NCBI GenBank assembly: GCA_964016885.1
Contig: OZ024740.1
Location: forward strand, 175,150,001 to 175,214,000
Source: Eledone cirrhosa
Lineage: Eukaryota
Reading direction: 5' to 3'
DNA length: 64,000 nt
Made by a program: the position numbers and the translations under genes. Of the stretch, positions 1-64,000 are shown piece after piece. The notes below the pieces were generated by a model. That model had not been told where the DNA came from. It was given only the letters and a program-made list of their open reading frames with translations, and did no database searches. Position 1 is the first letter of the stretch; each line of letters starts with the position of its first letter.

Positions 1-344
1 ATAAAATTAGTTTTAATGTGTGGCCCTCAGTTTGACATGCTTGATTTAGAGGCTCTCCTCTCTGGTATAATGAACCAACATGTTAGTATCAAATACTTGG
101 TCACTTGGCGGAAGTTTGTGCGATACTCGAATATTTGATGTTACTTCCATTTCAGAACAGGATGAGTGATTTTTTTTTTAAAAACAAAATCTTGATTATA
201 CAGATGTCTAAACAATGAGAAAGTACGGTAATTCTTTCAATACCACTCTGCCCGAAACTGCCTGTTTCTACACACACGCACAAAGAAAACCGGTGCTCAT
301 ATATAAATTAGAGCCTTCTATCCTAATTTTAGAAACTGAATGAA

Positions 345-665
345 AAAATGTATGACCACGTTCCCCGGGACTTGCTGTGGAAGGTTCTGCAGGAGTATGG
401 GGTCGATGGTCAGCTTTTTGTTGCCCTGATATCTTTATACAAATGCCCGAGTATTTGTGTTTGGATAAATGGTGCTAAATCGGACTCCGCCAAGAGTGCG
501 TATTGTCACTTCTCTTGTTAATTATTTTCATGAACAGGATTAACATGCGCAGTCGGGTTGGAAGTGGTAACACGACTGAAAGGTGTAAAATCAGTTGGCT
601 GGAATTTGAAGGCGACATGGTGTTACTACCTAACTCGACAGAAGGTGATCTTTGATTTATCCTGA
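345..665 (+). pseudogene. Decayed non-LTR reverse transcriptase fragment (RTE-like)
   Basis: Manual translation gives YDHVPRDLLWKVLQEYGVDG, RQECVLSLLLLIIFMNRI and ISWLEFEGDMVLL. These are degenerate versions of RT motifs (FDRVPR, RQGCVLSPLLF, LLFADDLVLL), with frameshifts. Confidence 0.7.
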
Positions 666-1689
666 ATAATTGATCCACAATTCTCAAATTGCTTGAGTAT
701 GCGATAGCAATAAATATGGTGTAACGTTGAACTACGAGCTCAGAAAACCGATTTAACAAAACACAAACGTAATGCTTTAATAAACTCAAATTCGTAACAA
801 ACTACCAAAGTAGTTTTTTTTTCAATAACAAAATTAAAACTGTTTTGCTATTGAAACAGACGGAGCTGCGTTAATAATTCTCTCTATACGTTAATGAAAT
901 TAGATAATCTAAACTGAATTCTAATAAAATGCACACTTTAGCATGTTCTCACTTCCTAACATTGATTTTCTGTTATAAGAAACGTACAATCTGTGCAGCT
1001 AAGAGAATTTTACATGGGAATATATAAACAGACGCTGAGATGGAACAAGTTTAAATTATTCCTCTCTCAGCCACATGGTGGTTAGTGAGAAGTGACAATG
1101 TAAAAATAATTTTTTAGCCAGTGAGATGTATTAACTGTTTTGTTACCGCATTTCTGATGAAATACGACTTGTCTCTTTCAATTAATTTAAAAAATGGGAA
1201 AATTTAATTCAATAACAAACTTTTTTCATTGGTAAGCTAATGTTTAGAATATTAACTAAACAAAAAAATTTGGTAATTTTTTTTATTATTACACCCGTCC
1301 GAGACGGATGTTATTGAATTAGTTCTCAGGCGGAAAAAAACACTGAAAATTCGTAATTTATTATGGTTTTTGAACACCACATTCACAAAACTATAGAAAA
1401 AATAAATTTTACCTTCAAAATTCTTACTAAATCTATCAACTGACTATCCTTGCTTTTTGTTTTACTATTACTTACATCTCGGAGACATGTAATAAACAAA
1501 TTTAACACAATTTCTTATATGATGGAAGGTTTTAATATATGTATGAGTACTTTTGTATCATAAAACTAGAACGGTTTCAGCCGGATTAGTAACAAAATTT
1601 TGAAATGCTATTGTTTTGCTCTTGAAACAGACGGAGCTGCGTTAATATATACTCAGTATTGAAATTTATTAAACATTTATGGCACCTGT

Positions 1690-1795
1690 GCTGAATTTGA
1701 ATTACCAGATTTGTTTGAATATACATTGACTGTTTACAGCATTCCACTAAGCAATGTCAAGGTTGAAAGAGTATTTTCCAGAGTAAACACCACCA
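1690..1795 (+). pseudogene. hAT-type transposase C-terminal dimerisation-domain relic
   Basis: PDLFEYTLTVYSIPLSNVKVERVFSRVN matches the hAT dimerisation signature (iP.Sna.vERvFS..n). Confidence 0.55.
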
Positions 1796-2482
1796 ACACA
1801 CTCTGTCGTCTGCCGTTTCCGTTCTTTCCTAACAACAACGTCAACACATTGCTTGGTAAAGAATCATTCTCTCTTATGTACAAACACATACACCAGGTCC
1901 GAACACAAAGGAACCAAACTGTCACTGGCAGCAAATGGGGGGCCCCGGCGGACTGAATTGAGGATAGTGACGGAGACGCGTTGGAAAAGTCATTCCAGCT
2001 TGCGAGGCTAAAACCAAATTAAGAAAGGGGATGGATCTACTTTTGTTAATTTTAAAATAAAAATTCAAGAATAAGTCATATGTTACATTGATTTTTAATC
2101 ATATCTAAGCTATGCTGAAATATGACTCAAACATCTACGAAATAAAGAAGAAATAAGCGAAGAGAATTTTGGAAATTATTCATGTATTAACATTTGTTAA
2201 TGGTAAGGATCCTATTGAATATCATTAAGTTGTCACCAAAGTAAATTTAGAGAAAAGGATATTAAATTTGTATAAGTTTTTTTTTTAATTATAATCGCCA
2301 ATGTTTAGAACACAGCAACTAGAAAATATTTTCAAAAATTAGGTAAATGAATAACATACATTTAAAGGTACGAGGGTGCATTTAAAAAAAATTACAAAGC
2401 TAAATTTTCATTTGAGCTACTTTCTAACGCTGAAAGGTTTACGTTTCATTTTATGAAATTAATCAGAGTAACCTTGCATATA

Positions 2483-2558
2483 CAGGGTATTATCCCAAAA
2501 TGTATACACACTTCAACAATATTCTAATCAGTGTGTATACATTTTTTGGGACACCCTG
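2483..2558. mobile_element. Tiny Tc1/mariner-type MITE (76 bp, hairpin)
   Basis: TA|CAGGGT..CCCAAAATGTATACACACT ... AGTGTGTATACATTTTTTGGGACACCCTG|TA. ~30-bp imperfect TIRs with TA target duplication. Confidence 0.8.
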
Positions 2559-2904
2559 TATAATCAATGGTCTTTTTTTTTCACTTATTCCTTGGAGGGT
2601 CATGAGGGCAGAGTCCTCAAGCACGCCTTACATTTAAATCGTTGAGGAACGTTCTGTATACATTGTTGTTTTATTCAGTTAGATATTGAGAAGTCCTGAA
2701 TTGTTACATATTACACCTGCCTAGGTTTAGACAGTTCCTATGAGTGTGCGTCTCATGAGTTTTTTAATGTGTTTATTGAAAAGAGTCAGGTCATATCATT
2801 TTTCAGATGACAGGAGATGTTATTTGAACTCAGGCCGTACGGAGCCGGAATAGATGCCACAAGACATTACGTTTAATGCCATAACAATATTGCCAATCCA
2901 TTAA

Positions 2905-3000
2905 CCTGGACTGATATTTTATTTATCGATGACAAAGTTGACTTCAGTGGAATGTGAACTCTGCGCAGAGAACCGGATCAAATGTCGCAAGACATTAGTA
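2905..3000 (-). mobile_element. Decayed copy of SINE family 2
   Basis: ctgatattttatttatcga...caaagttgacttcagtggaatgtgaactc is the degenerate reverse complement of the family-2 body seen at 49265-49443. Confidence 0.5.
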
Positions 3001-3282
3001 CTCTGTGACTTCGCTGAATTTTTTGGCAGTCAGCACACTCCTATTCGATGTTTTTACGTTCTAAGTAGACGACAATCTCTTCATTTAAATCGACATTTTC
3101 TTTCATATTATTTTTTCAATTATTATCAAATATAATTGAATTTTAAACATTTTCGTTTACTAATAAATCATTCTGAAGATATGCGCGAAAGAGATAAAAT
3201 GATGTCTTTACAATTACTAATAGACCATTCAGATTTTATATATACAGATTGATCAGGTATACATTGTTTGCTGTATAATCAA

Positions 3283-3380
3283 GGCATGGCCTAATGGATA
3301 TGAGTTATAAGGTTGGTAGCTTGATTCCTGGACTAGGCGGCCCGTTGGGTCCTTAGCAAGGCGCTTTATTTCACGTTGCG
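3283..3380 (+). mobile_element. Decayed tRNA-head/CORE-like SINE fragment
   Basis: gcatggcctaatgg (A-box-like) ... ccttagcaaggcgctttatttcacgttgc, similar to the SINE family-1 body. Confidence 0.5.
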
Positions 3381-3959
3381 TATTATGATAGGAACGATAT
3401 CCCTATCATTATAACACCTGAGAAATCTCTTACGATACAACCTTGTAGGAGGCCAGGTGAAGCTGCATGTGCATGAGCAACAAATTTCATTTTCAAAACG
3501 AAATAACGCCATCTGTTTTTCTAGTTATGTCGTGCCTCCGCCTATCTCAGGACCATACAATAAAACAGTCCGGTCATGATGCCATATCTCTACTGTCCAA
3601 CTTTTAATGTGATTTAGCCACCGATAAAATCAAATTCTTATTAAACACGTAAAATATTTCAGAGCAAATGGTTTTTGTTTTTGTATTAAAATATTTTCCT
3701 ATATAATAGCGTATAAGAAAGAGTGGGAAAGAGAATTATATTGGAACGAAAGCTGTCCAATTTCCGAGCTGAAATTCTTGTATTTCTATCTGATGTTTAG
3801 CAATGCCACACCACCATGCGGAATATACCTTTCTTTCAGATTAAAAGAAAAAAAGGATTCAAGAAAATAATGTTAAGTTGACCCCATGTTTAATTCAATT
3901 AAATAACACACTCGACATGTCATGCCCTATGAGTTTTATAGACAAGTCAGCGCAAGTAA

Positions 3960-4670
3960 AATCAGCCAAAGCACATATTGATGTATTGTGTGAAAGAACA
4001 AGCAGGGAAGTATTTTTCCCGTTTTAGAAATGGGTACTTCAGCCTAAAGGATGAGCCAAGAGAAAGTCTTCCAAATGGACCTGATTCAGTCATTTGAAAC
4101 GGCTGTTGAAGGAAATCTTACCATCACGGCTAAGAAACTCATCGGGCATTTCAATATTGAATTGCCCTGCATGAGTTTAAAATACTATGAAATGGATCCC
4201 ACACGACATGTCTGTTAAGCACCTGCGACAACGAGTCGATTAATGTGAGCATTAGTATCATTTTTGGACAGAACTGATAGTGAGCATGAGCACCATCATC
4301 ACTTGGTCGTGGTGATAAACCTGCCCAGCAACCAAGATGGGATCTGCATCTAAGGATGATCCTATTGTGTGGTGTGATATGCAAGGAATAGTTCATTATG
4401 AACTGAAGTTTACTATCAACAATGTCAACGTTTGAAAATAGCTTTAGACAAAAATTGCCTAAAGCAAGCAAAAAAAGGGTCATTTTCCGACACGATAATG
4501 TCTGTCCTCAAGTGTAACTAAAGACCTCTTAGAGGAACTCTGGCAGAGTAATAATTGCTTCAGTCACTATATTCTTCTAAGTTTGCTCCTTCTGATTATC
4601 ATTCATTTAAAACATATTTTCTCCAAGATTTTAATAGCATAAGAAAAAAAATTTCTTGCCAATTCTGGCC
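3960..4670 (+). pseudogene. Mariner transposase relic
   Basis: Fragments GYFSLKDEPRESLP, WIPHDM (WVPHEL), CDMQGIVHYEL, FRHDNVCP (HDNARPH) and YSSKFAPSDYHSF (YSPDLAPSDYHLF) occur in the correct order with many disruptions. Confidence 0.85.
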
Positions 4671-4797
4671 ATGAGATGGTACAAATGCGCAAAGTCAATA
4701 AAAAGGGGAATACCATGTATGTTCGTATACTGATGCTGCTTGTCGAAATGGCGTATTTCCGTGCAGCGAGAGCTGAAACAGAACACGAATCCAAGGC

Positions 4798-4855
4798 TTC
4801 AAATATCGAGTTTTAGCAAGAATTTCAAATATCGAGTTTTAGCCAGAATTTCAAG
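4798..4855. repeat. 26-bp tandem duplication
   Basis: ttcaaatatcgagttttagc(a/c)agaat x2 followed by ttcaa. Confidence 0.85.
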
Positions 4856-5199
4856 AAACATACGACAAACTAATTGCTAAGTAAACATATATTTCTACGA
4901 AAAATGCACTAAATTAAGCCATAAGTCTTCTAGAGCCCAACATTAGCATGGAATCATCGTATTGAGAATGTTGTATATGCCCTCCCACTGTTTTAACATG
5001 TGCAGATCAAGGTCACAATTTTCGTTTTTCTTTGAGAAATATTGGAGAAATTTCGCCAATAAATTATATTGTGTAATGAATATTATTTTGTAGACTATTA
5101 AAGTCCGATGTGATGTTTTTTTTTCTGATTTTGAATACAGTCGGATAATTTGTGGTTTGTTTACATTTCCACAAGTAGTGCCAATTGGCTTGTATCACA

Positions 5200-5262
5200 A
5201 CGGGACGACTCTTCTAACGCAGACTAGCGTGGAAAAATCGACGTTAAACAGTGATAATGATG
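5200..5262 (+). mobile_element. Old RTE-type 3' terminus
   Basis: ctagcgtggaaaaatcgacgttaaacagtgataatgatg is a degenerate terminal hairpin plus (GAT)n tail. Confidence 0.55.
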
Positions 5263-5784
5263 CATTTAAACATGTTTTTTCCGTCTTTTTCTAGCATACG
5301 TTTTTATCGTTCATTCCACTAAATATGCAAGCATTTATAATTCGTTTCAATTAGAAGCATCCCAATGGTTAGGTAGCCATTTTCCTCCCCACCACGTGAT
5401 GACGAATGTGCCGCCCCCTTCTGCTGAGAAGCTCCTCTTTGTGTGGGAGTTGGTGATACATATGCATAAGCCTACATGTTGAGAGGGCTGTACGATTTCG
5501 TGATATGTACATGCATATTCCCCCCTTCGAATCCACCCAAACGATATAGTAAATGCTATAATCACTACATCAGGGATCAATAGGAGGACCATGCAAACTA
5601 CAATGGAGCTAGCGACTAGAGGTGGTCCGAGCTGGTGCTGGTGGAAACTACAGGTATCTGGGCGACTTCAAAATTCATTTATACGCCCTGACTATCTCCA
5701 AGTGTTCGTGCAGTCCTTCTACCCTTCAGGCCTATGAAAATAGCAAGACACCCATGCACCTCCTGATCATGATCATCAAACGCA

Positions 5785-8700
5785 GCGCTTAAGGTTTGCC
5801 ATTATCAATGTCGGGAAAATAAAAGATAAGTGTGGTGGGATTGTGGAGATGCTCGAGAGGAGACAAGTAGATATATGTTGGGTGGTGATCACATGCAAAG
5901 AACAACGGTTCAAATTCTTCTGGATGGGTAGCAATAATGGAGTGAGTGGAGTAGGAATGCTCCTTGCTGATATATGCGTAGTCCAAGTAACTGATGGTGA
6001 GTGATAGAATAATTAAACTTTGACTAGCCTTGGGCAGCTCTACAGATAGCATGTTATCAGCATACACTCCACAAGCAAGACTTGTCGACGAACAAAAAGA
6101 ACATTTCTATGAGGCCCTTCTACGGACTACATCAATGACAGATGACAGTGATCTTATGATCGCAGCTGGTGACTTCAATGGACATGTTGAACAACATCAT
6201 GACAGATTCCCTGGCATACTCGAAGCTACAGTTATGGCGCAAAACAGAAGAAAGAGTCTAGAGTTCTTGTGATGCTTTCGACTTAATGATCTGTAACACA
6301 AACTTGAAACCAGCCAACCACCTGATTATTAACCAATCAGCGGGGTATACAAGACAAATAGTTTCATCCTCACCAGGAAAGGGGACAGGTAAATGGTTGT
6401 AAATGCCAAAGCCTTTCCTACGGAAAAATGTACCTCCCAACATAGATTAGTTTTCAGTGACCTTAGGATGTGCTAAACAGACTAAGAGACAAAAGTCAGT
6501 CTGGAGAAGGAAAACCTAGAGCTAAGAGAACAAATATATATAAATCCTACTTGACACCTTTGACAGTAGGGAAGATATGTAGACATATAACATAGAGGAA
6601 AACTAGGGCTTCCTACGGGACAACCTGCTGGAAGCTACAAACCAGGCCTGCGGCTGGAGTAAGGTTCCAATGAGACGGAGAGTGATGTGGTGGTGGAATG
6701 ATAAGGTAGATAGAGCTATAAAAACAAAAATACAAGCCTGCAAAGACTGGAGGAAAGGGGGGGGGGAGACAGGGAGAAATATCAAATAGCTAGAAGAAAG
6801 GCCAGGCAGAGGTAGAAAAGAAGAAATTAGCTCATGTTCTGTGTCGCGAAGATCAGAGGTGTGAAGTGTTTCCTATTGTGAGAGTGTGTTAGACACAACC
6901 GTGATGCAGTTGCGGAAAAGTTTGAAATGATAGTAGAGCGATTGCTCTGTTGCATGCCGAAAAGAAGGAAGCATGGAAGACTTACTATGAGAGACTACTG
7001 AACAAAGAGAATAAATAGGACAGCAAGGGCCTACCTCATCCAGACCCAACTGAATATCCAGCTATAAATGTTGACAGCAGAGTGATAGATAAAACATGAA
7101 AATAGAGAAGGCAGCTGGACCATCTAGTATAGTTGCTAAGATGTTAATAGTATCTGCCATGGTAGGGTATGCAATAGTCAAACACTTAGTTAATGAAGTA
7201 ATATAGGAAGAGGTCATACCCAATGACTGGTGCAGCAGTATCATTGTAAATTGTTACAAGGGCAAAGAAGATGCACTAGAGAGGAGTAACTACAGAGGTA
7301 TCAAGTTGATGGACCAGGTCATAAAAATTGCTGAAAGGGTTATATCACAATTAATTAAGGACAGAATCAAGTTAGATGAGATGCAGTTTGGATTTATGTC
7401 AGGCAGAAGTACTAATGGTGCCCTCATAGTAAGAGAACTGAAAGAGAAGAGTACTTAGCTAAGAGTAAGCCACTGCATCTGGCTTTTGTAAATATGGAGA
7501 AGGCTTTGACAGAGTCCCATGATCTGTAAGCTGGTGGGGGTTTACAAAGCTAGGTGTAGATGGCTTGTGAAGGCTGTGCAAGCCATGTATAAAGGAGCAA
7601 CCAGCAAGGTGAGGATTAGAAGCTAGTACTTATGAATTTCAATTGCAGGTGGGGGTCCACCAAGGGACCATTCCTCAGTCCACTCCTGTTTATCATTGTT
7701 CTTCAGGCCATCTCTGAAGAGTTTAAAACTGGCACTCCATGGATGCTCTGATATGCTGATGACCTAGTCCTTATAGTTGAATTCATAGGAGAGATAGAAA
7801 CAAAATTTCAAACATGGAAGAAGAACCTAGAGGTGAAAGGCCTAAAGATAAACTTAACAAAGACGAAAGTACTCATAAGTAGGAAAGAGGACAGGAGGGT
7901 GATACCATCAGGAAGTGGCCTTGTTCTATAAGTCAGAAAAAGGTGGACAAATTCTATATGGTACACACAGTGCAATCTATGAACACACAAGAGATGTAGT
8001 GGGATTGTAGACAAATTAACAGAAAAGATAAACTTTGTATGTGGCAGAAGCATAGAAGAAGTAAACACCGAGAACTCACATGAAGTAAATTCCTTCAGCT
8101 CCCAGGGAGGCTCCTTAGAAGTTGTTGGCAGCTTTTGTTACTTAGTCAATCAAATTAGCCGTGGGGATAATGCACTGAAAGTGTGATAGCTAGGATCAGA
8201 ACAAATTAGAAGTTTAGAGGACTTATACCTCTGCTGACAACAAAGGGTTTCTTGCTCATAGTGAAGGGTAGTAGATTGTATGATGCCGGCATGCGAACTG
8301 TAATTCTACACCGCAGTGAAACATGGACCTTAACCACAGAAAGCCTGTGAAGGCTGAAGAGAAATGAAGTGAGTATGCTGTGATGGTTGTGTAATGTTAG
8401 TGTGAATGAGTGATGTAGCATAAGTGAACTGAAAGGAAAACTTGGCATAAGAGGAATTGGATGTAATGTACAAGAGAGAATACTGCACTGGTATGGACAT
8501 GTGATGCATATGGAGGATAGCAACTGCATAAAGAAATGCAGAGAAATCCTAGTGACTGGAACCCAAGGAAAAGGCAGACCCAGGAAAACATGGGATGAGG
8601 CAGTGAAGAGTGACCTTAAGAAACTAAGACTCACAAATGAGATAACAATGAATAAAGAGTGCTGGTGCTATGCTGTGTTGAGGAAGACCCATCCAGAAGC

Positions 8701-9320
8701 ATTCAATATGACTTGACCCATACATGTGCCCCTATCCCTCCCTCCCACTAGCACTCATCATCTATTCTCACCACAACTACACCTATCACCCATGCCCCTT
8801 CCAAATCCACTCCATAACAATTACCCCAACCCCCTAAATACCTTAGATATCCTCACCATTGCATCCTAGTAGCTACTCTCTACCCCCTGTTCATTCCCCT
8901 ACGACCACCCCATACACTAAACAGCCTCCCCTACCCCTTACTCATCTCTTACTCCTTATCTTTTTTCATCACAACCAACCCCCTCTCCATATTGACATCA
9001 CTCCCACCACTACATTATACACTAATCAGCCATCCCACCCCTTTACTCATTATCTTGTCAAATTCCCACATACACCTATAACCTCATACCTATCTCCTTT
9101 CCAGTGATGGTGCCCCAAAAATGCACTCGGTACACTCCGTAAGGGTGGTTGGCGACAGGAAGGGTACCTCAGTGTAGAAACCATGCCTAAAGGGGTTGAG
9201 AGGACCCTATAGCTGTGTCAAAGACACAACAACCTATCTAGTTTTGGTGATCTACACGATAAACACACCCAGTACATGCTGTAAAATGGTTGGTGATAGG
9301 AAGGGCATCCAGCCATAGCT
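5785..9320 (+). mobile_element. Old, heavily mutated PHD-RTE LINE (APE + RT + PHD relic, C-rich 3' region)
   Basis: LRFAIINVG..VEMLERRQVDIC, SAYTPQ, AGDFNGHV, NYRGIKLMDQV, YADDLVL, degenerate PHD at ~7910-8050, GRPRKTW, then two copies of the 3' motif ggttggtgataggaagggcatccag. Many stops and frameshifts. Confidence 0.9.
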
Positions 9321-9510
9321 GTTGAATAATGGTTATCACCAAAATATATGTATTGGCGAATATGAATAAATGAAGTTAATTATTTTAACCTGTTCACATA
9401 CACCTCTTGTTTTTAAATTACTCCGAAGTAAACAGACCAACCTGTGCACTTCATTGAGTGTTTTACCCTGCATGCTGAAGTGTCGGTAACTAACCAACAC
9501 ATACTCAAAC

Positions 9511-9520
<10 letters not shown>

Positions 9521-9550
<30 letters not shown>

Positions 9551-9561
9551 GATGATGATGA

Positions 9562-9617
<56 letters not shown>
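9521..9617. repeat. (TA)n microsatellite with internal AAAT(GAT)n island
   Basis: Direct reading. Confidence 0.95.
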
Positions 9618-9619
<2 letters not shown>

Positions 9620-9896
9620 AAGGGCGTGATTGTATAAGATTGTTTAGAAATATTGTTCATTTTTGTGTTGTTTATCAGGGAATATATTGCTTTGTACAAA
9701 AGTTGTTTTTATTTGACTTGGGGACATTTCATCAGTAATTTATTACTTGTCATTGCTGTAAAATGTTCTGCCTACACTAGTCTATTGACTATAATTACGC
9801 CCAGAATCTCAAGCTGTTTCTTTTTTGTTGTTTTTTCATAGACAGCCAGCAATTCTTGAAATGCTATGCAAGTTTTGGTGTACTTCTTTTCTTTAA

Positions 9897-10092
9897 CCCT
9901 TTAGCATTTACATTACATTATAAATACTATTATATTTTCATGGTAAAGGCTTTACCTCACATAATATCAAATCTGAGATTTTGATATTATTTATTTTGAG
10001 AACAATACCTTAACATCAGTATGAACAGCTGGTTTGAACGGAAAGAGGTGAGAGAAATCTGGGTGGATACAGCCAGTTTAAATGCTAAAGGG
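9897..10092. mobile_element. piggyBac-type non-autonomous element (MITE)
   Basis: TTAA|CCCTTTAGCATTTA ... TAAATGCTAAAGGG|TTAA. 14-bp perfect TIR, CCC/GGG termini, TTAA TSD. Confidence 0.85.
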
Positions 10093-11099
10093 TTAATAGA
10101 ACAAATTGATGCTTTATATTCTAATGGTTCAAATGTTACTTTCCAATTATTTTACCCAGGATTTCATCCCATTCTGGCAACGTGTCTATCGAAGCTCATT
10201 GCTGCCACATTGTATCCTCTTGTAAAAACAATGCAGTGTCACCATCATACAGGAGATACAATTCATTTTCATTGGTGTTGATCAGTTAGCACATCTACAA
10301 AGACTAAGGAGAATTGACTTAAGTATTGATTCTTGAGGGACTGATAGCTGGATGTGTTTGGATCTCCTATTACATTGCAACTTCATGCACTCTTCTCCAA
10401 TGCACACTAACTGTATATGGTTAATACGAAACGTATGGAAAACCAAACATTGTAATTATTTTAGCGTTGAAATAAAATCACAAATTTTTAGTGAGGCTTA
10501 TCAACAAATGAGTCAACACCAGCATTTGACTTATTTTATTGACTCAGGGACGTAAAAAGCCATGACGAAATGATGTAAAGCACTGTTCAACATTCTTACT
10601 TCAACTACTATATTTGATGGCATATAAGACCACTAGACTCCCCTCCCCACTACACCAGGGAATATTAAGAAAAATCATTAACCTACCACATACTTTAACT
10701 TAGTTTATGAGAGCTGAATGATATTTTTGGAGATATTTTTCAAATATGGTACTAAAATATCAGTGATAAATGTAATATTATGTAACAGATGACGATGATG
10801 ATTGTATAGGCAAGTTAACAGAATGTGTAATACACCTATCTATCCAGATATACATATATATGTGAGTGTTTACGAGAGTTGAGTACTAATATAGTACGGG
10901 TTTAATGACATCAATTCACAACAAAATCTCCCAATCTACAGGCCAGAGCTAAAATAAACATTATAGTAGCCAGGTTATAACCATGAAAAGAAACAACTAT
11001 GTTAGTTTCTTGCTATTTGTTTAATATGCAGAAGGAGAGAAAGATCCATGTGTGTAAGATGGTCGAAGTATAATTCCATCATATTTTGATGTGTACACA

Positions 11100-11390
11100 G
11101 TATGGCCAAATGCTTAAGTTTGTTCGCTTTCTCATCATTACGTTTTAAGTTCAATCCCACTACATGGTAAATGTCAATTACAATAACCACAGATTGATCC
11201 AAGTCATGTGAGTGACATTAGGTAAACTGTTTTGAAGCCTGTCAGGTGGATTCTTTGTCATACCCTGTGTCACAATGTATCTCTTTGAGAATTATATTAA
11301 TGATACAAGTGTTTGTGGAACGCTCCGTCATCTGTTATTCACGAGCAGATTACGCCGTTGATTGAACCACTGGAACATTCCATGTTAAAA
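11100..11390 (+). mobile_element. Old SINE-like remnant
   Basis: tggccaaatgcttaag (A-box-like) and gttcaatccc (B-box-like) head followed by a body; very decayed. Confidence 0.35.
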
Positions 11391-12549
11391 CTGATGGAGG
11401 TCCATACTTCCCAACTACATGGCAGATTTAGTCTGGAGGGAAAAAAGCAACCTGTTGCTGTGATTACCTTTGCTAACAAAAGCAAAGTTTTACGCATCTA
11501 AATGTTTGCAGTTTTGAGAAGGAGCATTTTCCTAAATAAGAAAAATCATATTTTAAAATTATATTAATTCTGCTCCTTTATTTTACTTTCATTTTAATTA
11601 TGCCTGTAACATAATTAGAACTTGACTGATCCATTATTTATTAACTGTTAATAATTTTGTGTTAAGATGCACTAAATACAAAACATTAAAATTAAATCAG
11701 GCAAAGAGATGACAATGTTATTTGGGATGCACTCTCTCTCTGGATCCAGACAATAAGTTCATTGTGCTGGGCGTGAATATTCTGCTGTTTATGTCCATAA
11801 CTAGTGTCTAGAAGCATTATTAGTAATGTGTCAGTGAGAAATTGGAATAACATTTTTGACATAGTCTGGGATTGTGTGGTTTTAGACGATATGAGAAGTA
11901 GAAAAAAAAACGCAAACCTGCTCAGACAGTTCTGTTCGAGCAGACACTGACTGAATTTCCTCAATGCACCAGTGGGGACATGGGACAAATATATCAGGAC
12001 ATTGAGATCATATCTAAATAGAATAATTGGTAGGTTACTAAAATGTGTGGAGTGTACACAATTGAAACCAGTCATTTACCCAAGTTACTAAAAACTGAAT
12101 GCACCAGTTTGGGAAGAGTAGAAGTACATCATTAGCTCAAGTAGTGGTCCTCTTCTCTGAGGTTGTATAACATTTTGCCTTCTATGTATATCATTATCTT
12201 TTTTTTTCATTCATCCCATTTTCCTCTCCTCACTCTCACAGCAATAATTTTTGTAACCTGTCGCAGTAAATGACCCTTCACTGTCACCCTTGGGGAGATA
12301 ATGATAAAAAAAAAACATTGCAATTGAGAGCAATAGATCCCACTATCAACAAACCATAAAATGAAAAATACTTGACTGAATAGAGTAAACTCTGGGGGAA
12401 ATTACTGGTACTCCTACAACATACTTAATTCATCCTATCGCAATTTGGAATTTTAGACATGTTAACTAAAGCTACATTTGCAAAATCTTTACCATCTTAC
12501 ATGCTCAGGTACTAAATCATAAACTGTAAGGAAATGATGGATAGTTGGG

Positions 12550-12700
12550 TTTCTGCAGTTTCCGTCTACCAGATTCCACTCACAAGTTATTGTTCAAACT
12601 CGAGTCTTTGATAGAAAGACACTTGCCCAAAGTGCTGTGCAGTTGGATTGAACCTGGGGAAACCATGGTTGTGAAGAAAAGTTTTTAATACAGCCATGCC
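12550..12700 (-). mobile_element. tRNA-derived CORE-like SINE remnant
   Basis: The minus strand carries ggttcaatcc (B-box) followed by ctttgggcaagtgtcttt (CORE-like) and gagtggaatctggtagacggaaactg. Resembles a common octopus SINE from memory. Confidence 0.6.
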
Positions 12701-13350
12701 TAATATTTTGACCTCGAGACATGGAGGGCATTCAAGTAAAACATTGCAAAAGCAATTAGTCGGACACACTAGACATACCTGCCAGGCATCACCCTGACTC
12801 TGATGTATTGATGACGATGAAAATTTCTTTACACAGGCAGAAGGTGGAAGATTTATAGATGAAAAGCGAGAATAAAAAGTGTTCATGAGTTTCTAAAGAG
12901 CATTATAGAAAATGAGAGAGGTTCAGTTTAGGATTGAAACTCTCATGGTGGTACACATTATTGGCACTTATATTAGAGAAATATATAGACAGTCCTGAAC
13001 TGTCTGCACCCTAGAAATAATCCATTGTTAGTAAATAATGACAGCAATGACTGGGAGAGGTTTATAGAGGTAGAAAAGAATTAAAGAATGAGAAAAGAAA
13101 TAAGGATGAAAGGAAATAGAAGGGTGGGAAAAGAATGTATGAATGAAAGAAGACAGAAAAAGAAAAATAACAAAAACAGAGGCATGAAAGAATGCGAAAA
13201 CGAGATAAGGAGAGAATTCTTTTTCTTTTTGTAAAAAAAATTAACAAAATACGAAATAAAACAAAAATATGGATAAACAAAAATGACAAGAAAAAAATTT
13301 GGACAAGATTTGGACAAGAAAAAAAGGACAGAATGAAATTTATATAGAAT

Positions 13351-13590
13351 GTGATCTTTGAGTTAAGATTTTCACTTTCACTTCTGCCAATTTTCAGTTA
13401 TTATTAAAGTGAAAGTGGAATGCTAAACTCAAGGATCACCCCAAAAAAGCAATACACAGATTTCAAAAGAACTAACGAAGAAAACAAAAGTAAAGCAATC
13501 ATGATTGAGAGAACAGAAGACAAAAACGAAACCACAAAATCATTACATCAAATATAAAACAGAAAAAAGAAATCAATAAACTACATGAAT
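13351..13590 (+). mobile_element. Possible Penelope-like remnant with fold-back 5' junction
   Basis: 33-bp imperfect inverted repeat (13351-13383 / 13407-13439) followed by A-rich sequence resembling a degraded GIY-YIG C-terminus (IERTEDK...HYIKYKTEK...INKL). Weak. Confidence 0.3.
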
Positions 13591-13848
13591 TTGACTATGG
13601 ATCGAACCTACTCAGTTGTGATTCGTAGTTGTCTCGTGACTAACCTTCACAACAGCAGTAACTAACAGTACATTTGAGATATGTCAATAGTCTCTAACAA
13701 ACTGATTTCACTACCATGATTCTTTTGCTGATAATCATGTGTGCAGGTGTCAGTATCATACACATGTGCATAAACATACATGAAAATGTGTGTGAATATA
13801 TGTACATATATATATAACATATACATATAATGTATATATGTTATATAC

Positions 13849-13963
13849 TGTGATGATTGTTTCTGTAGTTTTCAAATGTGTATGTGCTGAGATTATCAAA
13901 GTTATTATAACTTTGATAATCTCAACACATACACATTTGAAAACTACAGAAACAATCATCACA
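13849..13963. repeat. 115-bp near-perfect palindrome
   Basis: 57-bp arms, one mismatch, single central base at 13906. Confidence 0.95.
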
Positions 13964-14671
13964 TTACATCTACCATAATTTTAATACACTAACACCTTTG
14001 CTTGATATGCTTGTATACCTGTGTTATTTTATGTGATACCTTTGCCATACAGTATTTATTTATGCCTAATACCTTTGCTTGTTTCCTTCATATATATGAC
14101 TAACGCATGTGCACTCTCTACACGCTTGCATATGTACTGCTAGTGTCCTCCATTCTTCCTCAATGCCTCTTTAATTATTAGACTATTCTCTTGTATTATC
14201 TGTCGCATGTATTCCACTCTGTGCTTTTAATTTTGATTTTAATTTTTGTACAATTCTCGTATAATATATGTCGCATCCATTACAACCTGTAAATACGAAA
14301 CTGTTGTTCACAACAGCAATATATATGTATCTATATGATTGTTCAGTTGAATATGAGGTTAATTATATGTACAAATATTGGTCATGCTCCAATGATTCCA
14401 AACGAAAGTTTGGAAGAAACGATTGTCAGCAATTAAATGATTTGAACATAACTTTGATAATTGTGTAATTTATATTCCTGCTCTGTAAAACACCTGATGT
14501 TCTTACATTGAGCTATTGCTCTTACTGGTAATAAGGTAGTAATAAATTACTGACCTTTCCTGTTTATAGTTGTTTATAGTATATACATAACTATAAATAG
14601 TATCATTATATATAACAATTGTTACCTAATAAATTCTATATACCCGCATTTCCATTTCGTAAATTTTTTCT

Positions 14672-16502
<1,831 letters not shown>

Positions 16503-16512
16503 CATAGATAAT

Positions 16513-16850
16513 GGAGGCACGTGGCTTAGTGGTTAGAGCACTGGCCTTGCAATCGAAAGATTGTGAATTCAATTCTCAGACCAGGTGATGTGTTGTTTCC
16601 TTGAGCAAGACACTTTATTTTACATTGCTCTAGTTTACTCAGCTGTAGAAATGAGATGATAGGGACTGGGGTCCATATCATTCCACCACAAAGTGGTCGT
16701 GGAGGTGCCACGGCATAAAAGCACCCAGCACTCACTGTAAATGAGGTTGGTGTTAGGAAGGGCATCCAGCTGTAGAAATCAAGCCAGAATCAGTTCCTGT
16801 CCCACCCTTGCAAGCAGGGAAAAAGCGGACGTAAAATGAAATGAAATGAT
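16513..16850 (+). mobile_element. SINE family 1 (tRNA head, CORE-like body, RTE-derived tail)
   Basis: A-box tggcttagtggttagagc, B-box-like gaattcaattct, CORE-like ccttgagcaagacacttta, and a 3' part shared with the RTE 3'UTRs. Confidence 0.9.
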
Positions 16851-16860
16851 ATGTAAATGT

Positions 16861-18078
16861 ATCATCATCATCATCATTTTACGTCTGCTTTTCCCTGCTT
16901 ACAAGGGTGGGACGGGTCTTATTCAGCACCACATCTCTCCACTTGTCACGGTACTTCGTCATCTCCACCGTGTGCTTCAGCAATCTGAGGTCTGTTCTCA
17001 CCACCTCCGCCCATGCTTTTCGTGGTCTACCTCTACCACGTCTTCTTTCAACTGGCATTTCCTGGCACTTCTTCACCCATCGGTCATCCTTCATGCGCAT
17101 CACATGTCCATACCACCTCAGTCTCCTCTGTCGCACACTACATTCTATCCCTCTCAGACACAGTTTCTCTCTCAACACATTCATGCTGGGTCATTCACGC
17201 ACATTGACATTGCACATCCAGCAGAGCATGCTTGCCTCATTTCTTTCCAACCGTCGCATATCCTCTGCAGTTGCTGCCCATGTCTCACTACCATGCAGCA
17301 TCGCGCTCCTCACACAGGCATCATATAACCGGCCTTTCGTACACAGAGAGAAACCCTTTCTTTGTCAGCAGAGGAAGCAGCTCCCTAAACTTCTTCCAAC
17401 CCGTCCTTATTCTAGATACTATGGCCTCGGAACACCACCCCCCTCCCATGCTAATCTGATCTCCTAGGTACCGGAAGCTATCCACCACTTCTATAGCACA
17501 CGCCTGCATTTGAAAAATGTGTCTATCAATTCGACTTCTACTGTCTAATTTCCCTGTACATCTACTGCATACGTATTTCTCCCTACTTGTTAGTTTGCCT
17601 GCTATCCCACTACATCTCTTGTGTACCCAGGATCTGCATTGTGTGCATTTTATAGAATTTATGCCAGTTCCTTTTCTGCATATCGAACATGGCCATTTCC
17701 CTAACGGAATCAGAGTTTTGTCCTCTTTTCTACTCATCAACACTTTTGTCTTAGCTAGGTTCACTCTCAGTCCTCTTGCTTCCAACTGCTGTTTCCATAG
17801 CCAGAATTTATTCTCTAGCTCCTCTACTGATTCTGCTATAAGAACCAGATCGTCAGCATAGAGAAGTTCCCATGGACAGGCAGTCTTAAACTCCTCTGTT
17901 ATGGATTGGAGGACTATAATGAACAGGAGTGGGCTGAGGACCGAACCTTGATGTACTCCCACTTGTATCTGGAATTCCTCACTAAACTCCATTCCTACTC
18001 TGACTTTACTGACAGTACCTCTGTACAAAGTTTGCACTGTCCTCACAAGCCATTCTTCAACACCTAGTTTCCTAGTTT
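16861..18078 (-). mobile_element. 5'-truncated PHD-RTE family C (RT core, PHD, C-terminus)
   Basis: ORF 17321-18082 contains HQGSVLSPLLF, YADD, CSIC..CTQC..HKRC..CSRC and FRYLG. ORF 16879-17184 gives the C-terminus. (CAT)n tail at 16861. Confidence 0.95.
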
Positions 18079-21029
18079 CCAAATCGGGGTTGCGAGACTA
18101 ACTTAAAGATAGGTTTAATGAGTCCCTAATGCACACTACTGCCCTAACAAATGACAATGACTTCCTAATCATTGCAGGAGATTTTAACTGACACATAGAG
18201 TCCATGGAGGCTATGGGGTTGGCACAAGAAATGAAGAAGACTTCAGGCTTCTAGAATTCTGAGATGCCAATGCCATGTCGATATGTAACACAAACTTCAA
18301 AAACCCGACAACCATCTGATCACCTATAGATCAGGGGAGCATTCTATTCAGATAGATTTTATCCTCATCATAGGATGACAGATGGACGGTCATAAACACA
18401 AAGCCTTCCCTAGTGAGGAATGTACCTCCCAACATAATTTAGTTGTCAGCGACCTCACGGTCAGAACTAGACGAACCTGGAGAAGAAAGATATGGAAGCT
18501 GAAAGACCCCTCAGCCAGTAACTGATTTAAAGATATTTTACTCAACGACTATGACAGTAAAGAAGAACAGATACAGACATTCAATGTAGAAGAGCACTGG
18601 GAGTTCCTAAAAAATAACTTACTAAAGGTGACGGATGAGATCTGTGGCTGGAGGAAGACCACAGTCAGGAGGAGAGTGACTTAGTGGTGGAACAATAAGG
18701 TAGGTGAGGCAGTTAAGGCCAAGAGATAGGCATGGAAAGAATGGAAGAATTGGGGAAGCAGGGTACATTACTTAGAGACCAGGAGAGAAGCTAGGCGATA
18801 AGTATACTTAGATAGGAGGGAAGCAGAGGATAGAAAATTCAAGCATGTTTTGCAATGTGAGGATGAGAAACAGGAGGTGTTCAAGATTGCGAGGCAGTGT
18901 CAGAGAGAATTGTGATGTCATTGGAGAGAAGTGTATCCGGAATGATAAAGGTGAGCTTGCCCTCACAAGAGCTAAGAAGAAACATGCGTGGAAGAGCCAT
19001 TATGAAAGATTACTAAATGAGGAGAATGCATGGGAAGAAGAGACCCTACACCAAGTAGACCCTATAGAGAGGCCAGCAGTACAAGTCAGCAGCAGCGTAG
19101 TAAGTAAGGCAATCAAAGATACAAAGACAGAGAAGGCAACCGGTCCATCGGGTATAGCTGCCGAGATGCTGAAGGCATCTGGGTCGGTAGGTCACACCAT
19201 AACCACACATATTGTTAACCAGGTAATACTGGGAGCTGTCATACCAAACGATTGGTGCAGCAGCATCATTGTCAACTGCTACAAAGGTAAAGGTGATACA
19301 CTAGATAGAGGAAACTATAGAGGTATAAAGCTGATGGACCAGGTCGTGAAAGTAACGGAAATAGTTATAGCACAGTTGATTAGGGACCGGGTGAAACTAG
19401 ATGAGATGTAATTTGGGTTTGTACCAGGAAGAGGCACCACTGATGCCCTCTTCCTTGTGAGGCAGTTACAGGAAAAGTACCTAGCTAAAAGTAAGCCGCT
19501 CTACCTGGCATTCGTCGATCTCAAGAAAGCCCTTGACACAGTTCCCCGTGCTATAATCTGGTGGGCTCTTAGAAAACTAGGAGTAGATGAATGGCTTGTG
19601 AAAGCTGTACAAGCCATGTATAGGGGAGCAGTCAGCAAAGTTAGAATTAGCAATGACTATAACGAGAAATTTAGCCTAAAGGTCGGTGTCCACCAGGGCT
19701 TTGTTCTTACCCCTCTCCTGTTCAACATACTTCTGCAGGCAATAACGGAGGAGTTTAAGACCAGATGCCCATGGTAACTCCTGTATGCAGATGAGCTCAC
19801 GCTTATAGCTGAATCTATAGTAGAACTAGAGAAGAAATTCCAAACTTGGAAGCAGGGTCTCAAAGTCAACCTGACAAAGACGAAGGTCCTTGTAAGTAGA
19901 CAAGAAAACAGAACCCAGATCTCTCAGGCAAATGGCCATGCTCAGTATGTAGGAAAGGTGTAGGTAGGAATTCCATTCTCTGTCCCAAATGCAAACAATG
20001 GGTACTTAAGAGATGTAGCAGGATCTCAGGAAGCTTAAGTAAGAATGTAGACTTCACATGTATCAGCTGTGCTGGGACAGCAAGTAGCTAACAGCCACAG
20101 GAAACAAGTACCACCAAACTCTGGGAGTGCTCTGTAGAAACAATAGACAGCTTCTGCTACCTAGGTGACCGAATTAGCAGCGGAGGTGGGTGTTCGGAAA
20201 GTATAATAACTAGGGTAAGAACGGAATGGAAGAAGTTCAGGGAGCTACTGCCACTGCTAGCTGCAAAAGGCTTTTCCCTCAGAATGAAAGGGAGACTGTA
20301 TGATCCATGTATACGAAAGGCAATGTTACATGGTAGTGAGACCTGAGCGCTATCTGCGGAAGAATTGCGTAGATTAGAAGGAAACGAAGCCTGCATGCTC
20401 CGATGGATGTGTAATAGTAATATACGCGAACGGCAAAACATAAACAAATTGACAAGAGAGACTGAGCATAAGAGGAATCAAATGCTGTTTGCAGGAGAAG
20501 CAGTTGCGTTGGTATGGACAAGTGATGTGTATGAAGGATGACAGCTGCATAAAAAGGTGCAGAGCACTAGAAGTCGATGGAGACCGTGGCGTGGGGGTAC
20601 CCAAGAAGACCTGGAATGAGGTGATAAAAGCCGACCTTACCCAATTACACCTCTCAAAGGTGATGACACACAACCGTGACCTCTGACGTCATGCAGTAAT
20701 AAAAAAACTCGAGCCTCCATGGTACAAGCTGAAGCATATAGACAGCATACCCCCACCCTTCCCACTGCAAAGTGGTCGTGGAGGCACCACGGCAAAAAAG
20801 CACCCAGCCCACACTGTAAAGTGGACATGAAGGCGCCACGGAAAAAAAACACCCTGCACTCACTGTAAATGAGGTTGGTGTTAGGAAGGGCATCCAGCTG
20901 TAGAAATCAAGCCAGAATCAGTTCCCGTATGAGCAAGGCATGGTCAGCCGACCGGCTACTGCCCACAACAGAACAACCCGTCTAACCCATGTTAGCGTGG
21001 AAGAACGGACATAAAATGCTGATGATGAT
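18079..21029 (+). mobile_element. 5'-truncated, mutated PHD-RTE family B
   Basis: APE C-half (AGDFN, TYRSG, QIDFIL), RT (ORFs 18845, 19457), PHD at ~19935-20072, 3'UTR stem-loop array, and (GAT)n tail into (TA)n. Confidence 0.95.
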
Positions 21030-21216
21030 ATATATATAATATAATACATATATATATAATATAATACATATATATATATATATATATATGTATATGTATA
21101 TATATAATATATATATATATATAATATATATATATATTTATATATATATACAATATACATATATAATATATATATATATATAATATATATATATATTTAT
21201 ATATATATATATATAA

Positions 21217-21789
21217 TCTATATATATAAAACTGAGGATGTCTGTCTGTGTGTGTGTGAGTTTGAATCCCTAAAGCTAGAGAAGCACCCAACCGACTGTT
21301 TTCAAACTTTACACATCTAATACTTATGTTTCAGGGAGTGTTCTGAGCATAACAAATTTCAAATTTTCAACGCCCTAGGGATCGGACCGCATTAGGCGAT
21401 TTAGCGATCTCTTAGTCTTTCTCTTTTTAGATAGATACATACATATAATATAGCACCCTTATGTCTTTATGTCTGGCTGTCTGCATTACGTCACTTCCTA
21501 CAATTCGCTCTGTGGCCAGAACGCGCCCTTATAATATCTGTCTGTATGTATGTCTGGCTGTCTGCTGCCTCCGGTTATTCAGCCACCCTTGCTCAAGACA
21601 AATCTCACACTCATTCCCCAAACAGTTCACACAACTTCTTCCTCGCGTTTTAAGCCACAGTGTTGCTTACTTACGTACAACCAGACCCTTACTTCTTTGC
21701 CAGCCATGGTTGTGGCAATACTAAGCTTAGCTAAGGTGGTTATATATTTCACAATACCTTATTCCGTGCAACTCCGGGTACCACTGCTA

Positions 21790-21790
<1 letters not shown>
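21217..21790 (+). mobile_element. Non-autonomous Helitron
   Basis: A|TCTATATATATAAAACTGAGG 5' end; 3' end ccgtgcaactccgggtaccactgCTAG|T with a GC-rich subterminal segment; no TSD. The 5' part recurs at 54772. Confidence 0.8.
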
Positions 21791-21835
<45 letters not shown>

Positions 21836-22252
21836 TTATATGTATGGTGCAGAGCAAAATACCTATGGATAACATGATATTCCTTGTTTGATCATTATAC
21901 CAAAAGCTTATAGTTTTAAGCAGACAGATTTATTGATTTAGGTGTCATAGAAACACTGCATTTGGATTTTACCATAAATTCCAATGGGTCCAGGTCTGTT
22001 TTTATCATTTATTTTGTTTGACCTGTTTAGCTTGATTTGTTTTTTGGCTTAGGTGGTTAATGCCCTCTTGACCACTTTTTCAGTTTGTATGGCGTTTTAA
22101 CATATTGTTTAGCTCTGGCTTTTTAACTATTGAGCACCTGCCAGCATAATTCTGATTTTGCGTTTTGTTTCGCTTTTTCTACCCGCCAAAATGCGATTCT
22201 CGCTGAATTTTTATTTATATTTATATATTTATATATATATATATATATATAT

Positions 22253-22579
22253 ATTTCATTTCATTTTATTTTACGTCCGCTTTTTCCCTACTTGCAAGGA
22301 TGGGACAGGAACTGATTCTGGCTTGATTTCTACAGCTGGATGCCCTTCCTAACACCAACCTCATTTACAGTGAGTGCTGCGTGCTTTTTTGCCGTGGCAC
22401 CTCCACGACCACTTTGCAGTGGAATGATAGGGACCCTAGTCCCTATCATCTCATTTCTACAGCTGAGTAAACTGGAGCAATGTGAAATAAACTGTCTTGC
22501 TCAAGGAAACAACACATCACCCGGCCTGAGAATTGAACTCACAACCTTTCGATGCTCTAACCACTAAGCCATGTGCCTC
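22253..22579 (-). mobile_element. SINE family 1 (small deletion in head)
   Basis: Reverse complement of 16513-16850, flanked by (TA)n. Confidence 0.9.
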
Positions 22580-22605
22580 TTTATATATATATATATATAT
22601 ATATC

Positions 22606-22821
22606 AATCATCATTTCATTTTACGTCCGCTTTTCCCTGCTTGCAAGGGTGGGACGGGAACTGATTCTGGCTTGATTTCTACAGCTGGATGCCCTTCCTA
22701 ACACCAACCTCATTTTACAGTGAGTGCTGGGTGCTTTTTTGCCGTGGCACCTGCACGACCACTTTGCAGTGGAATGATATGGACCCCAGTCCCTATCATC
22801 TCATTTCTACAGCTGAGTAAA

Positions 22822-22825
<4 letters not shown>
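22606..22825 (-). mobile_element. SINE family 1, 5'-truncated
   Basis: 3' 220 bp of the family, flanked by (TA)n. Confidence 0.9.
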
Positions 22826-22857
<32 letters not shown>

Positions 22858-22861
<4 letters not shown>

Positions 22862-22998
22862 AAAGCAGTGTGCTAAGGAAACATGTGGACCATAACGCAC
22901 CAGAGTACTCAATACTTAGGGTAGTACAGTGGGTAATAGGAAATGGTTCAGGACCTCAACGGCTTGAGCTCTACCGTCGGGGTCCTGAACCTTTACCT
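22858..22998 (-). mobile_element. Hairpin-ended short repeat (Penelope-like terminal fragment, tentative)
   Basis: Reverse complement of the 51200-51322 and 57835-57970 core (taccctaagtattgagtactctggtgcg); ends in hairpin ggttcaggacc...ggtcctgaacc. Confidence 0.55.
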
Positions 22999-23094
22999 TT
23001 ATATATATATATAAATATATATTATATATTATACATATATGATATACATAATACATATATAACATATATAATATATATATATATAACATACTAT

Positions 23095-26000
23095 ATCATC
23101 ATCATCATCATCATCTTTGTTTAACGTCTATTTTCTATGCTAGCATGGGTTGGACGGGAGTTGTCCCACTTGAGGCAAGGCTGGTCGGTGACCATGTCTC
23201 GCTCATATAGGACTATCTGGCAGGTTTTCTACGGCTAGATGCCCTTCCTAAGACCAACCACATTTACAGTGTGGAACTGGGAACTTTTTACCATGTTACC
23301 TACACGACCACATTACAGCGTGGACTGTGTGTGTTTTTTTTGTCGTGACACCTACACGATCTCGATCTCATTTTCTCGTGCTGTTGGTGGGAGTGGGAGG
23401 ATAGGGTAGGGGTAGTGGATTGGGGTGTATATTTGGTTAAGAGGTGTCTACGGACTGTAGGTTTCACTTTGTACATAGGCAAGGCGGGTCTTCTGTATTA
23501 CTGCGTAGCGCCAAAGATCTCGGTCCAGAGACATTATCTTAGAGAGATGTAAGTGTGTGAAGTCGGAATTTATCAGATCATCCCAGGTTTTTCTGGGTCT
23601 ACCTACTCCGTAACTACCATCAATTTTGATCGCCCTGCACTTTTTTATGCAGCTGTCGTCTTTCATGCGCATCACATGACCATACCAACGTAGTCTTCTC
23701 TCAAGTAAACAGCATCTGATCCCTCTTATTCCTAATTTCTCACTTAGTTCATTTATGCTTTGCGGTTCACGTATATTACTGTTACACATCCAATGGAGCA
23801 TGCATGCTTCGTTCCTTTCCAGTCTATGCAGGTCCTCTGCACGTAATGCCCATGTCTCACTGCCATGTAACATTGCTGTTCGTATACAGGCATCATACAA
23901 TCTGCCTTTCATTTTTAGAGAGAAACCTTTTGTGGCCAACAGCAGTATAAGCTCTCTGAACTTTTTCCATCCCGTTCTGACTCTGGCTACTGTACTTTCA
24001 GAACACCCTCCACCACTGCTGATTTCGTCACCCAGGTAACGGAAAGTGTCTACTATTTCTATAGAACCATCTGGGCAATAGGAGCTAGTATCTTTTGGAC
24101 ACTTGCTACTTATTGCACCTGAGCATTGGCCACATATAAAGTCTACGTTCTTAGATAGTTTACCTGTGATACCACTACATCTTTTATGTACCCATACTTT
24201 GCATTTGGGACATAAAATGGAATTTCTGCCTACTCCTTTCCTACACACTGAGCATGGCCATTTCCCTGAGGGCACCTGTGCCTTATTTTCCTTCCTACAA
24301 ACTAGAACTTTAGTCTTAGACAAGTTAACTTTAAGGCCTTTTGATTCTAGGCCATGCTTCCATGTTTCAAATTTCTTCTCTAGTTCAGCCATTGATTCAG
24401 CTATGAGCGTTAGATCATCTGCGTATAGGAGTTCCCATGGGCAACCGGTCTTGAACTCCTCTGTTATAGCCTGAAGGGCAATAATAAATAAGAGGGGGCT
24501 AAGGACAGAGCCTTGATGAATGCCAACTTTTACACTAAATTCTTCACAATATTCATTGTTAATTCTAACCTTACTGACTGTTTCATTATACATAGCTTGT
24601 ATAGCTCTCACAAGCCATTCATCTACACCTAGTTTTCTAAGAGCCCACCAGATAATGGAGCGGGGGACTCTGTCAAAAGCTTTCTCCAGGTCTACAAAAG
24701 CTAAGTAGAGGGGTTTACTTTTAGCTAAGTACTTCTCTTGTAGTTGTCGTACAAGGAAAAGAGCGTCTGTGGTTCTTTTACTTTACACAAACCCAAACTG
24801 CATTTCATCTAAATCAATTCGCTCTCCGATTAGTTGCGCTATAACTCTTTCTGTGACCTTCATGACCTGGTCAACTAACTTAATGCCTCTATAGTTTCCC
24901 CTATCTAGAGCATCCCCTTTACCCTTGTAGCAGTTAATGATGATGCTGCTATGCCAGTCTTTCGGTATGACCCCATTCTGTATTACTTGGTTAACTATAT
25001 GGGTGACCATAGTGTGTCCCACCATACCAGATGCCTTCAACATATCAGCAACTATCTCCGAAGGTCCAGCTGCTTTGCCTGTCTTCATATCTTTGATTGC
25101 CTTACTTATTATACTGCCTTTAACTTGCACCGCTGGTCCTTCTATTGGATCGATTTGGGGCAGACTATCTTTTTCCCATTTATTCTCCTCATTTAATAGT
25201 CTCTCCTAGTGAAACTTCCAGGCTATCTTCTTATCAGTATCAGTGAGTGCAAGTACACCATTATCATTACGGACACACTTCTCCCCGACAATATCATGGT
25301 TTTCTTTGACACATTGTCTAGCATTCTTGAACACCTCACGTTGAAGAACATGCTTGAATTTTCTATCCTCTGCTACCCTTTTTGCAAGGTACACTTGTCT
25401 CCTAGCTTCTCTCCTGGCCACTTGATAGTGCTCTCTACTTCCCCCATCCTGCCATACTTTCCAAGCCTGCTTTTTGGCCTTGATTATCTCTTCTACCTTA
25501 CTGTTCCACCACCAAGTTACTCTCCTCCTGCCAATAGGTCTGCTCCAGCCACAGATTTCATCCGTTGCTTTCAGTAGGTTCACTTTCAAGAATTGGCACT
25601 GTTCATCTATATTGCACATCTCTAATTGCTCTTCCTTATTGTCAAAGGCATCAAGTAATAAGCTTTTAAATTTGTCACTGGCTATGGGGTCCTTCAACTT
25701 CCATATTCTTCTCCTCAAGGTAGGCCTCCTCTGTCGTCGAGTACGTCTATTCCTGACTATGAGGTCACTAACTACTAGGCTATGTTGGGAGGTGCATTCT
25801 TCACGGGGGAGGGATTTAGTGTTTACAACAGACATTTTGTCCCGTCTTCTAGTAAGGATATAATCTATCTGGCTGGCGTATTCCCCTGATCTATAGGTGA
25901 TCAAGTGGTTTTCACGTTTTTTGAAGTTTGTGTTAGGCTATTTGCGTCACAGAATTCCAGGATTCTGAAGCCCTCCTCATTTCTATTTCCAACCCCATAG

Positions 26001-27352
26001 CCTCCATGGATTCCATCATAGCCATCACTATGTTGTCCAACGTGACCGTTTAGATCGCCAGCAATAATTAAGTAGTCACTGTCAGTTATTTGGGAGGTAG
26101 TGTGCATTAGCATCTCATAGAACCTGTCCTTTATAACATCAGGTAGACCAGATTGCGGTGCATAAGCAGATATTATTGTCACATTAGTTCTATTTAGAAC
26201 TAGTCTTAATTCAATTATTCTGTCATTCACTCTATTTACGTCAATTACCTTATCTACCCATTTTTCAGTTAACATAATTCCTACACCACCCTGTCCGTTG
26301 TCATTTCCCACCCAGAAAAGTTTATAGCATCGTTTTTTACCCACGATGAATCTGGCAGACCCCCCCCCCCTCTCCACCTAGTCTCTTGAATACAACAAAC
26401 ATCAACTTCTTTACGTTCAAGCATCTTTACACCTCATTTGAGCGACCTTTCAATGTGCCTACATTCATGGTACCAACTCTGAAGTTGGGAGGGTGGGATG
26501 GATGGGTTGGAGGGGCAGGGAGGAGTGTGGGTGACGGGATTTTGTTGGTCATCTGTGTCTGAAATAAAGAGGGGTCCTTGTATTCTCGTCTTGCAGCGGG
26601 AGGTGAATTTATCTTTATCTGTGACATTGTCATTGAGTGCTTAGACTTTTCAAATTTCCGCAGTCAACCCATCAAACAGGTCTAAACTTAAGGAGTAGTA
26701 ACCGGGGTGGTAGCTTTGCTATACTGATTTGTTAGAGAACTTACTAAAGTCGCTGAGTTATGATTGAACCATATAGCAATGGTGGTGTGTGGGGGTTGGG
26801 GGGCGGGAAATGGGTGACTTTAGGAGAAGTTTAGTTTTTAGGAAAGGTCCAACAGATTGGGACATATTAAACAACATAGTAAAAACATGTAAATAGTAAT
26901 TTAAAATCAGAGAGGAAAACGGAGAATTTGAATTTGAGAGTGGTAAAAATAAGATTTTAAAAACACTGCTTAATTGAGGAGACTACGGAAATAAAGAAAA
27001 GACAGGTTTTGCTTATATTCTCAAAATCGACAGATCGCCGTTAAGATAGATTAGATAGATAAATTCTGTCATTGGAAGCCAGCAAGATTTATTTTATACT
27101 TGCGATCAGGCAGACGGGGGGGGGGGGGGGGGGGGGGGCAAAGTGATATAAATAGGAGTTTAAAACACAGACGACTTTAGGAGAAGTTTAGTTTTTAGGA
27201 AAGGTCCAACAGATTGGGACATATTAAAAACATGTAAATAGTAATTTAAAATAAGAGAGGAAAATGGAGAATTTGAATTTTAGAGTGATATAAATAAAGA
27301 AAAGACAGGTTTTGCTTACATTCTCAAAATTGACAGATCGCTCTTAAGATAG
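23095..27352 (-). mobile_element. Full-length PHD-RTE (family A'), ORF broken by several frameshifts/stops
   Basis: ORF pieces 26427-26633, 25901-26377, 25206-25904, 24783-25130 and 23448-24611 align colinearly with the intact 1081-aa ORF. (CAT)n tail at 23095; duplicated 5' unit at 26816-27352; (TA)n-rich on both sides. Confidence 0.95.
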
Positions 27353-27450
27353 ATATATATATATACAATATAATATATATATATAACATAATATATATAC
27401 AATATAATATATATATGATGTATATATAGCATAATATATATACAATATAA

Positions 27451-30400
27451 CAACTCGCTATTTCTGGGATGGCTGTTCCCTTCGGTATAAAGTAACGTTC
27501 AAATTTTTCTCGATTCTTCTCTCCATTCGAACCCATTCATTCAATCACTTCTATGTCCTAATTTCACACTATATCATATTTTCACCATCCTATATCATAT
27601 CTTTTCTCTAAAAATCATATTTCCCCTATCACCGCATTTTCTCTACCGTATTTTCTTAAACAAAACAAATCTTGTATTTTCGTTTATTGTTAAATTATGC
27701 CCAAAATTTTTTTCTCGATTCTTCTCTCCATTCGAACCCATTCATTCAATCACTTCTATGTCCTAAATTCACACTATATCATATTTTCACCATTATATAT
27801 CATATCTTTTCTCTAGAAATCATATTTTCCCTATCACCGCATTTTCTCTATCGTAATTTCTTAAACAAAACAAATCTTGTATTTTCGTTTATTGTTAAAT
27901 TATGCCCAATTTTTTCTCGATTCTTCTCTCCATTCGAACCCATTCATTCAATCACTTCTATGTCCTAAATTCACACTATATCATATTTTCACCATTATAT
28001 ATCATATCTTTTCTCTAAAAATCATATTTTCCCTATCACCGCATTTTCTCTATCGTAATTTCTTAAACAAAACAAATCTTGTATTTTCGTTTATTGTTAA
28101 ATTATGCCCAATTTTTTCTCGATTCTTCTCTCCATTCGAACCCATTCATTCAATCACTTCTATGTCCTAAATTCACACTATATCATATTTTCACCATTAT
28201 ATATCATATCTTTTCTCTAAAAATCAAATTTTCCCTATCACCGCATTTTCTCTATCGTAATTTCTTAAACAAAACAAATCTTGTATTTTCGTTTATTGTT
28301 AAATTATGCCCAATTTTTTCTCGATTCTTCTCTCCATTCGAACCCATTCATTCAATCACTTCTATGTCCTAAATTCACACTATATCATATTTTCACCATT
28401 ATATATCATATCTTTTCTCTAAAAATCATATTTTCCCTATCACCGCATTTTCTCTATCGTAATTTCTTAAACAAAACAAATCTTGTATTTTCGTTTATTG
28501 TTAAATTATGCCCAATTTTTTCTCGATTCTTCTCTCCATTCGAACCCATTCATTCAATCACTTCTATGTCCTAAATTCACACTATATCATATTTTCACCA
28601 TTATATATCATATCTTTTCTCTAAAAATCATATTTTCCCTATCACCGCATTTTCTCTATCGTAATTTCTTAAACAAAACAAATCTTGTATTTTCGTTTAT
28701 TGTTAAATTATGCCCAATTTTTTCTCGATTCTTCTCTCCATTCGGACCCATTCATTCAATCACTTCTATGTCCTAAATTCACACTATATCATATTTTCAC
28801 CATTATATATCATATCTTTTCTCTAAAAATCATATTTTCCCTATCACCGCATTTTCTCTATCGTAATTTCTTAAACAAAACAAATCTTGTATTTTCGTTT
28901 ATTGTTAAATTATGCCCAATTTTTTCTCGATTCTTCTCTCCATTCGAACCCATTCATTCAATCACTTCTATGTCCTAAATTCACACTATATCATATTTTC
29001 ACCATTATATATCATATCTTTTCTCTAAAAATCATATTTTCCCTATCACCGCATTTTCTCTATCGTAATTTCTTAAACAAAACAAATCTTGTATTTTCGT
29101 TTATTGTTAAATCATGCCCAAAATACGGCGATCTTATCTTAAACCTTACATTCTCGCTATCACTATTATATATTCCTTTAAATATAATTTGTTAAACTTG
29201 CTAAGTTTTACGCAAATCTTCGAGTACCTATTTAAACTTTTAACCTCTGCTCCATCCCATATTCTACCCCCTACCCATTCACCATGCTGGTTCCTGCCCC
29301 CCCCCCCCTCCCTCTCTATACATATAAGATAAAACCCTACCAAAATTAATCAAAATCGCCAACTCGCTATTTCTGGGATGGCTGTTCCCTTCGGTATAAA
29401 GTAACGTTCAAAATTTTTCTCGATTCTTCTCTCCATTCGAACCCATTCATTCAATCACTTCTATATCCTAATTTCACACTATATCATATTTTCACCATCC
29501 TATATCATATCTTTTCTCTAAAAATCATATTTCCCCTATCACCGCATTTTCTCTACCGTATTTTCTTAAACAAAACAAATCTTGTATTTTCGTTTATTGT
29601 TAAATTATGCCCAAAATTTTTTTCTCGATTCTTCTCTCCATTCGAACCCATTCATTCAATCACTTCTATGTCCTAAATTCACACTATATCATATTTTCAC
29701 CATTATATATCATATCTTTTCTCTAAAAATCATATTTTCCCTATCACCGCATTTTCTCTATCGTAATTTCTTAAACAAAACAAATCTTGTATTTTCGTTT
29801 ATTGTTAAATTATGCCCAATTTTTTCTCGATTCTTCTCTCCATTCGAACCCATTCATTCAATCACTTCTATGTCCTAAATTCACACTATATCATATTTTC
29901 ACCATTATATATCATATCTTTTCTCTAAAAATCATATTTTCCCTATCACCGCATTTTCTCTATCGTAATTTCTTAAACAAAACAAATCTTGTATTTTCGT
30001 TTATTGTTAAATTATGCCCAATTTTTTCTCGATTCTTCTCTCCATTCGAACCCATTCATTCAATCACTTCTATGTCCTAAATTCACACTATATCATATTT
30101 TCACCATTATATATCATATCTTTTCTCTAAAAATCATATTTTCCCTATCACCGCATTTTCTCTATCGTAATTTCTTAAACAAAACAAATCTTGTATTTTC
30201 GTTTATTGTTAAATCATGCCCAAAATACGGCGATCTTATCTTAAACCTTACATTCTCGCTATCACTATTATATATTCCTTTAAATATAATTTGTTAAACT
30301 TGCTAAGTTTTACGCAAATCTTCGAGTACCTATTTAAACTTTTAACCTCTGCTCCATCCCATATTCTACCCCCTACCCATTCATCATGCTGGTTCCTGCC

Positions 30401-31570
30401 CCCCCCCCCCCCCCCTCCCTCTCTATACATATAAGATAAAACCCTACCAAAATTAATCAAAATCGCCAACTCGCTATTTCTGGGATGGCTGTTCCCTTCG
30501 GTATAAAGTAACGTTCAAAATTTTTCTCGATTCTTCTCTCCATTCGAACCCATTCATTCAATTACTTCTATGTCCTAATTTCACACTATATCATATTTTC
30601 ACCATCCTATATCATATCTTTTCTCTAAAAATCATATTTCCCCTATCACCGCATTTTCTCTACCGTATTTTCTTAAACAAAACAAATCTTGTATTTTCGT
30701 TTATTGTTAAATTATGCCCAAAATTTTTTTCTCGATTCTTCTCTCCATTCGAACCCATTCATTCAATCACTTCTATGTCCTAAATTCACACTATATCATA
30801 TTTTCACCATTATATATCATATCTTTTCTCTAAAAATCATATTTTCCCTATCACCGCATTTTCTCTATCGTAATTTCTTAAACAAAACAAATCTTGTATT
30901 TTCGTTTATTGTTAAATTATGCCCAATTTTTTCTCGATTCTTCTCTCCATTCGAACCCATTCATTCAATCACTTCTATGTCCTAAATTCACACTATATCA
31001 TATTTTCACCATTATATATCATATCTTTTCTCTAAAAATCATATTTTCCCTATCACCCCATTTTCTCTATCGTAATTTCTTAAACAAAACAAATCTTGTA
31101 TTTTCGTTTATTGTTAAATTATGCCCAATTTTTTCTCGATTCTTCTCTCCATTCGAACCCATTCATTCAATCACTTCTATGTCCTAAATTCACACTATAT
31201 CATATTTTCACCATTATATATCATATCTTTTCTCTAAAAATCATATTTTCCCTATCACCGCATTTTCTCTATCGTAATTTCTTAAACAAAACAAATCTTG
31301 TATTTTCGTTTATTGTTAAATTATGCCCAATTTTTTCTCGATTCTTCTCTCCATTCGAACCCATTCATTCAATCACTTCTATGTCCTAAATTCACACTAT
31401 ATCATATTTTCACCATTATATATCATATCTTTTCTCTAAAAATCATATTTTCCCTATCACCGCATCTTCTCTATCGTAATTTCTTAAACAAAACAAATCT
31501 TGTATTTTCGTTTATTGTTAAATCATGCCCAAAATACGGCGATCTTATCTTAAACCTTACATTCTCGCTA
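27451..31570 (+). repeat. Two-level tandem array forming the 5' region of the intact RTE: 17 x ~202-bp monomers in three higher-order units (8, 4 and 5 monomers; starts 27451, 29360, 30467)
   Basis: Identical ORF starts recur at 202-bp spacing (205 after each first monomer). Each unit begins caactcgctatttctggg, and its first monomer carries the same diagnostic variants. Confidence 0.95.
29297..29360 (+). promoter_or_regulatory. Putative Pol II core promoter at the end of higher-order unit 1 (poly-C + TATAAGA); repeated at ~30399-30467
   Basis: TATAAGA at 29323 and 30430, each 37 nt upstream of the sequence that forms the element's 5' end at 27451. Confidence 0.4.
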
Positions 31571-31673
31571 ACAACCCATCATCCCTCCCTCCCGCCCCCA
31601 CGCACCACCATTATTACGTGGACCAATCATAAGTCAGAGGCCCATACTATCGCTTAACTGGTTGCTTTTCTAT

Positions 31674-34600
31674 ATGATGGATGGACTACGGAATTCTGGA
31701 GAGTTGAAGAGAGAAAAATGTGGACGCTCAGCGACAATGCCAAAGATAAAGCCAAATTCACCTCGTGGACGAGAATGCAAGCACTCCTCCTTGTTTCGGC
31801 CCAGGATGGCTAACATAACCCCATCCCCCCCCGCGTCCCACCGCTCCCACCCTCCAAACGCAATCCAAAACTTCAGAGTTGGTACCATGAATGTAGGCAC
31901 CTTAAAGGGTCGCTCTAACGAGGTTGTAGAAATGCTTGAACGTAAGGAGGTCGATGTTTGTTGTATTCAAGAGACCAGGTGGAGGGGATGGTCGGCTAGA
32001 TTCATCGTGGGTAAAGAGCGATGCTATAAGCTTTTCTGGGTGGGAAATGACAATGGGTTGGGTGGGGTAGGAATCATGGTAGCAGAAAAGTGGGCAGATA
32101 AGATAATAGACGTAAATAGAGTGAACGACAGAATAATTAAAATAAGACTTGTCCTCAATAAAACTACGGTGACAGTAATATCTGCGTACGCACCCCAATC
32201 CGGACAGCCCCGCGCTATAAAAGACAGATTCTACGAGACACTGATGCTCGCTACCTCCCAAATAACCGACAGTGACTATATAGTTATTGCAGGCGACCTA
32301 AATGGTCACGTTGGACAACATTGTGATGGCTATGACGGAATCCATGGAGGCTATGGGTTCGGTACTAGAAATGAGGAAGGCTCCAGAATCCTGGAATTCT
32401 GCGACGCAAATAACTTAACTATCTGTAACACTAACTTCAAAAAACGAGACAATCACTTGATCACCTATAGATCGGGGGAACACACAAGCCAGGTAGATTA
32501 TATCCTTACCAGAAGACGTGACAGAGTGTCTGTTGTTAACACTAAATCCCACCCGCATGAAGAATTCACCTCCCAACATAGACTGATAATTAGCGACCTC
32601 AAAGTCAGGACGAGACGTACTAGACAGCGAAAGAGGACTATCCTCAGGAGAAAAATATGGAAGCTAAAGGACCCCATAGCCAGAAATAAATTTCAAAGCA
32701 AATTACTTGACGCTTTCGACAGTAAGGAAGAGCAATTAGAGTCATATAATATAGAGGAACAGTGGGAATTCCTGAGAGCAAACCTGCTGACGGCGGCAGA
32801 CGAAGTCTGTGGCTGGAGCAGGCCTGTAGGTAGGAGGAGAGTAACATGGTGGTGGAACAGTAAGGTGGAGGAGTCAATTAAGGCCAAAAAGCAGGCTTGG
32901 AAAGTATGGCGGGATGGGGGAAGTAGAGAAGACTATCAAGTGGCCAGGAGGGAAGCTAGGAGACAAGTGTACTTCGCAAGAAGGGAAGCAGAGGAAAGAA
33001 AGTTCAAGCATGTTCTACAACGTGAGGACCAAAAACGTGAGGTGTTCAGGATTGCCAGGCAATGTGTCAAGGAAAACCGTGATATTGTCGGGGAGAAGTG
33101 TGTACTTAACGATGATGGCATACTTGCCATCACCGACGCTGATAAGAAGGTAGCTTGGAAGTGTCACTACGAAAGGCTTCTAAATGAGGAGAACAAATGG
33201 GAGAAAGACAGTCTCCCCCAGATCGATCCAATAGAGGGACCAGCAGTGTTAGTTGAAGGTAGTATAATAAGTAAGGCAATCAAAGATATGAAGACGGGTA
33301 AGGCGGCTGGGCCTTCGGAAATAGTTGCTGAGATGCTGAAGGCATCTGGTTCGGTGGGATACACCATGGTCACCCGGATAGTTAACCAAGTCGTACAGAA
33401 TGGGGTTGTTCCGAAGGAATGGCGTAGCAGCATCATCGTTAACTGCTATAAGGGAAAAGGAGATGCCCTAGATAGGAGTAACTATAGAGGCATTAAATTA
33501 ATCGACCAGGTCATGAAGGTCACGGAAAAAGTAATAGCGCAACTAATCAGAGAGAGAATTGATCTAGATGAAATGCAGTTCGGGTTTGTGTCAGGCAAAA
33601 GTACCACAGACGCTCTTTTCATTGTACGACAACTACAGGAGAAGTACCTAGCTAAAAGTAAACCCCTATACTTAGCTTTCGTCGACTTGGAGAAAGCCTT
33701 CGACAGAGTCCCCCGTTCCATTATCTGGTGGTCTCTTAGAAAACTAGGTGTTGACGAATGGCTTGTGAGAGCTATACAAGCCATGTATAAAGAAACAGTC
33801 AGTAAGGTTAGAATTAACAACGAATATAGTGAAGAGTTTAGCGTAAAAGTTGGTGTCCATCAGGGCTCTGTACTTAGCCCCCTACTATTTATTATTGCCC
33901 TTCAGGCTATAACAGAGGAGTTCAAGACCGGCTGCCCATGGGAACTCCTATACGCAGATGATCTAACGCTCATAGCTGAATCAATGACCGAACTAGAGAA
34001 GAAATTCCAAACGTGGAAGCACGGCCTAGAATCAAAAGGCCTTAAAATTAACCTGGCTAAGACTAAAGTTCTAGTTTGTAGGAAAGAAAATAAGGCGGCG
34101 GTCCCATCGGGGAAATGGCCATGCTCAGTGTGTAGGAAAGGCGTAGGTAGAAACTCCATTTTATGTCCCAAATGCAAAGTATGGGTGCATAAAAGATGTA
34201 GTGGGATCACAGGTAAGCTAACTAAGAACATAGATTTTACATGTGGCCGGTGCTCTGGTGCAATAAGTAGCAGCAAGTGCCCACAAAATACTAGCTCCTT
34301 CAACTGCGCAGAGGGTTCTATAGAAATAGTGGACAGCTTCCGTTATCTGGGTGACAAAATCAGCAGTGGGGGAGGGTGCTCTGAAAGTACAGTAGCTAGA
34401 GTCAGAACTGGATGGAAAAAGTTCAGAGAGCTTATACCACTATTAGCCGCTAGAGGGTTCTCCCTAAAAATGAAAGGCAGGTTATACGATGCCTGCATAC
34501 GAACAGCAATGCTGCATGGCAGTGAGACCTGGGCATTGTGTGCAGAGGATATACGCAGACTAGAGAGGAACGAAGCTTGCATGCTCCGCTGGATGTGCAA

Positions 34601-34907
34601 TAGTAATATACGTGAACGGCAAAGTATAAACGAACTAAGGAAAAAATTAGAAATAAGAGGGATCAGATGTTGTTTACTCGAGAGAAGGCTACGTTGGTAC
34701 GGTCACGTGATGCGCATGAAAGACGACAGCTGTATAACAAAGTGCAGGGCAATAAAGATAGACGGTAGCCACGGAGTAGGCAGACCCAGAAAAACATGGG
34801 ACGAGCTGATAAATTCCGACCTCACACGCTTACACCTCTCCAAGACAATGTCACTGGACCGAGACCTTTGGCGGTACTCAGTAATAGAGAAGACCCGCCT
34901 TACCTAA
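31674..34907 (+). CDS. RTE-clade ORF: AP endonuclease + reverse transcriptase with inserted PHD finger
   Basis: APE motifs GTMNVGTL, CIQETR, SAYAPQ, GDLNGHVG, QVDYIL, SQHRL. RT motifs NYRGIKL, QFGF, FVDLEKAFDRVP, HQGSVLSPLLF, YADD (33951), FRYLG. PHD at 34122-34253; RTE C-terminus RLRWYGHVMR..GRPRKTW. First ATG 31674; the ATG at 31737 is also conserved in the sister copy. Confidence 0.97.
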   Translation: MMDGLRNSGELKREKCGRSATMPKIKPNSPRGRECKHSSLFRPRMANITPSPPASHRSHPPNAIQNFRVGTMNVGTLKGRSNEVVEMLERKEVDVCCIQETRWRGWSARFIVGKERCYKLFWVGNDNGLGGVGIMVAEKWADKIIDVNRVNDRIIKIRLVLNKTTVTVISAYAPQSGQPRAIKDRFYETLMLATSQITDSDYIVIAGDLNGHVGQHCDGYDGIHGGYGFGTRNEEGSRILEFCDANNLTICNTNFKKRDNHLITYRSGEHTSQVDYILTRRRDRVSVVNTKSHPHEEFTSQHRLIISDLKVRTRRTRQRKRTILRRKIWKLKDPIARNKFQSKLLDAFDSKEEQLESYNIEEQWEFLRANLLTAADEVCGWSRPVGRRRVTWWWNSKVEESIKAKKQAWKVWRDGGSREDYQVARREARRQVYFARREAEERKFKHVLQREDQKREVFRIARQCVKENRDIVGEKCVLNDDGILAITDADKKVAWKCHYERLLNEENKWEKDSLPQIDPIEGPAVLVEGSIISKAIKDMKTGKAAGPSEIVAEMLKASGSVGYTMVTRIVNQVVQNGVVPKEWRSSIIVNCYKGKGDALDRSNYRGIKLIDQVMKVTEKVIAQLIRERIDLDEMQFGFVSGKSTTDALFIVRQLQEKYLAKSKPLYLAFVDLEKAFDRVPRSIIWWSLRKLGVDEWLVRAIQAMYKETVSKVRINNEYSEEFSVKVGVHQGSVLSPLLFIIALQAITEEFKTGCPWELLYADDLTLIAESMTELEKKFQTWKHGLESKGLKINLAKTKVLVCRKENKAAVPSGKWPCSVCRKGVGRNSILCPKCKVWVHKRCSGITGKLTKNIDFTCGRCSGAISSSKCPQNTSSFNCAEGSIEIVDSFRYLGDKISSGGGCSESTVARVRTGWKKFRELIPLLAARGFSLKMKGRLYDACIRTAMLHGSETWALCAEDIRRLERNEACMLRWMCNSNIRERQSINELRKKLEIRGIRCCLLERRLRWYGHVMRMKDDSCITKCRAIKIDGSHGVGRPRKTWDELINSDLTRLHLSKTMSLDRDLWRYSVIEKTRLT

Positions 34908-35404
34908 ATACAAAGTAAAAACCTACTACAGTCAGTAGGTATCTCTATCAAAACACCCCCCGGTCCCACCACCTCCACCCCATCCACACCGCCCCTTTCA
35001 ATGTAAAGTTATGTTGGTGCCACAACATCCAGGCCGAAACAAATGAGATCGTGTAGGTGTCACGACAAAAAAACACACAGTCCACGCTGTAAATGTGGCC
35101 GTGTAGGCAACACGGTAAAAACCTCCCAGCCCCACACTGTAAATGTGGTTGGTGTTAGGAAGGGCATCCAGCTGTAGAAAACCCGCCAGACAGTCCACGC
35201 TGTAATGTGGCCGTGTAGGCAAAACGGTAAAAACCTCCCAGCCCCACACTGTAAATGTGGTTGGTGTTAGGAAGGGCATCCAACTGTAGAAAACCCGCCA
35301 GACAGTCCTATGCGAGCAAGACAACCACTCTTGCCTCAAGTGGGAAAACCCCCGTCCAAACCCATGCAAGCGTGGAACACGGACGCTAAACCTGATGATG
35401 ATGA

Positions 35405-35458
35405 TCATCATCATCATCATTGTTTAACGTCCATCTTCCACGCTAGCATGGGTTTGGA
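35405..35458 (-). mobile_element. Very short RTE 3' end, tail-to-tail with the intact element
   Basis: (CAT)n tgtttaacgtccatcttccacgctagcatgggtttgga differs at several positions from the family-A end next to it. Confidence 0.8.
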
Positions 35459-35540
35459 TATATATATTATATATATATTATATATATATAATATATATAT
35501 GAGCTTCTTTGCTTAAACTTTAATCTGTTATTTTAATAAA

Positions 35541-35575
<35 letters not shown>

Positions 35576-35577
35576 AG

Positions 35578-35634
<57 letters not shown>

Positions 35635-35659
35635 ATATATATATATATATATGTGTAGT

Positions 35660-36000
35660 CATCATCATCATCATCATCATTTTACGTCCGTTTTTCCCTG
35701 CTTGCAAGGGTGGGACGGGAACTGATTCTGGCTTGATTTCTACAGCTGGATGCCCTTCCTAACACCAACCTCATTTACAGTGAGTGCTGGGTGCTTTTTT
35801 GCCGTAGCGCCTACACGACCACTTTGCAGTGGAATGATAGGGACCCCCAGTCGCTATCATCTCATTTCTACAGCTGAGTAAACTGGAGCAATGTGAAATA
35901 AAGTGTCTTGCTCAAGGAAACACATCACCCCGTCTGAGAATTGAACTCACAACCTTTCGATTGCAAAGCCAATGCTCTAACCACTAAGCCATGTGCCTCC
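35660..36000 (-). mobile_element. SINE family 1
   Basis: Full-length reverse complement, in (TA)n. Confidence 0.9.
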
Positions 36001-36012
36001 ATGTATATATAT

Positions 36013-36884
36013 ATCATCATCATCATCATCGTTTAACGTCCATGTTCCACGCTTGCATGGGTTTGGACGGGAGTTTTCCCACTTGAGGCAAGAGTGGTTG
36101 TCTTGCTCGCATAGGACTGTCTGGCGGGTTTTCTACAGCTGGATGCCCTTCCTAACACCAACCACATTTACAGTGTGGGACTGGGAGGTTTTTACCGCGT
36201 TGCCTACACGGCCACATTACAGCGTGGACTGTGTGTTTTTTTGTCGTGACACCTACACGATCTCATTTGTTTCGGCCTGGATGTTGTGGCACCAACATAA
36301 CTTTACATTGAAAGGGGCGGTGTGGATGGGGTGGGGGGTGGTGTGACGGGGGCGTATTTTGTTAGAGATGCCTACTGACTGTAGTAGGTTTACTTTGTAT
36401 TTAGGTAAGGCGGGTCTTCTCTGTTACTGAGTACCGCCAAAAGTCTCGGTCCAATGACATTGTCTTGGAGAGGTCTAAGTGTGTGAGGTCGGAATTTATC
36501 AGGTCGTCCCAGGTTTTTCTGGGTCTGCCTATTCCGTGGCTACCGTCTATCTTTATTGCCCTGGACTTTTTTATACAGCTGTCGTCTTTCATGCGCATCA
36601 CGTGACCATACCAACGTAGCCTTCTCTCGAGTAAACAACATCTGATCCCTCTTATTTCTAATTTTTCCCTTAGTTCGTTTATGCTTTGCCGTTCACGTAT
36701 ATTACTATTACACATCCAGCGGAGCATGCAAGCTTCGTTCCTCTTTAGTCTGCGTATATCCTCTGCACACAATGCCCAGGTCTCACTGCCATGCAACATT
36801 GCTGTTCATATGCAGGCATCATACAACCTGCCTTTCATTTTTAGGGAGAACCCTTTAGCGGCTAATAGTGGTATAAGCTCTCTC
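36013..36884 (-). mobile_element. PHD-RTE family A, 5'-truncated (ORF C-terminus + 3'UTR)
   Basis: ORF 36401-36799 is nearly identical to the intact ORF end; the 3'UTR lacks the internal duplication. Confidence 0.95.
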
Positions 36885-36957
36885 TCTCTATATATATATA
36901 TTATATATATATGTGTAATATCTATATATAATATATATATATTATATATATATGTGT

Positions 36958-37006
<49 letters not shown>

Positions 37007-37026
37007 ATACAAAGTAAATATATATA

Positions 37027-37540
37027 TAAATACAAAGTAAAAACCTACTACAGTCAGTAGGCATCTCTATCAAAACACCCCCCCGTCCCACCACCTCCAC
37101 CCCATCCACACCGCCCCTTTCAATGTAAAGTTATGTTGGTCCCACAACATCCAGGCCGAAACAAATGAGATCGTGTAGGTGTCACGACAAAAAAAACACA
37201 CAGTCCACGCTGTAAATGTGGCCGTGTAGGCAACACGGTAAAAACCTCCCAGCCCCACACTGTAAATGTGGTTGGTGTTAGGAAGGGCATCCAGCTGTAG
37301 AAAACCCGCCAGACAGTCCACGCTGTAATGTGGCCGTGTAGGCAACACAGTAAAAACCTCCCAGCCCCACACTGTAAATGTGGTTGGTGTTAGGAAGGGC
37401 ATCCAACTGTAGAAAACCCGCCAGATAGTCCTATGCGAGCAAGACAACCACTCTTGCCTCAAGTGGGAAAACCCCCGTCCAAACCCATGCAAGCGTGGAA
37501 CACGGACGCTAAACCTGATGATGATGATGATGATGATGAT
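37027..37540 (+). mobile_element. PHD-RTE family A 3'UTR-only copy (with internal duplication)
   Basis: Matches 34905-35404; (GAT)n then (TA)n. Confidence 0.95.
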
Positions 37541-37737
37541 ATATACATATATATATATATGTAATATATATATAATATATATGTAATATATATATATAAT
37601 ATATATATAATATATATATATAATATATATATAATATATATATAATATATATATATATGTAATATATATATAATATATATGTAATATGTATATAATATAT
37701 ATGTAATATATATATAATATATATATAATATATATAT

Positions 37738-37802
<65 letters not shown>

Positions 37803-37805
37803 TAT

Positions 37806-38242
37806 ATGTCACTGGACCGAGACCTTTGGCGGTACTCAGTAACAGAGAAGACCCGCCTTACCTAAATACAAAGTAAAACCTACTAGTCAGTAGGCATCTC
37901 TAACAAAATACACTCCCGTCCCACCCCATCCACACCGCCCCCTTCAATGCAAAGTTATGTTGGTGCCACAACATCCAGGCCGAAACAAACGAGATCGTGT
38001 AGGTGTCACGACAAAAAAACAAACAGTCCACGCTGTAATGTGACCGTGTAGGCAACACGGTAAAAACCTCCCAGTCCCACACTGTAAATGTGGTTGGTGT
38101 TAGGAAGGGCATCCAGCTGTAGAAAACCCGCCAGACAGTCCTATGCGAGCAAGACAACCACTCTTGCCTCAAGTGGGAAAACCCCCATCCAAACCCATGC
38201 AAGCGTGGAACAGGGACGTTAAACGATGATGATGATGATGAT
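37806..38242 (+). mobile_element. PHD-RTE family A 3' fragment (no internal duplication)
   Basis: Matches 34848 onward; (GAT)n tail. Confidence 0.95.
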
Positions 38243-38989
38243 ATAGGCTTGGCAGCTTGTTGATACGAATGTGCTTTTCTGACCGTCGAGATTTGAAATT
38301 TTAAATCGACAGAAATCGGTGTTATGTATTATTGTAATTTTTCATAAAACAAGGAAAACATATGAATGAGATAAGTATTTGTACTTTGACGCGATTATTT
38401 TACGTGTGTTAGCGTTTTAAATGGGTTTATTTTCACTGTGTGATATTCTCCTAAAAACAACACACACACACGTGCTTTCTTTGTCTACCATACAGAGTAT
38501 AGAAAGCTAGTCAATTACCGTAATTTAATTTAATTTAATTTAATTTTGTAATATTTTGTTTTATTTTGAGTAACATAATTTAATATAATTTTATTTTTAT
38601 TTTTGACTCGGTGGGCATGTGTGTTTGTTGTTTTTGATATATTGATATTACAATAACTACGGTTCACTATATATGGTTGCCGTTATTTATATTTGTAAAC
38701 AAACCTATACCTACATTTGAAATCAACTTATATACAACTTATATAAATCTTTGTATCTTTAACTTATTTGGGTTTCATTCATTTAATTTATTTTAAATTT
38801 ATCTTATCTTAATTTATTCTGTCTCCTTTTATATTTCATGTTGATATCATTTGTTTTTCACTTTGTTTTGGTGTTTAAATCTTCTTTGAACGATATTAAT
38901 TATTAATATTTATAGTTGTCTTTGACCGCTCCACGTTGCTATTTTTCCTCTCTCTCTCTCTCTCTGCATTGCTATTTCTCACACTGTCT

Positions 38990-41900
38990 CCGTCTCTCTC
39001 CTTCTTCCTTCCTCTCTCTCTAAATCGCACCTTGAATTTCTCACCGGACTTATCTATCTCCCTCTCTCTCTAACCTTTCCCCCACTCTTCCCGCTATCTC
39101 TCTTTCCCCTTTCTTTTTTTCTTCTTTCTTTTTTCTTTTTCTCTCTCTCTAGATCACACAAGCTATCTCTCTCTTTCCCTCTAAATCGCTCCTTAAATTT
39201 CTCACAGGACTTATATCTCTCTGTCCCTCTCTAACCTCTCCCTTACCCTTCCCGCTATCTCTCTTTCTCCCATCCACAGCAAAATGGACAGCATACAGGG
39301 AAAAGGTGAAATGAGGAGTCAGCGAAACTGGTCAAAGATGGAACTAGCGGTTTTGATCAAGGGGTGGAGCCTGGCTGATGGGTCACAAACCAAGCAAAAA
39401 GATTGCGGAGACCCTGAAGAACCATGGGTTTCTGAGGACTCTGGCACAGATAGAAAGAAAAAGAAAAGAAATCGAGAAGGCATATGTCAGGACATAGGCC
39501 TTCTCGATGCTAAGCCATGTCCTCAAGGAGGAGAAAAACGAAGAGAAAGGAGAAGAAAAAGAAAAGGAAGAAAGCACAAGCACGGACCTGAAAGAAAATC
39601 AGATACCCGCCGGCACAGTTAGGGAGGGCAAGCCGGGCAACCAACAAGCAAACGGTAAAGGTGAGAAGCGAAATCACCTTTCAAAGGAGAACCAAGCGCA
39701 GAGGGACCAGTGGACCACTGTCCAAAGGAAGAACAGAAAGCACCGACACACTGGCAGCAAGAAAGCCCAGCTAATGTGCAAGTTCTTCAGTAACGGGACC
39801 TGCTGGCATGGAGAGATAGGGATAGGCTGCAGATTCGCTCACTCCAGCCCCCAAACGAACTATGCCCATCCTACTCGCGCAGCATGCCCCAGCTAAAGCA
39901 GGCCGCTCCAGAGGTATACTGATGTCGCGCATGCCACGCCAACAAGGAGAAGGCACGCACATGCTGACGAAATACAGATGGCAGCAGCAGAGCAGAACAT
40001 TTTTTTAGTGATGGCAGAGAAGATTGTGGAACAGCTGACCTGGCTGCATCATTTTCAGAGCCAGGGTCACCCACACCAACACTCGAGACCATCTCAATTA
40101 AGAGACCCAGAGTAGCCGCCGCTGACACCAGGCCAGGTGTCATACCGACAGCCATTGCTGGCACCCCAAAAGTCACACCAGTGCTGCTGCTGAATGTCAG
40201 AAGCCTGGTGAAACTCACTAACATGAGTAAAATTTCCTACCTGGGAGACTTAGCCATAAGCAATCAAGCATTATGCATGGCACTAACCGAAACGCACCTG
40301 ACAAGCAGTATAGCAGATGCAGAAATACATATACCGCAGAAATACATATACTTCAGAAATAAATATACTGTATTTCGTTCGGACAGGAAGGAGAGAACTC
40401 ATGGTGGGGTTGCTCTATATCCGTGAAGATGTCACTCTAATTGTACTGTTGCCACATTCAAACTCAGTGTGTGACACACTGATAGTACATATGAAGCAAC
40501 TAAAGACAGTAATATGTGTCACATATCGGCCGCCCGATGCCTCCAGTCATGAGGGTAAATTTGAGGATAGCTTCAGTAGAATAGAAGAGGTCCTTGACAA
40601 ACTGGACCAGGGTCTCAACATTCTACTGCTGGGAGACTTCAACCTGCCAAAAGTCAAATGGCCTGAGGGCCACTTCTTCCCTGGAATGACGTCAATAGAA
40701 CAGAGACAGACGGAATACCTGCTGGCCCTCACACACAGGCTGTTCATGGAATAAGCAGTACTCCTCCCAACAAGAAGCGAACATGTCCTGGACCTCTGTT
40801 TTGCAAACAACGAAGTGCTCATCCACAATGTAAAGGTGACACCAACAATTTTCTCAGATCATAACTTAGTAGAACTAATGATATGTGGTCTGAGAGAACC
40901 AACAGAGACACAACCATCAAGAAGCACCGGGACGTTATCCAGCCTTAACTTCTACAAGGCTAACTGGAAAAAAATCAAGAGAGAAACTCGGAAGCAAATA
41001 TGGAGCGAAAACACCACCACACAAGACACCAACACACAATTTCAACACTTCATGACAACGATACACACTATATGCAAGAAGTTTATCCCGGAGAAAAAGG
41101 CAAACAGATACAAAAATCTTATTCCCAGAGATAGGAAAATCCTCATGAGACATAGAACCAAGCTCTCAAACCAGTTGAATGCATAACAAGAAAACAAAAA
41201 CAAGAAGGAACCCTATTTGAAACATGCACTAATTGGCACCGAGATTGCACTCAAACTCTCCCATAAAATTGAGAGGGCAAAGAAAGAAAGCAGAGCCATA
41301 GAAAATATTAAAACAAACCCTAAGGCCTTCTTTAAATTTGCAAAAGAAACTGCTTCGGTACACTGCAAGATTGGGCCACTCTTCCATACAGATGGTTCAT
41401 TAACAGAGAATCCCCAAGAGATATGTGAAATACTGAATGAACAGTACAAAAGTGTGTTCACATGTCCACTGATGCACATGCAAATAACAAAGCCAGAGGA
41501 GTTCTTTGATGCCACAACACTACATGAAGAAATGGCGAACATCAACCACATAGACATAACAGAGGAGGATGTAGTATACGATATAGTTGAACTTAGAACA
41601 GACTCAGCTGCTGGACCTGATGGATTCCCAGCAGTCCTCTTAAAAACATGTAAGCGTGCCTTAGCAACTCCACTGAAGATGCTCTTCAGAAGCTCCTTGG
41701 CTAGCAGTATACTACCCAGGGAGCTGAAAGAAGGCACAATATGCCCTATCCATAAAGGAGGTAGCAGAGCGGAGGCCAAGAACTATAGGCCAGTCTCCCT
41801 GACTTCGCATATCAGTAAGGTCATGGAGCGAGTCATCAGAAAGAAACTGATCACTTTCCTCGAGGAAAATGACCGCCTGACTAGCACGCAACATGGCTTC

Positions 41901-44272
41901 CGCCCAGGAAGAAGCTGCCTTACACAGCTGCTACATCACTACGAGTGGGTACTGAAACAACTGCTAGACAGCTCACATGTGGATGTGATATATCTTGACT
42001 TTGTGAAGACCTTCGACAAGGTCGACCACAGAATGATATGTCACAAACTACACGGACTTGGCATGGACTGGAAAAGTAGGGGAGTGGCTGCATGAATTCT
42101 TAAAGGACAGAAGCCAGACAGTCACAGCAAACGGGGCCCTCTCAAAGTGGGGTGCCCCAAGGGACAGTCCTGGGACCACTACTGTTTTTGGTGGCTCTCT
42201 CAGACATGAGGTCTATTGTCTGGTGATCCTGAACCGCATACGTGGCATGGTAGACCGAGAACTGCGAGAACAACAGGCAGGGTTCCGACCAAAACGTTCC
42301 TTTGCAGAGCTGATCTTTACGCTATGCCACATCATTGAGAAGTACAACAAATTCCAGAGGCCCCTCGCCATCAGCTTCATCGATTTCGCCAAAGCATTCA
42401 ATAGCATTCATCGACTGTCACTCTGGAGCATCATGCATGAGTATGGTATGCCCCAGAAAGTCATTTCGGCAGTCAAACAGATTTACGCAAACTCCAAGTG
42501 CTGCATACGTTACAGAGGATGGTTACAGTGACTGGTTTGAGGTGGTTACTGGCGTGCGTCAAGGTTGCTCGCTCTCTCCAATTCTCTTTGCCATAGCCAT
42601 TGACTGGGTACTAAGAAGAACGTCTAAAGACCAGGGTATATCTTGGGTGGGAGAGCAAAAGTTGTCTGACCTGGACTTTGTGGACGATATTGCTGCACTT
42701 GCAGAGAGCACAGCTGACCTTTAAATCATTGTGAACAATGTCAATGTCGAGCAGGAAGCTTATGTCTCAATATCAGTGCCAAGAAGACCAAAAGCATGTT
42801 ATCTGGGACACATCCACCACCAACCAGTGTCTTCATTGAACAGGGGGAAGTGGAGATAGTGGACAACTTCACCTATCTAGGAAGCTCCATTAACAATGAG
42901 GGCACCATGGACAGTGAACTGCAATGTAGAATGGGAAAGGCTTCAGCAGCATTTAACCAACTTGACAAGATCTGGAAGAGCAGGAAGTTCACCCTCAAAA
43001 CAAAGATGAGATTCTACAACAGCAACGTGCTGTTCAGACTCTTGTACGGAAGTGAAACATGGCACCTAAGACCAGCCAAGAGAAGAAGTTGGACGCATTC
43101 GATTCCAGGTGTCTGCGAAAGATCCTGGGGATTAAATGGAGTGACCATGTAACAAACCAGGAAGTCAGGAACCGCACCAACCAGCAGATAGTCTCTTCTA
43201 CCATCTGCAAGTGACGCCTGGGCTGGTTTGGACACACTTTGAGACTTCCCCTGGAGAGACTGGCGAACCAAGTAATTAAATGGAGCCCGCAGGGAAGCAG
43301 ACGGAGAGGGCGACCCAATATGAACTGGCGCCAGACAGTTGCGAGGGACTTGCAAGCGACAAACAGACAATGGCGGGACGCTGTGCAACTGGCTGCTGAC
43401 CGAACGCGATGGAACACAATGATTGCCTCATGCGTCGCAAGACGCGGGAGCTTCTGAGTCTGAGTCTCAGACATGCCCTCTGTAGTACATACAACAACAT
43501 CCCTCACTAGCTATGCTGATGACACTAAGGTAGCACAGGCAATAAAAAACCCGGCTGACGTTGCCCTTTTACAACAAGATCTGGATGCCATATACAAATG
43601 GGCGGAAGAAAATAACATGCAGTTCAATGCTAGCAAATTCCAAGCCCTACAATACAAACCTGCAAACACAAATACAGTACAACACAGTTATGCAGGACCA
43701 GGAGGGACCGATATCCCCGTGTCAAAATCGATTCAAGACCTGGGTATAGACATGAGCGATGATGCATCTTTTTCCTCACACATCATGAAAATGGCGACAA
43801 TCTGCAGATGACTCGCTGGCTGGATCTTGAGGACTTTCCAGACAAGAGACCGTGACACCATGTTGACACTATGGAGGACATTTGTCCTAAGCTGCCTGGA
43901 CTATTGCTCCCAGTTGTAGCCACATCATAGTGCCAAACTAACGACGGAGCTTGAGGCAATCCAGCGAAGCTATACCAAGACGATTGCCATGATGAAGGAG
44001 ATAACTACTGGGAGTGGCTAAAGGAACTGAACCTCTACTTCTTGGAACGAAAACGGGAGAGATATGCAGTGATCTACATGTGGAAAATCCTGGAGGGACT
44101 AGCACCAAACTTTGGCATTGGGAGCTAGACCAACCGTCAAACAGGACGTAACTGTGTGGTGCCAAAGGTCCCGTCTTCCACATCTAGAATAAGGAGCAGA
44201 TATTGCAATAGCTTGGGATTCAAGGGCCCTCAACTCTTCAACATGCTGCCGAGGGATCTGAGAGATCTGCAT
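38990..44272 (+). mobile_element. Decayed CR1-like LINE (ORF1 with CCCH finger ~39284-39900; ORF2 APE-RT ~40180-44270), interrupted by a nested RTE
   Basis: APE: LLNVRSL, ALTETHL, YRPPD, GDFNLP, SDHNL. RT: AAGPDGF, NYRPVSLTSHISKVME, QHGFRPGRSC, YLDFVKTFDKVDH, GVPQGTVLGPLLF, YADDTK. C-terminus FKGPQLFNMLP. Pyrimidine-rich duplicated 5' leader at ~39010-39270; the 5' boundary may extend to ~38245. Confidence 0.85.
42209..43464 (+). mobile_element. 5'-truncated PHD-less RTE inserted into the CR1-like RT
   Basis: EQQAGFRPKRS, FIDFAKAF, GVRQGCSLSP, LDFVDD, FTYLGS, YGSETW, RRGRP. (CTGAGT)n tail. TSD tctcagacatg at 42198-42208 and 43465-43475. Confidence 0.92.
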
Positions 44273-44429
44273 GTTATGATAAGCACCAAAAAGTGCAAAA
44301 CAGAGCTCTGTCAGCTTTATTTCCCCTGTTTGCTGAAAACTAAAGTAAGTGAGACTGTCACTACTCTAAAACAATAGCGTATGGTCTTCGAAATGCTTTT
44401 AATTAAGCATACAGTTTAATTAAGCATAC

Positions 44430-45851
44430 CGTTTTACGTCCGTTCTTCCACGCTAGCATGGGTTAGACGGGTTGTCCTGTTGTAGACAGTGTCTGGTCGG
44501 CTGACCATGCCTTGCTCATACAGGAACTGATGTGGCTTGATTTCTACAGCTGGATGCCCTTCCTAACACCAACCTCATTTACAGTGAGTGCTGGGTGCTT
44601 TTTCATAGCGCCTACACGTCCACTTTACAGTGTGGGCTGGGTGCTTTTTTGCCGTGGCACCTCCACGACCACCTTGCAGTGGGAGGGTGTTGGGGCATAT
44701 TGTCTATATGCTTCAGCTTGTACCCATGGGAGGTCGGGTACTCTGTATTACTGTGTGACGCCAGAGATCACGGTCGTGTGTCATCGCCTTTGAGAGGTGT
44801 AAGTGGGTAAGGTCGGCTTTTATCACATCATCCCAGGTCATCTTAGGTCTCCCCACTCCGCGGTTTCCATCGACTTCTAGTACTCTGCACCTTTTTATGC
44901 AGCTGTCATCCTTCATACGCATCACATGTCCATAACAACGCAACCGCCTCTCCTGCACATAGCATTTGATTCCTCTTATGCTCAGTCTCTCTCTCAATTC
45001 ATTTATGCTTTGTCGTTCGCGTATATTACTATTACACATCCATCGGAGCATGCAGTCTTCGTTTCTCTCTAATCTACGTAAGTCTTCCACCTTCAGCGCC
45101 CAGGTCTCACTACCATGTAACATTGCTGTTCGGATACACGCATCATACAGTCTGCCTTTCATTTTGAGGGAGAAGCCTTTTGCAGCTAGCAGTGGCACAG
45201 TTCCCTGAACTTCTTCCATCCCGTTCTTACCCTACTTATTGTACTTTCTGAAGACCCACCTCCGCTGCTAATTCGGTCACCTAGGTAGCAGAAGCTGTCT
45301 ACTGTTTCTACAGGGCCCTCCCAGAGATTGGTGGTACTTGTTTCCTGTGGCTGTTTGCTGCTTGCTGTCCCAGTACAGCTGCTGCATGTGAAGCCTACAT
45401 TCTTAATTAAGCTTCCTGAGATACCGCTACATCTCTTGTGTACCCATTGTTTGCATTTGGGGCAGAGAATGGAGTTCCTTTCCTACATACTGAGTAAGGC
45501 CATTTCCCTGAGGGGATCTGGGTTCTGTTTTCTCGTCTACTTACAAGGACCTTAGTCTTTGTCATGTTGACTCTGAGACCCTTTCTTTCTAGTCCCTGCT
45601 TCCAAGTTTGGAATTTCTTTTCTAGTTCTACCATAGATTCAGTTATAAGTGCGAGGACATCAGCATACAGGAGTTCCCATGGGCATCCAGTCTTAAACTC
45701 CTCCGTTATTGCCTGCAGGACTATGATGAACAGGAGAGGGCTGAGAACAGAGCCCTGGTGGACACCAACCTGTACGCTAAATTCCTCACTATACTCATTG
45801 CTAATCCTAACTTTGCGGACTGCTCCCCTATACATGGCTTGTACATCTTTC
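44430..45851 (-). mobile_element. 5'-truncated PHD-RTE family B
   Basis: ORFs 45407-45853 and 44713-45219; 3'UTR matches 20720-21020; 5' end abuts (TA)n. Confidence 0.93.
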
Positions 45852-45853
45852 AC

Positions 45854-45894
<41 letters not shown>

Positions 45895-47039
45895 TTTGAC
45901 TGTTGTTTCATGTAAACAAAGATTTGTCTCATTGACGTCACCAGCCCTGTTTTTCCACATGTGCGTTTTATTTTCATAATCACGCATGATGTTAAACTAG
46001 CCTGCTTTTAAATTCCCTTTTTGGCATATTAATCAGTGAGAATTTGGCTATCGTGTTGAGCTCTGCTGACGATCGAATTCCAACCGTGACCATCTCCACT
46101 GAAAGTTTTCGTGAAATAGTCTTTTCAAGACTATACAGAGCATTTGTAGTTGTCCCAAATTGAAGGATGAGTATTTTAAACTTTATTTTATCATGAGGTA
46201 AGGCTCTATTGATTTCTCCCTGGATTTCACTAAATTCTGTTGGATAAATCTATATCCTGATTCTTTTTGAATTGAGTTTGAATTATTTTTCCCACATCTT
46301 ACGTTAACTATTTTCCCATTTTGACGCTATAGTCACGTATATATTATATTATATATTATGGAATACTGTTGGCTTCTTGCTACAATACTTTCTATACTTT
46401 CATTTATATATATAATATATATGTATATATTATATATATATATAAATATATATATATGTATATATTATACATATATATAAATATATATATGTATATATTA
46501 TATATATAAATATATATATAAATATATATATGTATATATTATATATATATATAAATATATATATGTATATATTATATATTAATATAAATATATATATGTA
46601 TATATTATATATTATATATATATATTTATAAATATATAAGAGAGCATTGAAGTTTGCTTGAAGCATTGTGGAATAATAGGTAAATATCTTTAAGTCGTTT
46701 GGAAGCCTCGACAATGCAAATGGGTAAATCTCCGGGTAACAAGATCCGGTGGCGGAGAGAGAGATGTAAGTGGGTGTACGTTGAGACGCGTGGCGTGTAT
46801 AAGACGTGTAGAGAAATGAAGGCAAGAGTATAAAGGATAAAATAAAAATAACAACACGAGAGAGAGTTACCTTGGGAGAGATTTAATTGTCCCTATATAT
46901 TTGGGATTCACATCCCTCAACTGGGGTTTTTTTCCAGGGTGGGGGAAAGGTTGTCTATCGGAAAGGTGCGAAACGCGTCCTCCGCTGTTTGTTGTTTTGA
47001 ATATCATATAAATATATATATATATATATGTGTGTATAT

Positions 47040-47090
<51 letters not shown>

Positions 47091-47388
47091 ATATATATAT
47101 ATGTGTATATATTATATATATATATATATGTGTATATATTATATATATATATATAACTATATATATATATATATATTATGTATATATTATATATACGTAT
47201 ATAATATATATATATAACTATATATATATATATATATTACTATATATATATATATATATTATGTATATATTATATATATGTATATATTATATATATATAT
47301 ATATGTATATATTATATATATTTATATATTATATATATGTATATATTATATATATATATATATGTATATATTATATATATTTATATAT

Positions 47389-47492
<104 letters not shown>

Positions 47493-47522
47493 TATATATG
47501 TATATGTATATATTATATATAT

Positions 47523-47581
47523 ATCATCATCATCATTTTACGTCCGCTTTTCCCTGCTTGCAAGGGTGGGACGGGAACTGA
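47523..47581 (-). mobile_element. SINE family 1 extreme 3' fragment
   Basis: (CAT)n ttttacgtccgcttttccctgcttgcaagggtgggacgggaactgat. Confidence 0.85.
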
Positions 47582-47586
47582 TATAC

Positions 47587-47620
<34 letters not shown>

Positions 47621-47621
47621 G

Positions 47622-47655
<34 letters not shown>

Positions 47656-47706
47656 ACATATATATATATATGTATATATATACATATATATGTATATATA
47701 TATAAT

Positions 47707-48110
47707 ATATTGTTATACTTTGGGAGGGTCATGTTACCAATAAGAAACACATGCACCAGTTGCTTTCACTTCAATTTATTATAAATTAAATTTACACAAA
47801 AACAAGATGGCGTAGGACAGAACAAAGGAGAGGCACAAAAACAAAGAAAATAATCCCAGTCACTGAAGAGGTTACAGAATGTGTGACGAAAGAACTTTGA
47901 CAATATATGAACAATCATCTGGATGTGGAACCAACCAACCAACCGGAAATTTATAAATTCCTAAATTTCTAAATTTAATTTATAATAAATTGAAGTGAAA
48001 GCAACTGGTGCGTGTGTTTCTTATTGGCAACATGACCCTCCCAAAGTATAACAATATCGGTTTCAACACACGTTTTCAGATAAAGAATCTTGCTACACAA
48101 ATTCAGAAAG
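47707..48110 (+). mobile_element. Penelope-like terminal fragment: 88-bp inverted arms around a hammerhead-like core
   Basis: Arms 47707-47794 and 47970-48057 (2 mismatches); CTGAAGA..GAAA core at 47859-47901. Confidence 0.6.
47859..47901 (+). ncRNA. Minimal type I hammerhead-like motif
   Basis: GTCA-CTGAAGA-G-GTTACA-gaatg-TGTGAC-GAAA-GaaC-TT-TGAC. Stems I and II pair; stem III is minimal. Confidence 0.5.
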
Positions 48111-48137
48111 AAAATATATAATATATATAATATATAG

Positions 48138-48169
<32 letters not shown>

Positions 48170-48777
48170 TATAAATACATATATGTATATATTATATATA
48201 TATATATATAATATATATATGAATATATATTTGTATATATTATATATATATATATATAATTTATATATAAATATATATTTGTATATGTTATATATATATA
48301 TAATATATATATAAATATATATTTGTATATATTATATATATATATATATTATATATATATATATAAATATATAAATATATATATATGTATATATATTATA
48401 TATATATTATATATATATATATATATAAATATATATATATGTATATATATTATATATATATATTTATATATAATATATATATATATTTATATATATAATA
48501 TATATATATTTATATAATATATATATATATATATATGTACAAATATATATTTATATATATATTATATATATATATATAATATATACAAATATATATTTAT
48601 ATATATATTATATATATATATATAATATATACATATATGTATATATATTATATATACATATAATATATATATATTCTATATTTATAATATAATTTAAAAT
48701 ATAATTATATTTATAATATAATTATATATATAATATATACATATATATATTTATATATATATATATATATATATATA

Positions 48778-48951
48778 CCCCACACTGTAAATGTGGTTGG
48801 TGTTAGGAAGGGCATCCAGCTGTAGAAAACCCGCCAGACAGTCCTATGCGAGCAAGACAATCACTCTTGCCTCAAGTGGGAAAACCCCCGTCCAAACCCA
48901 TGCAAGCGTGGAACACGGACGTTAAACGTTGATGATGATGATGATGATGAT
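48778..48951 (+). mobile_element. PHD-RTE family A 3' end fragment
   Basis: Last ~170 nt of the 3'UTR plus (GAT)n, in (TA)n. Confidence 0.9.
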
Positions 48952-49264
48952 ATTATATATATAATATATACAAATATATATTTATATATATATATTATAT
49001 ATATATATAATATATACATATATGTATTTATATATATATTATATATATATATATAATATATATATATAATATTTACATATATATATATATATATAATATA
49101 TATATATAATATATACATATATATATATTATATATATATAATATATATATATAATATATACATATATATATATATAATATATATATATAATATATACATA
49201 TATATATATTATATATATATAATATATATATATAATATATGTATATATATATATATATATATAA

Positions 49265-49443
49265 GGTTGGTTGATTGGCAGGGTCGGACACCATGCTTTG
49301 ACGCATTGAGTTACGGCCCTTGCCATTCTGAGTTCAAATCCCGCCGAGGTGAACTTTGCCTTTCATCCTTACGGAGTCGATAAAATAAAGTACCAGTAAT
49401 ACACTGGATAATTGCTGGCCTTGAACCTAAAGTAGAAACAATT
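49265..49443 (+). mobile_element. SINE family 2
   Basis: B-box gagttcaaatccc; body gaggtgaactttgcctttcatccttacggagtcgataaaataagtaccag (resembles the Deu/Nin-type central domain); ends tagaaacaatta then (TA)n. Confidence 0.85.
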
Positions 49444-49526
49444 ATATATATATAATATATATATAAATATATATATGTATATATTATATATATATATAAA
49501 TTTATATGTATATATATATATATGTG

Positions 49527-49620
<94 letters not shown>

Positions 49621-49644
49621 AATCATCATCATCATCATTTTACG

Positions 49645-49708
<64 letters not shown>

Positions 49709-49800
49709 ATAATAATAAAATTGAAGACTAAAATCCAGAGAGGGCTCCCGTTAAGGGTGAAAGCAGCGATTCTTTGCTTAAACTTTAATCTGTTATTTTA

Positions 49801-49840
<40 letters not shown>

Positions 49841-49919
49841 TTATTTAATTTCAATTACCTCTGTATTTTATTTACTTTATTCTTAACTCTGAAGCGGAGA
49901 TTCATTCGGTTTCCTAGTT

Positions 49920-50186
49920 AGAATTTAGTCTACGACTTCAGCTATACCATTTACGTGATTTTGTCTTTGCGTGCAATTGTTCTCCACGCTCCACATATGA
50001 CGTATTATTTTCGTTTTTTCCAGAGAACGTCTCTATGAACCACCTCATAGAATATTAGTCTACGACTTCTTTTATACCATGAACGTGGTTTTGTCTTTGC
50101 GTGTAATTGTTTTTCACCGCTCCAAATAATGATATATTATATTCGTTTTTCCCCGTTCTTTGCCAGGGAACGTTTCCACGAACCAA
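49920..50186. repeat. Two diverged ~130-bp tandem copies
   Basis: tagtctacgacttc..ataccat..acgtg.ttttgtctttgcgtg.aattgtt occurs at ~49926 and ~50056. Confidence 0.8.
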
Positions 50187-50239
50187 AGTATCGTCTTCCT
50201 GTCTTCCTCCGGTTGCAACGTTTTTTTAAATACTTTTTT

Positions 50240-50680
50240 TGAAATTAGAAAATAAAATAGCTTTCACTGTATTTTTGACTAAAGAAATTTTAGCCTGCTA
50301 ATGGAGTTTAGAACCCTCAGATATATGGAAAAAGATGAGTATTGACGTACATGGGAGTCGAACCCACATCTTTGGTTATCAAACATTCTTTAGTAAAAAA
50401 TACGGTGAAAGCTATTCTATTTTCTAATTTCAAACTTGCTCACTGTTTCAAAACATACTTACTTGTCATTTATACTCGCTAAGAATGTAGCTTCTAATTT
50501 GAATGGAAGGAGATGGGTGATGTGTTGGTGTAATGATTATACAGTGGTCTGGATAAAAAAAGATGTGGGTTCGACTCCCATGTACGTCAAAACTCATCTT
50601 TTTCCATTTATCTGAGGGTTCTAAACCCCATTATCAGGCAAAAATTTCTTTAGTAAAAAATACGGTGAAAACTATTCTAT
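50240..50680. repeat. Inverted plus direct partial repeat containing a tRNA-like A/B-box head
   Basis: ~130-bp inverted arms (50255-50380 vs 50552-50680); tail repeated directly at 50386-50434; ttggtgtaatg ... GGTTCGACTCCC at 50525-50579. Confidence 0.7.
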
Positions 50681-51127
50681 ATACATATATATATTCAATA
50701 TATATATATATATAATATATATATATAATATATATATATAATATATATATATATTATATATATATAATATATATATATATATTATATATATATAATATAT
50801 ATATATATATAATATATATATATATATAATATATATATAATATATATATATAATATATATATATATAATATATATATAAATTATATATATAATATATATA
50901 TATTATATAATATATATATATTATATATATATATATATATATACTCTTTTACCTGTTTCAGCCATCCAGCTGAGGCCATATTATATATATATAAATTATA
51001 TATATAATAAATATATATATTATATATATATAGTATATATTATTTATAAATATATTATATATTATATATATATATTATATATATATTATATATATAATAT
51101 ATAATATATATATAAATATATATATAT

Positions 51128-51322
51128 AGGAACGAATAGGACCCCAATGGCTGAGCTCAAGCCGTTTCGACGACTAATTCTTGGTCCAGAATTTGCTGTC
51201 GAAACGGCTTGAGCTCAGCCGTCGGAATCCTACTCGTTCCTATTACCCACTCTACTACCCTAAGTATTGAGTACTTTGGTGCGTTAATGGTCCATCTGGT
51301 TCCTTACCACATTTCCTTCGTT
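51128..51322 (+). mobile_element. Hairpin-ended short repeat (same family as 22858 and 57835)
   Basis: Fold-back ggaacgaatagga..ggctgagctcaagccgtttcgac / gtcgaaacggcttgagctcagcc..tcctactcgttcc, followed by the shared core. Confidence 0.65.
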
Positions 51323-51415
51323 ATATATATATATATATATTATATATATATATCATATATATATATATATTATATATATATATCATATATATATATTATA
51401 TATATATATTATATA

Positions 51416-51758
51416 TGGAGGCACATGGCTTAGTGGTTAGAGCATTGGCCTTGCAATCGAAAGGTTGTGAGTTCAATTCTCAGACCGGGTGATGTGTTGT
51501 TTCCTTGAGCAAGACACTTTATTTCACATTGCTCCAGTTTACTCAGCTGTAGAAATGAGATGATAGGGACTGAGGTCTTTATCATTCCACTGTAAAGTGG
51601 TCGTGCAGGTGCCATGGCAAAAAAGCACCCAGCACTCACTGTAAATGAGGTTGGTGTTAGGAAGGGCATCCAGCTGTAGAAATCGAGCCAGCATCAGTTC
51701 CCGTCCTACCCTTGCAAGCAGGGAAAAAGTGGACGTAAAATGAAATGATGAATGATGA
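51416..51758 (+). mobile_element. SINE family 1 (first of a tandem pair)
   Basis: Full length. Confidence 0.9.
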
Positions 51759-52101
51759 TGGAGGCACATGGCTTAGTGGTTAGAGCATTGGCCTTGCAAT
51801 CGAAAGGGTGTGAGTTCAATTCTCAGACCGGGTGATGTGTTGTTTCCTTGAGCAAGACACTTTATTTCAGATTGCTCCAGTTTACTCAGCTGTAGAAATG
51901 AGATGATAGGGACTGGGGTCCATATAATTCCACTGCAAAGTGGTCGTGCAGGTGTCACGGCAAAAAAGTACCCAGCACTCACTTTAAATGAGGTTGGTGT
52001 TAGGAAGGGCATCCAGCTGTAGAAATCAAGCCAGAATCAGTTCCCGTCCCACCCTTGCAAGCAGGGACAAAGCGGACGTAAAAATGAAATGATGATGATG
52101 A
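51759..52101 (+). mobile_element. SINE family 1 (second of a tandem pair)
   Basis: Starts immediately after the GAT tail of the first copy. Confidence 0.9.
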
Positions 52102-52174
52102 TATATATATTATATATATTATATATATATATTATATATATATATTATATATATATATATATATAATATATATA

Positions 52175-52206
<32 letters not shown>

Positions 52207-52292
52207 TATATTATATATATATTATATATATATTATATATATATTATATATATATTATATATATATATATATATTATATATATTATATATAT

Positions 52293-52469
52293 TTGGCAGT
52301 ATCGGTAGAGGGTCGGACATGCTTTCCAGCATAGTTACGTCCCTTTACGGACTGAGTTCAAATCCCGCCGAGGTTAATTTTGCCTTTCATCCTTACAGGG
52401 TCGATTAAATAAAGTACCAGTAATACACTGGGTAATTGCTGGCCTTGTGCCAAAAGAAGAAAAAATTAT
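52293..52469 (+). mobile_element. SINE family 2
   Basis: Same body as 49265-49443. Confidence 0.85.
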
Positions 52470-52488
52470 ATATGTTATATATATATAT

Positions 52489-53207
52489 TTCGTGCGGCCT
52501 CCAAACCCCACAGTGGTGCTTGGCTCCATGCCCTGCCCTCCTTCTCCACTGTCACGCAGCTAGACAACCATAGCCTGCGAATCAGCGTTTACCTGTGTCT
52601 CAGCCTCCGGATCTGAAAACCATACCAATGTCGCTGCGGTTCCACCGTGGACTCTTTCGGCCTCCACCCGCTTTCCTGTCACCACAGTGCCGGCCGCATT
52701 CCTCGCCATCCTGCCCTCAACAAGGTCATAAAGCATGGCTTAGACACTGCAGGCTTCTCTTCCCAGCTCGAGCCGATGGGGCTGGATCGAGGGGACGGCA
52801 AAAGGCCAGATGGCATGACCATTTTCCCGTTCCGCGGTGGAAAACCCCTCGTCTGGGATGCCACTTGCACAGACAATTTCGGCATCTGCAATATGGTGCA
52901 GTCTACAACTAACCCAGGTTCTGCTGCACGTCGGGCTGAGGAGGCCAATCTCCTCAAATACCGGTCGCTGGCCAGCCGCAGGTGTGAGCCCCGGGAGTTG
53001 GAGTGGCTTTTCCAGCGCGTCTCTCTTGCCGTCCTCTGGCGAAACGCCTTCTCCATTCTGTCCACTGGGGCTGTGTGTGGGCCCCGTCGCGTACCGTTGT
53101 AGTTGTTGTATACAGATATTAACTAATCAATCCCATTGATTATTAAGTTTCTCGTTTGCAGCTCAATAGTCGGACATTGGAAGTTCATGAATTTCCAATT
53201 ATTATTT
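52489..53207 (+). mobile_element. 3' fragment of an RLE-type (CRE-like) non-LTR retrotransposon
   Basis: SGAWLHALP, zinc knuckle CRCGSTVDSFGLHPLSC, RHPALN, restriction-like endonuclease motif GKRPDGMTIFPF..LVWDATC, AEEANLLKY, FQRVSLAV. (TA)n on both sides. Confidence 0.85.
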
Positions 53208-53255
53208 ATATATATATATATATATTATATATATTATATATATATATATATATTA

Positions 53256-53608
53256 TCATCATTCATTCATTTCATTTCATTTTATTTTACGTCCACTTTT
53301 CCCTGCTTGCAAGGGTGGGACGGGAACTAATTCTGGCTTGATTTCTACAGCTGGATGCCCTTCCTAACACCAACCTCATTTACAATGAGTGCTGGGTGCT
53401 TTTTTGCCGTGGCACCTCCACGACCACTTTGCAGTGGAATGATAAGGACCCCAGTTCCTATCATCTCATTTCTACAGCTGAGTAAGCTGGAGCAATGTGA
53501 AATAAAGTGTCTTGCTCAAGGAAACAACACATCACCCGGTCTGAGAATTGAACTCACAACCTTTCGATTGCAAGGCTAATGCTCTAACCACTAAGCTATG
53601 TGCCTCCA
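53256..53608 (-). mobile_element. SINE family 1
   Basis: Full-length reverse complement. Confidence 0.9.
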
Positions 53609-53644
53609 TATATATATATATTACATATATCATCATTATATATA

Positions 53645-54033
53645 TCATCATCATCATCGTTTAACGTCCATCTTCAACGCTAGAATGGGTTTCGATGGGA
53701 ATTTTGCCACTTGAGGCAAGATTGGTTGTCTTGCTCGTATAGGACTGTCTGGCCGGTTTTCTACGGCTATCCAGCCTTCATCACACCAACCACGTTTACA
53801 GTGTGGACTGGGAGGTTTTTACTGTTACCTACACGGCCACATTACAGTGTGGACTGTGTTTTTTGTCGTGACATCTACACGACCTCATTTATTTAGGACT
53901 GGATGTTGTGGTACCAACATAACTTTACATCGAAAGTGGTGGTGTGGATAGGGTGGGGGTAGCGAGACAGGGGTGTATTTTGGTAAGAGGTGCCTACTGA
54001 CTGTAGGTTTCGCTTTGCACTTAGGCAAGGCGG
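53645..54033 (-). mobile_element. PHD-RTE (A-related) 3'UTR copy
   Basis: Diverged match to the family-A 3'UTR; stops ~10 nt inside the ORF end. Confidence 0.85.
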
Positions 54034-54066
54034 ATATAGGTTTATATATATATATATATTATATAT

Positions 54067-54181
54067 GAGTTCAAATCCCGCCGAGGTTTACTTTGCTTTT
54101 CATCCTTACGGGGTCGATAAAATAAAGTACCAGCAATGCACTGGGTAATTGCTGGCCTTGTGCCTAAAGTAGAAACAATTA
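54067..54181 (+). mobile_element. SINE family 2, 5'-truncated
   Basis: Starts at gagttcaaatccc. Confidence 0.85.
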
Positions 54182-54185
54182 TATA

Positions 54186-54243
<58 letters not shown>

Positions 54244-54272
54244 ATATATATATATATTATATATATATATCT

Positions 54273-54668
54273 ATCATCATCATCATCGTTTAACGTCCAT
54301 GTTCCACGCTTGCATGGGTTTGGACGGGAGTTTTCCCACTTGAGGCAAGAGTGGTTGGCTTGCTCGCATAGGACTGTCTGGCGGGTTTTCTACAGCTGGA
54401 TGCCCTTCCTAATACCAACCACATTTACAGTGTGGGACTGGGAGGTTTTTACCGTGTTGCCTACATGGCCACATTACAGCGTGGACTGTGTGTTTTTTTG
54501 TTGTGACACCTACACGATCTCATTTGTTTCGGCCTGGATGTTGTGGCACCAACATAACTTTACATTGAAAGGGGCGGTGTGGATGGGGTGGGGGATATTT
54601 TGTTAGAGATGCCTACTGACTGTAGTAGGTTTTACTTTGTATTTAGGTAAGGCGTGTCTTCTCTATTA
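54273..54668 (-). mobile_element. PHD-RTE family A 3'UTR copy
   Basis: Near-identical to 36013-36425. Confidence 0.92.
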
Positions 54669-54708
54669 TATATATATTATATATATATATATTATATATA
54701 TATATATA

Positions 54709-54759
<51 letters not shown>

Positions 54760-54771
54760 ATATATATATAT

Positions 54772-55050
54772 GAAACTGAGGATGTCTGTGTGTGTGTGTG
54801 TGTGTGTGTGAGTTTGAATCCCTAAAAGTCGAGAAGCACCCAACCGACTGTTTTCAAACTTTACACATGTAATACTTATGTTTCAGGTAGTGTTCTGAGC
54901 AAAACAAATTTCAAATTTTCAATGCCACATTAGGCGATTTAGCAATCTCTCTCTATAATTCTTAGTCTTTTTCTTTTTAGTTAGATACAGACATATAACG
55001 TCGCGCCCTTATAATATCTGTCTGTATGTTTGGCTCTCTGCATTGCACTC
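54772..55050 (+). mobile_element. Helitron 5' part (same family as 21217-21790)
   Basis: aaactgaggatgtctg(tg)n agtttgaatccctaaa...ccaaccgactgttttcaaactttacacat matches the earlier copy. The element may continue to ~55610. Confidence 0.75.
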
Positions 55051-55678
55051 AGCGCGTCAATGTGTGGCTGTTAAACAGACCGCGAGCGCATTCTGATTCA
55101 TTATAAAGCCTGCCAGTGGAATCAACCGTAACACCCTCCTTCAAATGTCAGAGAACGCAGTCAAAGTAACTATTAAGGACTACAAGTGAACGCTGACGTA
55201 GCCCTTTTTAGGGCCACCACTTGAAATTGTTGATGGTTACTCCTCCTTACTGGGGTGTCAGTGAACGGCTTACACGGCACTTTTAAGGGCCCTTGCAACA
55301 GCTGATGGCGACCCTTTCGTATAGGGCTGCCAGTGAACGCGCACATGCCTCGAGGCCCATTTTATATTGCACCATTCCTCTTTAAATTTGTTAAATTATA
55401 CACACAGTTTGGTAAACGTTTCTGCAGTTGCATTTACTTACTAAGGGGCTGTGGACTCCTTTGAGAAGGCTCCACATGCTGTCCGATTGCACGTCGTGCC
55501 TTGCTCAAGCATTGCAGACTTCCCTCTGACATAAGTGGTGACATCTATCCTGCTGACTCATGCCACTTTATTAAAGTACAAAAGCACCAAGCCGATTTTC
55601 TCCACGTGGTATTTGGTTTATTTTCTTTTATATATTATATATATATATATTATATATATATATTTTATATTATATATA

Positions 55679-55716
<38 letters not shown>

Positions 55717-55794
55717 GTATATATATTATCCAGGGATAACTTGAACTGTTAAGGTATATTATCCTTGGTTATGTCAAATATTTATAAAACATTT

Positions 55795-55860
55795 TGTATT
55801 TTATCTGATGATAGCGTACCAAAATTTTGGTATCCTTGAAATATATATAATATAATAAAT
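55795..55860 (+). ncRNA. Degenerate hammerhead-like motif
   Basis: CTGATGA (55805), palindromic taccaaaattttggta stem, GAAA-T-ATAT-A-TA. The stem II closing pair is non-canonical. Confidence 0.35.
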
Positions 55861-56025
55861 ATGGTTTTATAAATATAGTTTCCATTTATTTAATATCAAT
55901 ATATATTATACTCCAGAAAACTGTTGAGTGCTCTAAATCAGTTAGAAACATTTATATTTGTTGAATTACCAAAAAATTGAATATCCCTTCTGCTTATATA
56001 TATATTATATATATATATTATATAT

Positions 56026-56400
56026 GGTGGATTGGCAGTATCGGTAGAGGCTCGGACGCCATGCTTTGACGCAAAGAGTTATGGCCCTTTCCATTCTGAG
56101 TTCAAATCCCGCCAAGGTTGACTTTGCCTTTCATCCTTACGGGTCGATAAAATATAGTACCAGTAATGCACTGGATAATTGCTGGCCTTGTGCCAAAAGT
56201 AGAAACAATTATATATATACATATGCAGTATCGGTAGAGAGTCGGACGCCATGCTTTCCAGCATAGTTACGTCCCTTTACGATCTGAGTTCAAATCTCGC
56301 CGAGGTTGACTTTGCCTTTCATCCTTACGGGGTCGATAAAATAAAGTACCAGTAATACACTGGGTAATTGCTGGCCTTGTGCCTAAAGTAGAAACAATTA
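56026..56400 (+). mobile_element. Two tandem SINE family 2 copies (56026-56211, 56225-56400)
   Basis: Both have the B-box, central domain and tagaaacaatta end. Confidence 0.88.
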
Positions 56401-56409
56401 TATATATTA

Positions 56410-57812
56410 TATCATCATCATCATCATCATCATCATTTTATGTCCGCTTTTCCCTGCTTGCAAGGGTGGGACGGGTCTTATTAAGCACCACATCTCTCCA
56501 CTCGTCATGGTCCTTCGTCATCTCCATCGTGAGCTTCAACTACCTCCGTCCATGTTTTTCGTAGTCTTTCTTCAACTGGCATTTCCTGGCACTTCTTCAC
56601 CCATCGGTCATCCTCATTGCGCATCACATGTCCATACCACCTCAGTCTCCTCTCCCGTACACTACATTCTATCCCTCTCAGACACAGTTTCTCTCTCAAC
56701 ACATTCATGCTGGGTCATTCACGCACATTTACACTGCACATCCAACAGAGCATGCTTGCCTCATTTTTTTCCAGCCGTCGCATATCCTCTGCAGTTGCTG
56801 CCCATGTCTCACTACCAAGCAGCATCGTGCTCCTCACACAGGCATCATACAACAGGCCTTTCGTACGCAGGGAGAAACCCTTCTTCATCAGCAGAGGAAG
56901 CAGCTCCCTAAACTTCTTCCAACCCGTCCTTTTTCTAGATACTATTGCCTCAGAACACCCTCCTCCCATGCTAATCTGATCTCTTAGGTACCGGAAGCTA
57001 TCCACCACTTCTATAGCACCCTCCTGCATTTGAAAAATGTGTCTATCAATGCGACTTCTACTGTCTAATTTCCCTGTACATCTACTGCATACATATTTCT
57101 CCCTACCTGTTAGTTTGCCTGCTATCCCGATACATCTCTTGTGAACCCAGGATCTGCATTGTGTGCATTTTATAGAATTTATGCCAGTTCCTTTTCTGCA
57201 TATTGAACATGGCCATTTCCCTGAAGGAATCAGAGTTTTGTCCTCTTTTCTACTCATCAACACTTTTGTCTTAGCTAGGTTCACTCTCAGTCCTCTTGCT
57301 GTTTCCATAGCCAGAATTTATTCTCTAGCTCCTCTACTGATTCTGTTATAAGAACCAGATTGCCAGGAACAAGACCAAACTGCATTTCATCTAGTTTGAC
57401 CCTTTCTCTAATTAGTTGTGCTAATATCCTTTCTGCCACTTTCATAACCTGATCCATCAATTTTATACCCCTATAGTTGCTCCTCTCCAGAGCATCTCCT
57501 TTACCTTTGTAGCAATTTATGAGAATACTACTGCACCACTCTTTGGGTATTGACACCACCATATATTGCCTGATTGATGATGCGTGCAACCAGTTTAGTG
57601 ACTACGTCCCCTGATGCCTTCAGCATCTCAGCAACTATTCCCGATGGTCCAGCAGCCTTACCATTTTTCTTTTCTTTAATCGCCTCTTGGACCCTATATT
57701 CGTCAATCTCAATAGCTGATCCCTCTGTCGAATCTACTAAGGGTAATTTCTCTCTCCCATTCGTTCTCCACATTCATCAGTCTCTAATAATGACATTTCC
57801 AGGCCTCCTTTT
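56410..57812 (-). mobile_element. PHD-RTE family C, 5'-truncated with internal deletion of the RT core
   Basis: Near-identical to 16861-17850. EMQFGLVPG is joined directly to LVLITESVEEL at ~57360. Confidence 0.93.
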
Positions 57813-57834
57813 TTTATATATTATATATATATAT

Positions 57835-57970
57835 AGGAGATAGCCGTCGAAACGGCTTGAGCTCTGCCGTCAGGGTCATACTTTCTCCTATTACCCACTC
57901 TACTACCCTAAGTATTGAGTACTCTGGTGCGATATGGCCCATCTGGTTCCTTACCACAACTCTTTCGTTA
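57835..57970 (+). mobile_element. Hairpin-ended short repeat (third copy)
   Basis: gtcgaaacggcttgagctc..ctattacccactctactaccctaagtattgagtac core. Confidence 0.65.
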
Positions 57971-57971
57971 T

Positions 57972-58030
<59 letters not shown>

Positions 58031-58039
58031 TATACATAC

Positions 58040-58354
58040 GTGAAAGTGTATAGTTTAGTGGTTAGAGTGTTCGATTCTTGGACTTGGCTTTACGTTGTGT
58101 TCTTGAGGAAACCACTTTATTTCAACTTGTTCCAGTTCACTCAGCTGTAAAAATAAGTTGAGACGTCACTGGTGCTAGGTTGTATCGGCCTCTTCATTTT
58201 CCTTGGAAAGCATCGGCGGCGTGGAGTGTAGTGACTGGTATGCATGGACGCCTGCTGGTATACCACAAACAACCTTGTCCGGACTTGTATCTCGAAGGGG
58301 AACTTTCTAGGTTCAAATCCCATGGCCCCTCGTGACGGAAGGGGGTCTTTACCC
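58040..58354 (+). mobile_element. Older tRNA/CORE-like SINE with a different 3' tail
   Basis: tagtttagtggttagagtg head; body ttcttgaggaaaccactttatttca..ccagttcactcagctgtaaaaataag like family 1; unrelated tail ending gggggtctttaccc. Confidence 0.7.
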
Positions 58355-58600
58355 ATATAATATATATAACATATATATAGAGATATTATAAATCTCAGGC
58401 ACTCTATTGTTCAATGTATCCTTTTTATGATGAGGGTAATTTTGCAGCTATTTCTAGCAGATCGATTACGTCGTAGTGTACTTGCTTTATCGGTCTAATA
58501 CCTCAGAGTCAATATTGATAGATCGAAATTCTTGATCAAAATCCTTCGAGCCGAGACCATTTTATGGGTATATATACATATATCCACAATAGTTTTTGTC

Positions 58601-58710
58601 GCATCGTCAGTCTGAAGAGCAGATCGATAATGGAGTCAGCTCCATAACTCCTATGAGTGACCCTGACCCTGAGCCAATCCTCTGCGAAACGCGCGTAAGA
58701 GGTCGATACA
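58601..58710 (+). ncRNA. Penelope-type minimal hammerhead ribozyme motif
   Basis: CTGAAGA (58612), stem II GCAGA/TCTGC, GAAAC-GCGC-GTA (58686-58697) with palindromic loop III. Stem I is only partly paired. Confidence 0.65.
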
Positions 58711-58766
58711 CACTAAAAATCTAATACATTTAAACGAACCTTCGTTTATATATATATATATATATA

Positions 58767-59155
58767 TGACTCCATTAACTAATGTATATGTCCCTTTTTA
58801 AAATAGTAGTGTATGTGATATGAGGGCAATGTACTCGGTATATCTGCTGTATTGCAAAATAATTGTTTCTACTTTTTGGCACAAGGCCAGCAAATACCCA
58901 GCGCATTACTGGTACTTTATTTTTATCGACCCCGTAAGGATGAAAGGCAAAGTTAACCTCGGCGGGATTAACTTTGCCTCATCCTTACGGGGTCGATAAA
59001 AATAAAGTACCAGTAATGCGCTGGGTATTTGCTGGCCTTGTGCCAAAAAGTAGAAACAATTATTTTGCAATACAGCAGATATACCGAGTACATTGCCCTC
59101 ATATCACATACACTACTATTTTAAAAAGGGACATATACATTAGTTAATGGAGTCA
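58767..59155. repeat. 389-bp fold-back palindrome centred in a truncated SINE family 2 copy
   Basis: ~190-bp arms identical except a 2-nt indel; 11-nt loop cctcggcggga at 58957-58967. Confidence 0.95.
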
Positions 59156-59984
59156 CAAAATAATGAAAGTAATGTGTAATCATTCAATAATGAAAACATT
59201 TGTGAAGTACTTTCACGATTTCTATTCGAATGGAGAAAGTTTCCCACTATTTCTATTCAAATGATGAACAGCGACATAAATACGTGTATAACTACTTTTG
59301 CATTTGGAAATTAAAACAGCGGAATTCCAAATTTTACGATTTCTAAGTATGTTTTCTGGTTGTTATCAATTCATACAATGATCAGGTACATAAATATTAA
59401 GTGCATAAATGTTTCGTTAGCATTTGAAGTGACTAAAATATATTTTGTTTACATGGTTTCAGTCTAAAAAAAAATACATTTCAAAGTAAAAAAATAAATA
59501 CAATATTAATTATTTTATGATTGAATACATATTGCATTCTGCTGTAGAATCGCTATTTCTGAAGAAGGTCGAGAGAGTACGTAGGGCTTCGTCGTTGGCA
59601 ACCTGTGAATGCCTCGTTGATGTTCTATGCATGGTGTATAATAATGTGTATGCAAAATCGTCGTGGAACAGATATGTACATTATGCACTCTAAGAGTTAA
59701 ACAAATAATCCATTAATATAACGAGACCAGAAGAAAAAAATCAGACTTTAGACTAATTTTATGCCTTTGGATTTTTGTTTCAGTTTTATTTTAAAACATT
59801 CAATAAAACCGGTGTTTTTTCACGTACATGTATGTTATATTTTCCCAAGCCAAAATTGACTTTTTCTCAGTTAGCACACCCACCTAGTAAGGGAGCTGTT
59901 ATGTTTACAAGATTATATTTAGCCGTCCGATACTTTTGTCTTCTCGTTCCATTCTAACCAGGTGTTGTAATTTAACTACTTATT

Positions 59985-60525
59985 CTTCATACCCCAGATC
60001 AGCCCTGATCAAGCAGACCTCTATGATCAAACGTGCTCTAATTGTGACCATCACATTGTATTTATCTTGTCCTATATTACCCAACGTGCCCGTCCATTTT
60101 AGAAGCTGGCAAAATGGGTGGTTTGAGGGAGGTTTAGCTGCTGCTTCTAGCAAGTCGGGCGACTACATAGAGGATTTCTCGTTTACTCGGCCAAATACTT
60201 CTAATCAACTACAATGCCCACCAACTATAAATGTGTTGCTTTTGTCACTACTAGAAATTGGTATTATTATAATGTAAACTATCGTGTGTGGATAAATTAA
60301 GTCCTATCAATTATAGAGAGTGCATACGTTAAAAGTAGTTAGTTGTTGCTTAAGCCCGATCGAGCATACCTGTGATCAAAAGCGTTCCAGTAGTGGCCTC
60401 ACGTCATCTTTCTAGTCACAATGAACAGGACTACATTATTCAATGAACAACGGTCGAGCATGATTTGGGGAACATTTGGCTGCTGTTTCTAACAGGTTGA
60501 GCAACCACATAGAGTCTCTCCTTCG
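59985..60525. repeat. Two diverged copies of an old interspersed repeat (related pieces at ~46040, ~58430 and, inverted, ~61450-61640)
   Basis: Shared motifs gatc(a/g)agca(g/t)acc..tgatcaaa and ttt(a/g)gctgctg(c/t)ttcta(g/a)ca..g.c.ac.acatagag. Confidence 0.5.
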
Positions 60526-63500
60526 GTAGCTCATATTATATTAGTTTATGGGTTACGTTTTATTTTGTGTATTTTAATATTTATTTATCTGTGTTCGCCT
60601 ATCTACTATATATATATAATTCTATCTGCCCAACCATCTATACACCCATGCCTATTTTATCTATCTACACCCGTCTGTCCAATTATGTCTGCTGTTAACC
60701 AGCACATTATATAGTTAGCTCATGATGTATCTGGTGTGCTCATCAGTCTTGTCTGCCCATAACGTAAGCTCCTCTGCCCACAAGTCTATTTAGCTATCAA
60801 TCTTAAATCTATCTTGTGGCGAGTTTTAATAGGATATAGCAAACAATATTTCGTTGTGTAGGTGTAGTAAGGCATCTTCAATGCGTGTTTTAAAATATTT
60901 TTATGAGTTATTGACTCTGCTAAACGTATTGAGGCATATGAGAAATATGAAGAATTACAGAAAGATCACGGTAAGTGGTGGATAAAAATAAAGAAAATGA
61001 GGAAAGAGAAAGCTCACCGGTTTCAATGATATTCCTTTAAAAAGAAAAATAAATAAAAGTTAAAATAAAAGCATAATCTTAAATCTTTTATTTATTTACT
61101 TTCAAAATACACTGTTTCACGTTCAAAACATTTTAAAGAGATAGAAAAGAGTAAAAGAAAGAAAAAAAAACAACTATATTTTACTTGAATTAGACAAAAA
61201 GCAAAATTTACAGACTGTCCTCAATTTAATTTAAGGTTTTAATTGATGGGACATTAATAACAACAGAAACTACACTATAAATAATGCAAAGTAAACAAAC
61301 GAGAAAGAGGGACCATATTGTTGACATAATGTCGTTTCCCGCCACATACGCACACACCTATGTACATGGTGGTGTTCTATGAATTTACGTAATACAACAA
61401 TGTCATTTACTAATAAGTTTTAAACACGCATATAAACCACACGCATGAATCGCTGAAGGGAGCAGCTTCTTACGTGGTCGCTGGACCTTACCAGAAATAG
61501 CAGCCCAAAACTCTCTTTCAAACCACACACACGTTTCGTAAAATGGAAAATGTCAGAATGTGGTCCTATAAAAACTACGTCTGAAAAATAAAAACGATAT
61601 GGTCACGACTGCAACGCTTTTCATCACAGATCCTGCTTGATAACGATTAATATATATTAACGATTGTATACATGTGGCTAAAAAGCAACAATATATACAC
61701 AATAGGAAGCAAAAAGGAATAATTAAGTTTGTTTAGGTTTCGAAACTTAAAAGTACAGTTTATATATGTATATAATGAAAAAATATTTCCGGTAAATAAA
61801 TTTTTGTTAACAATTAATTTAATAAAAAATGTAACATACTTCCGAATCACTCGTGTGTGTAAAGTTGATTACGGCAAACATAGAAGAATCATTGATACGC
61901 TATGTTTATTTTTTATTTTCATTTGAAAAACGTATTCCGTGAGTGGTAAAAATAAGTAAACTTACTGGCAATTATTCATTCATTCATTCATTCTTTCATT
62001 CATTCTTTCCTTGTTATTAATTTCTTGGTTGAGAAATCCACAAAAGAAATATATCGAAGTAACGTGTCGTATATTATTATAAACTTCAACAATAACAACA
62101 ATAGCTGTTACAAAACAAAGATGTACCTACCAGAAGATTGAAAATATATATATTTTCTGTAGTAAAAATGTTTTCGTAACAAATATTACTGCCAACTGTT
62201 GCGTAATCATTTGGTTTTACTTCCTCGTCCATCGAAAAAGCAATAACAAAAAACGTTCGAGATTTTTTTAATGAATTCGAATGATTTTTTTCCTTTGAAA
62301 ACTAGTTGTTATAAAAAATAATACAACTCCTCGTAGGATATTACATTTTTAAAAACTCCAACAAAGCTGTGAGCGTTTGCTTGTAGCCACAACTTAAGGC
62401 TAACTCGTCTTGGTTAATAAAAATCAATTGAAAATATCCCATAAGAAATATGTCATTTAAAAAAATCTATATAATATATATTAACTACCACTACTACCAC
62501 AAACAATGCAAACAAGGAAATTAATTGAAATACTTTATTAATGACTTATAATTTTTTAAAGCCAATTAAACAATTAACTAATTCCTCGAATCCAAATTAG
62601 TCATTAAGCTTCAGGATGAAAAAGATCCGAACGGAATAATGTGTTCTCAAAGTATCTTTTCTTTACAGACCATCACTAACTGAATGCATGATGCACACAC
62701 ATTTCCCCATGTCACTATATATATATTATACATCCTATATATCATAACTATAGTTTAGTGTCCTCACCCCACCCCTCTATTGCGCGTATCCCGACTGTTT
62801 CCTTATAACTTTCTTAATAATGCGTATTTTAAAATGAAATTTTGCAAGGATACCTTTTCGAAAGTATAGATTACGATTATATTGATGGAAATTAAAAAAT
62901 AAAATAGATTTTAACTATTGTATTGATGCCTTCATTTACTGGATACTTTCGATCTGTACATGCAGAGCGAAAAAGAGGCATACATACCGCTATATGGAGG
63001 AAAAGGCACACACACGTACCTATATGCATTTTATATATATATATATATATATATGAGCGAGAGATAAAAAGAAAGAGCGGTATAGCTGTATATAATACAA
63101 GCACATGGTTAAGTGTTCAGTTCATCAGCTGTTGCTACTCATTCCAGTTAGTGAATAAATAGTATGCTACAGTATATAATGATATATATATGCGTAATAT
63201 GTAGTGTGTGTACTTTATTAGATGAATAACTTTATATTTTTCTAAGTGTGTGCGCGTCTAAGTTCGTGTGTGTGTGTACAATACATGTAATTACTGTATA
63301 TATTAGCCTGAGTCGATTATAAAATGTAGGCGTGTGCACAACACCCGCAAGGGTAAGTCTGTTACGCTAGTTTATTAGTCTTCGGCCATAGCATGTTTCA
63401 TGAAGAGTCTGACAAAGTTGTAAGTAAACGAATACGGAATAAACTCTATACAAACAAAACGGAGATGGCACAGGAAAGAACGATGATGGTAAACAGAGAA

Positions 63501-63881
63501 AACAATAGCGATGGTGATGGTGATGATGATGATGACGACAGCGATTAATAAACACAAGCAACAATGTTCGATAGAAGATGAAAAGAAAAGAAAAATCAAC
63601 GCTTAAATAATAGTTTATAGTGTATTTTGACTGCGGAAATTAGAAGAAAAAAACTACGTCAGCGAATGAATAGTTTTCTCATGACTAATTAGGGCTACGA
63701 GAATATATACAGATATTATATAAACGAAATGCTTTATAACTATTTTAATGTCGCTAATCAGTAATTTAACGACTGAACATTAGGCTCGTTGACCATTCGT
63801 TTGCTGACATTAAATTTCTGTCCACAGTGAAAAATACAGAAAATCAAATTTGTTTGTTTTTTTCAATTCTGTCAGTGTGTG

Positions 63882-63913
<32 letters not shown>

Positions 63914-64000
63914 CTCCCGTAACAGTTTAATAGCCGCAGTTCAAATTCACGATAATCAGAAAAATGGTGTTGACTGTGTGGGGTGGTGAGAGAGTTGTTG

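Follow-up and report, generated by a model that had tools for sequence, protein, structure and literature searches.

The window, that is, the whole 64-kb stretch of DNA that was analysed, contains an intact LINE on the plus strand with a tandemly repeated 5' region. The repeats (27451..31570) run into a C-rich leader (31571..31673, plus strand) and a single open frame (31572..34907, plus strand), which spans 1111 codons from stop to stop and has its first in-frame ATG at 31674. No microsatellite was found in the interval between the array and the ORF, confirming the original prediction that the array directly precedes an intact LINE. The frame encodes an AP endonuclease, a reverse transcriptase (RT), and a PHD-like finger right behind the RT core. 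This finger corresponds to ORF residues 851-894 (window region 34122-34253) and is common among the homologues. In the portions of the literature available to us, no description of a PHD-like finger in RTE elements was found beyond a remark on a zinc finger. The 3' UTR (34908..35405, plus strand) contains a 112-bp tandem pair (35077-35308) and a (TGA)n tail.

We call this LINE RTE-like from its domain layout, the comparison proteins carrying no RTE names. Its one ORF encodes both AP endonuclease and RT, an ORF1 is absent, and the 3' end is microsatellite-like, with (TGA)n present at all nine 3' ends shown. RTE elements have been described as ending 3' in a microsatellite-like repeat and as having target site duplications of 7-15 bp (PMC6007223). 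No target site duplication was seen by eye at the focal element, which is flanked by (TA)n and by an inverted 3'-end fragment of a related copy (35404..35458, minus strand, 88% identical). The fragment lies tail to tail with the focal element, has (TA)n beyond it, and forms a near-palindrome of the (TGA)n tail and 55 bp of inverted 3' sequence (35404-35458). A fixed inverted 3' extension was considered as a family trait and dropped, being present at one of the nine 3' ends.

The 5' region is built from three higher-order units. The unit head, CAACTCGCTA, occurs three times in the window, starting at 27451, 29360, and 30467 with spacings of 1909 and 1107, and the third unit is 1104 bp long and terminates with CTCGCTA (31564-31570). 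Within the units, 17 monomers are grouped 8/4/5 with a period of 202, the spacing from first to second monomer being 205 in each unit, and TRF returns 8.0, 4.0, and 5.0 copies with 98% matches. The unit starts, monomer counts, period, and TATAAGA position given in the original prediction are exact to the base. The region is better written as body-tail-body-tail-body-leader, where a body consists of the head, the monomers, and a 38-bp post segment, and each body runs into either a tail of 200 bp or the leader. The body of unit 1 (27451..29159, plus strand) has a 56-bp head, eight monomers (27500-29121), and a post segment ending in CTCGCTA. It is followed by a tail (29160..29359, plus strand), a putative upstream promoter with a run of 12 C at 29297 and TATAAGA at 29323. 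The body of unit 2 (29360..30261, plus strand) has the head, four monomers (29414-30223), and the post segment, and its tail (30262..30466, plus strand) carries 17 C at 30399 and TATAAGA at 30430, differing from the first tail by one substitution and five additional C. Both TATAAGA motifs lie 37 nt upstream of the next unit head. The body of unit 3 (30467..31570, plus strand) has the head, five monomers (30521-31532), and the post segment, with the leader in place of a tail.

The non-monomer parts are almost invariant between the focal units (0/56-57 and 1/238 differences). Among the monomers, seven class columns are constant in all three units, six marking the first monomer and one marking the last. 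The remaining seven variant columns are singletons, each found in one of the 17 monomers, which is consistent with the array having arrived whole. The monomers are 28% G+C with 4% G and five CpG. The 5' end of the focal element sits at the head, 49-56 bases ahead of the first monomer. The focal 5' region contains 45 ATGs, 18 of them from the last head onward, a number that is awkward for translation, and no open frame of at least 150 codons is present within the array. Folding gave no signal for head, monomer, tail, leader, or sister units (z-scores of -0.9 to +0.7). Some RTE members carry a 5' self-cleaving ribozyme; an Rfam scan returned seven weak hits in the region, none to a ribozyme family, and no ribozyme in six related loci either. 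By eye, no terminal hallmarks of a Helitron- or MITE-like origin of the units were seen. Also by eye, and speculatively, a 5' UTR intron could lie around the monomers: a weak GT donor is present in the head (30508-30513), a branch-point-like CTAAC arises only at the body-leader junction (31567-31571), and the common monomer has no AG, while TCAG is retained in both leaders (31630-31638 in the focal one). The GT of this putative donor is missing from one of the two heads of the sister element.

The sister element lies on the minus strand, head to head with the focal element and 97 bases away across a (TA)n-like microsatellite (27355..27450) that forms the 5' flank of both. Its leader, broken ORF, 3' UTR, and (TGA)n tail (23095..26815, minus strand) show four frameshifts in the endonuclease part and a few stops, and its ORF is 87% identical to the focal ORF over 3014 aligned bases. 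The sister 5' region reads body (182 bp)-tail (121 bp)-body (236 bp)-leader. The outer body (27173..27354, minus strand) starts with its head against the (TA)n flank. The tail (27052..27172, minus strand) carries a run of 23 C (27138-27116) and TATAAAA from 27098, which lies 47 nt ahead of the inner head, or 37-47 nt allowing for a short ATCT repeat. The inner body (26816..27051, minus strand) joins the leader at the point homologous to focal position 31570. Outer and inner body differ by 9/182 mismatches and two deletions.

The two leaders are homologous (z 14; 0/500 shuffles as good), and the end of the sister body aligns weakly with the last focal monomer and post segment (7/500 shuffles). 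Neither the tails (30/500 shuffles) nor the focal head and the sister body or head (266/500 shuffles) align beyond chance. Units of one element are 95-100% alike, whereas those of different elements can hardly be aligned, which suggests repeated renewal by duplication; the 5' layout is kept while the unit sequence turns over. No monomer array is present inside the sister bodies. The 202-bp hierarchy is therefore not the conserved feature, and the inner tier is lineage-specific, a secondary expansion inside the body of one sub-lineage without a shown function. An exact 10-mer, ACGGCGATCT, is common to both unit types, a match equalled in 1/200 shuffles. In the focal post segment (29126-29146) it is followed by TATCTTAA, and in the sister head (27046-27030, minus strand) the two words occur in reversed order. 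Perhaps they mark a binding site common to both elements, or are left over from an earlier head.

The feature that keeps its position in both elements is a poly-C run followed by a TATA-like motif. Five runs of at least nine C are present in the window, and three of them have a TATA hexamer within 40 nt, exactly the three tails. A TATA hexamer 12-19 nt past the poly-C is found in 128/2000 and 43/2000 shuffles, in a range picked after seeing the data. The heads follow the poly-C by 51 nt (focal unit 2) and 64 nt (sister), and the positions 45-75 nt behind a poly-C amount by chance to 31/1107 and 31/357, respectively. A TATA-like hexamer alone 30-47 nt upstream is a weak signal, found for ~10% of positions, and the poly-C offset is rarer. 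A perfect TATAWAWR is absent from both the focal and the sister tail, and the focal TATAAGA deviates from TATAWAW. In textbook promoters, the TATA box lies roughly 30 nt upstream of the start. The spacing from TATA to the 5' end is 37 nt in the focal element and 37-47 nt in the sister, which requires the assumption that 6-16 bases were lost from the terminus.

The (TA)n flank itself contains perfect TATAWAWR matches, at -30 from the first base of the focal element and at -31/-29/-27 from that of the sister. Such matches are dense in the (TA)n flanks (five and six per 60 nt), and a match at -30 is therefore expected as a by-product of target choice. Seven of eight truncated copies abut (TA)n on the 5' side, and seven of nine 3' ends run directly into TA-rich sequence, indicating that (TA)n is the target and not part of the element. 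The TATA match in the flank, though a by-product of target choice, could nevertheless serve as a promoter.

The array could be a separate satellite or non-autonomous element abutting the LINE by chance, or be inflated by the assembly. TAACAAC, a seven-letter word, recurs at each of the outer borders, which would fit a target duplication. On the other hand, the sister, with a different sequence, repeats this layout and joins its leader at the matching point, the first and last monomer classes recur in all three units, and individual monomers carry private variants. No other copy of the array sequence lies elsewhere within the 64-kb window. Read depth was taken from four of 18 listed runs (X1, X4, X16, and X17) over 31326-35070, which covers one monomer, the junction, and the ORF. 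In X1, the monomer bins have depths of 22.0k and 16.9k and the leader bins 21.4k and 48.4k. Toward the 3' end the depth reaches 1.4-1.8 million, a slope typical of 5' truncation. The values are 434 and 305 against 161 and 304 in X16, and 296 and 208 against 204 and 421 in X17; monomer and leader depth are of the same order in X4, X16, and X17. On average, the monomer bins are within ~3-fold of the leader bins in all four runs, depth being a rough guide here: it is not copy number, RAD depth tracks cut sites, and equal depth is no proof of linkage. Run X1 may come from the assembly's own sample. The monomer is thus not far commoner than the 5' end of the LINE, which makes a large free satellite unlikely.

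The joints are also seen in the reads. Contigs of X1 include a joint between two monomers (depth 165), and a contig of X4, which carries a second organism label, spans the body-leader junction (31556-31688) with one difference, its array side being only 15 letters long. At position 31479, a letter unique to first monomers accounts for 367/392 reads in X16, 240/247 in X17, a depth of 5539/7421 in X1, and all of X4. The inner-type letter, which fills 14/17 places here, is in the minority genome-wide at this one site, among the rows listed. With a chance neighbour or an assembly artefact being improbable, the array is very probably the LINE family's own 5' region, as originally proposed and as the sister layout and the similar monomer and leader depths bear out. 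A family-level tandem 5' layout in an RTE-like LINE is real.

Based on these observations, the array may be a 5' promoter region in which the poly-C and TATA of each tail form an external upstream promoter for the next body, a reading to which we give an even chance. The original prediction that the end of a unit acts as promoter for the next agrees with the position of the 5' ends, which lie at a head, the sequence that follows poly-C and TATA, in 2/2 elements that retain a 5' region; the transcription start and the promoter activity are what we infer from this position. The architecture would be (body-tail)n-body-leader-ORF, with each tail starting RNA a few bases before the next body. A new copy would then begin at a head, without the tail that drove its transcription, and the inner tails would travel with it as working promoters for its offspring. 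Units might be renewed by duplication, through template switching at 5' completion or unequal exchange, and the (TA)n target may stand in for the missing outer TATA box. The loss of a unit per cycle is unnecessary if (TA)n or an internal promoter can drive the outer head, and a strict rule of one unit lost each cycle is doubtful. It is unlikely that the lineage swapped an internal for an external TATA promoter and kept it through duplicated spare tail-head units together with (TA)n insertion rebuilding a TATA at -30.

Two other readings start, like the tail-promoter reading, from the premise that the array belongs to the element as its 5' region. In one, the array would be a 5' UTR transcribed from an internal promoter within the head or the body, as in mouse L1, every head firing and the tail acting as enhancer or spacer. 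Internal promoters are described as typical of most non-LTR elements (PMC2377424, PMC1636488), this reading predicts identical 5' ends at heads, and the 10-mer common to both unit types lies inside the transcribed part, though placed differently. However, the focal head and the sister body are dissimilar, whereas poly-C and TATA hold their position upstream in both, and the monomers are CpG-poor and G-poor, unlike the L1 promoters described in PMC5381506; we regard an internal promoter as rather unlikely. Alternatively, the tail-head boundary might be an RNA 3'-processing site, the RT jumping onto cleaved short body-tail RNAs and thereby adding 5' units. The TATA coincides in part with a hexamer resembling a poly(A) signal, placed identically in both elements (GATAAA in the focal element, AATAAA in the sister; 32 and 32-42 nt before the head), and template jumps have been proposed for 5' extension of TART (PMC1636488). 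Such hexamers are, however, common in AT-rich DNA, no A-run is found at any junction, and the heads have neither an Rfam ribozyme nor a folding signal. Processing would also leave the promoter that drives the element unexplained, and we consider it highly improbable.

Under the tail-promoter reading, the closest parallels are known tandem promoters. Mouse L1Md elements (A, Tf, Gf) resemble the focal element in having ~200-bp tandem monomers upstream of the ORF, and their arrays are described as having positional monomer subtypes, a variable number, and a tether to the ORF (PMC6454616, PMC5381506). Their promoter is thought to be maintained against 5' loss by duplication, through unequal crossing-over or second-strand priming (PMC6454616, PMC5381506). 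Mouse L1 belongs to the L1 clade, has an ORF1, is CpG-rich, and has 5' ends inside monomers near AP-1 or YY1 sites. In contrast, the focal element has its 5' end at the head outside the monomers, is G-poor, has two tiers, and ends its units with poly-C and TATA; CpG-island monomers with a 5' end inside the monomer were not found. In Drosophila HeT-A and TART, an upstream repeat provides the promoter for the downstream sequence (PMC1636488, PMC2377424). In HeT-A, a complete element lying upstream in the telomeric array lends its 3' UTR as promoter, and the RNA is terminally redundant, whereas the focal element is interstitial and neither its array nor its tail matches its own 3' UTR; the HeT-A analogy made in the original prediction thus fails on the origin of the tail. 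In Penelope, a partial tandem is reported to make the transcription unit, a tendency to form tandems being the only renewal route known (PMC2377424). Penelope belongs to another retroelement class, its repeat consists of the 3' end of the copy before it, and its mapped promoter is internal and TATA-less.

We infer that the focal array is a further version of this tandem-promoter solution. How non-LTR elements avoid losing their promoter when they pass through RNA is a long-standing question, and the way in which mouse L1 monomer arrays are renewed is described as not yet clear (PMC6454616). A further, independent example whose units are sharply bounded, whose 5' ends are fixed, and which comes in two diverged subfamilies would allow template switching and unequal exchange to be tested as alternatives. 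Should the TATA box come from the (TA)n target, choosing a target and renewing the promoter would amount to a single trait. Repeat libraries may misfile such 5' arrays as separate satellites. Within the open-access literature searched, an RTE-type LINE with tandem TATA-bearing 5' units was not found. The parts seen of two octopus RTE papers do not mention a tandem 5' region (PMC9115989, PMC13282606). One of them describes RTE-2_OV, with a 1109-residue frame and a zinc finger, UTRs of ~600 nt, and a microsatellite that directly adjoins the end of the ORF (PMC9115989).

Protein homologues were found among 196/5684 candidates, the best 53% identical and nearly all unnamed. These relatives (P0001-P0120; loci L001 and L003-L005) have a single endonuclease-RT frame of ~1050-1100 residues, many with a PHD finger. 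None of 128 viral contigs was related, and 3/102 candidates in a metagenome scan and 12/94 in a genome scan were, all distantly. A tandem array or poly-C was found upstream in 0/4 distant loci with 408-2076 upstream bases. Short assemblies break at repeats, so that missing arrays in these hits are weak evidence. Loci L004-L009 are animal-type LINEs in contigs filed as bacterial metagenome-assembled genomes. Some of them lie terminally on long contigs, and eukaryotic contamination is the likely source. In the window, an old and heavily broken related LINE (5750-8689) reaches the endonuclease start, and the 1 kb upstream of it has no focal-like array.

A GGAAGG..GCATCC motif is present in the 5' UTR of three of four distant loci, and the focal family has it in the 3' UTR, which hints at a replacement of the 5' UTR. 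The 5' UTRs of L001 (~1820-1845), L003 (~525-560), and L005 (~190-222) contain a GGTTGG..AGGAAGGGCATCC motif that the focal family has in the duplicated 112-bp unit of its 3' UTR (window 35148-35290); the core of this motif has 19 occurrences in the window, some of them within SINE-like repeats. Two further tandem pairs are present, at 51415-52102 (343 bp) and 56035-56407 (189 bp). The 343-bp pair has a tRNA-like head and a motif in common with the LINE 3' UTR, and therefore looks like a SINE dimer.
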